Of a DNA stretch of 64,000 bases, positions 1 through 64,000 are shown in pieces. The DNA lies in the NCBI GenBank assembly GCA_963663225.1, contig OY760142.1, positions 2,112,001 through 2,176,000 of the forward strand, read 5' to 3'. The notes under the pieces were generated by a model that was not told the DNA's origin, searched no databases, and saw nothing but the letters and a program-made list of their open reading frames with translations. The stretch comes from Nitrospirota bacterium (GTDB lineage Bacteria > Nitrospirota > UBA9217). A program made the position numbers and the translations under genes. Position 1 is the stretch's first letter. Every line of letters begins with the position of its first letter.

Positions 1-99
1 AAAAACGATCCTCTCTACATCGAACGCATCGCGCGTGACAAATTGGGCCTTGCACGCCCAGGGGAGATAGTGTACTATTACAGCGAACAGAAAGACTGA
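1..99 (+). CDS. 3' end of septum formation initiator (FtsB/DivIC family), partial
   Basis: Frame 1 reads KNDPLYIERIARDKLGLARPGEIVYYYSEQKD*, matching the FtsB/DivIC 'YIExxARxxLGxxxPGE' motif. Confidence 0.75.
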   Translation, partial: KNDPLYIERIARDKLGLARPGEIVYYYSEQKD

Positions 100-223
100 A
101 GTACTTTACAGAAACCGAATCATTGCTTTGTGCCGTAGTGAACTGCAGAAATGACCCAGGCAGTTTGATCGCAGCATGCCGTAGGGACCCAGGGGGCGGA
201 GGTGCCCCTGCTTCGCCACGTCC

Positions 224-2428
224 ATGTCAGACCATCCACTTTCCATAGCATTTATCTGGCACATGCACCAGCCCTATTACAAGGATGACATTACAGGGTC
301 TTACATCCTTCCCTGGGTGCGGCTGCATGGAACGAAAGATTATTATGACATGCCGGCACTCCTTGCCGATTTTCCCCAGGTCCACCAGACATTCAATCTT
401 GTTCCTTCACTTCTCAAGCAGATTCTCGATTATGTTGAGAATGGAGCCACGGACAAGTTTCTCGACCTGACGCTCAAACCGGCGGCAGACCTGGACCCCG
501 AAGATAAACAATTCCTGCTTAAGAATTCCTTTATGGCGAACTGGGACACCATGATTAAGCCTTACCGGTCGTATTGGCAGCTGCTCGACCGCAGAGGCTA
601 CAGTGTTGCCGACAACGACCTCCAGAATGCCATGCGGTATTTCAGCACGCAGGATTATCTCGATTTGCAGGTCTGGTTCAACCTGACCTGGTTTGATCCG
701 CTCTTTAAACAAAACGATCCTTTTTTGAAGGAATTGGTGCAAAAAGGTGCCGGATTTACCGAAAAAGAAAAGCAGCTTCTTGTACAGAAACAGAGAGACG
801 TCATGGCGCTTATCATTCCTGAGTACAGGCGCCTTGCAGAAATAGGCAGCATCGAGCTTACCACCACCCCGTTTTATCATCCCATTCTGCCCTTGCTGTA
901 TGATACTGATCTTGCGAGGGTTGCCGTTCCCGATATCCACCTCCCCGCGGAGCGCTTTGCACACCCGGAGGACGCAAAAATCCAGGTTGAACGCGCCATT
1001 GCCTATCATGAAAAACTTTTTGGATTGCGGCCGGCCGGCATGTGGCCTGCAGAAGGATCAGTTGCCGAAGACATTATTCCATTGCTTGCTGATGCCGGAA
1101 TCAAATGGATTGGCACGGATGAAGGAGTGCTCGCCCGGTCGCTCGGCATCCATCTTGATCGAGATTTTTCGGGAGTATTGAAAAACCCCGAAGCCCTCTA
1201 TAAACCGTATCTGGCGGGCAAAGGGGGAAAAAATGTTTCCATCGTATTCCGTGACCATACGCTTTCCGACCTTGTAGGTTTCGTGTATTCCAAATGGGAT
1301 TATAAAAATGCGGCAAATGATCTTATTGACCGGCTCCATCGCATACGGCAGGGGCTGTCACACGGTCCGCACTTGGTTTCCATCATCCTGGACGGAGAAA
1401 ACGCCTGGGAATATTATCAAAACGACGGAAGAGATTTCTTCCTGTATCTCTATGAGCGCCTGAGCAAAGAGCAGGGGCTTCGGTGCGTGACGGTAGGAGA
1501 ATATCTGAGGGAAAACTCCGCTCAGGCGGGCATTGAACGGCTTCATGCCGGCTCGTGGATTAATGCAAATTATCGGATCTGGATCGGGCATGAAGAGGAC
1601 AACCGGGCCTGGGATCTGCTTGCGCAGACGCGCCGGGCGCTGACGGACTATGCGTCCGGAAACGGTGATTCGTCTAAGCTGGCCCAGGCATGGGAAGAGA
1701 TATACATTGCCGAAGGGAGTGACTGGTGCTGGTGGTATGGCGACGATCATTTTTCTGAAAATGATGCAGAGTTTGATCTTTTGTTCAGAACGCACTTGAT
1801 GAATGTGTATCGCACCATAGGCCTTGATATTCCGGACGATCTTCGGATACCCATACTTCGTGAAGACCGGCAGGCGCTCCCGACGGTCGAACTGACGGCT
1901 TTGATTTCTCCTGCTATTGACGGACAAGTCACGAATTATTTCGAATGGCTGCCGGCGGGTTGTTATGACGTGAGCCAGGGAGGGGGGGCCATGCACCGGG
2001 GGGCCTCCATTATCACGCATATTTATTATGGCTTCGATCTGAAAAATATGTTTATCCGGCTTGATCCCGGCGGAAATCTTAATGATGCTAAAGTCTCAGA
2101 TTTGGCTTTTTTCATCAATTTTTTAAATCCTCGCGGTCTTGATGTGGAAGTGCGCATCGTTCCTCAGGAGCGGCAGGTGAACGCAGCCCTTTTCCGTGGT
2201 GAAAACGGTGACCGCAAACAACTTGCAGACATCCATACCGTTGCCGCGAAGGATATCATCGAACTTGCCGTACCCTTTGACCTCATAGGTCTGCGGGCCA
2301 ATGACGAGGTGCAGCTCTTTATCACGGTTGAAAGGACCGGCTCCGAAGTTGAAAAATGGCCCTACCGCGGATATATTCAGTTCAAAGTGCCTACCGAGGA
2401 TTTTGAGGCAACTATGTGGCAGGTCTAA
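224..2428 (+). CDS. Glycoside hydrolase family 57 (amylopullulanase/alpha-amylase-like)
   Basis: WHMHQP, TPFYHPILPL, GMWPAEGSV, LDGENAWE and AEGSDW motifs of GH57. Confidence 0.92.
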   Translation: MSDHPLSIAFIWHMHQPYYKDDITGSYILPWVRLHGTKDYYDMPALLADFPQVHQTFNLVPSLLKQILDYVENGATDKFLDLTLKPAADLDPEDKQFLLKNSFMANWDTMIKPYRSYWQLLDRRGYSVADNDLQNAMRYFSTQDYLDLQVWFNLTWFDPLFKQNDPFLKELVQKGAGFTEKEKQLLVQKQRDVMALIIPEYRRLAEIGSIELTTTPFYHPILPLLYDTDLARVAVPDIHLPAERFAHPEDAKIQVERAIAYHEKLFGLRPAGMWPAEGSVAEDIIPLLADAGIKWIGTDEGVLARSLGIHLDRDFSGVLKNPEALYKPYLAGKGGKNVSIVFRDHTLSDLVGFVYSKWDYKNAANDLIDRLHRIRQGLSHGPHLVSIILDGENAWEYYQNDGRDFFLYLYERLSKEQGLRCVTVGEYLRENSAQAGIERLHAGSWINANYRIWIGHEEDNRAWDLLAQTRRALTDYASGNGDSSKLAQAWEEIYIAEGSDWCWWYGDDHFSENDAEFDLLFRTHLMNVYRTIGLDIPDDLRIPILREDRQALPTVELTALISPAIDGQVTNYFEWLPAGCYDVSQGGGAMHRGASIITHIYYGFDLKNMFIRLDPGGNLNDAKVSDLAFFINFLNPRGLDVEVRIVPQERQVNAALFRGENGDRKQLADIHTVAAKDIIELAVPFDLIGLRANDEVQLFITVERTGSEVEKWPYRGYIQFKVPTEDFEATMWQV

Positions 2429-2508
2429 CCGCTTCCTGCCACAGCGTTATGTTGCCTGGTCCTTGTCTCCTCTACAGCAAGACTGAACAGTGGAGTCTTG
2501 CAAACTGC

Positions 2509-3585
2509 CTACTTCAGAAATAGTTTTTCATATTTTCCATATCCGGTTTTTGCTAAATCCTCGCGAGGAATAAACCTGAGCGCGGCCGAATTCATGCAGT
2601 AGCGCAACCCCGTGGGAGGCGGTCCGTCCTTAAATACATGGCCCAGGTGTGAATCGCCGTGTCTGCTTCTGACTTCTGTCCGCGCCATAAACCAGCTCCG
2701 GTCTTCCTTCTCTACGATATTTCCCGGCTCCAGGGGTTTTGTAAAGCTCGGCCAGCCAGTTCCGGAATCGTATTTATCGAGGGAACTGAACAGAGGTTCC
2801 CCGGAGACGATATCGACATAGATGCCGGGTTTATGATTGTCCCAGTATTCATTCCTGAATGCGGGCTCAGTTCCTTCTTCCTGGGTTACCTTAAATTGGA
2901 GAGGAGTCAGGCGCTGTTTCAGCGCTTCTTTTGTTGGTTTGCTGTATGTTCCGTCTTGTTTCGGTTGTTGGGTGTTTAGTGCCGCATCTTTCCCCCAGAC
3001 CAGTTGCAGATACTGATCGCGGCCGGAATTATATCGGTAGAATTTGTACCGTACCGGATTTTTTTTCCAGTAGTCCTGATGGTAATCTTCCGCCTTGTAG
3101 AAAGGAACAGCTGGCTTTATCTCGGTCACGATTGGTTTCACAAAACGTCCTGATTTGGCAAGTTTCTTCTTTGACTCTTCTGCGAGCCTTTTTTGCGCGT
3201 CAGTGTGGTAGAAAATGGCAGACTTGTACGATGGTCCCCGGTCAACAAACTGTCCGCCCGCATCGGTAGGGTCAATCTGATGCCAGAACACATCAAGCAG
3301 TTTTTCATAGGTCACTTTGGCAGGATCATAAATAACCTCAATAGCCTCCATATGTCCCGTTGTTTCAGAAATTACTTCCTCATATGTTGGGTTGATTGTT
3401 TGACCGCCGGTATAGCCTGAAATTACCTCCCGGACGCCATCCAGTTTTTCGAACGGCGGTACCATGCACCAGAAGCAACCGCCAGCAAAAGTGGCTTTTT
3501 CGAGACGCAAACCGCCGCTTGCATTCGCCTGAGTAAGCAAGAGCGGCAGAAGAAATAGGGTTTCCAGTAAAATTTTTTTTACCAT
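2509..3585 (-). CDS. msrAB: Exported bifunctional peptide-methionine sulfoxide reductase MsrA-MsrB
   Basis: Signal peptide, MsrA GCFWC and AEDYHQ, Msr[20 protein letters not shown]; start moved to ATG 3585 after GGAGG. Confidence 0.93.
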
Positions 3586-3885
3586 TGTTAAATCACCTCC
3601 TTCATGCAACACTACTATATAGTATACAACTGATGGGCAACGTAGATGCACCCGGAAATATGTCAGTACCCATTAATTTTGGTTTTTGGTCAGACTCGCT
3701 CGTCATTTATATTAAAAGTTATGATTTATAATTATTGTTATATTTTTATTAACATGTTGTAAATTTATAATAATCAACTTGTGCATTAAGCACTTATAAT
3801 TTTGATTATATGTTCCCACGCTACGGGACTTTTTATTGGCATGTCTAACTATTGATAAGAACAGGTGATAAAAAAAATAAAAGGC

Positions 3886-3902
3886 TTGGCACACTCCTTG
3901 CT
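3886..3902 (+). promoter_or_regulatory. Sigma54 (-24/-12) promoter upstream of the glcDEF-like operon
   Basis: TTGGCAC-ACTCC-TTGCT matches TGGCAC-N5-TTGC; preceded by a very AT-rich tract (about 3700-3880). Confidence 0.7.
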
Positions 3903-4008
3903 TTATATTTGGACTGAAAGATATAGACAGTTGATAAACCGGCATAATCCTAAATACGGGGTTATGCTTCGATATGCACTTTGACAAGCAGTATTCCGGA
4001 TTTTCTTC

Positions 4009-4037
4009 TTGACAGCTGTGTTTCAAAGTTGTAGCTT
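4009..4037 (+). promoter_or_regulatory. Possible sigma70 promoter for the glcDEF-like operon
   Basis: TTGACA-17 nt-TAGCTT. Confidence 0.35.
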
Positions 4038-4255
4038 AAAGTGTTACAAAGATGTATCATTTTTGGGCAAGAAGTATTCGTGATAATCCCATTATGAGAT
4101 TCAAGCCATCAGTATTTCCGCGCCTGTTTTCACCACGTAGTTGCTGTCCGCCATTATTCTTTAATGTGTTTTACTTGGAGTAGAACGGTCATTATCGAAT
4201 GGAGTGGTTAAGTCAATTCTTAATTAGTACATAGCACACCGAAAGGAGTCCAATA

Positions 4256-5650
4256 ATGGAAAGAGAACAGATCGTCAATGAGTTAAATCGGTTGATCGGT
4301 AAAGAGAAGGTGCTCGCATCGGACATGTGGCGTAAGCTCTATGAGTATGATGCCTATCTGCTCCGGTCAGACCCGGACGCGATTGTCCTGCCAACAACCA
4401 CGGAAGAAGTGGTGAAGATTGTAAAGTTCGCAAACGGCAATAATATTCGCGTCTACACCCGGGGAGCAGGTACAAACCTGACGGGAGGCACCGTCTGCCT
4501 GCAGGGCGGAATTGCCCTTGTCACAACGCGGATGAACAAGGTCCTTGATCTTGATCTTGAAAATCAGCGTATCGTGGTGCAGTCGGGCGCTATCACCCTG
4601 GATATCAAGAATGTCCTGGGAAAGCATGGCTACCTGTACCATCCGGATCCATCCAGCGAAAAAGCTTCGACGCTGGGAGGAAACGTTGGAGAAAACGCCG
4701 GAGGGCCGCACTGCCTTAAATATGGCGTTACGAGCAACCATGTCCTGGGAGGCGAACTGGTTCTGTTTGACGGCCAGGTGATTCAGTTCGGCGGCAAGTC
4801 TCTGGACAATCCGGGTTTTGATCTGCCAGGTATTCTGAACGGATCAGAAGGAACACTCGGTATCATCACGAAGCTCGTTCTTCGCATCGTGCCGAAGGCG
4901 GAAGCAGTAAAGACGATGATGTGCATCTATAACAAGGTTAAAGAAGGAAGCGACACGGTGGCCGATATCATCTCCGAGGGCATCATTCCTGCCACGCTCG
5001 AGATGATGGACAATCTTACGATCAATGCGGTAGAAGACGCTTATAACGCAGGGTTGCCGAAAGACGCCGCTGCCGTTCTGCTGATTGAAATTGATGGTTT
5101 GAAGGACGGTATGGATCGGCTCTGGGAACGCATCCAGAATATCTGCAAAAAACACAATGTGCGTGAAATTCGCGCCGCAAAGGATGAGGCGGAGCGGATG
5201 AAGCTGTGGGCGGCCCGAAAGGGTGCATTTGGCGCCGTCGGTAAACTGCGTCCCAATTACCTGGTGAATGACGGTACGGTGCCCAGGCCGAAACTGCCGG
5301 AGACACTGGATCGGGTCATCGCCATTGGTGAAAAATACAAATTGCCGATTGCGAACGTGTTCCATGCAGGAGACGGCAATCTGCATCCGCTGGTTCTTTT
5401 TGATGAGAGAGATAAGGATGAACTGCGCCGGGTGCAGCTTGCTGCAACTGAGATCATGAAGGTCTGCGCGGATCTCGGCGGAACCATCAGCGGTGAGCAC
5501 GGAATCGGCGTTGAGAAACTCGAAGGCATGTCCTTTGTGTTCAGCGACAAGGACATTGATACGATGAAAAAGGTCAAAGTGGCCTTTGACCCCGTCGACA
5601 GATATAATCCGGGAAAATGTCTTCCCGAGTCACAAAAAGCCGCAGCGTAA
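4256..5650 (+). CDS. glcD: FAD-linked 2-hydroxyacid (glycolate/lactate) dehydrogenase subunit, GlcD-like
   Basis: RGAGTNLTGG, PDPSS, ENAGGPHCLKYG, GSEGTLG, HAGDGNLHP and GEHGIG motifs. Confidence 0.88.
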   Translation: MEREQIVNELNRLIGKEKVLASDMWRKLYEYDAYLLRSDPDAIVLPTTTEEVVKIVKFANGNNIRVYTRGAGTNLTGGTVCLQGGIALVTTRMNKVLDLDLENQRIVVQSGAITLDIKNVLGKHGYLYHPDPSSEKASTLGGNVGENAGGPHCLKYGVTSNHVLGGELVLFDGQVIQFGGKSLDNPGFDLPGILNGSEGTLGIITKLVLRIVPKAEAVKTMMCIYNKVKEGSDTVADIISEGIIPATLEMMDNLTINAVEDAYNAGLPKDAAAVLLIEIDGLKDGMDRLWERIQNICKKHNVREIRAAKDEAERMKLWAARKGAFGAVGKLRPNYLVNDGTVPRPKLPETLDRVIAIGEKYKLPIANVFHAGDGNLHPLVLFDERDKDELRRVQLAATEIMKVCADLGGTISGEHGIGVEKLEGMSFVFSDKDIDTMKKVKVAFDPVDRYNPGKCLPESQKAAA

Positions 5651-5673
5651 GTGCGGAGAAAGGAAAGCCGGGT

Positions 5674-7014
5674 ATGTCTAATTCAGATCAGTTAGTATCC
5701 GCACTTAAGGGAATCGTCGGAGAAGCCAATGTGATATCAAATCCGGATCAGCTTAAAGCTTATGCTGTTGACGGTTTGATCCCGAAGGCCGTGGTAAGTC
5801 CGGGGAGTGCGGAAGAAATTTCCAAAGTAGTGGTTTATGCAAATACAGAAAAGTTGTCGGTTGTACCTCGCGGTAACGGCACCAAGATGGCTGCAGGCGG
5901 AGTTCCGAAAAAAGTGGATATCGTGCTCTCCCTGTTGCGGCTCAATAAAGTTCTGGAGTATGATGTTGCAAACATGAGCTTGTCCGTGGAAGCAGGAATG
6001 ACGTTGGCTGAAGTGCAGAAGAAACTGGGGAATGGAGGGAAGGGTAATTTTATGGCCCTCGACCCGGCACACACGGACAAGGCGACCATTGGCGGCATTA
6101 TTGCAACCAACGCGAGCGGTCCGAGGCGCTACATCTATGGAACCTGCAGAGACATGCTGCTTGGCGTCAAGGTTGTTTCCCCGGAAGGAGCCATCAACTC
6201 GTTCGGCGGAAAAGTGCTGAAAAATGTGTCCGGATACGACATGACCAAGCTGATGATCGGATCGTGGGGCAGCCTAGGCATCATTACGCAGATTACTACG
6301 AAGCTCCTGCCGCTGCCGGAAGCATCCGCCACGCTCCTCGTTTCTCTTGAAAGCTTGACTGCTGCAAATGCTGTTATTAAGAAAGTAATTCACTCAGTTC
6401 TGCTGCCTTCCGCGATTGAATTGATCAGCGCGAAAGCTGCAGAGCGTCTGGGAGAAAAAGCGAAATATCTTTTAGCCTTCAGCCTTGAAGGCGTTGCAGA
6501 AGCGGTGGAACGGCAGGCAACCGACATTGCCGACTTCTCGAAGAAAGAAGGAGCCACCGCCACGAAAGTCCTGAAGGGTGCGGATGATCAGAAGTTCTGG
6601 GTCCGGCTCCGTGATTTCTCGGACGACATGGCAAAAGAGTTCGCTACGCCTATCGTTCTCAAGTCCAATTTCCTTATTTCCAAGCACACTGAACTTCTGG
6701 GGGTTTACGAAAAGCTGGCACAGGCCGCAGGAGTCAGCGCTGCATTTGTTCTGCATGCGGGTAACGGCATTCTGTATACCTACATCTTTGAAAAGGCCGA
6801 CAAGAGCGGTATTGCGGATCTCATCGGCAAGATGACGGCAGAAGCGGCAAAATGTGAGGGGAACCTCATGGTTGACTCCAGTCCGCGGGAAATCAAGGAA
6901 AAAATCAGCGCGTGGGGTCAGCAGCGCGATGATCAGATCATTATGCGCCGCTTGAAGGAAAATTTGGATCCGAATGGTGTTTTAAGCCCGGGCCGGTTTG
7001 TGGGGGGCATTTAA
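5674..7014 (+). CDS. glcE: FAD-binding subunit, GlcE-like
   Basis: ATIGGIIATNASGPRR, GGKVLKNVSGYDMTKL, C-terminal DPNGVLSPGR; follows glcD. Confidence 0.82.
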   Translation: MSNSDQLVSALKGIVGEANVISNPDQLKAYAVDGLIPKAVVSPGSAEEISKVVVYANTEKLSVVPRGNGTKMAAGGVPKKVDIVLSLLRLNKVLEYDVANMSLSVEAGMTLAEVQKKLGNGGKGNFMALDPAHTDKATIGGIIATNASGPRRYIYGTCRDMLLGVKVVSPEGAINSFGGKVLKNVSGYDMTKLMIGSWGSLGIITQITTKLLPLPEASATLLVSLESLTAANAVIKKVIHSVLLPSAIELISAKAAERLGEKAKYLLAFSLEGVAEAVERQATDIADFSKKEGATATKVLKGADDQKFWVRLRDFSDDMAKEFATPIVLKSNFLISKHTELLGVYEKLAQAAGVSAAFVLHAGNGILYTYIFEKADKSGIADLIGKMTAEAAKCEGNLMVDSSPREIKEKISAWGQQRDDQIIMRRLKENLDPNGVLSPGRFVGGI

Positions 7015-7086
7015 GCATAAGCTGCAGGGAGCAGCACTGCTAGAGTGGCTCTCCCTGTGCAGCAGCTGATAAAGGGGTCGACTATT

Positions 7087-8379
7087 ATGAAAGAAAAAAC
7101 GGTTTTTGCAGACAATACAAAAGAAAATATTTATCACTGCATTAAGTGCGGTTTGTGCATGGCCCACTGCCCTGTCTACAAGGAGTTGCTGGTAGAAGCG
7201 GCAACGCCACGCGGAAAAGTCCAGCTTTCCCGTCAGCTTTCCGAAGGGAAACTGGAACTCTCGGAAGAGGTGAAAAACGCCTTCTTCTCCACCTGCCTGC
7301 TGTGCGGCGGATGCGTTGCAAACTGCCCGAGCGGCGTTCACGGCGACCATCTGTATGCCGGTGTCCGCTGGCGCGCGGTGCAGCGCTACGGCCTTGACTG
7401 GAAAAAGAAGGCCATGTTCCAGATGCTCGCCCATCCGTGGATGATGTCAAAAGCGGCCTGGTTTGGAAAATGGGCGCGGAAGATGTTCGGAGGCCCATGG
7501 ATCGAGTCTCATTTGAATGCGGGTGCTTTGAATGTTGCGCGAATTCCCGCTATGAATGACAAGCCGTTTTCCGATATGGTTCCGGAAGTAGTAAAGCCGG
7601 AAGGAAAGGCAAAAGCCAAGGTGCTTTATTTCCACGGCTGCGCCACCAATTATCTGTTCGGGGACATCGGCTTGGCTGTTGTAGACGTGCTCAAGAAAAT
7701 GGGTGTTGAAGTCATTACGCCAAAAAATCAGACCTGTTGCGGAATGCCGATCTTTATGTCCGGCGACCGAGAAGCTTCTCTCCAAAGCATCCGCGAGACC
7801 CTGAAGGTATTTGCACGCGAAGACGTAGATGCCGTGGTATGCGATTGCGCGACCTGCAGTGACGGCCTGAAAAAAGAATATTCCCACCTGCTTCGCGACC
7901 TGCGGGAGCTTGGTGAGAATGTCACCGAGGAAGAATTTAAGGCTGCAGAACTGCTCGGCAAGAAGGTGAAGGACATAAGTGTTTTCATCGACGAGCACAA
8001 GGATTGGATTCCTGCGATAAAATCGAATGGCAAGAAAGTCAGAGTTACCTACCATGATCCTTGCCACCTCGTGAACGGTCAGAAAATCACCGCTCAACCG
8101 AGGAATGTCCTGAAGGCCATCCCCGGTGTCGAATACGTGGAAATGCCCGGTGCCGGCGATTGTTGCGGCGGCGGTGGTTCATTCCAGGTGGAAAATGCAG
8201 AAACTTCCAACAAGATTACGACCAGAAAGGTTGCAAATATTCACAGCACAAAAGCCCAGGTATTGGCAACCAGCTGTCCTGGATGCAATCTGACTATTTC
8301 CAACCATCTTGATCCGGAACAGAAAGTAAAAGTGATGCATCCGGTTCAGCTGCTTCAGATGGCGCTCAACGGTAAATAG
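7087..8379 (+). CDS. glcF: Fe-S subunit with CCG domains, GlcF-like
   Basis: CxxCxxCxxxCP twice, TCCG, YHDPCH, CCGGGG, SCPGC. Confidence 0.85.
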   Translation: MKEKTVFADNTKENIYHCIKCGLCMAHCPVYKELLVEAATPRGKVQLSRQLSEGKLELSEEVKNAFFSTCLLCGGCVANCPSGVHGDHLYAGVRWRAVQRYGLDWKKKAMFQMLAHPWMMSKAAWFGKWARKMFGGPWIESHLNAGALNVARIPAMNDKPFSDMVPEVVKPEGKAKAKVLYFHGCATNYLFGDIGLAVVDVLKKMGVEVITPKNQTCCGMPIFMSGDREASLQSIRETLKVFAREDVDAVVCDCATCSDGLKKEYSHLLRDLRELGENVTEEEFKAAELLGKKVKDISVFIDEHKDWIPAIKSNGKKVRVTYHDPCHLVNGQKITAQPRNVLKAIPGVEYVEMPGAGDCCGGGGSFQVENAETSNKITTRKVANIHSTKAQVLATSCPGCNLTISNHLDPEQKVKVMHPVQLLQMALNGK

Positions 8380-8407
8380 GACAGAGCGGCATAGAAACAC
8401 GGTTTTT

Positions 8408-8447
8408 AAGAGTCCTGTGTGGTTGATTCACACAGGACTCTTTTTTT
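8408..8447 (+). terminator. Rho-independent terminator
   Basis: AAGAGTCCTGTGTG / CACACAGGACTCTT perfect 14-bp stem followed by a T run. Confidence 0.85.
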
Positions 8448-8503
8448 GCATGGAGAATGGCATCTGTTTTTTGCTCTGCTGTAGGCTTTGCGGTGCTTGC
8501 CGG

Positions 8504-9037
8504 TCAGGAAGGAATACTGTGCGCGGGCAGGGTCAATTCGGCGATGTAGGGCAGGTTCCGATATCGTCCGGAGAAGTCCATTCCGTATCCAACAACAAAA
8601 ACATCGGGTATTTCAAATCCCCGGTAGGTGATTGCAACGTCCGAGGTGCGGCGGACTTTCTTGTCCAGGAGGGCCGCCGTGGCTATACTTGCCGGTCTTT
8701 GATCCTTGAATTTTTCAATCAAGCAGTGAAGTGTTGCCCCGGTGTCGACAATGGTATCGACAAGAAGTATGTGTTTATCCTCGACGGCAATCTTGCGATC
8801 CCGGTTGACGGTTACCACTCCGGTTGATACGGCGCAATCGCCGTAGCTTGACGCTTGTACGAATTCAACTGCCGAAGGGACTGTGACTCTGCGCATAAGA
8901 TCCGCTGTGAAAATGAACGCGGCCTTGAGGATAGAAATTAAGACCAATTCCCTGTCTGCATAGTCACGCGAAATTTGGGAGGCGATTTCACCAACGCGCT
9001 TTTTGACTGCCTGTTCATCAAACAGTACTGTATACAT
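8504..9037 (-). CDS. hpt: Hypoxanthine phosphoribosyltransferase
   Basis: ASSYG, ILLVDTIVDTGATL PRPP-binding loop, FVVGYGMD...YRNLPYI; start uncertain (9037 or 9046). Confidence 0.88.
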   Translation of the reverse strand: MYTVLFDEQAVKKRVGEIASQISRDYADRELVLISILKAAFIFTADLMRRVTVPSAVEFVQASSYGDCAVSTGVVTVNRDRKIAVEDKHILLVDTIVDTGATLHCLIEKFKDQRPASIATAALLDKKVRRTSDVAITYRGFEIPDVFVVGYGMDFSGRYRNLPYIAELTLPAHSIPS

Positions 9038-9097
9038 GTTTGGCATCGTTGATTGGATGGGAAGCGAGGAAAGCGCATACACCTGCTGCAGTATGCG

Positions 9098-9673
9098 TTA
9101 CTTCAATCCGCGGCTTCCCGGTTTGACTGGAACGCTTCCTGACTTGCACAAGGGACAGGTCTCGGCGGTATAGGTCGGTACATCAAGCGTTACCAGCGAT
9201 TTGTACGGCACGCCGATATCCGCTTTCCCATTAGAGCGATCTACAAGCGAACCTGCCGCAACAACTACCCCGCCTGCTTTTGCAGCGACATTGATCGTTT
9301 CCTTAGTGGATTTACCGGTTGTAATGACGTCTTCCACGACAAGCACCCGTTCTCCCGGTTTGATTGAAAAACCGCGGCGGAGGACCAGTTCGCCGTTTAC
9401 CCGCTCGGCGAACAACGCTCGTACACCAAGCGCACGTGCGGTTTCGTGTGATACAAAAACTCCGCCAAGGGCCGGTGCGATGACCAGGTCAATTTTCATG
9501 TCGGCAAAATTTTTTGCGAGGGCTGCGCAGAGCTTTGTAGCAAGATCCGGTTGCTGCAGAACAAGTGCACTCTGGAGATAGCGGTCGCTGTGAAGCCCCG
9601 ATGAAAGAAGAAAATGGCCAGTCAGAAGCGCTCCGGTTTTTTTGTAAATTTCCAATACTTCGTCTGATGTCAT
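9098..9673 (-). CDS. pyrE: Orotate phosphoribosyltransferase
   Basis: GHFLLSSGLHS, LRRGF, VVEDVITTGKS, C-terminal CPLC..KPGSR. Confidence 0.93.
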   Translation of the reverse strand: MTSDEVLEIYKKTGALLTGHFLLSSGLHSDRYLQSALVLQQPDLATKLCAALAKNFADMKIDLVIAPALGGVFVSHETARALGVRALFAERVNGELVLRRGFSIKPGERVLVVEDVITTGKSTKETINVAAKAGGVVVAAGSLVDRSNGKADIGVPYKSLVTLDVPTYTAETCPLCKSGSVPVKPGSRGLK

Positions 9674-9764
9674 GGACAAGCAGGCTCCTTTTATGATTGA
9701 TGGAGAAGTTTGGGACGATGCAGGAGAACAATCAAAGCGGTTCAGCCGTCGCGCCCCTCTCGTT

Positions 9765-10511
9765 TTATTTCCGTGGTTTTGCTTTTAATTCAATTTCATC
9801 GAGTATTTTTGTGACTGCTTCGCGTCGGTTGGGAGCTTTCAATACCGGCCTTCCTACTACAATATAATCAGCACCGGCAGCACAGGCTTCACCCGGAGAC
9901 ATGACTCTCTTTTGGTCATCCAGGGCGGCCCATGCAGGCCGTACACCCGGAGTGAGAACAACAAAATCACCCGGGATGGATCTGCGTAGCAGTTTAATTT
10001 CCTGCGGTGAGGCCACGACGCCGTCCATTCCGGCACGCTGGGCCATGCGCGCCAGGTGCGCTACCTCCCTCTGGAGAGATCGCGTTATTTTAAGCTCTCT
10101 TTTCAGGCTTTTTTCATCCATACTGGTAAGGATTGTGACGGCAAGAACAAGAGGCAGCGGTTTGCTCCATTTCTGAGCAGCTTCTTTTGCCGATTGCGCA
10201 GCGGCCTTCATCATATCGAATCCGCCTAACGCATGAACATTGAAAATGCTGACCCCCAGTTTCACCGCTTCCTCAGAAGCCTTCGCAACGGTATTAGGAA
10301 TATCATGGTATTTGAGATCGAGAAAGACCCTGCCGCCTGTGCTGATGGTCTTTCTGACGATGTCAGATCCGTAGGCCGTGAAAAGCTGATGACCGATCTT
10401 GAACGTGCCCACGACGTCCTTCAGTTCGTGCACGATCGTCAGCGCTTCAGAAGCGTCATCGACATCCAGTGCGAGAACAAGCGGATTTTTAACAGTCGGA
10501 AAATTCGTCAT
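9765..10511 (-). CDS. pyrF: Orotidine-5'-phosphate decarboxylase
   Basis: LALD, FLDLKYHDIPNTV, TPGVRP, DDQKR, VVGRP. Confidence 0.95.
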   Translation of the reverse strand: MTNFPTVKNPLVLALDVDDASEALTIVHELKDVVGTFKIGHQLFTAYGSDIVRKTISTGGRVFLDLKYHDIPNTVAKASEEAVKLGVSIFNVHALGGFDMMKAAAQSAKEAAQKWSKPLPLVLAVTILTSMDEKSLKRELKITRSLQREVAHLARMAQRAGMDGVVASPQEIKLLRRSIPGDFVVLTPGVRPAWAALDDQKRVMSPGEACAAGADYIVVGRPVLKAPNRREAVTKILDEIELKAKPRK

Positions 10512-10539
10512 ATATCGGAGTATTCAATTTCGTGGGTCA

Positions 10540-11109
10540 TTAATAAATTCTGATCAGGCTCAGAAGCCGTTCTTTAAATAATTCCGCAAGAATCTGCAGG
10601 TTTTGCTGACTCAGAAATTCATGCGCGTTGTGTGAAAACAGAATCCATGCTTCGGCCGGAAAATCTGATGTTTCCTGGCAGAACTCCGCATGCAGATATA
10701 TCTTCGGCAGGAGCCGCACGTTTATTGCCATGTCGCACCGGCTGATGCCTCCTGAGATTTCTGCATCCAGCATAGGCAGAAGCGTGCCTGCACGGGATAT
10801 GATTTCCGGCGTGTACGGCGCAATCGGCAACTCCACTTTTTTTCTGAATTCAGACGGAGTCTGAAATCCTAAAGTTCCGACTGCACGCCAGGGAGTGATC
10901 TCCAGTTCCGTCCCGGATGAAAATAAGTAGTCAAGAATCACCCCAGCATGATTTTCCGGTGCCTGTTGTCCATGGAGAACGATATTGGTATGGGTAATCA
11001 GGTAATCCTGACCGAGCATGGCAAGAAGGATAACATCTTCCTTTCTATCATATCGTGCAGCCGTTCGTTCCGCAATTTCAGGGAACGAGGCAAACTCCAA
11101 GGTTTTCAC
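10540..11109 (-). CDS. Hypothetical protein, DUF3786-like
   Basis: 189-aa ORF in the pyrF direction; 'LLPKIYL...DFPAEAWILF' resembles the DUF3786 C-terminus. Confidence 0.5.
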   Translation of the reverse strand: MKTLEFASFPEIAERTAARYDRKEDVILLAMLGQDYLITHTNIVLHGQQAPENHAGVILDYLFSSGTELEITPWRAVGTLGFQTPSEFRKKVELPIAPYTPEIISRAGTLLPMLDAEISGGISRCDMAINVRLLPKIYLHAEFCQETSDFPAEAWILFSHNAHEFLSQQNLQILAELFKERLLSLIRIY

Positions 11110-11234
11110 GAAACACTCCGGTCATGTCAACGTATACTGTAAAAGAATTATATAAGTACGTGCGGGAAAGGACAAGAGAAAAAGCAAATCAAGCTTGCAG
11201 TCCGCGCGAAAAGCCATGTATAGCATGGGTGTTG

Positions 11235-11720
11235 CTATGCCTGTTGTTTTATTTTTTGGATTATCTCCGTCAGGAGTTCCTGCATGTTGATTTGGAGCTG
11301 GATAACATCCGGCGGCAGATGTTTCTCAAAGCGGTATTCTCCGTCACTCCACAAAAAAAGACTGTAAATAATATCCCGCACCTGCATTTTGAGGCCGGTA
11401 AAAAGATCTTTGGGAGTGACAAAACCGTTTTCCACAAGAATGGCTCCCAATTTTTTAAGACCGGCGCTTTTTTTAAGCAACTGTACGGCGTGTTCAAGGT
11501 TTCCAATGCTGAGTTTGTTGCTTTTAACTAGAACTTCACCAAGTCTGTCGTTGGAATCCGTTGACGCGGCAAAGACTATTTTACCGGATTTCATGTAGAT
11601 GGACTTTACTGTATCGCCATTGCGGATTGTCAACGTCCCCGTTGCCTGACCTTGGCGCAGTTCCTCCAAGATAATGGGCAGCGGAACGGTTTGAATGTCT
11701 CCAGAAAGAGGAATAGGCAT
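11235..11720 (-). CDS. DUF4388 (PatA-N) protein with MshEN-like insert
   Basis: LSGDI...TGTLTI...GKIVFA...LFLWSDGEYRF DUF4388 pattern; RLGEVLV and KLGAILVENG repeats. Confidence 0.8.
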   Translation of the reverse strand: MPIPLSGDIQTVPLPIILEELRQGQATGTLTIRNGDTVKSIYMKSGKIVFAASTDSNDRLGEVLVKSNKLSIGNLEHAVQLLKKSAGLKKLGAILVENGFVTPKDLFTGLKMQVRDIIYSLFLWSDGEYRFEKHLPPDVIQLQINMQELLTEIIQKIKQQA

Positions 11721-11809
11721 AAAAAAAATTATCGTATCACAGTATGGTAAACGATATGTGCTGGTTAAAGATGGTTATTTACACGTTTTCGTAAATCTGA
11801 AGAGGCAAT

Positions 11810-12436
11810 TTAAAATTCGAATCGGATTCCCGTTCCGCCTACCGTGGTTCTCCCTGTTTTTACTTCAAGCATGGCCATGAATTTCTGTGTTATTTTCCAT
11901 TCGAGGCCGGCAAAAACGTTTATATTCGTCTGGTCATCAGAAAGGAAGGAACCAAAGAGTGAAGATACTTGGAGCCCTCCGTACGGGGTGAATTTATAAC
12001 CTCTTTCCGTGAGGAGGAAACTTTTGCTGAAAATGGTGGAGAACTTTATTTCGCTTACATTTCTTCTGCTGATAATTAGTGAATCAAAGCCTAAATCCGC
12101 CGCCAGGGCCAGTGGAATCCCGGGTGTTTCTTTAATTAATTGATATTTCAGATCCACACCGGCAAGGGCTCCGACTTTATCGTCCGGCCGGACATTGGTG
12201 ACTGCACCGAATTTTGCTCCTACTTCGAACAGCGCCCCGAGTCCATGGCGGACTGCCGGGTAAAAACTGTTATACTGCCTGTCCAGGGAGAAAAAAACGC
12301 CAACCTGGGTCATGCCCTGGTCGAGGCTCTGCGCGGTTATAAATTCATTCTGGGTGATCGAAAATGCGTCTGCCGGTCCGGTGAATACACACAGGGAGAT
12401 GGAGGCAATAAAAAGAAACAGGCAAAGTTTTTTCAT
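11810..12436 (-). CDS. Putative outer-membrane beta-barrel protein
   Basis: Signal peptide (ADA), amphipathic beta pattern, C-terminal GIRFEF. Confidence 0.65.
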   Translation of the reverse strand: MKKLCLFLFIASISLCVFTGPADAFSITQNEFITAQSLDQGMTQVGVFFSLDRQYNSFYPAVRHGLGALFEVGAKFGAVTNVRPDDKVGALAGVDLKYQLIKETPGIPLALAADLGFDSLIISRRNVSEIKFSTIFSKSFLLTERGYKFTPYGGLQVSSLFGSFLSDDQTNINVFAGLEWKITQKFMAMLEVKTGRTTVGGTGIRFEF

Positions 12437-12550
12437 CGTGAGGACCTCCTTTTAAACATATCAAAAAAAATATAGCATCAAACTGAAAAATTGACAAGAA
12501 AAAAAGGTGAAATGGCTGAAGTGGAGATGGATAAGACGAAAAAAGCAGGA

Positions 12551-12756
12551 TGTTCAGAAGTCATCCTGCCAGATATTGCTGATATGCAGTAGTCATGATA
12601 GGAGAAAGGACCATGATTCAGCAGCAGTATATCATAAATAGAAAGCTCAACATCCAGGACTTAGGCAAAACACTCGGTAATATCAGATAGGCCAAAGGAT
12701 CTTGACTACTCCATTCAGTAATAAATCGGAACACGATGCACGTTCTTGGCTGAACA
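12551..12756 (+). pseudogene. Possible IS481-family remnant
   Basis: RBS plus 25-aa ORF 12613..12690 (MIQQQYIINRKLNIQDLGKTLGNIR*) resembling IS481 transposase N-termini; flanked by TGTTCAG / CTGAACA inverted ends. Confidence 0.4.
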
Positions 12757-12783
12757 AGATGTGTATCTAGGCAAAGGCGCTGC

Positions 12784-13320
12784 TCATCCATCCTTGTTCA
12801 ATTCTACGTTCCAGTAGAGGTAGTCATGCCAGCTCAGCGGAGCATTTTTTATTCCGATGGTAAGGGTGACCACCGGCATCCACCGCGGCTTTAACGGTTG
12901 TCTGATCAGACGCATGCGCGCTTCCTGCGGTGTCCGTCCTCCTTTCCTGTTATTGCAGGCAAGACAGGCGGTAACGATGTTTTCCCATGTCGCTTCCCCT
13001 CCCTGAACCTGCGGCAGAACGTGGTCGAACGTGAGATCCTCGGCCGGATATTTGATGCCGCAGTATTGACAGGTATATTTATCCCGCTGGTAGATATTGG
13101 CCCGTGAGAAGCGGACTTCTCTTTTCGCGCGTTTGATCTTTACGAGTTTCAGCAGACGAAGAATGGAGGGTAGCTTGAAGGTGATGGACACACCCCGGAT
13201 GTCCCGGTCATACGAGTCAATTACTTCTACTTTGCCCTGGGTGAGCAGGGTAATCGCCCGTTGCCATGAAATGATCTTTAACGGTTCAAATGTTGCGTTC
13301 AGAAGGAGCGTTCGTTCCAT
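12784..13320 (-). CDS. HNH endonuclease (McrA-like standalone family)
   Basis: TLLLNATFEPL N-terminus, RD..CQYCG, TFDHVLP..GG..WENIVTACLACNNRKG. Confidence 0.9.
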   Translation of the reverse strand: MERTLLLNATFEPLKIISWQRAITLLTQGKVEVIDSYDRDIRGVSITFKLPSILRLLKLVKIKRAKREVRFSRANIYQRDKYTCQYCGIKYPAEDLTFDHVLPQVQGGEATWENIVTACLACNNRKGGRTPQEARMRLIRQPLKPRWMPVVTLTIGIKNAPLSWHDYLYWNVELNKDG

Positions 13321-13424
13321 TGCAACCTCGAGGCAAAAGAAAAACAGCTCTTGGTGTTCCGAAGACCATGGGTGCGCTCAGTTTGTGTAATGCTTAATTA
13401 TCAAAATACAAAAAACAGTATGAT

Positions 13425-13453
13425 TTGTCAATAGGTTTGAAAAACCGTATAAT
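13425..13453 (+). promoter_or_regulatory. Sigma70 promoter, probably giving a leaderless mRNA
   Basis: TTGTCA-17 nt-TATAAT ending 5 nt before ATG 13459; no Shine-Dalgarno. Confidence 0.6.
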
Positions 13454-13458
13454 ACGCC

Positions 13459-14325
13459 ATGGCTGATTCCGAAGAAAGACGGATCGAACAGGCACGATCG
13501 GCCCGCAGGGAAGGGATTGCCGAATTCCTTCACGATATCTCTCCGGCTGTCATCAGGGTATTGATCCAAAATAGACACCTGTCAGAAGATGATATTCTTG
13601 TCATCGCAAGCAGAAAAAATCTGCCGGGCGACATTTTTGAATCGATTGCCAAAGACCCGCGATGGATTGAAAATTATCCGATTCGGCTGGCGATCGCCAA
13701 AAACCCCAAAACCCCGCTTTCTACCTCACTGACGATTGCGCGGTACCTCCGCCTGTTCGATCTTGCTGAATTAACGCGCAACCGCTTCCTCCCTCTTGTT
13801 TTCCGGCATAAGATTGAGTCCATTATTATGGAAAAAATCCCTTCTATGGCGCTTGGCGTCAAGAAGACACTTTCCAAAATCGTGTCCGGAGAAGTGCTTC
13901 TCAGGCTTATTCAGGAAGGTTATCCCGATGTGGTCAAACTCTGTCTCGACAGCCCTTATCTTCAGGAATCCCAGCTTTATAAGGCAATCAGCCGGCACAG
14001 TACGAAGCCGGGAACCATCAAGGCGATAGCTGAGCACCCAAACTGGTCAAGCCGCTCCCTTATCAAACGTGCTCTCATTCATAATGAACATACACCGCTT
14101 TCGCTCTCTGTCAGATTTCTCGGTGTGTTGAAAGTTGGAGATCTGCGTGAAGTCTATGCCGATCCGTCTGTTCCGGTGACCATCAAGCCATTTATTTACC
14201 GGGAGCTTTGGGAGCGGGGCGAGGAACCGAATAAGCCAGGAGAAGAACGGATATACGAAGTCAATGAGGAAGACGAACAGGCACTCGAAGAGTTCAATGG
14301 TACGCTGGAGAGTCCGGACAAATAA
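13459..14325 (+). CDS. Hypothetical alpha-helical repeat (LRV/HEAT-like) protein
   Basis: Repeated 'W...Y.IRLAIAKNPKTP' / 'IKRALIHNEHTP' units. Confidence 0.65.
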   Translation: MADSEERRIEQARSARREGIAEFLHDISPAVIRVLIQNRHLSEDDILVIASRKNLPGDIFESIAKDPRWIENYPIRLAIAKNPKTPLSTSLTIARYLRLFDLAELTRNRFLPLVFRHKIESIIMEKIPSMALGVKKTLSKIVSGEVLLRLIQEGYPDVVKLCLDSPYLQESQLYKAISRHSTKPGTIKAIAEHPNWSSRSLIKRALIHNEHTPLSLSVRFLGVLKVGDLREVYADPSVPVTIKPFIYRELWERGEEPNKPGEERIYEVNEEDEQALEEFNGTLESPDK

Positions 14326-14351
14326 CTGATAAAATTGCTTTGCAGTTCGTG

Positions 14352-17192
14352 CTATTTCTTTTTGGATGTACAACGGTCCACAAGATACGCAATCGACTGG
14401 TAGCTGATGCCGCTGTGGACGGAGAGGCCGATTTCGCACGTCCTGTTGTTTGAATAGCCTCCTGCAGTAAACGGCGGCAGTGACGGTTTCAGGTCCGCAA
14501 GGGCGCTCGCGTTGAGCTCCGGATAGTTGAAACCCCGGTCACCTGCAAACCCGCAGCATCCGACCCGGGCAGGGATGACCACGGTATCGGCACATGCCTG
14601 CCCGAGGATTTTAAACTTTTCCAATTGCCCCATTTTGAGTGAAGAGCAGGGGACATGCAGCGCGATCGTTTCGTGCTGCTTCACGAAGTCCAGCTTATCC
14701 ATCAGAAAAGTCACAATAAACTCCACAGGTTCATACAATGTTGTGGCCGGATGGAATGTACGACGCATGCGGTAGAGGCATGTACTGGTGTCGCAGAGGA
14801 TGGGATATTTCCCTCCCTCGTTTGCTTCAAGAAGCGCCTGTTCGAGTTCTGTACTTTTCCGGTCTGCCTGTTCGAAGAACCCTTTGCTTTCAAAAGGGGT
14901 CCCGCAGCAAAGGTTCTCAATGTTTTTCGGAAAAATGACGTCAAAACCGGCCTTGTCAAGAACAGAAAGCATTGCTTCATAGACTGCCCGCGGGTCGGTA
15001 TCTTTTTGTGCTGGGCCCATGGTTCGGGCAATGCAACTTGGGAAATAGACCACTTTATTCGGTGATCCCTTGCGAACTGTTTCGAATGATCGCTTCGGCG
15101 CTCCGGTCGGCATCCAGCTGGTCCAGAGCGGAATTCTGTTGCCGGACAGCACGCGTACAGCCGACGCGATTCCCCCCATGAGTGTTGTCCCGAGAATAGT
15201 GTGTATCGCGTGCGTTGCCTTCAGTCCGGACCGCAGCATACCGACGACCAAGGCGTAATGATCCGCAACCCGGCGGGCAATGCTTTTGCTCAGCGAGGTG
15301 TTTTGCTCAGATCGAAGAAACTCCGTAAAGTCACCGGTGTTGATCTCCACCGGGCAGGCCGTGGCGCACATGCCGTCAGCAGCGCAAGTTTGTTCGCCCA
15401 GATAGGAATACAGCTGCTTCAGCTCTGCAAGACGCTCGGGATCTTCGTGAGAAGCGGTCAACCGGGATATTTCACGGGACACGGTAATGCGCTGGCGCGG
15501 CGTGGTGGAAAGATTGCGCGACGGACAGTGCGGCTCGCAGAAGCCGCATTCGATGCATTTGTCCACCAGTTCATGGGTGGCCGGCAACGGTTTTAAGTTT
15601 TCAATATACGCCCGTGGATTGTCATTGATGACGGCGCCCGGATTCAGGAGATTATGGGGATCGAATGCTTTTTTAATGCGTTTCATCAACTCATACGCTT
15701 TGCTGCCCCACTCGAATTCCACAAACGGGGCCATGTTGCGTCCGGTGCCGTGCTCGGCTTTGAGCGATCCGTCATATTTTTTGACAACCATGTGGTTGAC
15801 TTCTTCCATGAACTTTCGGTAGCGTTCAACCTCTTCCGGAGAACTGAAATCCGGAGTCAGGATAAAATGCAGGTTGCCTTCGAGCGCGTGGCCGAAAATA
15901 ATGCCTTCTTTATATTTGTACTTTTGCATGATACCTTGCAGCTCAATGGTTCCCTTTGCGAGAGAATCGATCGGAAAGGCAATATCCTCGAGAATCAAGG
16001 CCGTCCCGAGCTTGTGTGCCGCACCCGCAGACGGGATGAGGCCTTTCCGGATGTTCCACAATTGGTCATATTCCCGGCTCACATCCGTGAAGACGATGGG
16101 GAATTTGGTCTGAACCGGCTGCAGCGCGTTTATAATGCGGTCTATTTGCAGGCCAAGTGAGTTTTTGTCACCCGCCCGCGTTTCCACCAGCAGTGCGGCT
16201 GTGCCAGGATCAAGTGTTTTTAAATATGCAGGAACACCTTCCTTGTCGGCCACGGATATCAACGAGGCATAGTCCATGAGCTCCACTGCGTATGCCAGGC
16301 CGCTCTTGCGAAGAATGATGGTTCCGGTGCAGGCCGACTCCACGCTGGGGAAGATAATAAGACTGCTTGCCTTATAGGGGTGCTCGATGACCGTCTTCAG
16401 GGTCAGTCCTGCGATAAAAGCGAGCGTGCCTTCCGATCCTATCACCAGATGCATTATAATGTCGATGGGGTTGCTGAAATCGACGAAGGCGTTCATGCTG
16501 TAGCCGGTTGTGTTCTTGATTTTATATTTATCGATAATGCGCTGACGAAGTTGAGGATCAGCCTGTATTTCATCACGAATGCATTCGATTTCCTGCACCA
16601 AATCTTTATGGGTTTCGAGAAATGCCGAGCAAGAGGAGGGGGCCGCCGTATCAAGCATGCTGCCGTCGGAGAACAGCATTTTTATATGCTCCACTGTTTT
16701 ATAGGCGGTTTGCGCCGTTCCGCAGCACATGCCGCTGGAGTTGTTTGCTGCAATGCCGCCGATCATGCAGGCATTGATCGAGGAAGGGTCGGGTCCGATT
16801 TTTCTGCCGAAGGGCTGAAGCAGTGCATTTGCTTCAGCGCCGATGATGCCGGGTTCAAGCGCGATTTTCTCGCCATGCTCAAGAATCCGGTAGTCTCGCC
16901 ATGCTCCTGCGAGGACTAAAAGCACCGAATCGGAGACCGCTTGCCCGGACAGGCTGGTTCCGGCGGTACGGAAGGTTACCGGCACGCGCAGCTTGTTTGC
17001 GATGCCCAAAATCCTCAATACTTCATCTATAGTCAGGACTCTAACTACTATTTTAGGGATGAGGCGATAAAAGCTGGCATTGGTCCCGAACGCAAGAGTG
17101 CGCAAAGGGTCGGTAAAACATCGTGAAGCGGGGATAAAGGATGCCAGTTCCTTGTGGAATTGCTGATACGTCCCGTCGAGACGATTGTGCAT
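14352..17192 (-). CDS. FAD/Fe-S D-lactate dehydrogenase (Dld-II/YdiJ-like)
   Basis: ASFYRLIP, GTSLSGQ, IGPDP, ANNSSGMCCG, SLKAEHGTGRN, CIECGFCE..CP and CCG domains. Confidence 0.88.
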   Translation of the reverse strand: MHNRLDGTYQQFHKELASFIPASRCFTDPLRTLAFGTNASFYRLIPKIVVRVLTIDEVLRILGIANKLRVPVTFRTAGTSLSGQAVSDSVLLVLAGAWRDYRILEHGEKIALEPGIIGAEANALLQPFGRKIGPDPSSINACMIGGIAANNSSGMCCGTAQTAYKTVEHIKMLFSDGSMLDTAAPSSCSAFLETHKDLVQEIECIRDEIQADPQLRQRIIDKYKIKNTTGYSMNAFVDFSNPIDIIMHLVIGSEGTLAFIAGLTLKTVIEHPYKASSLIIFPSVESACTGTIILRKSGLAYAVELMDYASLISVADKEGVPAYLKTLDPGTAALLVETRAGDKNSLGLQIDRIINALQPVQTKFPIVFTDVSREYDQLWNIRKGLIPSAGAAHKLGTALILEDIAFPIDSLAKGTIELQGIMQKYKYKEGIIFGHALEGNLHFILTPDFSSPEEVERYRKFMEEVNHMVVKKYDGSLKAEHGTGRNMAPFVEFEWGSKAYELMKRIKKAFDPHNLLNPGAVINDNPRAYIENLKPLPATHELVDKCIECGFCEPHCPSRNLSTTPRQRITVSREISRLTASHEDPERLAELKQLYSYLGEQTCAADGMCATACPVEINTGDFTEFLRSEQNTSLSKSIARRVADHYALVVGMLRSGLKATHAIHTILGTTLMGGIASAVRVLSGNRIPLWTSWMPTGAPKRSFETVRKGSPNKVVYFPSCIARTMGPAQKDTDPRAVYEAMLSVLDKAGFDVIFPKNIENLCCGTPFESKGFFEQADRKSTELEQALLEANEGGKYPILCDTSTCLYRMRRTFHPATTLYEPVEFIVTFLMDKLDFVKQHETIALHVPCSSLKMGQLEKFKILGQACADTVVIPARVGCCGFAGDRGFNYPELNASALADLKPSLPPFTAGGYSNNRTCEIGLSVHSGISYQSIAYLVDRCTSKKK

Positions 17193-17385
17193 ATGTTCAC
17201 CTCGCCCGATATTCCTGCGTTGCACGCTGTGCAGTTGCCTTCAGGAACACGATAAAAATCCTGTTCTGAACATATCATTGAATATCGTCCCAAGTATAGC
17301 ATGTTCTGAAAAAAATGACGGGAATCGCTGAGGACGAGCAGTGGTCAGTAGCTCAAGAAGGGAGATTTACAGAGAAGGGGGAACA

Positions 17386-18537
17386 CTACTTTATCATCTT
17401 GAGAGCCCACCCTTTCCCGACGGTAATAGCGCCGCGAGGGCAGAACTCCTGGCAGCAAAAGCAACGAATACAGTCGCGATACCGTATTTCCAGTCTTTTT
17501 CCTGCCATGCTGATTGCTTCCTGGGGGCAGTGGGCCTGGCAAATGCCGCATTGGGGACATCGACCGTGATTGATTACCGGTTTCGTGGTGAAAGCTTTTT
17601 TGAGTGTGCGCCGGAGCCACTCCGGGAGAGGCCATTCAGTGTGCATTGCCTGCGGGAGACGGAAGTTCTTAATTGCCACGCGCGCAGGGGACTCACCTCG
17701 TATCATGATCTGGTCAAGATCCGTTTGTCCGACGCCTGATGCGGCAGCGGTCCGTATGACGGGCAAGCTTTTCGGATCAATTCCCGCTACCAGCGCGGAC
17801 ACCACGTCCAGGGCGACCGCGTCTTGACCGGCGAGCACAACGCCTACCAGCCTGGGGTCGCCGCTGCCTGGGCCATTTCCTTCCATGCCGATCACAGCGT
17901 CCATGATCGAAAGACGCGGCTTGAGCAGGGCGTACAGCTCTACAATCATCTGCATGAAAAAATCGTGATTTATGCCTGCATTGAAATGCCATTGTACTTT
18001 GCGCTTTCCCGGAACACAGCCGAAAAGATTCTTGACAGCGCCGGTTATCGTTGTCATCCCGTGCGTCTTGAACTTTGGCAGGTTGATGATGGCATCTGCT
18101 TCATAAGCACTTCGCGAAACTTCGAACCGTTGAAAACGACCTGTATTTTTGACGGTGATTGTTTCATCGAAATCCGCAAGCGCGGCGTTCTCTTCACGAA
18201 GTACATCCATGATCCCGGATTTTTCGCAGACTTTCTTGAGATCGCCAAAACCGGGGCTGTCTCCCACCATAACGATGCCTTCCGCTTCGCGGACAAGAGA
18301 AATGACAGCCCGTACAATTTCTGGATGCGTGGTGACTGCTTCCTCAGGGCGGTTGGCTTTCAGGAGATTCGGCTTGAGAAGCACCCGTTCCCCTGGTTTT
18401 ATGAACGCCTGCATGCCACCGAGCAGGTCCACCGCCTGCCGGACAGCAGACAGGGTTTTTTCGCGCCCATAATCAGGACATCGTACAATCGAAATTTCTG
18501 ATTGCATGCTTGCATTCTTATTTTTCTTGGCCGTCAA
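17386..18537 (-). CDS. DUF362 protein with C-terminal 2x[4Fe-4S] ferredoxin domain
   Basis: VLLKPNL, TTHPE, INLPKFKTH, GAVKNLFG, GMEGNGP; CxxCxxCxxxCP twice. Confidence 0.88.
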   Translation of the reverse strand: MTAKKNKNASMQSEISIVRCPDYGREKTLSAVRQAVDLLGGMQAFIKPGERVLLKPNLLKANRPEEAVTTHPEIVRAVISLVREAEGIVMVGDSPGFGDLKKVCEKSGIMDVLREENAALADFDETITVKNTGRFQRFEVSRSAYEADAIINLPKFKTHGMTTITGAVKNLFGCVPGKRKVQWHFNAGINHDFFMQMIVELYALLKPRLSIMDAVIGMEGNGPGSGDPRLVGVVLAGQDAVALDVVSALVAGIDPKSLPVIRTAAASGVGQTDLDQIMIRGESPARVAIKNFRLPQAMHTEWPLPEWLRRTLKKAFTTKPVINHGRCPQCGICQAHCPQEAISMAGKRLEIRYRDCIRCFCCQEFCPRGAITVGKGWALKMIK

Positions 18538-18646
18538 ACAGTTCTCCCAGTTCTTTTGATAAGTTTTTTTGCTCCGTATTGCATTTAACTTTATGCGTTC
18601 AATCGTGGCTACGAATATATTGGATCATGTGAAGGAGCAGGAGATA

Positions 18647-18889
18647 ATGCGTATACAATATGGCAACACCCTCTGTTTTTTTGAGCGGCTGCTTTGTAAA
18701 ACCGGAAGCTTTCTCGGCCCTTTCTGGGGCGCAGTTTTGATTTCTCTGAGCACCGGATTGGCGATATGGATGACCGGAGTGTTTATGAAGCAGTACAAAG
18801 CAGAAGCCACACTCGAAATCGGACACCAGGAGGAACGGATGCGCCCTGTCCGGAAAACAGAGGCCGTTTTTATGAGTTTTTTTGAATAG
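18647..18889 (+). CDS. Possible small membrane protein
   Basis: RBS AGGAG before ATG, one hydrophobic segment; overlaps the panE 3' end by 20 nt. Confidence 0.3.
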   Translation: MRIQYGNTLCFFERLLCKTGSFLGPFWGAVLISLSTGLAIWMTGVFMKQYKAEATLEIGHQEERMRPVRKTEAVFMSFFE

Positions 18890-19826
18890 CAGTATAGAGT
18901 TCCTCTGTAACAGGTGTTTTCACGCCGTATTTTTTGCCCAGCCGAAGAATTGTTTCACCGAACAAGTCTCCCTCGTTCTTCTTTCCAGCCTGTTCCAGGT
19001 CGCGCTGGTAGGAAGACTTTGATTCGTAGGGAAAGGTGAGTGCCTTGTCAAGATTTTCCTCGATAGTAGACTCGCGGAACTCCACGCCTTCAAACCGTGC
19101 TATTGCGATCAGTTCATTCATAACACCGCTGACTTTGTCCTTATATTCAGGCGTTTCCATTATCTTGCCGAAGGTCGCCCCGTACCGGCCGGTTACCAGC
19201 GCAAAAGGAGCTATAAAAAGATATTTTTTCCAGATTGCAGGAAAAGCATTATCAGTCCATTTGCAACTGATGTTTGCGTTCTTAAAGAGGTCAATAATGT
19301 TCTGGGGGACAATATCCGGATGTGCGGGATCCTTCCCGAATATAATCGTACCGACAGGCCCTTTCTGCGTGACGGTGCCTGGTTTCACAATATTCGAAAA
19401 CACGTAGACGCATGCCGGAAACACGATTCCGGCAGTCAGTATTTTCCTGATCCGCTGATGAATGTCCACACCGTTCAGCATCGGGATGATCATGGTGTCA
19501 GCTTTTACATGCGGAGCGATGGTTTTGACAGTCTCGTCGAGGTCGTAGCTTTTCACAGCGAGGAAAATAAGATCGATTGGCGGCAGCTCGTTGAAATGTT
19601 CCACTGCTCCGGTCGGTTTACATACCAGTCCCGAGCGGTCATGCGTATTCAGGATCAATCCGTTTTTCCTGATTTCCTGCAGATGCGTGCCTCTGCCGAG
19701 AAAATAAATTTCATGGTCTTTGTCATTTTGTTCAGCGATTTTGTTTGCGATGAGCCCCCCAAAATAGCCTCCGACTCCGCCGACTCCATAAACACAGATT
19801 CGTTTCAATTCCTTTTTCTCACTCAT
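18870..19826 (-). CDS. panE: 2-dehydropantoate 2-reductase (ketopantoate reductase family)
   Basis: GVGGVGG Rossmann motif, AVKSY, LNGVD, WKK, SSYQRD. Confidence 0.85.
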   Translation of the reverse strand: MSEKKELKRICVYGVGGVGGYFGGLIANKIAEQNDKDHEIYFLGRGTHLQEIRKNGLILNTHDRSGLVCKPTGAVEHFNELPPIDLIFLAVKSYDLDETVKTIAPHVKADTMIIPMLNGVDIHQRIRKILTAGIVFPACVYVFSNIVKPGTVTQKGPVGTIIFGKDPAHPDIVPQNIIDLFKNANISCKWTDNAFPAIWKKYLFIAPFALVTGRYGATFGKIMETPEYKDKVSGVMNELIAIARFEGVEFRESTIEENLDKALTFPYESKSSYQRDLEQAGKKNEGDLFGETILRLGKKYGVKTPVTEELYTAIQKNS

Positions 19827-20264
19827 GCCGTGCCTCCCCGGAAAAAACTGTGGATTTCTGAGATAGATTACCGTGGAATGAGCAAAATATCAAGTGCAAT
19901 ACGTCTCTTGTCTGGATCAATCGGTACTTCCGGATAGCCGCTCCTGCAATGACATCGCCACTCATTTTGATGTTTGCGCCGGGCATTATGGAGCGAAAAA
20001 CACAAAAAACAACTTTCCTTTGGCGGAACAAACAAATGAACAATTTCATGCTAAATTTACTTGATTTTTTCAGAAAAGGTATTATAATTTGTAAAATTCG
20101 CAGTTGTAAAGCGCTTGGTTTTTCATCAATTGATGCAAAAAGTACTTGGTGAAAACCTTTTTGCCGGTGCAGTATAAAAGTACGAAGTGCGCTTTTTTTA
20201 TATTTATCGTATCGCAAGCGCACTGTTGTTATATCCAAATCTTAGGAAGAAAGGGGGGAAAATA

Positions 20265-20441
20265 ATGAAGAAGATTTCTGCAATCATAGCAGCTCTTGCA
20301 GTTGTTGCGGTTTTTGCGTTAGTGGGTTGCCAGCAGCAGGCTCCTGCTCCAGCAACGAAGTCGGCAGTAACGTCCACCGTTACCTCGACCGCAACAGCAA
20401 CAGCACCTGCAGCAACACCGGCAGCACCCGTAAAGAAGTAA
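20265..20441 (+). CDS. Small Ala/Thr/Pro-rich lipoprotein
   Basis: RBS GGGGG, MKK + hydrophobic core + LVGC lipobox, followed by a terminator. Confidence 0.75.
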   Translation: MKKISAIIAALAVVAVFALVGCQQQAPAPATKSAVTSTVTSTATATAPAATPAAPVKK

Positions 20442-20469
20442 TTTTTTTTCTTGCAGGTCAAAACACGTA

Positions 20470-20504
20470 AGGCCCTTCGGCAGATCCGGAGGGCCTATTT
20501 TTTT
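20470..20504 (+). terminator. Rho-independent terminator
   Basis: AGGCCCTTCGG / CCGGAGGGCCT stem plus a T tract. Confidence 0.8.
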
Positions 20505-20590
20505 GTGGCAAACGAACCTAACCGGCAACGATGCTGGTTCCCTGTCCGATACACTATGCTGCTCCGCAGCAGAAGTTGCCCGCTTCAGGA

Positions 20591-22717
20591 TTAAAATTTG
20601 TACGCTGCGGAAAGAAACACAACGTTTGCATGATAGTTTGGATTTGCATATGCGCCTGTTAGAAATGCGCCATTGGTGCCGGTTGTTGCCGGTACGTTTA
20701 CATAGCCATCCCAGGAAGCATCGTTATACGTATAACTTTCATAAGCATATCCCAAAACCATGGTCAGCGGCTTCCAGGGAGTATATTTTAATTTTACCAT
20801 GATAGATCTCAGCGTATAGTCATCCCAAGCGCCCAGATCTATGTTGTCGTTTGTGCGCGTCCCGGCGGGTGTGCCTGCCGCAAGCGCTGCAGCATTCAAA
20901 TAGGTCAGGTCAACACTTCCATTGGATTTTGTATTATTGTATTGGACCTGCAGGGTGAGCTTTTTAGGCACGAGAAGAACCTCGGCGCTCACCCCGTACG
21001 AAAAAGTCCCGTCCTTGATTCTCGCGTCCCAGTTGTAATTGTTGGCATCCTGTGTCGCTCCGTTGGGGTCCGCTCCTGCCGCAGCTGCAAACCTTCTCTG
21101 AAATTGATAGGACCTGGTGTTTTCGTAGTCAACATAGGCATTCACTTGAATAATGGCGCCTATGGTATAGCCGGCATCCACATTTGCCACATGACTAGTG
21201 CGTCTTCTGAGACCCAGCATCGTGTCTTGATAGGCCGCAAACTTATACTTATACCCGAGATTTATATCGAGTTTGTCCAGAGGATAGATATCAAGAGAGG
21301 CTTTGTATATATCTCTGGACTGCTCCGTTGCATCGAATCTGCTGATAAATGCCGCAATGGCGTTTTCCGTGGTTTGATCAGCAGCATACATTTTATTGAG
21401 TATCCCGTGATCGGCATTTCGCTCGAGATGTTCATAGCCGACTTTGGGGATTATCAGGTCTGACCCCCGCCATTTGAGTTCGGTCGTATAGCAATTGTCT
21501 CTTGTCTCCGGAATATCTCCACGCATTCGGTCGGTTATAACGTAACGATAGGCTGTTTGCAGATGGAACTGCGAGGGGAGCTTTATTCCCAAATTGATAC
21601 CGGCGGTGTTTTTGTGATAGCTAAACAGCTGGTTTGTGAACGGAAGGCCTCCTGCGAACCCGGGGTCCGTTGTTGTTATCTGGTCTGATGCATTGTGCCG
21701 CTCATAGTACTTGTAATAAATATTTGCTGTAAGAAAAGATACCGGGTTCGAGGTCAGCATAGCCTGGTAATTCTGGGTATCTACCTGACCGTGGAACAGC
21801 GCGCTGCTCAGGGTAATTGCCTGTACGGCGGTAGATACGTATGAAGAAAAAAGATCCGCCTCTGATGTAGCTCTGGATATGGCAAAATTTACATTCAGTT
21901 TGCTGTTGAACGGTAATTGGGCACCTCCCCGGAAGGCGATTTTGTAATATTGGTTGCCTGGCGGGAGATTCATGGCATCACCGTTTGGTTGCGGCCCGAC
22001 AGGATTGTTGAAAAATAATACATGATTTGCATTGTCAAATGTGCTGTATTCGCCGCTCAAGGATGCAAAAAAAGGCTTGGTTGCATATCCGATTTCCGCG
22101 CGAACCATGTCCGTTGTATAATCCACGGGCTGGGGGAGCTCAATGGCAATTCCGCCTGGAGTCGTACCGGCGGCTGAGGTGGGTATTGTGCCGGTCCTTT
22201 CCTCACGAGAGGCTGAAATACTGAAATAGAACGGTTTTGGTAATTGGATGGTAAGGCCGCCTTCACTGGTTTTTCTCTTAATACGGTAGTCAAAGTGCGT
22301 CCATCCGGATGTGTCAGCTGTTGGCAAAGCTGAGAATGTCAGGTTGTTGCCTCCTACACCGGTATAAAAAGTTTTTGCATCGAAGGTGAAATTGTGGGGG
22401 ATTTCATCATAATCCATGTAAAATTTGAATTTTCCGTACATACCGCCATCAATCCGGTAGTGCTGTGTGTTATAGCCGATATCTGAAGCCGTACCTTGTA
22501 AAAAGAAGTCATCAGAATCAAACTTCAGACGGAAGCCCCCGTACAGGTCGTTTTTTCTGATGTCGCGGTACTCATTGAACTTCGCCTTGTCCCCGGATTC
22601 GTTTGCAACGACGCCGGTGGCATTCATTTCTCCTTCAAATGTGCCGTCTGCTGCTAAAGCGGGGAAGGCCTGCAGAAAGATCATCCCCAACGTCAAAAGA
22701 ATTCGTTTTGACTTCAT
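20591..22717 (-). CDS. mtrB: MtrB/PioB-family decaheme-associated outer-membrane beta-barrel
   Basis: 708 aa, signal peptide, AKFNEYRD, ELPQPVDY, C-terminal YKF; directly downstream of a decaheme cytochrome. Confidence 0.85.
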   Translation of the reverse strand: MKSKRILLTLGMIFLQAFPALAADGTFEGEMNATGVVANESGDKAKFNEYRDIRKNDLYGGFRLKFDSDDFFLQGTASDIGYNTQHYRIDGGMYGKFKFYMDYDEIPHNFTFDAKTFYTGVGGNNLTFSALPTADTSGWTHFDYRIKRKTSEGGLTIQLPKPFYFSISASREERTGTIPTSAAGTTPGGIAIELPQPVDYTTDMVRAEIGYATKPFFASLSGEYSTFDNANHVLFFNNPVGPQPNGDAMNLPPGNQYYKIAFRGGAQLPFNSKLNVNFAISRATSEADLFSSYVSTAVQAITLSSALFHGQVDTQNYQAMLTSNPVSFLTANIYYKYYERHNASDQITTTDPGFAGGLPFTNQLFSYHKNTAGINLGIKLPSQFHLQTAYRYVITDRMRGDIPETRDNCYTTELKWRGSDLIIPKVGYEHLERNADHGILNKMYAADQTTENAIAAFISRFDATEQSRDIYKASLDIYPLDKLDINLGYKYKFAAYQDTMLGLRRRTSHVANVDAGYTIGAIIQVNAYVDYENTRSYQFQRRFAAAAGADPNGATQDANNYNWDARIKDGTFSYGVSAEVLLVPKKLTLQVQYNNTKSNGSVDLTYLNAAALAAGTPAGTRTNDNIDLGAWDDYTLRSIMVKLKYTPWKPLTMVLGYAYESYTYNDASWDGYVNVPATTGTNGAFLTGAYANPNYHANVVFLSAAYKF

Positions 22718-22729
22718 GGCGCGTTCCCC

Positions 22730-23719
22730 CTATCTCACAAAATGCAGTCCCCGTGCAGAAGGACCATTGCTGCCGTGGATCGTCGAATGACAGTTCAGGC
22801 AGCTTCGTGCAATCAGCCTGTTTTTTCCGCTGGTTGCCGCTCCGGAAAATGTTTCAAATGACGTGTACGGCGTACTCGGGTGCTGGGTCCACTCATGGCA
22901 ACTCTGGCAGAGCTGAGGCGTTCTGGATGTCAGCAGTTTTGAATGGTTGCTGCCGTGAGGCGTATGACAATTCAGGCAGTTCTCCTCCACGGGCGGATGC
23001 TCCCACATAAAGGGGCCTCTTTTTTCCGCATGACACTTGTAGCAAAGTTCATTTACAGAATCAGCCTTTACCATTTTTTCACCGAAGTCTCCATGCGTAT
23101 TGTGACAACTCGAGCACATAATTTTGCCTTCTTTGATAGGATGATGCGATTGTCTGAACGATTGTGCCCTAACGTCTTTATGGCATTCGAAGCACAGAGT
23201 TGCCTGGTCAGCTTTGAGGTATTTCGGATTGCGTCCGTGTACCGTATGACAATCATTGCATGGCACATTTTCATTTTTGTGCCTGCTCATATTCCAGGAC
23301 GCCAGGTTTTTTGTCTCTTCATGGCAGGACAGGCATTTAGCAGATTTTGCCTGCGGGTCCGTTTTCCTGCCGAAGTCGAATATATCCACTCCGCGTCCGC
23401 CGCCTTTTTCCACATGTTTTGCACCAGGGCCATGGCAGGTTTCGCAGGCTTCCTTGTACTCCGGCCCCTGTACATCTTTCTTTGCGTGGATTGTTCTGGC
23501 GTAACTTGCATACTGGTTTTCATGACATCCCTTGCAGGTTGCAGCTCCAATGTATTCTTTCTGATTGTCCGCTATTGCGGTTTTAGGGGCAGCAGCACCG
23601 GTTTGAGCAAGAATAACGGCAGAGGCGGCAGATACCGTCATGGTATTACTGAGTGCCAGGCTAAGCGAGAGCAACAATCCAGAAAAAAACAAGAACAGAA
23701 AAATACGTTTGTCCCCCAT
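22730..23719 (-). CDS. mtrA: DmsE/MtrA/PioA-family periplasmic decaheme c-type cytochrome
   Basis: Ten CxxCH motifs counted; CYKCHAEKRGPF.WEHPPV.ENCLNCH.PHGS and IHGSN signatures. Confidence 0.93.
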   Translation of the reverse strand: MGDKRIFLFLFFSGLLLSLSLALSNTMTVSAASAVILAQTGAAAPKTAIADNQKEYIGAATCKGCHENQYASYARTIHAKKDVQGPEYKEACETCHGPGAKHVEKGGGRGVDIFDFGRKTDPQAKSAKCLSCHEETKNLASWNMSRHKNENVPCNDCHTVHGRNPKYLKADQATLCFECHKDVRAQSFRQSHHPIKEGKIMCSSCHNTHGDFGEKMVKADSVNELCYKCHAEKRGPFMWEHPPVEENCLNCHTPHGSNHSKLLTSRTPQLCQSCHEWTQHPSTPYTSFETFSGAATSGKNRLIARSCLNCHSTIHGSNGPSARGLHFVR

Positions 23720-23764
23720 GGAATGCCTCCTCAGGAACGTAATCAAAAATAAAAAGTCGTCTTC

Positions 23765-24592
23765 TTACTGTTTTACCATGACCAGGCGAAAGCCGAGCGC
23801 TGGATGACCGAATGCGGGGCTGAGCCCTACACGATGAGAGCTCCGTACTCCGAGAGGTCCGTTGCTCCAGCCACCGCCGCGCATTACCCGGTATTCACCG
23901 GATCCTTCATACACGGGATTGTTTTTGGAAAGCCTCGTGTATGCTCCGCTGTTGTAAACATCTTCACACCATTCCCATACATTGCCGAGCATGTCGTAAA
24001 TGCCGTAGCCGTTCGGTTTAAAGCTGCCTACAGGGGCCGAGACGGCGTAGCCGTCATCGCAAACGTGGACGGTCCACCGGGGCCAGCGTTTTTTTGCCGT
24101 CAGGTCCGCTACATTCGCGAATGCGCAGGCATCATCGGAGTTATTGCCCCAGAACCTGCTGGTCTTCGTGCCTGCCCGTGCAGCATATTCCCATTCAGCT
24201 TCCGTAGGAAGCCGGTATGCAAGACCTGTTTTTTTCGACAGCCATTTTGCAAAAACAACAGCATCTTCCCAGGAGACATTAACAACAGGCTGCTGCTCTC
24301 CGTTCAGTGTCAAATTCTCGTATTTTCCGCTGTTGTGTTCCGGCTTGAATTTCTTGAATTGAGCGTTGGTAATTTCATATCTCCCGATATAAAAATCACC
24401 AACGCATGTTTCATGGGTCGGTTTTTCATTTGCGTCGCCCTCTCCGGATATATCGCCCATTTCAAAACATCCCCCTTTGATAAATACCATATCTATATCC
24501 GACTGATTTGTTTCTGGGTGGGCCGTTGAAATAAGAAAGAAGTTTATGCTGAGAGGAATTGAAAGGATGAGCCATTTCCAATGGATGGACAT
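23765..24592 (-). CDS. Exported FGE-sulfatase (SUMF1) domain protein
   Basis: GG.FEMGD, YEITNAQF, PVVNVSW.DA, RLPTEAEWEYAAR, DMLGNVWEW, GFRLV. Confidence 0.9.
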   Translation of the reverse strand: MSIHWKWLILSIPLSINFFLISTAHPETNQSDIDMVFIKGGCFEMGDISGEGDANEKPTHETCVGDFYIGRYEITNAQFKKFKPEHNSGKYENLTLNGEQQPVVNVSWEDAVVFAKWLSKKTGLAYRLPTEAEWEYAARAGTKTSRFWGNNSDDACAFANVADLTAKKRWPRWTVHVCDDGYAVSAPVGSFKPNGYGIYDMLGNVWEWCEDVYNSGAYTRLSKNNPVYEGSGEYRVMRGGGWSNGPLGVRSSHRVGLSPAFGHPALGFRLVMVKQ

Positions 24593-24997
24593 GTCTAGCC
24601 TCCTTATTCGGTAAATACTTTTCCGGCAGTTGCTCCTTTAGTATGCGAAAAGCCCTGGAGATTTATACCTGAGCCTCTTATTGAAGAAAAGATTGATTCG
24701 TGTCGTGATTAAACTGCAGCAATTGCTGTAATTTCTAATTAGTATATCAAAAAAAGAATTTTTTTAACGTCAAGTACCGCAAAAAAGTAACTTATGCTCA
24801 GCGAGCATTGTTTCTGCACTTTATAAGGAATTCTCTTCGTTGAGAATATGATAGTGAGGAAGAAAGTTGCGGAGGATGTTAACTGCAGTTTTACGACAGG
24901 TACAGCAGCTTTGTCGATTCTGGTCCGGTTATAAGTTCAGGTCTCTGGGTTTTTAAACTTTTTTATTTGGAAGAGATGTGACAAAAAATTAACCGAG

Positions 24998-25543
24998 CTA
25001 CTCTCTCTGAAGAACAATCGGAAGTTGTGCTTTATCGTGCAAGGCATCCAGCGCCCGGTTTCCGAACAACTCCACGCCCAGGTCTTCCTTTCCAACCATT
25101 TCCTCGATATCAATTCTGATGACTTCCGTGAGCTGCAGTTTGTCTTCAGGAAACTCTGCGCAGAAACCATCCGACTGGTATTTTTGCATGAGTTGCGTGA
25201 GCGCGTATATCCTCTCAGATTCGTCATGAACGATATGTGCTTTGCCTCTGATGATCACGCTTTGGTAAAGGTAGTGGGCCTTGCAGGGGCTCCCGTTGCT
25301 CCTGACGAGCGCGATGGGCAGATCCACCTCGAAACATACGTGATTATTTCGATTGATGTCATCTATTTTTTCTCCGGCGCGGGCGCTGTGGAAGAAGATT
25401 TTTTCATCCTGATACGCGAAGTTAAGCGGCTTTATCCTAGGATAACCGTCTCTACCTGTGGTCCCTAATCTGCCGACAGGGCAGGTATTCAGCAAGGCAA
25501 TCATGGTTTCCTTTGTTTTGATTTCCTTTTTCGCCTGTCTCAA
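24998..25543 (-). CDS. Pyridoxamine 5'-phosphate oxidase-like FMN-binding protein (NimA family)
   Basis: GRLG, FHSA..GEK, VCFEVD, YQSVIIRG; TTG start with AGGAGG. Confidence 0.82.
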   Translation of the reverse strand: MRQAKKEIKTKETMIALLNTCPVGRLGTTGRDGYPRIKPLNFAYQDEKIFFHSARAGEKIDDINRNNHVCFEVDLPIALVRSNGSPCKAHYLYQSVIIRGKAHIVHDESERIYALTQLMQKYQSDGFCAEFPEDKLQLTEVIRIDIEEMVGKEDLGVELFGNRALDALHDKAQLPIVLQRE

Positions 25544-25807
25544 TGATTACCTCCTTCACAGAAAAACCATGGTCTGTCCTGCGTAATCCAGCAAAACTAT
25601 AGATCAGTTTACGGGACCGGTCAAGCTGATTTCGGTCCAACCCCGGATGTGCTTGGCTTTTTATTCCGTATCGAGTTGCGAATATTCCTATATCAAGAAG
25701 TGATCTGCTGAAAAATAAATGCAAATAAATCATATTCGCTCTTGCCAAAACGATGACCGGAGATTTATAATATTCCGGTTATTTGACTTTCGGGAGGGGT
25801 GTGCATC

Positions 25808-26800
25808 GTGAATGCAGTTGCTCTTATTTCCGGCGGCTTGGACAGCATTCTTGCGGCAAAGGTCGTCATGGAGCAGGGGTTTTCGGTAACCGGACTTTAT
25901 TGTACGTCGGTTTTTTCGAAAAGCTTCGGCAATGAAACTGAAACCCATGCTGTTCGCGTCTCGAAGGCAATCGGGCTTGACCTCCGCATTATTACGATGG
26001 GGCAGGATTATGTTGATCTTATTCGGAGCCCGATGCACGGGTACGGTAAAAATGTGAACCCCTGCATCGACTGCAAGATATTCATGCTGAAAAAGGCCAA
26101 GGAAGTCATGCAAGAGCTGGATGCGCCCTTTGTTATAACCGGAGAGGTTCTGGGGCAGAGGCCCATGTCCCAGCGCCGCGACGCCCTGCATATCATTGAA
26201 CGTGACGCGGACATGCGGGGCATGGTGCTCCGTCCTCTTTCCGCCACGCTTCTTCCCCCGACAAAAGCCGAACATCAGGGCATCATTAGCCGCGAAAAGC
26301 TTCTCGGAATCAGCGGCCGGTCACGGAGCGTGCAACTCCAGCTTGCCGAACGATATGGAATCCGGGGGTTTGCCACGCCTGCCGGCGGGTGTCTTCTCAC
26401 CGACAAAAATTTTTCCGACAAATTGCGCGATCTTTTCGCCGACAAACAGGAGGTCGCCGAAAGCGATATCCGTCTGCTGACCGTGGGGCGCCACTATCGC
26501 ATGGACACGGGTGTAAAGATCGTCCTCGGCCGGGACAACAACGAAAATAATCTGCTGATGTCGCTTGCCCCGAATGGTTATCATCTCTTTACTCCGCACG
26601 GTTTCCCCGGGCCCGTGGCCTTGCTGAGCGGCGAACCATCTCAGGATTTAAAGCAGACAGTAGGGCGGCTTATTATTACATACAGTAAGCACATTCCCGG
26701 GCGCACCTATAACATCCAGTACGGCAATGAGATCTTCAACCCTGGAGAACCGCTGCCGATCAATGATACCCGGCTTCGGCGGCTCGGCACGGACGCTTAA
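25808..26800 (+). CDS. PP-loop tRNA thiolation enzyme (ThiI/MnmA-like)
   Basis: SGGLDS PP-loop, NPCIDC, TGEVLGQRPMSQ, PAGGCLLT. Confidence 0.8.
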   Translation: MNAVALISGGLDSILAAKVVMEQGFSVTGLYCTSVFSKSFGNETETHAVRVSKAIGLDLRIITMGQDYVDLIRSPMHGYGKNVNPCIDCKIFMLKKAKEVMQELDAPFVITGEVLGQRPMSQRRDALHIIERDADMRGMVLRPLSATLLPPTKAEHQGIISREKLLGISGRSRSVQLQLAERYGIRGFATPAGGCLLTDKNFSDKLRDLFADKQEVAESDIRLLTVGRHYRMDTGVKIVLGRDNNENNLLMSLAPNGYHLFTPHGFPGPVALLSGEPSQDLKQTVGRLIITYSKHIPGRTYNIQYGNEIFNPGEPLPINDTRLRRLGTDA

Positions 26801-26945
26801 AAATCACCCAGTGCAGTGAAAACCCCGCTCTCCGTCCATCCCGGCACATACCTTTTCCATAGTCCTTATAATACCTGAGAACCGTGATACAATAATAATT
26901 ATCGAACGTTCCGTCTTGCATTCTATCTTCTTCAACGAGGCCCGT

Positions 26946-28031
26946 ATGCCGCAGATTGGCATCAAGGCAGTGGAGAAATATTTAGAATCCTATTATGCAA
27001 AATCCGTGCATCTGCTTTCCATGACGGCAAAAGGAGGGCAGGCAACTCCGGGTGATCTCAAAACATTCGGATATGGTTTTCCGCTCTTTCTGGAATATGA
27101 AGTGTCCGGCGAACGAAAAAAAGCCGTACTCGAAACCATGGAACCATCGTCATACGGACACGATCATTTCTCGGACAGGGCCCAGTCCATTCTGTGGGAG
27201 CACTCCGCGTTTAACAACCTTCCCCGCCACGTCCGGTCTCTTGACTGCGGCGCATTTCTGCCTTCCGGAGAAATCATCTCCACAGGCCGCGCCCAGGAGT
27301 TTTTTCTCCTCACCGAATTCGCCGAAGGAGAGATATATTGTAAGGATCTCGACCGCATCGGACGCACAAATATCGCCTCAGAGCAGGACTGCAAAAGAGT
27401 GCTTGCGCTTTCGGATTACCTCGCGGAAATTCATAGCCTAAAAAACGGCACTCCCGGGCTTTACACGAGACGCATACGGGAACTTCTGGGGCACGGAGAG
27501 TGCATCATGGGCCTGATCGATAACTATCCGCAAATGTTTGAATTCATTGATCAATCGCTTCTTCGTACGGTCGAACTGGCCTGCGTGGACTGGCGCTGGC
27601 GCATCAAACATCGTACCCATCGCCTTAGCCGCGTTCATGGAGATTTCCATCCCTGGAACATTCTGTTCAGGGAAGATGTGGATTTTACGGTCCTCGACCG
27701 TTCCCGCGGAGAATGGGGCGACCCCGCGGACGACGTGACGAGCCTCTCCATTAATTATCTTTTTTCCTCACTGGTACGTTCAGGAACGTTCGAAGGTCCC
27801 TTGAGAAAAATGTTTGATCTTTTCTGGAAGAACTATCTTGATAAATCACAAGACCATGAGATATGCGAGGTCGTCGCTCCGTTTTATGCCTGGCGCGGAT
27901 TGGTGATTGCGAGTCCCGGCTGGTATCCACATCTTCCGGACGGCGTGCGCAGGTTTCTTTTTAATTTTATAAGGAATGTACTCACGTCTGATCGCTTTGA
28001 TCCTCAGGACATGGACAGGTACCTTGTATGA
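26946..28031 (+). CDS. Aminoglycoside-phosphotransferase (APH/choline kinase) family protein
   Basis: VHGDFHPWNILF Brenner motif, LDRS..EWGDPADD. Confidence 0.8.
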   Translation: MPQIGIKAVEKYLESYYAKSVHLLSMTAKGGQATPGDLKTFGYGFPLFLEYEVSGERKKAVLETMEPSSYGHDHFSDRAQSILWEHSAFNNLPRHVRSLDCGAFLPSGEIISTGRAQEFFLLTEFAEGEIYCKDLDRIGRTNIASEQDCKRVLALSDYLAEIHSLKNGTPGLYTRRIRELLGHGECIMGLIDNYPQMFEFIDQSLLRTVELACVDWRWRIKHRTHRLSRVHGDFHPWNILFREDVDFTVLDRSRGEWGDPADDVTSLSINYLFSSLVRSGTFEGPLRKMFDLFWKNYLDKSQDHEICEVVAPFYAWRGLVIASPGWYPHLPDGVRRFLFNFIRNVLTSDRFDPQDMDRYLV

Positions 28032-28555
28032 ACGCTGTGCCGGCTTTCGCAGTATGGATAACAGGCCTCCCCGCGTCAGGAAAAACCTCGATAACCCGGG
28101 AAGTCATGAAGGAGCTGGAAAGGTCAGGGATTCATGCAGTCGTGCTTGAGTCGGATGAGATGAGACGCATCCTTACGCCTGAGCCGACCTACCGTGAAGA
28201 GGAGCGCGACTGGTTCTATACCAAGCTTGCCCAGATCGGTTCCCTGATTGTCAGGCAGGGGATTCCTGTTGTGTACGACGCTACCGCGAACAAACGATTG
28301 TATCGCGATTATGCACGATCACAGATCCCGAAATTTATAGAAGTTTTTGTACGATGCCCGCTTACTGTATGCGTGGAACGGGATCCAAAAGGGATATACC
28401 GGGATGCGGCAGCTGGAAAAAACAGCGCTGTACCGGGCCTGCAAACAGCCTATGAGCAACCCGGCAGCACGGAAGTAGTGCTGGACGGACAGAGCCCACC
28501 TGAGGGAAACGCCCTTCTTGTTCTGCAGAAATTGAAAACACTGCACTACATCTGA
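28028..28555 (+). CDS. Adenylyl-sulfate kinase-like P-loop kinase
   Basis: WITGLPASGKT, RDPKGIY, VPG....YE.P; ATGA overlap with the upstream gene. Confidence 0.78.
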   Translation: MNAVPAFAVWITGLPASGKTSITREVMKELERSGIHAVVLESDEMRRILTPEPTYREEERDWFYTKLAQIGSLIVRQGIPVVYDATANKRLYRDYARSQIPKFIEVFVRCPLTVCVERDPKGIYRDAAAGKNSAVPGLQTAYEQPGSTEVVLDGQSPPEGNALLVLQKLKTLHYI

Positions 28556-28594
28556 TGCCTGAATCCGTTTCCGTTCACGATGGTATCATGGCAT

Positions 28595-28628
28595 AAAAAA
28601 AGCCGTTCCCTGTAGAGAACAGCTTTTT
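28595..28628. terminator. Bidirectional terminator between convergent genes
   Basis: AAAAAAAGCCGTTC...GAACAGCTTTTT. Confidence 0.65.
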
Positions 28629-28653
28629 CTGCTTCCGACTTTTGGCTTCTCCG

Positions 28654-30015
28654 CTATACGTATTCCCTGAGAAGCTTGCTTCTCACGGGATGACGCAGTT
28701 TTTTGAGCGCTTTAATCTCGATCTGCCTGATCCTCTCCCGGGTAAGATTGAAATATTTCCCGACTTCTTCCAGCGTGTGCTCACTGCCTACCCCGATGCC
28801 GAACCGCATTCGGATGATTTTTTCTTCCCGCTCGGTAAGCGACGAGAGGACCTCCTCAATCCTTCCTGTAACTTCCCGATTTTCAAGGACCTTGAACGGA
28901 GAAGCCGATTTTTCGTCGATGATCACATCTTTCAGCTCTTTTTCCTCGGAAAGAATCGGCGTCTCCAGTGATACCGGCTCCTGGATCGCGCGCAGAATTT
29001 CGTTTACCCGCGCAGGGGACAGCCCCATGATTTTTGATACTTCCTCGGGAGAAGGTTCCCTGCCTTTCTCGCGCATAAATTTGGTGAAAATCCTGCTGAT
29101 GCGGGTGCTTTCCTCGATCAGGTGCACCGGCAATCGGATGGTGCGCGCCTGGTCCAGGATCGCGCGGGTGATCCGCTGCCTGATCCACCATGTGGAATAG
29201 GTGCTGAATTTGGTCCCTTTTCCGGACTCGTACCGGTCGGCCGCTTTCATGAGCCCGATGTTGCCTTCCTGGATCAGATCGAGGAGCGTCAAGCCCCGGT
29301 TCACATATTTCTTTGCTATGGACACCACAAGTCTCAGGTTGGCAGTGACCAGTTCATCCTTTGCAAACTTGACTTTTATCTCCTCCTGCTCGATTTGCCG
29401 GGCCATCTCACGCACGGCAGGTTCATCAAGTCCGAGTTTCACCATTTCCGTGGTGATGCCGCGTTCCACCTGCTTGCTTATGAACACAAGCTTTTTGAGC
29501 ATTTTTTCGATTTCGCGGAAGGAGAGGCTCATTTGCTTGACCGTGGCGTAGGAGCGTTCCATATCGCGTTTCGCTACCTGCCGTTTGAGCCGGTTGTACA
29601 GACGCATGAAGTCTGCTTCATATGCATCCTTCCATTCGCCGGGGTAGCGGAGAACGTCCTGGGCCTTTACCAGTCCCTGTTTTATGTTTTCGCCGAGAGC
29701 AAGCACGCGGGGAATGGCAAGCGGAGAACTGAGCGCGATTTCCTTGAGAACTGCTTTTCCTTCCTCGAGTTGACGAACGTACTCCTGCTCTTCATCGATC
29801 TTGAGCATGGAGAACTTGCCTGCGGATTTCAGGTAGGTATCAATAAGGTCCGCGCCGGCGGCGACTTCCTCTACGGCTTCCTTGCTTTCCGCTGTCGCAG
29901 CATCCTGCTCTTCGTCTTCTTCGGCGGTTTCCTCGGTGATCTCGTCCTCAAGCACATCTTCGGGGATTCCCTCGGAAAACCCATCTTTTTCCTGTGATAA
30001 TGCGGTTTTGTTCAT
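28654..30015 (-). CDS. RpoD/SigA-family RNA polymerase sigma factor
   Basis: [61 protein letters not shown]. Confidence 0.92.
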
Positions 30016-30532
30016 TGCAATCTGCCTTTCATCTCTTCTTTTTCGATTATAGCAAAAACAAAAATTGTGTCAAACATTAACTTTCAGGCGGCGCTTGCCC
30101 TGTCTGCGATGCATAGAGTTTCCTTGAAAATAAGATGTTTCTTCATGTTTTGCAGGTACAGAAACGTACTTTCCTCCTGTGCCGTCATAACGAGGTGCGT
30201 ACAGCCCGGTTATTTTAGGTCTGCCGCAGCAGAAAGTGAGGCGGTACCTGCTTTTTCTTTTAAAAGACGATATGGGAATAACTGCTCCGCATAATCTTAT
30301 CGGCAGAGTGTCCTTTTTCCTTTATTTTTTTCTGTCATCCAGATGCAGGCATTTTACTCCACTATTTTTTCCCCGCCATGTTTTGTATAATCGGTGGAAG
30401 CGAAACAGTAAGTAAAAACAAAAAGCTGCACAAAAGCGAATTCTTTCGGCGATAGGCCAGCCGGTTCCTTGAAAAAGGACCTTACACTTGTTAAAATAAT
30501 AACAGGAGAGGTACGGCAAGGAGGTGTTCGAC

Positions 30533-31093
30533 ATGAAAAATGAAGCCTTGCTGATTATTGATATGCTGAATGATTTTGTCCGCCCAGGCGCACCGCTGGA
30601 AGTCCCGGACGCGCGCATGATGATCCCGGTGCTCAGGCGTGAAATCGACCGGGCCAGGACCGCCGGGATGCCTATCCTGTATCTGTGCGACAACCATGTC
30701 CGGAATGACAAGGAATTCACGCGATTCGGCTGGCCGGAGCATGCGGTGCAGGGTACGAGAGGCGCGGAAGTCGTCGCAGAGCTGAAGCCCGCGCCGAGCG
30801 ATATTACGATTCTGAAAGACTCTTATTCCGCTTTTTTCGGCACAAGGCTGGATGAAGTGCTGAAAAAACTGCATGTGGATTCCCTGCGGATCACGGGTTG
30901 CGTGACGAATATTTGCGTCCTGTTTACAACGGCAGACGCTGTTCAGAGAGGATATACTATTACTATTGTTGAAGATGGCGTGGCAGGGCTCGCAAAAGAA
31001 GATCACGATGCCGCGCTCCGGATCATGAAGAATGTTCTCAAAGCGGCTCTTGTGAAATCGGGGACAAATGCAGCAGATATAAAAGCCGCCTAG
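30533..31093 (+). CDS. pncA: Nicotinamidase / isochorismatase-family cysteine hydrolase
   Basis: IIDMLNDF, D.H...D.EF..W..H, K..YSAF, G..TNICV; adjacent to pncB. Confidence 0.85.
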   Translation: MKNEALLIIDMLNDFVRPGAPLEVPDARMMIPVLRREIDRARTAGMPILYLCDNHVRNDKEFTRFGWPEHAVQGTRGAEVVAELKPAPSDITILKDSYSAFFGTRLDEVLKKLHVDSLRITGCVTNICVLFTTADAVQRGYTITIVEDGVAGLAKEDHDAALRIMKNVLKAALVKSGTNAADIKAA

Positions 31094-31222
31094 GACGGTG
31101 TCCCGGGAAATTGCGTAAGGGAGAACTAGCATTATGCGTTCCGGCCGTAATGAAGACACGTGTTGCAGTCTCAGTTTTGCCGTGTTTTTTTGTGCTGCAA
31201 TGCATAGTAGGCAGGAGGTTCC

Positions 31223-32383
31223 ATGTTCCAGACCGCTGAACCAAAAGATATACTTGACGGCAGAATAACGGATGTTTACTTCGAGCGAACGCTTGCCGTT
31301 CTGAAGGCAAAAAAAATAAATCCCGTGGTGAAGGCGGAATTTATCGCCAAAAGTCTGCCGAACAATTGGCCGTGGGCATTGTTTACCGGAGTTGATGAAG
31401 CCATGAATCTGATGAAGCACCTCCGGATAAAAGTCAGGGCCATGCAGGAAGGGACGGTTTTTTATCCTTACGAACCGGTCCTGGAGATTGAAGGACGCTA
31501 TCAGGATTTCTGCGTGTATGAAACCGCGCTTCTCGGTTTTTTCTGCCAGGCATCGGGCGTAGCGACGCAAGCCGCCAGAATGAGAAAGCTCGCCCAGGAT
31601 CGTCTTGTCATGAGCTTCGGTGCGCGCAGAATGCACCCGATTCTGGCACCCATGATAGAACGAAACGCATTCGTGGGCGGATGCGACGGCGTGTCTGTGG
31701 TAAAGTCAGGCGAGGCCATCGGCGAAAATCCCATGGGGACCATGCCGCACGCGCTCATCTTATGCATGGGTTCCACCGTGGAGGCAATCAAAGCCTATGA
31801 CGAGGTTCTTGATCCAAAACTCAAGCGCGTTGCGCTTATCGATACTTTCCAGGACGAAAAATTCGAAGTGCTGAATGTGGCCAGGGCGCTCGGTGACAAA
31901 TTGTACGCCGTTCGGTTCGACACACCCGCGTCGAGACGGGGGAATTTTTACCGGATACTTGAAGAAGCGAGATGGGAACTTGACCTGCATGGATTTGGCC
32001 ATGTTAAGTTTTATGTCAGCGGCGGTATCACCGAGGAGGACATTCCTGTCCTGAATCCCGTTGTGCACGGGTATGGCATCGGCACGTCCATCAGCAACGC
32101 ACCTGTCATTGATTTCTCCATGGATATCGTGGAGATAGACGGCAAGCCGGCGGCGAAACGGGGAAAATGGTCAGGCAGTAAAAGCATGCTGGTGTGCGGC
32201 CAGTGTGGACTCCGAAAGATCGTGCCAAAAAGCACCGGCAAAGAAAAACCGTGTCCCTGCGGAGGTATCTTCAAGGAAATGCTGATGACAGTCTTTGAAG
32301 ATGGAGAACAGCTGCAGGAGCCGGAACCGCCCGCGAAAATTCGGGAAGGAGTGCTCTGGCAGATAAAAGGGCTTGCCTTGTAG
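31223..32383 (+). CDS. pncB: Nicotinate phosphoribosyltransferase
   Basis: TDVYF, SFGARR.HP, GTMPH, IDT, VRFDT, VSGG, AKRGK. Confidence 0.9.
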   Translation: MFQTAEPKDILDGRITDVYFERTLAVLKAKKINPVVKAEFIAKSLPNNWPWALFTGVDEAMNLMKHLRIKVRAMQEGTVFYPYEPVLEIEGRYQDFCVYETALLGFFCQASGVATQAARMRKLAQDRLVMSFGARRMHPILAPMIERNAFVGGCDGVSVVKSGEAIGENPMGTMPHALILCMGSTVEAIKAYDEVLDPKLKRVALIDTFQDEKFEVLNVARALGDKLYAVRFDTPASRRGNFYRILEEARWELDLHGFGHVKFYVSGGITEEDIPVLNPVVHGYGIGTSISNAPVIDFSMDIVEIDGKPAAKRGKWSGSKSMLVCGQCGLRKIVPKSTGKEKPCPCGGIFKEMLMTVFEDGEQLQEPEPPAKIREGVLWQIKGLAL

Positions 32384-32429
32384 GGAAACACGAAACACAG
32401 TTTTTCATGCACTATGGTTTTTCCTGTAG

Positions 32430-32479
32430 TTCAATCCCTGCGACACGGAAGTTCTCGACTCTCGCCAGGGGAGGAATGC
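32430..32479. repeat. Dispersed intergenic motif, copy A
   Basis: TTCAATCCCTGCGACACGGAA...GGGGAGGAATGC; 20/21 and 12/12 identical blocks with 51641..51689. Confidence 0.75.
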
Positions 32480-32663
32480 GGCAATTCGTGCCCTGCACTC
32501 GCGCTATCGCACTCGTTAGCGCTGGGTACAAGCGGGAAATCGCTTGCATTTCTTTACATTGGTAGCGTTTTATATTATCTTTTCCCGATCATTTTGCGCT
32601 GTGTGCTGATTCGTGCGCTGACATCCTAATCACACTACACCTGCGGTACCAGGGAGGCTTATT

Positions 32664-32972
32664 ATGAGAAAATATGCTCTGCTTGTTGCGTTGATTGTTC
32701 TGTGCTGCATGTTGACGGCGCCAACTGCTGCATTGTCCGCCGAACCGAAATATGAAATGAAATCGGAAGCGGTAATCAAAGATATTCTGAATGAAAATCT
32801 GAACAAACGGGTGACGGTCCGGCTGGAAACCGGCGAGAGCCTGGAAGGATTTGTGACCAAAGTGGGGGAGCACCTCGTGCATCTTTCAAAAATTACCGGC
32901 AGGGACTTTTTTGATGCCACGGTCCGCATCGAGAAAATCAGTTCGGTGATTTTCCGCGTGAGGGGCAATTGA
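32664..32972 (+). CDS. Small exported hypothetical protein, Sm/LSm-like pattern
   Basis: RBS GGAGG, signal peptide, 'NKRVTVRLETGESLEG.V' Sm1-like motif. Confidence 0.7.
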   Translation: MRKYALLVALIVLCCMLTAPTAALSAEPKYEMKSEAVIKDILNENLNKRVTVRLETGESLEGFVTKVGEHLVHLSKITGRDFFDATVRIEKISSVIFRVRGN

Positions 32973-33056
32973 ACTAATTGCATCATTTTGTCGCGGCGTA
33001 TATCGCCGGAACGAGATGAACCCCGCACGGATGGAATGCCGGGTCGATTTTTTATT

Positions 33057-33449
33057 ATGACCATACTGCAAGTAGCATGTGCAATTATCGAACAAAACGA
33101 TAGAATACTCTGCGCGCAGCGCAGCGAATCCATGAGCCTTCCCCTGAAATGGGAGTTCCCCGGAGGAAAGATGAGGAACGGGGAACTTCCTGAAGAATGT
33201 CTCAAACGGGAGCTTCTGGAAGAACTGGGAATCAATATTTCCGTGTGCCGTTCTCTTTCTCCGCTGACTCATCACTACCCGACATTTTCCGTCACTCTGC
33301 ATCCGTTTATTTGCAGGATCTCAGACGGAGAAATAACCCTGCATGAACACAAAGCCGTGGTCTGGCTGCCTGCGGAGCGGCTTTTTGAACTTGACTGGGC
33401 GGAAGCTGATGTTCCGCTTATAAAAAACTATAGAAACACAGTACGATGA
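33057..33449 (+). CDS. NUDIX hydrolase (MutT/NudG family)
   Basis: WEFPGGK..GE...CLKRELLEELG Nudix box; WAEAD. Confidence 0.88.
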   Translation: MTILQVACAIIEQNDRILCAQRSESMSLPLKWEFPGGKMRNGELPEECLKRELLEELGINISVCRSLSPLTHHYPTFSVTLHPFICRISDGEITLHEHKAVVWLPAERLFELDWAEADVPLIKNYRNTVR

Positions 33450-33560
33450 TCTTTCTACCAGAGTCCGCTTTTCCGTCTCGGAATATATTTCATCTTCGGC
33501 TGCACATGTCCAAAGCTTAAAAAAACGCAGCGTATTACCGGAAGATAGCGAAGGAGGTTT

Positions 33561-34313
33561 ATGAATATACCCCGGGAACAGTACCGTTATTTTCTCAAGG
33601 ACAGCGTCCGGCTTGCCATTGATTTCAGCCGGACCGACCAGAGCAGGGGAATACCGCCCCCTCCCGTGGAAAAACCGTTCGATCCGCGCGATAGCCGCAT
33701 ACATCTCACTCACCCGGGAGAGTGGAAAAAAATACGAGACGTCGGCCTTGTGTCTGCAATCAAAAACCGTAAAAGCCATCGGCAGTTCACTCTCGATCCT
33801 CTTTCTCTGGAAGAAGTGTCTTTTCTGCTCTGGGCGACGCAGGGTGTCCGGGAGAGAGCAGGCGTGTTTACGGCCTTCCGTACCGTGCCTTCGGCAGGCT
33901 GCCGCCATGCGCTCGAAACCTATCTGTGCGTGCAGAACGTGACGGGGCTGGAGACGGGAATCTATCGCTACCTTCCGCTGGAACATCAGCTTCTGACGGT
34001 GTCCTTGGACCAGGACCTGCCGATTAAAATAACAGCCGCCGCCCTGCACCAGCCCTTCGTCGGAAAAGCGGCGGTGACGTTTGTCTGGACGGCGGTGCCG
34101 TACCGCATGGAGTGGCGATATGACAATGCGGCCCATAAAGTCATCGCGCTGGATGCAGGCCACGTGTGCCAGAACCTTTATCTTTCGTGTGCGGCGATCA
34201 ACGCGGGGACCTGCGCGGTTGCGGCATACAATCAAGGGCTCATGGACGAACTGCTGGGTGTGGACGGGGAAGATGAATTCACGATTTACCTCGCGCCGGT
34301 GGGCAGGATTTGA
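33561..34313 (+). CDS. SagB/ThcOx-family nitroreductase-like dehydrogenase
   Basis: RKSHR, LLWATQG, RTVPSAG.RH.LETY, LDAGHVCQNLYL. Confidence 0.88.
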   Translation: MNIPREQYRYFLKDSVRLAIDFSRTDQSRGIPPPPVEKPFDPRDSRIHLTHPGEWKKIRDVGLVSAIKNRKSHRQFTLDPLSLEEVSFLLWATQGVRERAGVFTAFRTVPSAGCRHALETYLCVQNVTGLETGIYRYLPLEHQLLTVSLDQDLPIKITAAALHQPFVGKAAVTFVWTAVPYRMEWRYDNAAHKVIALDAGHVCQNLYLSCAAINAGTCAVAAYNQGLMDELLGVDGEDEFTIYLAPVGRI

Positions 34314-34375
34314 AATATGACTGTAACATCGTGTTATAATGATAATAAGGGGAATGCTCTTCCAGGGAGGAACAG

Positions 34376-35110
34376 ATGAAAAAACATGTTTATATACTCA
34401 TGGCGGTAATCGCGGTTTTCGTGCTCACGTCCTGCGAGACCAGATATGTGGCCAAACCGCTGCCGTTCAAACCGCCTTCAGCATATCCTAATTCCCAGGT
34501 CCTTGCCGGGGCGACAATCGCGGCGCGGGCATACACCGAAGCCGGGGAGGCCAAGGAAAATTTCGGGTTCGATATCATCAGCGCTGGCATGATTCCCGTA
34601 GAAATTGTCATCGACAATCGCGGGACGCATCCGATCGAAATCAATGCAACGCAAACATTTCTCGAAGACAAGAACAGCAACCTCTGGCCGATTCTTGCAA
34701 GAAACTACGCATATGAACGCGCCACCCGTTTCACGCAGACCCACGAAACATTCAAAGAGTCCGCATACTCAAGTTTTCTCGGTGCAGCCGCCGGCGCAGC
34801 AATCGGACTTGCGGTCGGCGTTCTGACAGGGCATAACATCGGTGAGGCGATAGGCAAGGGCGCGGTGGTCGGCGGCGTGGGCGGTGGCATTATCGGGGGA
34901 GCAAAAGGATACGGCAACGCCGATGAAGCGCGTCATGCCGTGATGGAAGACTTGCAGCAGAAGTCTCTTCAGGTAAGGTCCATTATGCCCAATGATCTGT
35001 CGTACGGGTTCATCTTTTTCCCGGGCGAAGCAAAGACAGCGAAGCAACTCAGACTGCAGATCATCGAGAGAGACACCGGAAAAACGCATACTCTTCTGAT
35101 CTCTCTGTAA
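34376..35110 (+). CDS. Lipoprotein with glycine zipper
   Basis: LTSC lipobox; GAAAGAAIG..G...GAVVGGVGGGIIGG. Confidence 0.78.
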   Translation: MKKHVYILMAVIAVFVLTSCETRYVAKPLPFKPPSAYPNSQVLAGATIAARAYTEAGEAKENFGFDIISAGMIPVEIVIDNRGTHPIEINATQTFLEDKNSNLWPILARNYAYERATRFTQTHETFKESAYSSFLGAAAGAAIGLAVGVLTGHNIGEAIGKGAVVGGVGGGIIGGAKGYGNADEARHAVMEDLQQKSLQVRSIMPNDLSYGFIFFPGEAKTAKQLRLQIIERDTGKTHTLLISL

Positions 35111-35200
35111 TCGGTTTCTGTGACTTGCCGTTGCTTTTGCCGGTGCAAAAGCAACGGTGTTATTGCTTGCAAAAAACAGCTTTAAGCGGCCTCCCGTCCA

Positions 35201-35232
35201 TTCAATCCCAGTGACAAAGAATCTCACGGCTC
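35201..35232. repeat. Degenerate partial copy (C) of the dispersed intergenic motif
   Basis: TTCAATCCCAGTGACAAAGAATCTCACGGCTC; 25/32 identical to 51641..51672. Confidence 0.45.
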
Positions 35233-35405
35233 CTAAATTTATTCTGAAATCATCCGAAAAGATTAACAGAAACTGCTGCAGGGCACCATAAAACTTTTGG
35301 ATTATTGCATTTATTTTTGCCGTCTGATTCAAAAGTATTGCCGATCCTGTTTTATTATGGTATTCTTGGCTGTATTTTCAAAAGCTTATCGAGGATAATC
35401 TGGTT

Positions 35406-36134
35406 ATGCTTGAATATTTCGATGCGGACATTGTGAATGCATGCAAAACACTGTTTGGCCGCGAAGCCAGCATTACCCGTGATTTTGTCCATGCCCTTGG
35501 GCATGATGACCTGAAATCCGCTTTCCGTAAAAAAGCCTTCGAGACTCACCCCGATCTGCACTCCGGCGGAGAAGACTATGTACGAAAACAGCAGTCGGAC
35601 CTGTTTATGGGAGTGCGGTCGGCCTATGACACCCTTGTAAAATTTTACGAAAAGCGCCAGAAACGTCTCCCTACAGGCGCAGCGTTTCAGACAGTGAGCA
35701 GGCCGTCGTACAGTACCGATTGGTGTGCCGCGGAAACAGTCCCGCCGCGACGGCTGGAAATCGGCGGATACCTTTATTATCGGGGGTGTATTCCCTATGC
35801 GGTGTTGATCAAGGCGCTGGCATGGCAGAAGCAGCAGCGGCCGTCTATCGGGGCTATCGCCAAGCAGTGGAACTGGCTGAGCGATGTGCAGATTAAGAGC
35901 ATTCTGTCGTTCCATGGACAGCCGCGTCTGTTTGGAGAACGCGCAGTACACCTGCAATTCCTGAATTCATTCAAAGTCAGGACCTTGCTTGCATTTCAGC
36001 GCAAGCAGCAGAAAAAGATCGGGCAGTATTTTGTGGAGAACGGTTTCCTTACAGAGCATAAAGTGGCGCAGATGGTTGAGGCACTGCAGAAGCACAATGC
36101 CCAGCTCAGCATGCCCACAACAAAAGGCGTATAG
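35406..36134 (+). CDS. J-domain protein with C-terminal MshEN-like repeats
   Basis: LKSAFRKKA..THPD J-domain; repeated (R/K)xxIG..(L/F)...G.(I/L) units. Confidence 0.78.
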   Translation: MLEYFDADIVNACKTLFGREASITRDFVHALGHDDLKSAFRKKAFETHPDLHSGGEDYVRKQQSDLFMGVRSAYDTLVKFYEKRQKRLPTGAAFQTVSRPSYSTDWCAAETVPPRRLEIGGYLYYRGCIPYAVLIKALAWQKQQRPSIGAIAKQWNWLSDVQIKSILSFHGQPRLFGERAVHLQFLNSFKVRTLLAFQRKQQKKIGQYFVENGFLTEHKVAQMVEALQKHNAQLSMPTTKGV

Positions 36135-36145
36135 GAGGCTTCGGC

Positions 36146-36355
36146 ATGAGCGACGAAATAACCTTTGTTGTAGAGCACTCCGTAGAAGGCGGATACGAAG
36201 CGCAAGCTATCGGCCACTCACTCAGCACGCATGCTGAGACGCTCGATAAGCTGAAAAAAATGGTGCAGGTGGCTGTTCTGTTTCATTTCGCGGATGATGT
36301 CCGTCCCCGGATCGTAAAACTGCATATGGTGCAGGAAGAGCTGTTCGCCGTTTAA
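36146..36355 (+). CDS. Small HicB-like (antitoxin-fold) protein
   Basis: RBS GGAGG; EITF.VE...EGGY.A.A....I.T.AET...LK..V..AV..HF pattern. Confidence 0.6.
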   Translation: MSDEITFVVEHSVEGGYEAQAIGHSLSTHAETLDKLKKMVQVAVLFHFADDVRPRIVKLHMVQEELFAV

Positions 36356-36402
36356 AAATTCAGACTGCAATGCTCATTGTGTTGCCGTGCCGTGACGCGC
36401 AT

Positions 36403-36435
36403 ACGGGCGGGCGGATTGATGTCCCGCCTGCCCGT
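36403..36435. terminator. GC-rich hairpin between convergent genes
   Basis: ACGGGCGGGCGG / CCGCCTGCCCGT stem. Confidence 0.55.
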
Positions 36436-36445
36436 TTCATTCTCA

Positions 36446-37249
36446 TCAGTTTTTTGAGTATCCCGGAGGATAGGGCGCGTACCTGTTTTCATCCCAAAGA
36501 CGATTCCCGAACTTTTGTCCGCACTGCACGATGCCTTTTCTGCACAGCACGTCCCGCCATTCATATTTGACAATAGTTTTTTGCATGGGTGTGCGCTCCG
36601 GGTCGAACTGTACCGTGATCACCGGCGAGTACTGTGCGTCGCCGAAGCCGGTGCCCGCACTCTCCTCAGCGAGGGCGCGGTCCGCATTCATTGATTTTTT
36701 TGCCGATGGCGCTCCCGCGGCTGATTTCTCACGTTGTTCCTCCTGAAAGACTTGTGGTTGTATTTTTTCCTTGTAGATAGCCGCGGCGATCACGCCCATG
36801 GCCGAGGAATCCGCGAAGGTTCTGACCGTGTAGGAGTCGGCAGTGTCCGTGAAATAGAACCGGTGGACCTGTTCCCGGCTGGTGCGCCAGCCGTTGTACT
36901 GCGCTGTTTCCCCGGCATTCACGATGTACATGTTTTCATTGGCGCCGAGATTCGATTGCTTGCCGCTGATGATGTTCCTGCCGTCCACGGCAATGACGAC
37001 TCCGATGCGTTCCGAGGTTTTATTGCGGATGATAATGCCGTACTGTTCTCCTTTGCGCGCTTCCAGATATTTTTTGAAGACATGCGTTCCGCCCTTCCAA
37101 AAGTCATCGTGCGGTATGGTTTGAAATACGGACCCCGCGTCCGACACGATTTCGATGCCGACCGCTTCCTTTGACGGTTGCTTGCCCATGGACAGGGCCG
37201 GTACTGCCGTCATAATCATGACCAGTGCTGCAAACAGTATTTTTTTCAT
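36446..37249 (-). CDS. Exported hypothetical protein
   Basis: Signal peptide, RBS GAGGAG; VDGRNIISG, GWR, GVIAAA, GTGFG motifs. Confidence 0.75.
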   Translation of the reverse strand: MKKILFAALVMIMTAVPALSMGKQPSKEAVGIEIVSDAGSVFQTIPHDDFWKGGTHVFKKYLEARKGEQYGIIIRNKTSERIGVVIAVDGRNIISGKQSNLGANENMYIVNAGETAQYNGWRTSREQVHRFYFTDTADSYTVRTFADSSAMGVIAAAIYKEKIQPQVFQEEQREKSAAGAPSAKKSMNADRALAEESAGTGFGDAQYSPVITVQFDPERTPMQKTIVKYEWRDVLCRKGIVQCGQKFGNRLWDENRYAPYPPGYSKN

Positions 37250-37419
37250 TGTTTTCTCCTCTCCGAGTCTCTGTATGCTGCAGGACAACGACCGTGTCGC
37301 TGCATGCTTTACCGGATTGGACAAGAGAAAAGGAAATTTGTTCCCGAAAAAATACGGACTGCGGAGAGCAACCAAGTTCTTTGCACGGGAGAATCAAGAG
37401 GCAGGAGCAGTGGAGCGGA

Positions 37420-39240
37420 TCAGTCTATCCGCTCCCTGTTTTTCGGACGTTTGTTGGATTCAAGAATTCTTTTGCGAAGCCGTATGTTCTGCGGGGTCAC
37501 TTCCACCAGCTCATCGTCCTTGATGAATTCCAGCGCCTGCTCAAGTGAAAGCTGGCGGGGAGGGACCAGCCGCAGCGCCTCGTCGGCGCCGGAAGCGCGC
37601 ATATTGGTCAGTTTCTTTTCCTTGACCACGTTTACATCGATGTCGTTCTCACGGGAGTTCTCGCCGATAATCATGCCTTCATACACAGGGGTGCCTTCCT
37701 TCAGGAAAAGCTCCCCGCGGGGCTGCAGATGGAACAGTGCATAGGTCGTGGTTTTCCCCGGACGGTCGGCAACGAGTGCGCCGGTGGTGCGCTTCGCGAT
37801 TGGCCCCTGCCACAGGTCGTAGCCGTCAAAGATGTGGTTCAATAGACCGGTGCCGCGCGTATCAGTCAGAAACTCAGACCGGAAACCGATGAGTCCGCGG
37901 GCGGGAATGCGGAATTCGAGCCGCACCCTGCCGTGGCCGTTGTTCGCCATCTTGGTCATGCGGCCCCTGCGGCTGCCGAGTTTCTGGGTGACCACGCCGA
38001 TGAATTCCTCGGGGCAGTCAATGACCAGGTTTTCCATGGGTTCGTACGTGCTGCCGTCCTGCTGCTTTGTTATGGTCTCGGGCTGGGACACCGAAAGCTC
38101 ATAGCCTTCACGGCGCATCATCTCGATCAGGATGGCGAGCTGCAGTTCCCCGCGTCCCATGACCTTGAAACTGTCGGTCGCTTCCTGGGGCTCCACCCTG
38201 ATCGCGACGTTGTACAGCAGTTCCTTCTCAAGCCGCTCCTTCAGGTGGCGTGACGTGACAAACTTTCCTTCCTTGCCAGCGAAGGGCGAATTGTTGATGG
38301 AAAACATCATCGAAATCGTCGGTTCGTCCACGGCTATGCGCGGCAACGGCTTCGGGTTCTCCGGGTCCGTGATAGTATCACCGATATTGACGCCTTCGAC
38401 GCCTGCCAGGGCAACAATATCGCCAACCGTGGCCCGGTCGGTGTCTTTTCTTTTGAGGCCCTGGAATTCGTACAGGGAGGTGATTTTTGTTTTCACCGTC
38501 TCGCCGGCCTGGTTCACGACGCCGATGATTTCCGCAACTTTCGCGGTGCCGGAGAATATCCTTCCGATTGCCAGCCTGCCCACATAGTCGTTGTAATCGA
38601 TGTTCGCGACCAGGAGCTGGAGGGGAGAATTTTCGTCGCCTTCCGGGACAGGAATGATTTTAACGATAAGATCGAACAGGGGCTGGAGGTCTCTTCCATC
38701 CTCTTCCATTTTCAGCTTGGCAATGCCGTCGCGTGCAATGGTGTATACGATGGGAAAGTCAAGCTGGTCGTCCGTAGCGTCGAGGTCGATGAACAAGTCG
38801 TAGACTTCATTCACGACTTCGGTAATTCGCGCATCAGGCCGGTCGATCTTGTTGATCACGAGGATGGGAGGCAGGCCGAGCTCCAGGGCTTTTTTGAGCA
38901 CGAACCGCGTCTGGGGAAGGGGGCCTTCCGAGGCGTCCACAAGCAGCAGCACGCCGTCTACCATTTTCAGGGTCCGCTCGACTTCTCCGCCGAAGTCGGC
39001 ATGGCCCGGCGTGTCCACGATATTGATTTTTACGCCGTTGTACGTGACTGCCGTGTTTTTCGCCATGATCGTGATGCCGCGCTCACGTTCGAGGTCGATG
39101 TTGTCCATGACCCGCTCCTGCACGCGCTCGTTGTCGCGGAATGTTCCGCTCTGGCGCAGCAGCGCGTCCACGAGCGTGGTTTTGCCGTGGTCGACATGGG
39201 CGATGATTGCGATATTTCGTAAATCGGTCCGTTTTACCAT
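37420..39240 (-). CDS. typA: Translational GTPase TypA/BipA
   Basis: [48 protein letters not shown]. Confidence 0.97.
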
Positions 39241-39555
39241 GATAAATCGGTTCTCTCTTTCTTATTGTACCACTGAGCGAGGCGAGAAGGCAGGGAGTTT
39301 TTCCTGTCGCAGCGGCAAGAAGCCGTGACCTCTGTAAGGATTGGTTTTATACCACGCCAGAGCGGGTTTTGTCAATGCAATAATCTGTTTTTGATCCTTG
39401 TATGGTGCACGACCCCACATGGAAGGACTTTATCGAAATAGTTGACATTCGCGGGCAATTCTTTTACTCTGTCACACCGGAAGCGCCGAATGCCTGCTGC
39501 CGTAATTACATCCGGCTTCCCGGTCTCATCGCAAAACGAGATACTTCTTTTCATT

Positions 39556-41478
39556 ATGGAACCTGTATCACAGCGTATTTACAAACAATTGCAAAAACGC
39601 CTGGCCGGACCTCAGGAGCTTTATCTCATTGTATCCATCGAGACGCAAAAGCTTCTGGTCTGCAACGGCGGCTCTGTTGTCGAGCAATACGACTGTTCCA
39701 CATCCCGCTTCGGCAATGGCAACCGGGAAAACTCGCTCAAAACGCCGCTCGGCCTTCATCGGATAAAGGAAAAGTTCGGGGACGACGCGCCTGCGGGCCG
39801 CGTTTTCAGGGACCGTGAGGACACGAGCGAAGACTGGGACCACAGCAAGAACGGGGACAATCTTATCCTGAGCCGCATTCTCAGGCTCGAAGGCCTTGAA
39901 GAAGGGATCAACAAGGGCGCAGGGGTCGATTCCTACGAACGCTACATCTATATCCACGGCACAGGCCGGGAGGACCTGATCGGCACTCCCTTGTCGCACG
40001 GGTGCGTGTGCATGCGGAACCTGGACGTTATCAGACTGTTCGACGCGATTCCGCAAAACACGCTTGTGTATATCGATCCGCCGCCTCTCTTTGTTAACGG
40101 CCATGCATGCAGAAACATTCATTTCACCGGTATTTTCGGCAGCGGCATGAGTGCGCTCGCGCAGTATCTTCGCTTCCAGGGCATCGCGGTCTCCGGCTCC
40201 GACCGGTTCCATACAAGTGAAGACACCGCGTTTATCCGGCGATCTCTCGAAGGGCTGGGATGCATCATCGCCCCTCAGGACGGATCGGGTGTCGGAGCAG
40301 ACACGGATGTTGTCTGTGTTTCGACCGCGATAGAAGAGTCGAATCCTGACATTGCCGTGGCGCGCAAACTGAATGTTCCGATTGTCCACCGCTCCGACCT
40401 GCTTGCTGCGATCATTGCGACGAATAAGACCATTGCCGTGGCAGGCACAAGCGGAAAGTCCACCGTGACGGCAATGATATTCGAATTCCTGACCGCGTGC
40501 GAAAAATCGCCTTCCCTGATAAGCGGCGCCGCCCTGCGCAGGCTTGAGAAAGAAGGACTCATCGGAAACGCCTGGAGCGGAGGTTCCGACCTTCTGGTGG
40601 TTGAGGCGGACGAGAGCGACGGGTCGCTGGTAAAATACCGGCCCGAGGCCGCAGTTCTGCTGAATATTTCAAAGGACCATAAAACAGTCGAGGAGATTAA
40701 AACGCTTTTCGAAACGCTGGCTGCGCAGTCTTCCTGGACAGCGCTGAACGCCGACGATCCGATTCTTGCCTCCCTTTCCGCGGCAAGCCGGTTCGGAAGA
40801 AACGGTTCAGCCTCATGGCGGCCGGACCGGGAGCAGCTTCTGCCGGACTCGGTCAAGCTTGTCAAAGACAGCGTTGAATTTCATCTGCCGCTTCCCGGCG
40901 AGCATAATCTCGAAAATCTGCGCGCCGCGCTGTGCGTCTGCGAACATTTCGGATGCGACCAGAACCTCCTTGCCGGGGCAGTCAAAAATTATGCAGGAGT
41001 CGCCCGGCGTTTCTCCGTGATCAGAACCAGGCAGAACGTATGCGTGGTCGATGACTTCGCGCACAATCCGGCAAAAATTGCCGCCGTTGTTCGCGCGGCG
41101 CGCGGGCTTTCCGACCGCATCATAGCCGTGTACCAGCCGCATGGGTTCGGCCCGACCCGGTTTCTGAAGGACGAATATATTGCCATCTTCCGGACCGCTT
41201 TCCGGCGGGATGAATCGCTCTGTCTTCTGCCGATCTATTATGCCGGCGGCACCGCGCAGAAAAATATTTCATCAGGAGACATTATCGCCGGTCTCGGCCC
41301 TGTGCCGTTTAAAGCGCACGCGGCAAGAGACCGCGATGAGCTGCTGCATAAATTGAAGGCCGACGCGCGTCCGGGGGACTGTGTCCTTGTCATGGGAGCA
41401 CGGGACCCGTCGCTGCCTGTTTTGGTGAACCGGATTGTCGAGATGTTCGGTGGGGAAATAAAGGAAGGCAATCCATGA
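39556..41478 (+). CDS. Fusion: YkuD L,D-transpeptidase/carboxypeptidase domain + MurC/Mpl-type ligase
   Basis: N-terminus TPLG...IYIHGT...SHGCVCM; C-terminus GIFGSGMSALA, GSD, GTSGKST, EADESDG, DDFAHNP, YQPH; single open frame. Confidence 0.88.
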   Translation: MEPVSQRIYKQLQKRLAGPQELYLIVSIETQKLLVCNGGSVVEQYDCSTSRFGNGNRENSLKTPLGLHRIKEKFGDDAPAGRVFRDREDTSEDWDHSKNGDNLILSRILRLEGLEEGINKGAGVDSYERYIYIHGTGREDLIGTPLSHGCVCMRNLDVIRLFDAIPQNTLVYIDPPPLFVNGHACRNIHFTGIFGSGMSALAQYLRFQGIAVSGSDRFHTSEDTAFIRRSLEGLGCIIAPQDGSGVGADTDVVCVSTAIEESNPDIAVARKLNVPIVHRSDLLAAIIATNKTIAVAGTSGKSTVTAMIFEFLTACEKSPSLISGAALRRLEKEGLIGNAWSGGSDLLVVEADESDGSLVKYRPEAAVLLNISKDHKTVEEIKTLFETLAAQSSWTALNADDPILASLSAASRFGRNGSASWRPDREQLLPDSVKLVKDSVEFHLPLPGEHNLENLRAALCVCEHFGCDQNLLAGAVKNYAGVARRFSVIRTRQNVCVVDDFAHNPAKIAAVVRAARGLSDRIIAVYQPHGFGPTRFLKDEYIAIFRTAFRRDESLCLLPIYYAGGTAQKNISSGDIIAGLGPVPFKAHAARDRDELLHKLKADARPGDCVLVMGARDPSLPVLVNRIVEMFGGEIKEGNP

Positions 41479-42302
41479 CACTCACTCTGCAATCAGCCAC
41501 GCAGCTGAACAATGGCGTCTGCATGCCCGTTCTCGGTCTGGGAGTTTATCAGATACGTTCCGGCAGGGAGTCGTACCAGGCAGTATCAACGGCCCTTGAA
41601 ATCGGTTACCGCCATATCGATACCGCGAGCTACTACGGCAATGAAGAAGATATAGGCAAGGCGGTCCGTGACAGCGCTGTCCCTCGGGAAGAAATTTTTG
41701 TCACCACCAAACTCTGGAACAGCGACCACGGTTACGATTCCGCGCTGCGGGCTTTTGATGCATCACTCAGGCGGCTGAATCTGGACTACCTTGATCTTTA
41801 TTTGATCCATTTTCCGGTCACGAGCCTGCGGAAGGAAAGCTGGCGAGCGCTCGAAAAGATACTGAAAAACGGAAGAGCCCGCGCAATCGGGGTGAGCAAT
41901 TACACGGAACGCCACCTGCAGGAACTGCTCAACCAATCGTCGATCGTGCCTGCGGTCAATCAGGTCGAATTCAGCCCGTTTCTGTATCAGCGCGACCTGC
42001 TCGAATTCTGCCGGAGGCAGGGGATACAGCTCACCGCATACGCCCCGCTTACCGAGGGCCACCGGCTGAATGATCCCCGAATAACAGCCATTGCAAAAAA
42101 GCACGGCCGCACAAACGCCCAGATCATGCTTCGGTGGGCTGTCCAGCACGAAGTGGCCGTCATTCCAAAATCCAAACATGCTGACAGAATCGCTGAGAAC
42201 GCAGACGTTTTCAGCTTCGAACTCACCAGCGAAGAGATGGCAATACTCGACCGTCTTCATGACGGCTTCCGCTGCTGTTGGGACCCGACCTCGGTTGCAT
42301 GA
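41475..42302 (+). CDS. Aldo/keto reductase
   Basis: GYRHIDTA..YGNE, FVTTKLWN, DLYLIH, IGVSN, IPKS; ATGA overlap with the upstream gene. Confidence 0.93.
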   Translation: MTLTLQSATQLNNGVCMPVLGLGVYQIRSGRESYQAVSTALEIGYRHIDTASYYGNEEDIGKAVRDSAVPREEIFVTTKLWNSDHGYDSALRAFDASLRRLNLDYLDLYLIHFPVTSLRKESWRALEKILKNGRARAIGVSNYTERHLQELLNQSSIVPAVNQVEFSPFLYQRDLLEFCRRQGIQLTAYAPLTEGHRLNDPRITAIAKKHGRTNAQIMLRWAVQHEVAVIPKSKHADRIAENADVFSFELTSEEMAILDRLHDGFRCCWDPTSVA

Positions 42303-42407
42303 CCGCTTACACTCTTCTGCCCTATGCAGCAACCCTTGTGTTTTAAAATAGAGAGTTGTAATATGCACGCTCCACGATCCTGACTCTCTTAACTCCAGGG
42401 AGTTGCA

Positions 42408-43526
42408 ATGTTCATATTCGGCATTATCCTGTTATCTGCGGTTACAGTCATACACGTCTATGTCTTATGGCGCGTCAGCACGGTTCCGTCCATCAGGCAG
42501 CGCGTAACCGGCAAAGCGTTTGTCGTCGCGGGAGTGGTACTCTGGGCCCTGTTTGTCGCAGGCCGACTCTACGGCCATAATAATCCCGGTCTTTTCGCAA
42601 TACTGCTGGAAACGGCAGGCATGGTCTGGATGGTTGTCGTGTTCCTGATCTCGGTGCCGATGCTGGCAGTGGATGCAATCACTGGCTTCGGCATGCTCAT
42701 GCCCCAGGTTGCGCGATGGATGCGGGGGGCTGCAATCGCGATCGGCATCGCGCTTTCAATCGTCGCCTTGGTCCAAGGAACCCGCCAGCCCGTGGTCGAG
42801 AACTATGAAGTGCCCCTGCCGGGGCTTCATCCCAAACTAGACGGCACGGTTATCGTCGGAGTGTCCGACATGCATCTCGGCTCCCTGCGGAAAGAACAAT
42901 GGATCAAAGAACGGGTTTCCCAGGTTCTGGCGGAGCGGCCCGACATCATTGTTCTGCTTGGCGATATTTTTGAAGGACATGATCTGCCGCCGAAAGCGTT
43001 CATTACGGAGTTGTCGAAATTAAAAGCCCCGATGGGAGTCTGGGCGGTGCTGGGCAACCATGAGTTTCACGGCGAGAATAATGACATCGGTCCCCTGTTT
43101 CAGGACGCCGGCATCACCCTGCTCAGAAATGAGAAGGCCGTACTCTTACCGGGTCTGGTGCTGGCAGGCGTGGACGATTTGACGTTCAATCGCCGCACCG
43201 GGTCGAAGGTTGACCTTGTTACCAGAGCGCTCGCGCCGCCCTCCTCCGGCGCGACCATCCTTCTTTCGCACACGCCCTGGCATGCAGACCGCGCAGCTAG
43301 CGCCGGCGCTGGTCTTATGCTCTGCGGTCATACCCATGGAGGCCAGGTCTGGCCGTTCGGATATTTCGTCAGGACAATATACCCGCTGCTCGCGGGCAGA
43401 TATGACGTGGACGGCATGACGGTCATCGTGTCCCGCGGCGCGGGTCTGTGGGGGCCGCCCATGCGGCTGTGGGAGCGGGGAGATGTTATTCGTGTGACTC
43501 TGCGGGCAAAGAAAAAGGAAGTGTAA
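42408..43526 (+). CDS. Membrane-anchored metallophosphoesterase (YkuE-like)
   Basis: Four N-terminal hydrophobic segments; SDMH, GD, GNHE, SH.P, GHTHGGQ. Confidence 0.88.
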   Translation: MFIFGIILLSAVTVIHVYVLWRVSTVPSIRQRVTGKAFVVAGVVLWALFVAGRLYGHNNPGLFAILLETAGMVWMVVVFLISVPMLAVDAITGFGMLMPQVARWMRGAAIAIGIALSIVALVQGTRQPVVENYEVPLPGLHPKLDGTVIVGVSDMHLGSLRKEQWIKERVSQVLAERPDIIVLLGDIFEGHDLPPKAFITELSKLKAPMGVWAVLGNHEFHGENNDIGPLFQDAGITLLRNEKAVLLPGLVLAGVDDLTFNRRTGSKVDLVTRALAPPSSGATILLSHTPWHADRAASAGAGLMLCGHTHGGQVWPFGYFVRTIYPLLAGRYDVDGMTVIVSRGAGLWGPPMRLWERGDVIRVTLRAKKKEV

Positions 43527-43594
43527 AAACTCCACTTCCTCATCGTGGTCTCTGACTGCTTTTTAGAGAAAGACCGGCAGCCGCTTCCTGTCCG

Positions 43595-44206
43595 TTACTT
43601 CAGGAGTTTTGCGGCGATCATGGCAACATGCCTGCCCTGATAGCGCGCGGCTGCAAGCTCATTTTCGCTCGGCAGTCGTTCGCCTTTTCCGCCCGCGATG
43701 GTCGACGCGCCATACGGCGAGCAGCCGGTGATCTCGTCGATCCTCATCTGTCCCTGGAACGCATACGGCAGACCTACAATAATCATTCCCTGATGCAGCA
43801 GCGTTGTGTGGAAACTCAGGATAGTTGATTCCTGGCCGCCGTGCTGGGTGGCCGAACTCGTGAACACGCTGCCGACCTTGCCGACCAGTTTTCCCGTTGC
43901 CCAGAGCTGTCCCGTGGCATCGAGAAACTGGCGCATCTGTCCGCACATGTTTCCGAACCTCGTCGGCGCACCGAAAATAATAGCGTCTGCAGCCGCCAGC
44001 TCATCCACCGTGCAGACCGGGATATGGGCAAAAGCCTTCTGGGCTTCAATCGCTCCCATTGCCTTCAGAATTTCCGGCGTGAGCGTCTCGGGCACCCTGC
44101 GCAAAACCGGCTCGGCACCCGGCGCTTCCTTCACGCCAGCGGCGACTGCTTCGGCCATGCGATAAATGTGGCCATACATCGAATAAAACGGAATCAAGAC
44201 CTTCAT
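43595..44206 (-). CDS. wrbA: NAD(P)H:quinone oxidoreductase WrbA
   Basis: YSMYGH, PTRFGNM, QHGGQE, SPYGA. Confidence 0.95.
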
Positions 44207-44521
44207 ATACTTCCTCCTGTAATTTGAATTTCTCCATAGTAGTATGGTTTCAAGTATAGCACCGGATGGGCAAAGAGGGGCGGAGAGAAATTAAAAAGTG
44301 TTTAACATGTTCATACCGTTTACATATTGCATCAACAACAGACATAGTGCCGTTTTTGCAAAGCACTTGACAACTTCTCGTATATCCATATAATCAACGC
44401 AGCCTCCACGATATTTTGCTCTATCACGCAGTGTGATTTTGTCAAACCAGCATTCATTAATCGGCAAAAGCCGTAAACAGCAGGCTTTTTTATAAAAACG
44501 TCATTGCAACGGGATACCAGC

Positions 44522-45613
44522 ATGAAAGATTCACCAACGCAAAACAAAACGGTTCCAGACCACAAAGACGACGCACAGATGAGAGTGGACCAAATCAACG
44601 GTTTCCAGCGGGAACTTGTTCAACTCGAACAGGAAAACGTATTACATCTGTCCGACGAAGACCGTAGGAAGGTGGAGTCCTACCATGAAGGCCTGTTGCA
44701 GCAGCTTGCAAACCAGTTCGATGTGGACACCACCAAAATGCAGAAACAGATGTCCTGGGGTATGCGTATTATTTCCTTTCTGGGCGCTGCGGCAATTTCG
44801 GCAGCGGTTTTTTTCTTCTTTTACCGGTTCTGGGGGTTGTTTTCCGTTCCAATGCAGGTTTGTGTTCTTGTGGCCGGTCCTATCCTGCTTTCGGTCGGAA
44901 TAGAAGTGGCGGCGCGGAAAGAAAAGACCCTGTACTTCTCGGCCATTATCGGCCTGGTGGCCTTTGCAGCCTTTGTGCTGAATCTGAGCATGCTTGGCCA
45001 AATATTCAACATCACACCCACTCAAAATGCTTTTCTTATTTGGGCTATTTTTGCCTTCATCCTCGCATATACCTATGGTCTGCGCATCTTGCTCGTGGCG
45101 GGTATCATCTCTCTCACCGGTTATCTCTCGGCAACAGTCGGGACCTGGAGCGGGTGCTATTGGCTTGGCTTCGGCGAACGGCCGGAAAATTTTATTGTTG
45201 CGGGGCTTGTCCTGTTTTTTATCTCCTTCATTCCCCATCGATCGTTCCGCGATTTCCCGCCGCTCTATCGATTATTTGGTCTTTTGACTGTTTTTATTGC
45301 CGTCTTTATCCTGGCGAACTGGGGCAGCATCAGTTACCTGGACATTCCGTCGAAATCGGTCGAGCATCTTTATCAGATCATCGGCTTCCTTGCGGCGGGC
45401 CTCGCCATCTGGCTCGGAATCAAGCAGCACTGGCCCGGCGTGACCAACCTCGGCAGCACCTTTTTCGCCATATTTCTGTACACGAAGTTTTATGATTGGT
45501 GGTGGAACTGGATGCCGAAGTATCTCTTCTTTCTCGTGATCGGACTTGTCGCGCTCCTGTTGCTTCTGGTTCTCAAGCGGCTCCGGGCAAGAACCCGTGA
45601 GGTGCTGCCATGA
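44522..45613 (+). CDS. DUF2157-like multi-pass membrane protein
   Basis: About 10 hydrophobic segments; LGQIFNI motif; ATGA-coupled to the next gene. Confidence 0.7.
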   Translation: MKDSPTQNKTVPDHKDDAQMRVDQINGFQRELVQLEQENVLHLSDEDRRKVESYHEGLLQQLANQFDVDTTKMQKQMSWGMRIISFLGAAAISAAVFFFFYRFWGLFSVPMQVCVLVAGPILLSVGIEVAARKEKTLYFSAIIGLVAFAAFVLNLSMLGQIFNITPTQNAFLIWAIFAFILAYTYGLRILLVAGIISLTGYLSATVGTWSGCYWLGFGERPENFIVAGLVLFFISFIPHRSFRDFPPLYRLFGLLTVFIAVFILANWGSISYLDIPSKSVEHLYQIIGFLAAGLAIWLGIKQHWPGVTNLGSTFFAIFLYTKFYDWWWNWMPKYLFFLVIGLVALLLLLVLKRLRARTREVLP

Positions 45614-46530
45614 AACGATATGGTCTTATAACGGCGATACTCCTGCTTGCGGCGGTCAACGCCCTGATACTTGCGAATGCAGCATACAACCGGTCTTCGG
45701 AATTTGAATCGGAAGTGAGTCTGACGGAGCGGGAACTCCCGGTCCATTATTCATGGAGTCCTTCCAGGAAGGAAAATACGGGGCTCTCACTGCGGCTCAA
45801 TTGGCAGGTGTATGATGCGGGGATGACTGCAAAAGGCGAACGATACCGCACACATCACATTTCCTGGTTCGACCAAGCCAAACTTGAGGCCCTTGGCTTC
45901 AATTGCTCGCGGCTGCTCTCCAGCGAAAACGCCGAGCTGTACTACAAAAAAATGCTTCCGCGAAAAACGTTCGCAGTTCTCGAATACGAGGGAAAAACCT
46001 GGCAGGAATGGCAGAATGATCATGAACAGCGCATAGAGGAAATGGAAGAAGATGTGGCGAGAGGTGAAGAAACCAAGAAAAATCTGGAGGATTTTAAAAA
46101 AGAATACCAGAGCTCGCTTATAGCAAAGTCGCGGCTGTTTGTTGTGGACGTGGGAAACAACGCTTTCCTGCTGCGTCGGAAATATCCCGATCGATCGCGC
46201 TTTATCATCACGCCTGCCAAAGTGAGTCTTTCTTATCAGCTGAAAAATACGGACGGCGCCAAACCCGCAATCGATCGTCTGAACGGAGTGATCAATGCAA
46301 TACTGATCGAGGAAATCAATGTTCCTCTCGAAAAGCGGGGAGATTTGGATCGGATTCTTACTGAGAAAAAAGGGAAGGAACATGGTACTTTTACGCCGTA
46401 CCATTATTACAGCCAGCAACAACCGCCTGCGTATATTGTTACACTCCGGTATGGGAAAAAATATGAACCGTGGATTGAGGATGTCCAGAAGATCGCGGCG
46501 CAAAGAAGTACTACGACAGAAGGGAAATAA
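45610..46530 (+). CDS. DUF4824-like membrane-anchored protein
   Basis: N-terminal anchor, LTEREL, ENTGLSLRL.W, SRLF.VD.G, G...EPWI. Confidence 0.65.
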   Translation: MKRYGLITAILLLAAVNALILANAAYNRSSEFESEVSLTERELPVHYSWSPSRKENTGLSLRLNWQVYDAGMTAKGERYRTHHISWFDQAKLEALGFNCSRLLSSENAELYYKKMLPRKTFAVLEYEGKTWQEWQNDHEQRIEEMEEDVARGEETKKNLEDFKKEYQSSLIAKSRLFVVDVGNNAFLLRRKYPDRSRFIITPAKVSLSYQLKNTDGAKPAIDRLNGVINAILIEEINVPLEKRGDLDRILTEKKGKEHGTFTPYHYYSQQQPPAYIVTLRYGKKYEPWIEDVQKIAAQRSTTTEGK

Positions 46531-46614
46531 AATTTAATCATTCCTTGCTGATAATGTGATAAGTTCTTTATTGTTTTCATATTTTGAGAAAAATATGTCT
46601 TTGGAGGGAAGAAA

Positions 46615-47364
46615 ATGTGTAAGTTTATCCTTGCGTTCTTCTGTATTTTGTTTGCCTCGTCGGCTACTATGGCTGAAACGATTGAGAAACCAGATGTGAA
46701 AGCGGGGGATACATGGAGCTACCAATACATAGTGGAAAAATCTGCGAATCAAGCGCGGAATACACCCGCACAATGGTTTGAGCGACATTATGAAGTATCT
46801 GTAATGCGTGTTTCTAAAGAAAACATCCTCTTATCGAGAAAAGAGCGAAAATCTAATCAAGGACCTATGGAAGCATTGATAGGATCCGACTTCAGCAGGT
46901 TTAGAAGCATCAATGGTGAAGAGAAGATTGTAAGCCAGCCTTTAAATTTTCCTCTTGCACCTGGAAAATCATGGAAGCTGGAATACAAGGAGGATCGTCC
47001 CAGTAATGCTGTAAAAAGCCAGGTTACTACTTTAAAATATGACGTGGTCGGATGGGAAGAAGTCGTGGTCCCGGCGGGTAAATTTAAAGCGGTAAAAATT
47101 GAAGCTTCTGGGAACTGGAAGTCAGAACTTGCTCCTTCGCAAGGTATGAGAAGCAGTGCGGAAACCACGCAAGACGGGGCAACCATAATTATGCAGGCAC
47201 AGAAAAATGTGCAAAGAACAACGGTAGGACGATTATACCGTGTCTATTGGTATGTACCGGAAACGAAAATTTACGTTAAGTCGATAGAAGAAAGTTATTT
47301 CTCAAGCGGCATGTTAAATGAACGTCGTACAGAAGAATTGGAGTCGTATAAGGTTTCTCAGTAG
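46615..47364 (+). CDS. Exported hypothetical protein
   Basis: Signal peptide; GDTWSY, FPL.PGK.W, VPAGKF.AVKIE, YWY.PE. Confidence 0.72.
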   Translation: MCKFILAFFCILFASSATMAETIEKPDVKAGDTWSYQYIVEKSANQARNTPAQWFERHYEVSVMRVSKENILLSRKERKSNQGPMEALIGSDFSRFRSINGEEKIVSQPLNFPLAPGKSWKLEYKEDRPSNAVKSQVTTLKYDVVGWEEVVVPAGKFKAVKIEASGNWKSELAPSQGMRSSAETTQDGATIIMQAQKNVQRTTVGRLYRVYWYVPETKIYVKSIEESYFSSGMLNERRTEELESYKVSQ

Positions 47365-47725
47365 GATTATTATGGACTCAAGGCCCGCTATTCACAAGAG
47401 TCATTTGTGAGGCGTATATACACTTATCTGAGCAAATTGCTATTCTTGATGCCGACATGAGCAGAAAGTTTTGGCCTCGGATGTTGCCGCAGGAAAAAGC
47501 ACTGTTCTGCAGCACTGGAAATATTCCGACCATTCACGCTTTATCATTATATTTATCGATGCCACTTTAAGCCTGATTCTGTAACCTAAAAGCAGGACTT
47601 CCAGCTTCGAACCGCCAATCCGGTGCCCGGCCATAATCGGTAATTGTTCTTTTCTCGAAGACAAATCAAGGGTATAATATATTTAGTTTCAAGATACGGC
47701 CCAGAACAGCATTGTGGAGAACTGC

Positions 47726-48523
47726 ATGAGCGAAGATCTTGCCCGCATTGTTACCCAGCTTTTTGCGAAACCGACGAACGGAAAAGAGTTGTCAGCACAG
47801 GTTCAACATCTCGGCGAAGAGATAAGAAAAGTAATTCAAAGTGAGAATACAGTATTCGGGAAATTTCTCGGACTGCTGGAGTCGTTCCGTGAGATCATTC
47901 CTGATGAACAGCAGCGATATCTTGCCGCACTCAAGGCATTGTCCACAACCTTGAAACTACCCCCCCAGGAAATCAAGAAAGCCATCAGCGGACAGCTTGA
48001 TGAACTGAAAATACTCGAGAAAGGGTTGGTGCCGACCCAGCATGCCTGGCGTGATGAGCTGAAAGGCATGGAAGCCAGGTCGCAGCAGCTTGATGGCGAA
48101 ATGACCCAGCTGCGGGAAAGAATAAAGCAGCTCGAAAGCGAGGAAAAAGCATTGCGGTCCGCCATGTCGGTGCGGGAAAAGGACATGGCATTAGCAGAGA
48201 AAACAGTGCGGGAGCTTTTTGCGAGTATAGTGGCGGAGGTAAGCGCTTTCAACAAAAAGGTGTCGGAATTAACTGTTGACGCCCCGGCAGCACAACCGGC
48301 CGCATCTTCCGCACAGGCAGTCCCGCAGATGGGATCTCAGCAGAACGTTGCCGCCGGTACGGGAAAAAGCGGCGAACAGACGGTCGAGGCAGGGGCAGCC
48401 CAAGCAAAGCAGGACACGAAATACCAAAAAAAATGCCCCCTGTGCGGGGGGCCGTTCAACCTGCTTGAGTATCAAAATATCTGGCAGTGCTATTCCTGCG
48501 CCTATGAAGAACCGAACCGTTGA
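47726..48523 (+). CDS. Coiled-coil protein with C-terminal zinc ribbon
   Basis: Heptad-rich middle region; CPLC...WQCYSC. Confidence 0.7.
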   Translation: MSEDLARIVTQLFAKPTNGKELSAQVQHLGEEIRKVIQSENTVFGKFLGLLESFREIIPDEQQRYLAALKALSTTLKLPPQEIKKAISGQLDELKILEKGLVPTQHAWRDELKGMEARSQQLDGEMTQLRERIKQLESEEKALRSAMSVREKDMALAEKTVRELFASIVAEVSAFNKKVSELTVDAPAAQPAASSAQAVPQMGSQQNVAAGTGKSGEQTVEAGAAQAKQDTKYQKKCPLCGGPFNLLEYQNIWQCYSCAYEEPNR

Positions 48524-48659
48524 GAGGCGTCTTTAAAGATAAATTTTTTCTGCAAGAGCTCGCGCGTTGATTTCTGAAAGTGCCGTTCTCTGCCGCCCGG
48601 CTATTCATATCATCTCAAAAATCTCTCAAACCTCATAATCTCTTACGATAATACGTCTC

Positions 48660-49727
48660 TTAACTGTACATCAGCTTCCGTTCAAGGTCTTTTGAACGGG
48701 AGACGCGTTTTGCCTCATCGAGAGTTATGAGCTCCGCCCTGCAGAGTTGAATGAGGTGCTGGTCCATTGTCTGCATGTGGTATTCGTCGCGCCCTTTCTC
48801 GATGTACTGCTCAATCTCGTCAAGTTTATTGTCCCGGATGCACGCCTTGATGGTAGGGGTCGCGTACATTACTTCGAGGACAGGCAGGACGGTATCCTCT
48901 GTTTTCCCCCGGATAAGTCTCATGGATATGACGGCGATAAGACTCTCCGCCAGCCGTTGCCTGACATTCTCCTGCGCCTCGGGCGGGAAATAACCAACGA
49001 TGCGGTTGATGGAAGAAGCGGTGTTATGAGTATGAAGCGTAGAAAAAACCAGATGTCCTGTCTCGGCGGCCTTGACACAGGCGTCTATGGTTTCGAGGTC
49101 GCGCATTTCTCCGACCATGATGACGTCCGGATTCATGCGCATCGCGGACCGGAGGGCAACGCTGAAGCTTTCCGTGTCGATACCTACTTCTCGCTGAATG
49201 ATACAGCTTTTGCTCGACGTGAACAGGAATTCGATCGGGTCCTCAATGGTAATGATGTTATAGTCGAAATTATCATTGACATACTTTATCATCGACGCGA
49301 GCGTCGTTGACTTGCCGTTGCCGGTCGGTCCGGTGACGAGCACCAGGCCGTTCGGGACCTGCGCAATCTTGCCGAGGACCGGGGGAAGATTCAACTGTTC
49401 GAAAGTACTTATCTGGTGGGGGATGACCCGCATGACGACGCCGATATTGCCGCGCTGCCGGAAGATGCTCACGCGGAAGCGTCCGACGTCAGCCAGGGTA
49501 TAGGCGGTATCAAATTCCCTCAAGTCATCCGGCAGTTTCCGGTTGTGTTGGGCCAGGACTGCGTTAGCGACAAACTCAGTGTCCTGCTTCGTCAGGTTCG
49601 CGAGTTTGGCGCGAATGATGTAGCCGCGCACCCGGAACATCGGGGGGTTATCGACCTCAAAATGGATGTCCGAGACTTTTTTATCGAAGGCAATGTGAAG
49701 GATCTGATTCAGTATTTCATTATTCAT
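48660..49727 (-). CDS. pilT: Type IV pilus retraction ATPase, PilT/PilU family
   Basis: SDIH, GPTGNGKSTT, TIEDPIE, QREVG.D, PDVIMVGEMRD, AETGHLV.STLH. Confidence 0.9.
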   Translation of the reverse strand: MNNEILNQILHIAFDKKVSDIHFEVDNPPMFRVRGYIIRAKLANLTKQDTEFVANAVLAQHNRKLPDDLREFDTAYTLADVGRFRVSIFRQRGNIGVVMRVIPHQISTFEQLNLPPVLGKIAQVPNGLVLVTGPTGNGKSTTLASMIKYVNDNFDYNIITIEDPIEFLFTSSKSCIIQREVGIDTESFSVALRSAMRMNPDVIMVGEMRDLETIDACVKAAETGHLVFSTLHTHNTASSINRIVGYFPPEAQENVRQRLAESLIAVISMRLIRGKTEDTVLPVLEVMYATPTIKACIRDNKLDEIEQYIEKGRDEYHMQTMDQHLIQLCRAELITLDEAKRVSRSKDLERKLMYS

Positions 49728-49788
49728 GGCGTTCTTGTACCTCCGCGTTTTCTTGTAGGTTTAAACCAACCGGTTTGCTGCCCGCTCT

Positions 49789-51588
49789 CTATGTTTTTTG
49801 AGACGTTTTCATAGTCTGTCTGCGATACAGCGTATATTCCAGAACAATGCCGACCTGCTGCGCAAGTATCTCGAGTATATCAAGCTGCACAGGGGCTGCT
49901 TCTTTCTTCCCGAAATCACCGTATACAACCGCAATGACTTTTCGATTGCTTATCAAGGGCAGCAGGACAACAGCCGGACTCAGAGGGGCGCCGATTTCTT
50001 GGAAAAGTCCTTTGAGAGACTCATCGCTGCTTTCCCCATAAAATGCCGCTCCTTTTTCGAGCGCGTTCCGGAAAATCGAAGGTTTTGCAAGTGATATTTT
50101 GAGCCTCTCTGCGGGCGTAGGCCCCATGCTTTTTTCGGTGCTCAGTCCTATGGCCCGTTCACCTGCAAGTTCCGAAGGATGCACAATGAACGTGACTGCG
50201 CGTTCGAACATTTCAGAAACAGCCGCGAGAATCACCAGCGCCGCATCCGAAGGGTTGGTGATTTCGCGAAGCGATTTAATGTTGTCCTTCAACGCCTTCA
50301 GATGTTGTCCAACGGCATCGGATCTGTGCTGTAATTCTTTGATATATGACTTGAATGTGCCGAGAAAGGCTATTGTGTCCTGGACATACGTTTCTTTCCG
50401 TACTTCTTTCAGTGGTTTCGGGAAAACGGCTCTGGCACCGTCGTTATATGACTGAAGGATGAAGCTGTGCTCCTGTAGAGAGGCGAACTGAAGGAAAGGG
50501 ACAGCCGGATGTTTTCCCCGCACCCGATTCCGAAGGCTGATGATTTTCTCTTCGGGAAAACCGCCATCGGATTTGGAGGGGGAGTCAAAAACGACCACAG
50601 GCGCTCTCAGGGCGGCGAGACAGTCCGAAATAATTCGCTCGAGATCCGTCTCATCGTCGGTTGTGAATACGGGTATTCCATCTTCTTTGCAGATGGTCAT
50701 AATGGAATGCATAATCAGCTTATCATTGCTGAATAGAACGACAGTTTTGCCCGCCTGCTGCGCCGCAGCATCCGGCGTGGCTGTGTGATCCATGGATTTT
50801 TTTAAAAAAGAAACGATTTTTTCCTGCTCTTCAAAAGGAAAACCCGCGAGCATTTCCTTTATATTTTGGCGGTGAATCTCGACCGGATCGAAGGTTTTCA
50901 TTTCTGTAACGGGACGCGGCATCTTTTTTTCAAGTTGATCAAGATTGGCAAGTCCGAGATCGTCCGCGGTAATGAATGCGTGTTCTCCTTTTGTCCCCCC
51001 GCCGGTTTCCTCCGGCAGAACATCGGCATAAAGCGATTCAAAGGAGGGGACCTCTTTTCCGTTCGCCCGGTCACGTTCTCGCTCGTCAAAGACACGAAGC
51101 GCATCCATCAAAGCCATCTGTGCATCAATTCCCACATCCTGCTCCGTGCCGCTGAAAGCCGCACCGCCTTCGGAGGAGAACACGAACGTATCGGTATCGA
51201 ACGTAAAGGTGCCTTTGGTCCAGCTCATCAGTTCAATGATGGTCATCTCTACCAGTTTCCTGAGTCCGCGGAGAGCATCTTCCCGCTTGAGCTTGCCCAT
51301 TTGCATGAGGGTGACCATAAGCGGTTTTCGGTTGCCGGGATTGTCGTTCGAAGCGGCTATTGCCTGCTTGAGATCGTCAATTGTTATCACGCCTGCTTTT
51401 ACCAGGACGGTCCCGATCCGGATTCTGTCGCTGGTGTGATTTGCGCCGACAATATATCCATTGCTGAAAACGAGCTTGCTTTCCCCTTTATTCCCCTTAA
51501 CAAAAAAAATGCCCGACTTCCGTGTTGTGTGAACCAACTGGATGACGTCTGCTATAGGCAGGTTTTCTAATTCTCCGGTAAGTGCCAT
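49789..51588 (-). CDS. DUF4388 / MshEN-like / receiver-like / GAF multidomain signalling protein
   Basis: LTGEL....ADVIQL..TRKSG DUF4388 start, RIGTVLV..G.I, C-terminal LLPL....VIAVVYGD GAF-like region. Confidence 0.75.
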   Translation of the reverse strand: MALTGELENLPIADVIQLVHTTRKSGIFFVKGNKGESKLVFSNGYIVGANHTSDRIRIGTVLVKAGVITIDDLKQAIAASNDNPGNRKPLMVTLMQMGKLKREDALRGLRKLVEMTIIELMSWTKGTFTFDTDTFVFSSEGGAAFSGTEQDVGIDAQMALMDALRVFDERERDRANGKEVPSFESLYADVLPEETGGGTKGEHAFITADDLGLANLDQLEKKMPRPVTEMKTFDPVEIHRQNIKEMLAGFPFEEQEKIVSFLKKSMDHTATPDAAAQQAGKTVVLFSNDKLIMHSIMTICKEDGIPVFTTDDETDLERIISDCLAALRAPVVVFDSPSKSDGGFPEEKIISLRNRVRGKHPAVPFLQFASLQEHSFILQSYNDGARAVFPKPLKEVRKETYVQDTIAFLGTFKSYIKELQHRSDAVGQHLKALKDNIKSLREITNPSDAALVILAAVSEMFERAVTFIVHPSELAGERAIGLSTEKSMGPTPAERLKISLAKPSIFRNALEKGAAFYGESSDESLKGLFQEIGAPLSPAVVLLPLISNRKVIAVVYGDFGKKEAAPVQLDILEILAQQVGIVLEYTLYRRQTMKTSQKT

Positions 51589-51640
51589 GGTGCTCGGTAT
51601 CCCTTCGGAATTGCAAAATGTTAATTCAGAAAGCACAAAT

Positions 51641-51787
51641 TTCAATCCCTGCGACATGGAATCCCCCAGCTCACGTCGGGGAGGAATGCACTAAGTCGCG
51701 GGAGGTCGTGTCTATCGAGGGAGCCTCAGGCTCCTGCCGGAGGGACTCCACTAGCCCGGAGGCATCCGGCCATATCGTGCCTCAGAT
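51641..51787 (-). ncRNA. Candidate structured RNA / 5' leader containing copy B of the dispersed motif
   Basis: Hairpins CCGGA/TCCGG, GGAGCC/GGCTCC, TCCCC/GGGGA and GCGAC/GTCGC directly below a near-consensus promoter. Confidence 0.45.
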
Positions 51788-51793
51788 GAAGAT

Positions 51794-51822
51794 ATTATAG
51801 TATGATAGGAAAATAGAATCAA
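51794..51822 (-). promoter_or_regulatory. Sigma70 promoter
   Basis: Minus strand TTGATT-17 nt-TATAAT. Confidence 0.65.
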
Positions 51823-51986
51823 GCGCACTTCTCAAGCATCAGGCAGAAAGAATTTTGTATCTCGCCGGATAAAGGCTGAAGACTTTTCTGACTTACTACG
51901 GTGAAATAGGATATTGGGGCATGACTCATTTTTGGTATTCAGGCACCGCACTTCCGGTTGCTTCACGCAGTCCTGATTAGCTCTTA

Positions 51987-52802
51987 TCAGGGAATAGGAC
52001 AGAATGCAGAGTTGTGATGCCGAAGCACGATGTCCTTGAGTTCCTCCTGCCGTGCCGGGGAGAGGCCAAGCATGCCGATTTCTATCACTAGTTCTTCATA
52101 TGTTCCCTGACCGCCGAGATAGCCGTTTACGCGTGTGACTGCCGTTGATTGCAGGAACTCATGCGTCGCAGGATAGATTTTTTGAAACTCTTCCAGAAAC
52201 TGGGGAAAACGTCGTAGATCGTATTTTTGGTGGTAATCCTCTGCCAGGTTGAAACCGTCATACGGGACAATCTCTGTTGCCAGCCGGGTGCGCAGCCGAC
52301 CGGCGGTTTTTGCCTTTGATTCTTCTGCGATGCGTTTTTGATTCTCGTCATGATAGAAAATAACCGATGCATATTGGCGGGACCAGGCGGGACTTGCAGG
52401 ATCGTGGTTTGTCCAGAACACATCCAGCAGCTGCTTATAGGTTATTCTCGTAGGATCATAATCGATTTCGATCGTTTCACTATGATCACCGAGGGAGTAA
52501 TAGGTCGGGTTTTCCTTGTTCCCGCCCGCGTATCCCACGCGTGTTCGAATTACACCGGGAAGACCCCCGAACCGGGAGTCGGGTCCCCAGAATCAACCCA
52601 GAGCGAACGTCGCCATTTCTAATTTCGCGGGAACAAGGGAGTCGATACGAGGCTTGTGGAGCGGATCATCGAAATATCCCGTATTTTTAGTGTTCTTATT
52701 CACGGCAGATATCTCCTGTCCCTGCGAAAAGAAGAATGTACCTCCAACACACAGCAGGAAAACCATCTCGAGGAACAATTTTTTTTTGCAGCAATTCACC
52801 AT
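51987..52802 (-). CDS. msrA: Selenocysteine-containing peptide-methionine (S)-S-oxide reductase MsrA (UGA at 52593-52595)
   Basis: In-frame ATFALG-TGA-FWGPDSRFG..PGVIRTRVGYAGG places TGA at the catalytic GCFW Cys; AEDYHQKY downstream. Confidence 0.9.
52562..52580 (-). promoter_or_regulatory. Putative bacterial SECIS hairpin
   Basis: GACUCCCG-GUU-CGGGGGUC 8-bp stem starting 12 nt after the UGA, with a G/U-containing apical loop. Confidence 0.65.
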
Positions 52803-53146
52803 GATTTTTTATTATCGGTAAGCTTTCGGGCCGGTGATATTATTTCGCCTATTTTTATCATACACCTTTGGAGGGGGCCAAGACCATGCTTTTTTCGTGA
52901 GGTTGCGAGAATTAATCAAGACAAGGCAGATCGCACCTGGCAGAACAATAACAAAACGCATCTGTGAAAGGAAACAATATTAGGCTTTGATCAACAAAAA
53001 TTATTATACCTCATTGTACAAAAACACAAGCAGGAAAACAGGGCGCCGTGAACGATAATGCGGGAAAATGAACCTTGTTTTGCACAAATGTTCACAAAGA
53101 TTTTTTAGCCATGTTGACCGCATGTTCTGTACACGACGCCTTGCCG

Positions 53147-54364
53147 TTATCGCACTTCCACTCGACCCGTCATATATTCATGGATCGAACAGAAGTAATC
53201 ATAACTCCCTTTGCGGTCGAAAGTCCGGCTGAACATTTTTCCGGGAAAGAGCGAGCCGGAACCGGGCGTGCCGTCAGTGAATGCGACCGTGTGCGGACCG
53301 CCGTCATTGTTTTTCCATGTGACAGTTTCACCGGGAACAATGATGACGACCGGCGGTGCAAATGCGAAGTTTTCAATAGAAACCATTGCACCGGCTGCAC
53401 GCGGCTGCACGACGACTTTGCGCGGTTGCTGTCCGACCGCTACCGTTGTACTCGTGCCTCCGGCGATATTGACAATGGAGAGCGTATCCGATCCTTCATT
53501 TGTCACATATGCGGTTTTGCCGTCGCCGGATACCGCCAACCAGTGCGGCTGTTCGCCGACTTTGATGCTGCGAACGTATTTGTTCGTCATTGCATCAAAT
53601 AAGAACAACTCTCCCGGTCCCTGTACGATTGCCATGCCGAACATTGTATTGCGAAGATGGTTTACGTAATGCGGGGATACTCCGGTTGGTATCTCTTTGA
53701 CGATCTTGTTTGAAGCCGGATTGAGTATTTCAATTGCATTGATGCCTGCTTCGGTAAAAAAAATTGCTTTGCCGTCGTAGCCGTATTCCAGATCACGCGG
53801 TGTCTTATCAAGCGGAATAGAGCGGACAAGGGCGCGTTTTGACAGGTCGAGGACCGCCAGGGAGAAATGACCCGGTGCCTGCGAGGATACATACGCAGTT
53901 TTGCCGTCAGGGCTTACTCCGATGGTATGCGGCTTACCGACATTTACCGTGGCAATGACTGATTGTTTCGCAGTGTCGACAAAAGCGATTTTGTCTTCAC
54001 CGTTTACGGCTACCAACAGCAGCTCTTTCCCCGGTACGAGGGTGACGCCGTGCGGTGATTTCCCGACCTCAATGGTTTTCATAACACGATCAGCGGATGT
54101 GTCGATGACGCTGACGATCGAAGATCCATCGCTGCTTACATAAACCCATCGCCCGTCCGGAGTAATGGCCATGCCGTGAGGGCCGGCAGGGACCGGTATT
54201 GTTGTGACAACCGCACGTGTGGTCGTATCGATCACGCTCACTGTATTGTCCTTAAAATTACCAACATAGGCTTTTGGCCCGGCATTGACAATGCCTGAAA
54301 ACAGACAAAGCGTCAGTGCTGCAAGCACAAGCCGGAACAGCCTAGCATGTACACGCGAATACAT
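53147..54364 (-). CDS. Exported YVTN beta-propeller fused to a plastocyanin-like cupredoxin
   Basis: Signal peptide; repeated 'VG..PHG......DG..AYV' blades; C-terminal PHTV...YFCSIHEYM. Confidence 0.85.
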   Translation of the reverse strand: MYSRVHARLFRLVLAALTLCLFSGIVNAGPKAYVGNFKDNTVSVIDTTTRAVVTTIPVPAGPHGMAITPDGRWVYVSSDGSSIVSVIDTSADRVMKTIEVGKSPHGVTLVPGKELLLVAVNGEDKIAFVDTAKQSVIATVNVGKPHTIGVSPDGKTAYVSSQAPGHFSLAVLDLSKRALVRSIPLDKTPRDLEYGYDGKAIFFTEAGINAIEILNPASNKIVKEIPTGVSPHYVNHLRNTMFGMAIVQGPGELFLFDAMTNKYVRSIKVGEQPHWLAVSGDGKTAYVTNEGSDTLSIVNIAGGTSTTVAVGQQPRKVVVQPRAAGAMVSIENFAFAPPVVIIVPGETVTWKNNDGGPHTVAFTDGTPGSGSLFPGKMFSRTFDRKGSYDYFCSIHEYMTGRVEVR

Positions 54365-54763
54365 AATGTGCCTTCTTTCTCAAAGTGGAACGCGTTTTCC
54401 GCGTAGTAGCTACTTTGCTTTCTTTGTTGTTGATTTAATGATATCAGACGAGGCTCGGGAGTCAATAAGAGGAAAGTATGCTCCAAGTTCTATTTCGGCT
54501 TGAGCGCATTATTAGAATATTGTGTCCTGTCTGTCTTTCCAGAATGAAACGATTCTTTCATGAGTTTTTCCGGATTATTTTAGCGAATCCTGCGTGATGG
54601 CAATGTTTTATGATGAAGTACTTTCTATCAGCTTTTTTAGAAACGCTAATGGAGAATAATTGCAACTTTAGTCCCATTGACTCACAGTCTCCATGGTGCT
54701 TAAAATTAAAACAGTTTCCTATGCACCGCAAATTATGATGAGAAGAGAAAGGAGGTGGAAAGA

Positions 54764-54946
54764 GTGGCTGAAGACCAGTTTGATGCTACGCAGTATTATA
54801 TAGTCAAAAAAGGCGACACCCTCTGGAAAATTGCCGAAAACTATTATGGCGACGGTAAACTGTACAAAAAAATATTTGAAGCGAACGCCGATATTCTCAA
54901 AAACCCCGATGTGATCCAAATTGGACAAAAACTGCGGATTCCATAA
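54764..54946 (+). CDS. Small single-LysM-domain protein
   Basis: YIVKKGDTLWKIA..YYG....Y..IFEAN.....PD.I..GQKLRIP; RBS AGGAGG, GTG start. Confidence 0.85.
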   Translation: MAEDQFDATQYYIVKKGDTLWKIAENYYGDGKLYKKIFEANADILKNPDVIQIGQKLRIP

Positions 54947-55025
54947 AATATCGTGTAAGCATCCCCTGGCATCCGGCTGAGTTTCTCCGACGGCAAAACA
55001 AATACTTTAACGAAAGGAAAATATT

Positions 55026-55409
55026 ATGAATAAGAAAATAGTCGTTTTGATAGCTGTTCTCTGCGTATGCGCCATTATGTTATTTGCCTGCACCGCAAGC
55101 AAGGAATCTGCGGAAATGACCGCAAAATGGACGGCTTTAGACACCGGCATTCCTAAAATGCTGGAATCCCTTCAGAGCAGAGTGGACATTCTTTCCCAGT
55201 CTAAAAAACTTCCCGCGAGCATTTCAGCTGAGGCATTCACTCAGGTAAAATCCGCTCTTGCTTCCGCCAAGGACGAATGGACCAAGGCAAAAGAGACATA
55301 TAAGACCGGAAAAGTTGCTGACGCTATTAAAATGGGGACGTCGGTAAAAGAGAAGCTCGTCAAAGCCATGGAAACTCTCGGAATGACCGTGCCGGCCGGT
55401 ATGAAGTAA
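55026..55409 (+). CDS. Lipoprotein, hypothetical
   Basis: MNKK + hydrophobic core + LFAC lipobox. Confidence 0.75.
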   Translation: MNKKIVVLIAVLCVCAIMLFACTASKESAEMTAKWTALDTGIPKMLESLQSRVDILSQSKKLPASISAEAFTQVKSALASAKDEWTKAKETYKTGKVADAIKMGTSVKEKLVKAMETLGMTVPAGMK

Positions 55410-55494
55410 TAAAAAATAGAATGGAAACCAAAAAAGGCGCATTTCAAGAAAAATCGTGCGTGTGCTCCTTTTACGAAGAACCTATTAATTAAGT

Positions 55495-55533
55495 AAAACC
55501 CCCTCCAGACGCGACCTCCACGACTGGAGGGGG
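55495..55533 (-). terminator. Minus-strand terminator-like hairpin
   Basis: CCCCCTCCAG / CTGGAGGGGG 10-bp stem followed by TTTT on the minus strand. Confidence 0.55.
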
Positions 55534-55765
55534 AGGGCTCTGTTGCTGGGATTGCAAACAGCGGATTAGACTTTCTTTTCTATATTCACTTGCTCCTGAC
55601 TCTCGCATTGCTCCTCGGTTCCTTCTTTCTCCTTCGCAAAGACAATGAGTTTTTCCAATAGACAGCAGATCAGGACATCAGCGTTTGTACAGAAAACAGT
55701 TTCATTATTTTTTTCGAACCCATGTTATTGATTATACGCGTTCTTCCTTAAATACGAAAAAAAGC

Positions 55766-55796
55766 TTACGCAACAGATTGTTGCAAAGTTGCGTAA
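55766..55796. promoter_or_regulatory. Nested palindrome, candidate transcription-factor site
   Basis: TTACGCAAC-N13-GTTGCGTAA overlapping GCAACA-GAT-TGTTGC, just upstream of TTGACA at 55801. Confidence 0.45.
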
Positions 55797-55991
55797 AAAT
55801 TTGACAATATGCTCATCCCTTTGGTAATCTTTAATAAAATATGCATACCCGAAAAGTTTATTGTTGTTCTCTTGCTGCGGTTATGCTAAGTGTCATGCGA
55901 ACATTGTTCAGTCATCCATGATTTAATTGTCTAGAGATGGTTAAAAACACCGATCCCTGAGACTCTGATTTCAGATGAGGTTACATCAAGA

Positions 55992-58900
55992 ATGGATACT
56001 GTACGCAAACGATACATTCTCCGCATAACCATCGGCTATGCGGTCATTGCCGCGCTGTGGATACTTCTTTCCGATCAGCTTCTGTCAATGTTCGTTGATA
56101 TTTCCTCGATTATCTGGTTGGCAACGGTAAAAGGTCTGGCATTTATTCTGGCAACCGCAGTACTCTTGTATTTTGCCTTGGATAGTGTACCGGGCAAGAA
56201 CGGCATATCACAGCCCGGTCCCGAACCCATTGACGCAATGCCGTTCGATACTTTTTCAGCTATATCGGAAACAACGGAGCACATGCCGCGCTGGATCTTT
56301 TATGCATTTGCTGTTTTATTGACTGGGGCAATGCTGTTGGTGCGTGCAGAAATAACCGTCTCGTTTGGTGATAGACCCCTCCTGATACTCTTCGTGCTAC
56401 CGATCGTCCTCAGCGCACTTCTGGGAGGAGCAGGCCCCGGTCTTGTCTCCACCGCCGTGTCGGCCCTCGGCGCGGCATATTTTATGTCTCCTTCACACAG
56501 CTTTTATATAGCAGTGGTCTATGACCGGTTCCAATGGGGAATGCTGATTGCAAATGGCGTCATCATCAGTTTTCTGAGCGAAGCAACTCGCCGCGCTTTC
56601 AGGCGGGCAAAGGCGATGAGTCGCCATCTTGAGGCTATTGTCACCGGGACTCCCGACGCCGTGTATATCAAAGATGCGACAGGGCGGTATCAGCTTTTTA
56701 ATGAAGGTGCTGCGCGGCTTGTCGGAAAACCTGCTGCCGAGATAATAGGGCGCGACGACAATGCGATTTTTTCGGGCGAGGCTGCTGCCCGATTGAAGGA
56801 ACTGGACAGATCAATTATGGAGAGCGGCAAGACACAGACCCGTGAAGAGTGTCTCACCACGATCAACAGAAAAGAAAAGGTTTTTCTGGCGACCAAAGGG
56901 CCGGTGTTTGATCATTTCGGCAATATTGCTGGTTTGTTCGGGATATCACGGGACATTACCGATTTAAAGGAGGCTGACCGGGAAAAAGAGAACGCCTTGG
57001 AATTGCTGCGCTTGTGTAATGAGTCCGCTACTATAAAGGATTTGATAGGAAACCTTGTTAAGCATTTCAAAAAGACAACAGGGTGCACTGCGGTCGGTGT
57101 GCGGCTGCGGCAGGGAGATGATTTCCCATATTATGAAACCCAGGGTTTTCCCGACGATTTTATACTGCTGGAAAACAGCCTTTGTTCATACGACGAGAAC
57201 GGCGGACTGATACGCGACAGCACGGGAGGCTCTGCGCTTGATTGCATGTGCGGCAATATTTTGCGCGGTCGTTTCGACCCTGCCAGGCCGTTCTTCAGCC
57301 AGCGCGGCAGTTTTTGGAGCAGCAACACTACGGAATTGCTGGCTTCTACGTCGGAGCAAGACCGACAGGGAAAGACAAGAAACCGCTGCAACAGCAGGGG
57401 ATATGAGTCAGTGGCATTGATACCGATACGTGCCGCCGGCGAGATCATGGGACTGCTTCAACTCAACGACCGGAGAAAAGGGCGTTTTAACACTGCGATG
57501 ATATCGACGCTTGAAGACCGCGTAAACTATGTTGGTATAACGCTCGAAAAACTGATAACGGAACAAGCCCTGTTTGACAGCGAAACCATGTACCGTTCAC
57601 TGTTTGAGAACATGCTGAACGGTTTTGCGTATTGCCGCATGCTTTTCGAAAACGAAAAAGCAGTGGATTTCATCTATCTGAGAGTCAATCACGCATTCGA
57701 AGTTCTAACCGGTCTCACGGATGTTGTCGGAAAACGGATCAGCGATGTCATTCCCGGCATTCGTGAGGCCGATCCTCAATTGCTTGAGATGTATGGCCGG
57801 GTGGCGATGACCGGAACACCGGAACGGTTCGAGTATTTCCTGAAAGCCCTGGACATGTGGCTTTGGGTATCAGTATACAGTCCGAAGCGGGAGCACTTTG
57901 TGGCGGTATTTGATGTTATTAACGATCGGAAAAAAGCTGAACAGGAAAAAGCGCTCTATCAGCGCCAGCTTGAGCTGCTTCTGGAGACAGCAGGAGACGG
58001 CATATTTGGAGTTGATCGGGCAGGGAAAATAACGTTTGCAAACCAGGCGGCGGCGATTCTGGTCAGCATACCAAAAAATGAATTGATCGGCTTGAGGAGC
58101 CATGAAATTTTCCACGCTCATCGCAGCAACGGTGCAGAATATCCCTGGCATGACTGCCCTCTCTGCAAGACCCTTGACGACGGGCTTTCCCGTTTTGGAG
58201 AAGAAACCTACTTCAAAGCGCATGGCTCGACATTTCCAATAGAATTTACCTGCACGGCGATAATCGAAGCAGGTATAACGAGCGGGGCGGTCATGATGTT
58301 CCGCGACATTACCGATCGGAAAAAAATGGAAAATGAATTGCGACAATCCCAAAAACTTGAAGGAATCGGGCAGCTTGCAAGCGGCATTGCTCACGATTTC
58401 AACAATGTTCTGAGTGCTGTTGTGGGTTTTGCCGGCATGCTTCAGATGAAGCTGGACAAGTCCGACAGCCTGCAACACTATGTCGACCAGATTATGGCTG
58501 CGGGCCAACGCGGCGCGGACCTGACACAACAGATTCTAGCATTCAGCAGGAAACAGGCGCTGAACAAGAAACCCGTTAGCCTGAATATGGTCATCAGGAA
58601 TCTCGAAAAGATGCTGCATAGGCTGGTCCGGGAGGATATCGCCATCCTATTGGACCTCTCCCAGAAAGACCTCGTGATTTTAGCTGACACAAGCCAGATA
58701 GAGCAGATATTGATCAACCTGGCGACAAACGCGCGCGATGCCATGCCGAAAGGCGGCAGGCTCATTATTGCCACGGAGCGGGTTGTTATGGACGAAAAAT
58801 ATATCGAAATGCACGGCAGCGGGAGTCCGGGAGAATATGTCCTTCTTACCGTGTCCGACACCGGCTGCGGTATGGATGCTGAAATCCGCTCACGCGTCTT

Positions 58901-59471
58901 TGAACCGTTTTTTACCATGAAGGAAGCAGGAAAGGGCACCGGACTCGGCTTGTCGGTGGTGCATGGGATCGTAAAACAGCACAACGGATTCATATCCGTT
59001 TACAGCGAACCCGGAATAGGAACCGTATTCAAGATATACCTGCCGTTGACCGCACAGGCCTCTGAGGGACTGCCGGAAAAGGATTTCGGGAATGTCAGGG
59101 GCGGGGCAGAAATGATATTGGTTGCGGAAGACGATGCGTCACTCAGGTCACTCTCGAAAACACTGCTGGAACAGCATGGCTACACTGTGATAGGTGCAGT
59201 TGACGGAGAGGATGCCGTGCGGAACTTTTTACAGCATCGGGATGAAATAAAACTGGTCATCCTTGACTGCATCATGCCCAATAAAGGCGGCGAAGAAGCA
59301 TATAATGAGATATACCGGCTGTCCCCCGGGATGAAAGTTATTTTCCTGAGCGGCTATATAGAAGATAGTTTCGATCATATCGATTTTCCGGAGAATCAGG
59401 CACTTTTTATCCAGAAGCCGATATCACCGAACGATCTGCTCAGGAACGTGCGCGTGATACTGGATGGCTAG
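55992..59471 (+). CDS. Membrane hybrid sensor histidine kinase (TM/DUF4118-like, PAS x3, GAF, HisKA, HATPase, REC)
   Basis: GIAHDFNN H-box, NARDAM, DTGCG, FEPFFT, GTGLGL, C-terminal VAEDD...ILD..MP...KP. Confidence 0.92.
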   Translation: MDTVRKRYILRITIGYAVIAALWILLSDQLLSMFVDISSIIWLATVKGLAFILATAVLLYFALDSVPGKNGISQPGPEPIDAMPFDTFSAISETTEHMPRWIFYAFAVLLTGAMLLVRAEITVSFGDRPLLILFVLPIVLSALLGGAGPGLVSTAVSALGAAYFMSPSHSFYIAVVYDRFQWGMLIANGVIISFLSEATRRAFRRAKAMSRHLEAIVTGTPDAVYIKDATGRYQLFNEGAARLVGKPAAEIIGRDDNAIFSGEAAARLKELDRSIMESGKTQTREECLTTINRKEKVFLATKGPVFDHFGNIAGLFGISRDITDLKEADREKENALELLRLCNESATIKDLIGNLVKHFKKTTGCTAVGVRLRQGDDFPYYETQGFPDDFILLENSLCSYDENGGLIRDSTGGSALDCMCGNILRGRFDPARPFFSQRGSFWSSNTTELLASTSEQDRQGKTRNRCNSRGYESVALIPIRAAGEIMGLLQLNDRRKGRFNTAMISTLEDRVNYVGITLEKLITEQALFDSETMYRSLFENMLNGFAYCRMLFENEKAVDFIYLRVNHAFEVLTGLTDVVGKRISDVIPGIREADPQLLEMYGRVAMTGTPERFEYFLKALDMWLWVSVYSPKREHFVAVFDVINDRKKAEQEKALYQRQLELLLETAGDGIFGVDRAGKITFANQAAAILVSIPKNELIGLRSHEIFHAHRSNGAEYPWHDCPLCKTLDDGLSRFGEETYFKAHGSTFPIEFTCTAIIEAGITSGAVMMFRDITDRKKMENELRQSQKLEGIGQLASGIAHDFNNVLSAVVGFAGMLQMKLDKSDSLQHYVDQIMAAGQRGADLTQQILAFSRKQALNKKPVSLNMVIRNLEKMLHRLVREDIAILLDLSQKDLVILADTSQIEQILINLATNARDAMPKGGRLIIATERVVMDEKYIEMHGSGSPGEYVLLTVSDTGCGMDAEIRSRVFEPFFTMKEAGKGTGLGLSVVHGIVKQHNGFISVYSEPGIGTVFKIYLPLTAQASEGLPEKDFGNVRGGAEMILVAEDDASLRSLSKTLLEQHGYTVIGAVDGEDAVRNFLQHRDEIKLVILDCIMPNKGGEEAYNEIYRLSPGMKVIFLSGYIEDSFDHIDFPENQALFIQKPISPNDLLRNVRVILDG

Positions 59472-59616
59472 GCAATCCCTGGAGGCGGTTTTTTTTCGGA
59501 TGCCGACATCGGCAGAAATTTGTGCTACAATGATCATACTGCTTTGGATGCAAGTACTTCCGATGCTCTGGCATCATATATGATAAAAATATAGCGAACT
59601 GCATGGAGAATTTGGC

Positions 59617-60000
59617 ATGAATTGGCTTTCGAAATATTCCGACTCCGCGTACGCCCTGCTGCGAATCATGGCGGGGTTTATGTTCTCATTTCATGGTGTG
59701 CAGAAAGTTCTAGGTATACTTTCCGAGTTCCACCCTGCTATCGGGTCGCAGCTCTGGACCGGTGGAGTCATCGAGTTGGTCTGCGGCCTGTTGATATTGC
59801 TCGGCTTTCAGACCCGCTGGGCCGCTTTTCTGGCAAGCGGGGAAATGGTCGTGGCATACCTTCAATTCCACTGGAAATTTCAAATGGGAGCCCAGTTTTT
59901 TCCGGCGATAAACAAAGGTGAACTGGCCGTACTCTATTGTTTCATATTTCTCCTGATTGCCTGCCGCGGCGGTGTCAAATGGAGCGTGGATAAGAAATAA
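59617..60000 (+). CDS. DoxX-family membrane protein
   Basis: LLRI..G..F..HG.QK, IEL.CG....LG..TR.AA, GELA. Confidence 0.88.
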   Translation: MNWLSKYSDSAYALLRIMAGFMFSFHGVQKVLGILSEFHPAIGSQLWTGGVIELVCGLLILLGFQTRWAAFLASGEMVVAYLQFHWKFQMGAQFFPAINKGELAVLYCFIFLLIACRGGVKWSVDKK

Positions 60001-60259
60001 AAGATCTCACCCTGTTCATCCCACGGCCGCTGTCCGAATACTCTTCTCCAGAGTATCCAACCGGACGCGGTGCACGCACCTCTCTTTTTGTTCCGAAAGA
60101 GGACCTCCTTTATGTTGCAATACCCGGCAGTCTCAACAGTCAGGCAGAAATACGTGTTTTTGCACTCAAGCCATGAATCGTTCTAATTAGCATTTGAAAT
60201 GCCATTGAGCGATAACGGTTCTGATTCGGTTTTGAAATAATATTTCAAACCGCAGGTCG

Positions 60260-61303
60260 TCATGGCAAAGCCGCTTCCTTCGGCGTGGCATCGAGTTCCA
60301 GACGGTCCTGATCACGCAAAATAGTTATTGCTACTGTTTTACCGATGGGCCATTCGGACAAAAACCGGTGGATATGGTCCACGCTTGTTACCCTGTGCCC
60401 ATTGATGCCCACGATAAGATCGCCCTTTCGCAGCCCTGACTGCTCAGCAGGGCTGTCCGGCATTACAGAAATGACTTCCACCGAATTTTCCTGCGTCAAA
60501 TTATGAAAACGTACCATTCTGCGGCCGAGGGGCCGCTGCTGCGCACTGATTCCCAGATAGCCTCTGCGCACCCGTCCGTGTGTGAGCAGTTGTGAAACGA
60601 CCCATTTTGCCGTATCAGAGGGGATGGAAAAGCCGATACCCTGCGCTCCCATGATGATTGCAGTATTGATGCCCGCAATTCTGCCCCTAGAATCCACCAG
60701 CGGCCCGCCGGAATTGCCCGGGTTCAGCGGCGCCGTGTGCTGGATGATGTTCTCAATGAGCCGACCGTCCCGGCTGCGTAACGCCCTGCCGAGAGCGCTT
60801 ACCACTCCCGTGGAAACGGTCGATTGAAAACCGAATGGATTCCCGATAGCGATTATCAACTGGCCGACTTGCAGAGATGCTGATTCGCCCAGTGCGGCAA
60901 ACGGCAATTTGGCCGCTTCAGCCCTGATTACGGCTAGATCAGTGGCCGGATCAGTGCCGACGAGTGCCGCGGCATGGGTGGTGCCGTCGGTCAGTGAAAT
61001 TGTCAATTGCCGTGATGCATGGACCACATGGTCATTGGTAAGGATATAGCCGTCGGGAGCGATAATGACGCCTGAACCGGACCCTGTTTGCTCAGGTTCG
61101 TTGTTTTTCGGCAGACGGCCGGCGGAAATGCTCACAACCGCCGGCCCCACCGTATCCACCACGGTTATGACCGCCCGTGAATAGGCATCGAGAAGTTCTA
61201 CGTCGGATTTCCCCTGGTTTGTCACTTCGCAGGGGCCCTCTGCGTCCGGCACGGTCTGGGCATTATTGATCAGTCTGAGGGTCTTCTGCATTGTTTCATT
61301 CAT
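60260..61303 (-). CDS. HtrA/DegP-like trypsin serine protease with one PDZ domain (no signal peptide)
   Basis: GSGSG, ILTNDHV, DLAV, GNSGGPL, C-terminal PDZ. Confidence 0.9.
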   Translation of the reverse strand: MNETMQKTLRLINNAQTVPDAEGPCEVTNQGKSDVELLDAYSRAVITVVDTVGPAVVSISAGRLPKNNEPEQTGSGSGVIIAPDGYILTNDHVVHASRQLTISLTDGTTHAAALVGTDPATDLAVIRAEAAKLPFAALGESASLQVGQLIIAIGNPFGFQSTVSTGVVSALGRALRSRDGRLIENIIQHTAPLNPGNSGGPLVDSRGRIAGINTAIIMGAQGIGFSIPSDTAKWVVSQLLTHGRVRRGYLGISAQQRPLGRRMVRFHNLTQENSVEVISVMPDSPAEQSGLRKGDLIVGINGHRVTSVDHIHRFLSEWPIGKTVAITILRDQDRLELDATPKEAALP

Positions 61304-61322
61304 AGTGCTGTTCTCGCCTTTC

Positions 61323-61709
61323 TTATTTCATCGAATGCAATGCCAGATGGTTTCCTTCCGTGTCTTCGAAATGCGCAATGAACCCATATTGCCCGATACT
61401 TTTTTTCGGAATCACGGTGCTTCCCCCGTTGGCGTTGATTCTTCGCAGGGTCTCCTCGATGTCGTCAACACTGAAGTAGATGACGATTCCTTCGCCTGAC
61501 GGCTTGTAAATCTTCCCTTTGACGAGCATTCCGCCCGCTCCCGGAACGCCCTGTTCCATGGGGAAAAAGGCTATATTCAGTTCTTCCATATTTTCCTGGG
61601 TCAGTTTTTTATCAAACACCCTTTCGTAGAATGTTTTGGCTCTTCCCAGATCCTTTACCGGGATTTCGAACCAGTTGACAGGGTTTGTTTTTGTCATAAC
61701 GGTAGCCAT
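61323..61709 (-). CDS. VOC/glyoxalase family protein
   Basis: NWFEIPV.D..RA..FY, IYF, F.DTEGN..ALH. Confidence 0.88.
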   Translation of the reverse strand: MATVMTKTNPVNWFEIPVKDLGRAKTFYERVFDKKLTQENMEELNIAFFPMEQGVPGAGGMLVKGKIYKPSGEGIVIYFSVDDIEETLRRINANGGSTVIPKKSIGQYGFIAHFEDTEGNHLALHSMK

Positions 61710-62059
61710 AACTGCCTCCTTTGCTTGATCATGTTCGCGGAACATCGTACACTGAATACAAAACCGGTTTCATTATGATGCGATGCCATTTCTTAGTGCA
61801 TTCAGCATCGTCCGCGTATTCTTATTATAGCACTGAGGGAAATTACACGAATAAAACGCGGAAACAGAATGCTTCTGCCTGTTCCTTGAAACCTTTGTCG
61901 TAAATTCAGGGGCAACACGATTTCAGCATAAGCGCTTGGTTGACGCCGCCCAAGTAGGGTGGTATCCTTTAAAAAAGACTATAATTATCCTTTTTTATGT
62001 CCGGTGGTTGGGTGCAGGGCACAAAAAACGAAGCAGAAGGTCTTTCGAGGAGGTGCAGC

Positions 62060-63043
62060 ATGCCGGCAGCAATAAAAAATAAAGATGATTTGATTATCAC
62101 GCGTTTTTTTGACGCTCCGTGCGACCACGTATGGAAAGCTTGGTCCGAACCGGAGCGTTTTCAGCGCTGGTGGGGACCGAAACTGTTTACGGCTCCGCAC
62201 GCCAGCATAGATTTCCGGGTCGGCGGTAGATATCTCGCATGCATGCGGTCGCCTGAAGGACGGGATTTCTGGAGCACCGGCGTGTATCTTGAGATTGTTC
62301 CGGATGAGCGGATTATCTATACGGACAATTTTGCAGATGAAAAGGGCAATGTGGTCGCGGCTTCGCACTATGGGATGACCGGAGACTGGCCTGAGGAATT
62401 GCAGGTAACGGTGACGTTTGAGGATTTCGACGGGAACACAAAGATGACGTTGAGGCATGCCGGCCTTCCGTCAGGACAGATGAAAGAATTGGCGGCAGAC
62501 GGGTGGAACGGATCTTTCGACAAACTGGCTGAGAGCCTTGCGTCAGAACACAACCAGACAACCATTATAGCGGAACCGGACAAGCAAGAAATTATCTTTA
62601 CCCGGACTTTCGACGCGCCGAGAATGGTTGTGTTTAAAGCATATACAGATCCATGGCTTATTTCCGAGTGGTGGGGCCCGAAACGCTTCTCAACCATTGT
62701 GGACAGCATGGATGTGCGGGAGGGAGGCGTTTGGCGATTCATCAATCGTGATGCGTACGGCAATGAGTACGCGTTCCGCGGTGTGTATCATACGGTCCGC
62801 CAGCCTGAACGGCTTGTTTATACGTTTGAATTCGAAGGCATGCCCGACCATACGGCGCTGGAAACTGTAAGCTTCGAAGAAGATATGGATGACAAAACCA
62901 GAATGACAAGCAGGTCTGTTTACCAGTCTGCCAAGGACCGTGACGAGATGCTCAAAGCGGGAATGCAGGAGGGAGTGGTCGAGACCATGGACCGCCTTGC
63001 CGAACTTTTGGCTAAGTCTACTATCCTGAAAAAAGCGGCGTAA
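62060..63043 (+). CDS. Tandem SRPBCC/AHSA1 domain protein
   Basis: Two 'TR.FDAP...V.KA...P....WWGP' domains. Confidence 0.88.
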   Translation: MPAAIKNKDDLIITRFFDAPCDHVWKAWSEPERFQRWWGPKLFTAPHASIDFRVGGRYLACMRSPEGRDFWSTGVYLEIVPDERIIYTDNFADEKGNVVAASHYGMTGDWPEELQVTVTFEDFDGNTKMTLRHAGLPSGQMKELAADGWNGSFDKLAESLASEHNQTTIIAEPDKQEIIFTRTFDAPRMVVFKAYTDPWLISEWWGPKRFSTIVDSMDVREGGVWRFINRDAYGNEYAFRGVYHTVRQPERLVYTFEFEGMPDHTALETVSFEEDMDDKTRMTSRSVYQSAKDRDEMLKAGMQEGVVETMDRLAELLAKSTILKKAA

Positions 63044-63135
63044 AAAACAGGTGTATTATACTCGTCGGAGCGGCGTGAGATATGCGAGAAGGCGACCCCT
63101 CAGCGCCGCATTCTTTGGATCGTCAGAGTAGGGAA

Positions 63136-63474
63136 CTATTTGCAGTTGTGCCAGACGTTGCAGCCGCCTGACTTAGTTGTATCGTAGTTTTTTTTTGCAT
63201 AGCAGCTGCAGTTGCAAAGGTTCAGGTTCGGCGCGGTCCGTGGGCAGCAGTAATATTTGCCGGGGGCGCATCCGGTATTAAAACCGCAGTTCAGATTGCT
63301 GCCGCAGGGATTGGCTGCCAGGAGATAGGTACCTTGGGAAGAAGCTTCGGCTTCCGCCTGCGAACAGAGAAACGGCGCCGTCTGGTCGTTTTTCAGGTCT
63401 TCCCCGATTGCTATACCGCAGAATGCCACTATGCAGAGTGAAACAACTACCGCAATCTTGCCGTACCGATGCAT
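63136..63474 (-). CDS. Secreted cysteine-rich small protein
   Basis: RBS GGAGG, signal peptide, acidic linker, 10 Cys in the last 58 aa. Confidence 0.7.
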   Translation of the reverse strand: MHRYGKIAVVVSLCIVAFCGIAIGEDLKNDQTAPFLCSQAEAEASSQGTYLLAANPCGSNLNCGFNTGCAPGKYYCCPRTAPNLNLCNCSCYAKKNYDTTKSGGCNVWHNCK

Positions 63475-63745
63475 GTGCGCCTCCTTCCGGAAATGTTCGT
63501 GTCCGCCATTGCTGCAGAGAATATAGAATGGATCATATAGCGTTGCACATTCACCGTCAAGAGATATTTATGGAATGGACGGTAGTTTAGCGAAATTTCT
63601 GCTTAGTATCCTATTCACGCCTGATTTTAAAATGCTTTGACAACCCATTCAAACATCCTTGACAAGCGGCAGGATATCCATAATAATCATCAAAATATTT
63701 GATCTTAGGCCCGATTTCCTGTCGGTTTCCGGATTGTCGCATCGT

Positions 63746-64000
63746 ATGGGCATAAAAAAAACTAAAAGCGGAGTACCTGTTCTGCTGATCCTGCTGATTC
63801 TCCTCCTCTGGGGATGCAGCGGCAAGAATGATGCTGCGCCCCTTGCGCGTCAGGGCGTGGTCAACCTTTCCGCAGCGGATATGACGCACTCCGCTCCCGT
63901 GCGACTCGACGGTGAATGGCAATTTTACTGGGATCGCCTGCTCGCACCGAAGGATTTTCGCGGCCCTCAGGCTCCGGCGGTTACGGGGTTTCTCACGCTT
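63746..64000 (+). CDS. 5' part of a 7TM-DISM-type sensor (extracellular sugar-binding-like domain), partial
   Basis: MGIKK..LLILLILLLWGC...ARQGVVNL...VRLDGEWQFYW; runs off the window end. Confidence 0.65.
   Translation, partial: MGIKKTKSGVPVLLILLILLLWGCSGKNDAAPLARQGVVNLSAADMTHSAPVRLDGEWQFYWDRLLAPKDFRGPQAPAVTGFLTL

What the first reader, a model, noticed from the sequence alone, without database searches (positions are those of the whole stretch)
39556..41478. ElsL-like L,D-peptidase fused to a MurC/Mpl ligase: candidate single-chain peptidoglycan-recycling enzyme
Seen: one 640-aa frame with an N-terminal YkuD domain (IYIHGT...SHGCVCM, catalytic His/Cys intact, no signal peptide) joined by DPPPL to a complete Mur ligase (GxxGSGMS, GTSGKST, EADESD, DDFAHNP). 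It lies outside any dcw cluster. Known: Acinetobacter ElsL is a cytoplasmic YkuD-family L,D-carboxypeptidase that trims tetrapeptides for recycling, and Mpl religates tripeptide to UDP-MurNAc. By eye the N-domain carries ElsL-type segments (TPLG.H....G, ILSRIL.L.GLE.G.N.G, D...RYIYIHG). Inference: a fusion coupling stem-peptide trimming to religation, replacing LdcA + Mpl. I do not know of a characterised protein with this architecture.
Basis: partly seen in the sequence, partly recalled or inferred. Interest (0 to 1): 0.8.

Follow-up and report, generated by a model that had tools for sequence, protein, structure and literature searches.

The report
Cell-wall peptide trimmer fused to ligase
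One gene joins an enzyme that probably trims used cell-wall peptides to an enzyme that probably re-attaches them to the wall precursor, which suggests a second, so far unstudied route for bacteria to recycle their cell wall.

Summary
Window 39556-41478 (+) is one uninterrupted 640-codon frame. It encodes a YkuD domain without a signal peptide, whose catalytic His134 and Cys150 are intact, joined by a short ordered linker to a complete three-domain Mur ligase.

The fusion is not an assembly artefact. All 120 listed homologues share the architecture, and 146 species genomes encode a relative.

The ligase is neither canonical MurC nor Mpl. It sits in a third MurC-family clade that has lost MurC's two L-alanine-binding arginines and lacks the Mpl signature insertion.

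In Fibrobacterota the same two parts are separate, overlapping neighbour genes in 25 of 30 loci examined. The fused forms make one clade nested among these split forms.

The complete host genome keeps a normal dcw murC but shows no Mpl and no LdcA. It has AmpG-, NagZ- and AmpD-like genes.

Most likely, at about 0.6, this is a bifunctional stem-peptide recycling enzyme: an L,D-carboxypeptidase plus a peptide ligase. No activity was tested, and I found no paper on it.

The parts
39556..41478 (+). Whole gene: 640 codons plus a TGA stop, encoding the YkuD-Mur ligase fusion protein
   Evidence: no internal stop; all 120 listed homologues carry the same four Pfam domains.
39622..40074 (+). YkuD (L,D-transpeptidase/carboxypeptidase fold) domain, residues 23-173, ElsL-like
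   Evidence: PF03734, 72 bits. NF040925 (ElsL) 137.5 bits, below its cut-off of 270; the periplasmic Ldt models score only 18-22 bits.
39955..39957 (+). Codon of catalytic His134
   Evidence: Invariant in 123 of 123 fused and 111 of 111 stand-alone homologues.
40003..40005 (+). Codon of catalytic Cys150, the position of the YkuD nucleophile (ElsL Cys138 per PMC8649774)
   Evidence: Cys in 123 of 123 fused and 110 of 111 stand-alone homologues.
40075..40113 (+). Linker, residues 174-186. It corresponds to the stop/start overlap of the two genes in the split forms.
   Evidence: the split ElsL-like genes end at query residue 173-174, and the ligase genes start at 174-181, mostly 178; the model places short strands at 178-180 and 183-185, and block pLDDT is 95-97.
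40114..40422 (+). Mur ligase N-terminal (UDP-sugar-binding) domain, residues 187-289
   Evidence: PF01225, 48 bits; the glycine-rich loop and the Ser-Asp that follows are kept, as in MurC and Mpl.
40438..40941 (+). Mur ligase middle (ATP-binding) domain, residues 295-462. Holds the P-loop (297-303), the acidic Mg site (350-355) and His375.
   Evidence: PF08245, 53.7 bits; the P-loop is conserved but has Ser at 299 and 302, where MurC and Mpl have His and Thr.
41005..41403 (+). Mur ligase C-terminal (incoming-substrate) domain, residues 484-616
   Evidence: PF02875, 56.1 bits.
41056..41154 (+). Positions that bind L-alanine in H. influenzae MurC: Phe501 (Tyr346), His503 (His348), His529 (His376), Gly530 (Arg377), Pro533 (Arg380)
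   Evidence: alignment to 1gqq/1p3d, numbering checked against PMC3060825 section 17; the same replacements hold across the third clade. One search gives the codons.

Best explanation
The gene encodes a cytoplasmic, bifunctional peptidoglycan stem-peptide recycling enzyme.

The proposed mechanism has two steps:
1. The N-terminal YkuD domain acts as an L,D-carboxypeptidase. It uses Cys150 and His134 to remove the terminal D-alanine from imported tetrapeptide (L-Ala-gamma-D-Glu-mDAP-D-Ala), either free or still on a sugar.
2. The C-terminal ligase is a member of a third MurC-family clade. It uses ATP to attach the resulting tripeptide to UDP-MurNAc, giving UDP-MurNAc-tripeptide, which MurF can extend.

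This does the job that LdcA (or ElsL) and Mpl do in Proteobacteria. In that way it keeps non-crosslinkable tetrapeptide out of new precursors.

Shown here: the domain composition, the intact catalytic residues, the clade position, the gene content of the genome, and the conserved adjacency and fusion.

Inferred: both substrate specificities, the order of the two steps, and any channelling between the two sites.
For: 1. Conserved partnership. In Fibrobacterota 73 of 151 genomes have the ElsL-like protein. Of the best 30 loci, 25 have it as a 173-230 aa gene directly upstream of a ligase gene of this clade. The two are on the same strand and their frames overlap. In 23 of the 25 the ligase frame is complete (456-474 aa); in two it is cut by the contig end. 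Identity is 50-62% to query residues from about 178 onward. Four further loci are fused and 1 is cut by a contig end.

2. Direction of change. Fused forms from three phyla make one clade (SH-aLRT 99, 20 rows) nested among the split forms. A second fused protein, P0124, lies elsewhere, giving 2 changes of state.

3. In Nitrospirota the ElsL-like domain occurs only inside the fusion. It is found in 56 of 301 genomes, all in the window's own family, and in 0 of 237 genomes of other families.

4. The ligase is not the housekeeping MurC. The genome has a canonical dcw murC at 564 bits. So do the three other fusion genomes checked.

5. The ligase keeps the UDP-sugar and ATP motifs but has Gly and Pro at MurC's L-Ala-binding Arg377 and Arg380 (residues named in PMC3060825 section 17).

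6. Gene content. The complete genome (1 contig, 99% complete) has no Mpl over the cut-off, no Peptidase_S66 and only this one YkuD domain. It does have an AmpG-like permease (193 bits), a GH3/NagZ-like gene (265 bits) and an AmpD-sized Amidase_2 gene (58.6 bits).

7. Complementary distribution with Mpl:
- Nitrospirota: Mpl in 6 of 301 genomes, none of them among the 56 with the fusion.
- Fibrobacterota: Mpl in 1 of 151 genomes, not among the 73 with the pair.
- Desulfobacterota: Mpl-like in 99 of 201 genomes, but in none of the 5 that carry the fusion.

8. An analogous pairing occurs in the same phylum. All 6 Nitrospirota genomes with Mpl also have LdcA. In 5 of these the two lie on the same contig within about 1.3 kb, and in 3 the matched parts are 84 bases apart.

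9. ElsL is a cytoplasmic YkuD L,D-carboxypeptidase that feeds Mpl (PMC8649774, passages read).
Against: No enzymatic activity was tested for either domain.

By HMM the ligase is closest to MurC (283 bits) and far from Mpl (96 bits). Its fold is also nearest MurC: TM 0.86 against 0.71 for Mpl. An L-alanine or other single-amino-acid ligase therefore cannot be excluded from sequence alone.

The N-domain scores only half the ElsL cut-off.

The nearest stand-alone relatives found in Desulfobacterota (46-48% identity) start with signal-peptide-like segments, so close sequence similarity does not in itself mean a cytoplasmic carboxypeptidase.

More distant stand-alone ligases of the clade occur in other Nitrospirota families with no ElsL-like or LdcA gene. 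Their neighbours are not conserved across 12 loci; of 10 direct neighbours scanned with Pfam, the only wall-related hits were SPOR domains, in 2.

The AmpG-like match is below its curated cut-off, and AnmK was not found.

The genomes counted are related to one another, so the distribution counts overstate independence.
Confidence: 0.6

Rival explanations
1. Same two activities in the reverse order. The ligase attaches tetrapeptide (or accepts tri-, tetra- and pentapeptides, as E. coli Mpl does) to UDP-MurNAc. The YkuD domain then trims UDP-MurNAc-tetrapeptide to the tripeptide form, acting as a proof-reader on the ligase product.
For: Mpl can attach tetra- and pentapeptides, though less efficiently (PMC3060825, section 17). 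An elsL mutant accumulates UDP-MurNAc-tetrapeptide (PMC8649774). In the model the YkuD domain sits against the N-terminal, UDP-sugar-binding end of the ligase through a short ordered linker.
Against: Nothing in the sequence fixes the order. In the split forms the YkuD gene comes first, which says little about reaction order.
Confidence: 0.15
2. The ligase is a second MurC isozyme that adds L-alanine (or glycine or L-serine) to UDP-MurNAc. The YkuD domain has a separate role, such as editing or amino-acid exchange on cytoplasmic precursors. In that case the fusion does not re-use peptides.
For: The best HMM and fold matches are to MurC. Some stand-alone clade members score above the murC cut-off: P0165 at 352 bits and P0202 at 343.6 bits. 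YkuD enzymes can catalyse exchange reactions (my own knowledge, not from a call).
Against: A canonical MurC is present in every fusion genome checked, 4 of 4. In the genome table, every Nitrospirota genome with a stand-alone clade member (best E 1e-73 or lower, 52 by my reading of that table) shows two or more matches; only some of these second matches are listed individually as canonical MurC. MurC Arg377 and Arg380 are replaced across the clade. The constant pairing with an L,D-carboxypeptidase-type domain, whose product is the tripeptide, has no obvious reason under this reading.
Confidence: 0.15
3. The protein salvages foreign peptidoglycan fragments (necromass) as a nutrient or building block, rather than recycling the cell's own wall. 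Or it acts on a related non-peptidoglycan peptide.
For: The runs that list small shares of the gene's words are labelled sludge, digester, biofilm and sediment metagenomes. No conserved operon ties the gene to the cell's own wall turnover.
Against: The chemistry would be the same as in the main reading. The UDP-sugar-binding motifs are conserved. AmpG-, NagZ- and AmpD-like genes fit ordinary recycling.
Confidence: 0.07

Closest known systems
ElsL of Acinetobacter baumannii (cytoplasmic YkuD-family L,D-carboxypeptidase; NCBIfam NF040925; PMC8649774)
   Same: YkuD fold and no signal peptide. The catalytic Cys/His are kept. ElsL is by far the best named match for the N-domain: 137.5 bits against 18-22 bits for periplasmic Ldt models. 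It has the same proposed reaction, tetrapeptide to tripeptide.
   Different: The score is half the curated cut-off of 270. ElsL is a stand-alone protein that works with a separate, canonical Mpl. Here the domain is fused, or adjacent, to a non-Mpl ligase. The published ortholog survey dropped all hits longer than 200 aa (Methods passage), so fused forms could not appear in it. Its Data Set S3 could not be opened.
LdcA + Mpl of E. coli (Peptidase_S66 PF02016; mpl TIGR01081)
   Same: The same proposed pair of steps and the same product. In 5 of 6 Nitrospirota genomes that have them, mpl and ldcA lie on one contig within about 1.3 kb, which mirrors the adjacency and fusion seen here.
   Different: Neither protein family is the same. 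The peptidase here is a cysteine YkuD fold, not a serine S66 enzyme. The ligase is outside the Mpl clade and lacks the Mpl motif (S/T)AFFDKRSK (PMC3060825 section 12).
MurC, UDP-N-acetylmuramate--L-alanine ligase (TIGR01082; PDB 1p3d, 2f00)
   Same: Three-domain architecture. Nearest HMM (283 bits) and nearest fold (TM 0.86, 27% identity). The UDP-sugar and ATP motifs are kept.
   Different: Below the curated cut-off of 335.1. A separate clade (SH-aLRT 97). Arg377 becomes Gly and Arg380 becomes Pro. The P-loop and C-terminal motifs are altered, and there is a 4-residue insertion after the substrate loop. It lies outside the dcw cluster, and a canonical MurC coexists with it.
Other natural Mur-ligase fusions: MurC-Ddl (NF011171) and MurE-MurF (NF008896)
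   Same: They show that consecutive steps of precursor synthesis do get fused into one chain. Both models gave partial matches through their ligase parts.
   Different: Those join two ATP-dependent synthetic steps. This one joins a hydrolase of the recycling branch to a ligase. I found no description of such an architecture.

Membership tests
YkuD / L,D-transpeptidase catalytic domain (PF03734) | Profile match above Pfam's gathering score | tested here: met
   72 bits against 23.4, residues 23-173, covering profile positions 3-146 of 146.
YkuD / L,D-transpeptidase catalytic domain (PF03734) | Catalytic His and Cys of the active-site motif | tested here: met
   His134 and Cys150 align with the motif of solved YkuD proteins. 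They are invariant in 123 of 123 fused homologues.
ElsL (NF040925) | Score at or above the curated cut-off (270 bits) | tested here: not met
   137.5 bits, E 3.3e-40, covering profile positions 8-159 of 164.
ElsL (NF040925) | Cytoplasmic: no signal peptide, transmembrane helix or PG-binding domain | tested here: met
   No hydrophobic N-terminal stretch. No other Pfam domain besides the ATP-dependent ligase. No dedicated signal-peptide predictor was available.
ElsL (NF040925) | Stand-alone protein of 105-200 aa (the filter used in the published ortholog survey) | tested here: not met
   The protein is a 640 aa fusion. The filter is described in the Methods of PMC8649774.
ElsL (NF040925) | Removes D-Ala from tetrapeptide but not from pentapeptide | not testable with these tools
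   This is a biochemical assay.
MurC (TIGR01082) | Score at or above the curated cut-off (335.1 bits) | tested here: not met
   283.4 bits. The genome's dcw murC scores 564.1 bits.
MurC (TIGR01082) | L-alanine-binding residues His376, Arg377, Arg380, Tyr346 and His348 (H. influenzae numbering) | tested here: not met
   His376 and His348 are kept and Tyr346 becomes Phe. Arg377 becomes Gly530 and Arg380 becomes Pro533.
MurC (TIGR01082) | Falls inside the canonical MurC clade | tested here: not met
   The 17 canonical MurC rows form their own clade (support 92). The fusion lies in a separate clade of 66 rows (support 97) (quick tree).
Mpl (TIGR01081) | Score at or above the curated cut-off (388.7 bits) | tested here: not met
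   95.7 bits, in two stretches.
Mpl (TIGR01081) | Mpl-specific motif (S/T)AFFDKRSK after the acidic Mg site | tested here: not met
   The insertion is present in the 15 Mpl rows and absent from all fused, stand-alone and MurC rows. The motif is taken from PMC3060825 section 12.
Mpl (TIGR01081) | Falls inside the Mpl clade | tested here: not met
   The Mpl clade has support 100 without the fusions. Forcing fusions and Mpl together costs 325.8 log-likelihood units, p-AU 7e-113. That test is easy to pass, because the fusions nest among the stand-alone clade members.
Mpl (TIGR01081) | Ligates tripeptide to UDP-MurNAc | not testable with these tools
   This is a biochemical assay. It is the function I propose by analogy, not by membership.
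Mur ligase superfamily | Three Pfam domains plus the P-loop, the acidic Mg site and a conserved His | tested here: met
   PF01225, PF08245 and PF02875 are all above cut-off. The motifs are conserved across the clade.

The most novel reading that the evidence does not exclude
The whole third MurC-family clade may be a second family of murein peptide ligases. It would have arisen from a MurC-like ancestor independently of Mpl and would serve cell-wall peptide recycling in many non-proteobacterial lineages. The clade covers at least 129 stand-alone clusters at 50% identity in one search, plus the fused and split forms. The fusion in this window would then be the link that reveals the clade's function. 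Many genes now named 'UDP-N-acetylmuramate--L-alanine ligase' or 'L,D-transpeptidase family protein' would be mis-named.
Probability: 0.3. Interest if true: 0.75.

Novelty: new variant of a known kind. Interest (0 to 1): 0.62.

Why it matters
Peptide recycling of the cell wall is understood almost only from Proteobacteria, through AmpG, AmpD, LdcA or ElsL, and Mpl. The genomes examined here mostly showed no Mpl match: 295 of 301 Nitrospirota, 150 of 151 Fibrobacterota, and all 5 fusion-bearing Desulfobacterota.

A natural fusion, together with conserved overlapping gene pairs, links an L,D-carboxypeptidase-type domain to an uncharacterised MurC-like clade. This yields a concrete, testable candidate for the missing ligase. 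It also gives a compact single-chain system for studying how cells keep tetrapeptide out of new precursors.

It bears on annotation as well. These proteins are currently named either as MurC or as L,D-transpeptidases. Neither name fits the ligase's family scores and substrate residues or the cytoplasmic location inferred for the YkuD domain.

Tried and rejected
**Complex prediction.** I submitted the split pair from locus L159 (ligase with alignment A3, ElsL-like protein with alignment A2). The result was a score of 0.01, 'no answer', and no controls were run. This is no evidence either way.

**Expression.** No RNA holder is listed for the gene. This is no evidence on expression. Run X23 (raw reads) laid nothing.

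**Gene neighbourhood of the fusion.**
- The window's neighbours (typA upstream on the other strand, the aldo/keto reductase downstream) recur only in the nearest relatives. The reductase is found in 3 of 80 loci and typA in 1 of 80.
- The commonest flanking gene cluster occurs in 9 of 80 loci, and it is not wall-related by eye.

**Neighbourhood of the more distant stand-alone ligases in 12 Nitrospirota loci.**
- No cluster is shared by more than 3 loci.
- Pfam on 10 direct neighbours gave SPOR domains in 2, and otherwise unrelated families or nothing.

**Possible Mpl fusions in Desulfobacterota.** These were suggested by long open frames of 712-938 aa. I rejected them: the extra length is a spurious upstream open frame in G+C-rich DNA, and the Mpl proper starts at its usual N-terminus.

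**Other checks that added little.**
- The promoter/terminator scan was at chance level.
- The ESM Atlas returned only generic 'MurC family' clusters.
- A sequence search of the N-domain against solved structures gave only weak matches to periplasmic YkuD proteins (27 bits at best). No ElsL-type structure turned up.

**Tools and files not available.** Supplementary files, notably Data Set S3 of PMC8649774 (the ElsL ortholog list), could not be seen. They might list relatives in these phyla.

**Rows dropped from analyses.**
- Tree: I used 37 of 129 stand-alone representatives (the first 14, then every fifth) and 17 fused rows chosen for spread.
- I used 111 of the 120 listed stand-alone N-domain homologues (length 150-240 aa).
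- split loci L165, L178 and L182 were left out because their ligase is missing or cut by the contig end.
- All trees are 'quick' LG+G4 searches with SH-aLRT support only.
Full report
**The observation**

Window 39442..41478 (+) is one open frame. From the ATG at 39556 it encodes 640 residues with no internal stop.

Pfam finds four domains, all above their gathering scores:
- YkuD, residues 23-173, 72 bits.
- Mur ligase N domain, residues 187-289.
- Mur ligase middle domain, residues 295-462.
- Mur ligase C domain, residues 484-616.

NCBIfam ranks murC first for the ligase part at 283.4 bits, below its cut-off of 335.1. Mpl scores only 95.7 against 388.7. For the N-domain it ranks the cytoplasmic L,D-carboxypeptidase ElsL first at 137.5 bits, below its cut-off of 270. 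Periplasmic L,D-transpeptidase models reach only 18-22 bits.

The catalytic His134 and Cys150 are present. The N-terminus has no hydrophobic stretch.

An AlphaFold2 model built on 81 sequences is confident throughout, with mean pLDDT 93.1 and pTM 0.91. The linker, residues 174-186, is modelled as ordered short strands rather than a floppy tether.

**Is the fusion real?**

All 120 listed homologues (77-92% identical, 620-680 aa) carry the same four domains. A scan of one genome per species found 146 genomes that encode a relative. The best 80 are 64-92% identical. Nearly all match the query over almost its full length; a few are cut by a contig end (for example L038, from residue 103). Their titles name Nitrospirota, Syntrophorhabdus and its relatives (including the cultured S. 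aromaticivorans UI), and one Fibrobacteres bin.

Contigs from runs X1 and X3 match the gene without any difference across the junction. Both come from one sample, possibly the window's own source. A 13-kb contig from a different study (X5) spans the gene with substitutions only. Its two listed indels lie just upstream of the ATG. That also favours the ATG over the upstream TTG as the start.

**What the ligase is**

I built a tree of 99 rows, rooted with the genome's MurD. The rows were:
- 17 fused ligase parts.
- 37 of 129 stand-alone representatives.
- 12 stand-alone Nitrospirota ligases.
- 17 canonical MurC.
- 15 Mpl.

The tree gives three groups: Mpl (support 100), canonical MurC (92), and a third clade (97) that holds all fused and stand-alone relatives. 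This is a quick search with SH-aLRT support only.

Forcing the fusions together with Mpl is rejected, p-AU 7e-113. That test is easy to pass, because the fusions nest among the stand-alone members.

Column by column, the third clade keeps the UDP-sugar loop, the P-loop lysine, the acidic Mg site and the conserved histidines. It has clade-wide differences:
- Ser for His and Ser for Thr in the P-loop (residues 299 and 302).
- A changed motif around Phe501-His503.
- A changed loop at 527-535.
- A 4-residue insertion after that loop.
- Changed C-terminal motifs.

The paper on the Mpl structure names the MurC residues that hold the incoming L-alanine: His376, Arg377, Arg380, Tyr346 and His348 (PMC3060825, section 17, read). 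In the HMMER alignment to H. influenzae MurC these correspond to His529, Gly530, Pro533, Phe501 and His503. Both arginines are therefore gone.

The Mpl-only motif (S/T)AFFDKRSK (same paper, section 12) is absent.

By fold, the ligase part is nearest MurC (TM 0.86, 27% identity). Mpl follows at TM 0.71.

**The conserved partnership**

This is the strongest new evidence.

Searching Fibrobacterota with the N-domain alone found it in 73 of 151 genomes. I examined the 30 best loci:
- 25 have a stand-alone ElsL-like gene of 173-230 aa directly upstream of a third-clade ligase gene, on the same strand, with the two frames overlapping. The ligase frame is 456-474 aa where complete and is cut by the contig end in two loci. 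It aligns from about query residue 178 at 50-62% identity.
- 4 loci are fused.
- 1 ends at the contig edge.

In a tree of these ligases, all fused forms from the three phyla make one clade (support 99, 20 rows). That clade is nested within the split forms when rooted on MurC. A second fused protein, P0124, lies apart next to a stand-alone one. The fused/split label therefore needs 2 changes.

The simplest history is an old two-gene operon that was fused at least once. Since the fused genes are 64-80% identical across phyla, the fusion then spread between phyla. The Nitrospirota copies nest among Syntrophorhabdus-like ones. That last point was not tested further.

In Nitrospirota the ElsL-like domain is found only in the window's own family, and always inside the fused frame. 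It occurs in 56 of 301 genomes, and in 0 of the 237 genomes of other families.

The catalytic His and Cys are invariant in 123 of 123 fused proteins. They are present in 111 of 111 (His) and 110 of 111 (Cys) stand-alone homologues of 150-240 aa.

**Gene content**

The window's genome is one 3.26-Mb contig, 99% complete. It has:
- A canonical murC in the dcw cluster, 564 bits, about 1.04 Mb away.
- No Mpl above the cut-off; the best Mpl score, 224 bits, is the canonical MurC itself.
- No Peptidase_S66/LdcA.
- No YkuD domain other than this one.
- An AmpG-like permease, 193 bits, below the cut-off of 350.
- A GH3/NagZ-like gene, 265 bits.
- A 176-codon Amidase_2/AmpD-like frame, 58.6 bits.
- No AnmK.

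The steps that would deliver a free stem peptide to the cytoplasm are therefore plausibly present. The two known enzymes for the next steps were not found, and the fusion could supply both.

**Distribution against Mpl and LdcA**

- Nitrospirota: Mpl was found in 6 of 301 genomes, none of them fusion-bearing. All 6 also have LdcA. In 5 of them the two genes share a contig within about 1.3 kb, and in three the matched parts are 84 bases apart. LdcA was found in 39 of 301 genomes and in none of the 63 genomes of the window's family.
- Desulfobacterota: an Mpl-like gene was found in 99 of 201 genomes. It was not found in any of the 5 with the fusion, one of which (G455) is broken into three frames.
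- Fibrobacterota: Mpl was found in 1 of 151 genomes, and that genome lacks the pair.

These genomes are related to each other, so the counts are suggestive only.

**Evidence against the recycling reading**

- No activity was measured.
- The ligase is MurC-like by every similarity measure.
- Two stand-alone clade members even pass the murC cut-off.
- More distant stand-alone members in other Nitrospirota families have no ElsL-like or LdcA partner and no conserved neighbours.
- The two stand-alone N-domain relatives found in Desulfobacterota begin with signal-peptide-like segments.

**Comparison with what is known**

ElsL of A. baumannii is a cytoplasmic YkuD-family L,D-carboxypeptidase. Its loss lets Mpl re-use tetrapeptide and build UDP-MurNAc-tetrapeptide (PMC8649774; passages read). 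That paper's ortholog survey excluded hits longer than 200 aa, so fusions could not be seen in it.

I ran four full-text searches:
- ElsL / Mpl / peptidoglycan recycling.
- YkuD + Mur ligase + fusion.
- Murein peptide ligase and MurC paralogue terms.
- YkuD + MurC.

None found a paper describing a YkuD-Mur ligase fusion or this ligase clade. I judged this from listings, and from passages in the two papers I opened.

Databases name these proteins 'L,D-transpeptidase family protein' or 'UDP-N-acetylmuramate--alanine ligase'.

**Verdict**

One correction is needed: the ligase is a member of a third MurC-family clade, not MurC or Mpl. One addition matters: the two parts are a conserved gene pair elsewhere.

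It is a new variant of a known kind of system. The bolder reading, that the whole clade is a second family of murein peptide ligases, is open at about 0.3.

Noticed in passing
window 41475-42302 (+): An aldo/keto reductase gene (PF00248, 200 bits) starts with an ATG that overlaps the fusion's TGA stop by four bases. This arrangement recurs only in the closest relatives (L008, L038), so it is probably a local accident rather than a functional operon.
   Followed up: partly
window 39432-39555: In a roughly 94%-identical contig from another study, the stretch between the upstream TTG and the ATG carries many more substitutions than the gene does. It also holds both listed indels, at 39545 and 39550. 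It behaves as non-coding leader.
   Followed up: partly
G171:C27:267209-269022, G108:C43:208190-210003, G231:C25:46371-48184 (other Nitrospirota families): Canonical mpl and ldcA lie next to each other on the same strand, with 84 bases between the matched parts. In G268 and G276 they are within about 1.3 kb.
   Followed up: partly
L124-L130 (Desulfobacterota mpl loci): In 6 of the 7 loci, a frame of about 450-530 aa that looks like a beta-lactamase-type serine hydrolase lies directly upstream of mpl; L126 shows no such frame. I read this by eye from the translations and did not scan it against Pfam. It could be another peptide-trimming partner of Mpl.
   Followed up: no
L153 (G455:C19:306000-316000): One Desulfobacterota genome carries the fusion broken into three overlapping frames. 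It is either a pseudogene or an assembly error.
   Followed up: no
L151:6286-6936 (+), L152:2021-2626 (-): Two Desulfobacterota genomes have stand-alone YkuD proteins 46-48% identical to the N-domain that begin with signal-peptide-like hydrophobic segments. The same sub-family therefore seems to have secreted members.
   Followed up: no
L089:7388-8866 (-), L099:7755-8612 (-): A protein with a SPOR domain (binds septal peptidoglycan) lies next to the stand-alone third-clade ligase in two Nitrospirota loci. In L089 it also carries a response-regulator receiver domain.
   Followed up: no
window 44504-46530 (+): A DUF2157 membrane protein gene and a DUF4824 gene (214 bits) overlap by four bases. 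Their function is unknown.
   Followed up: no
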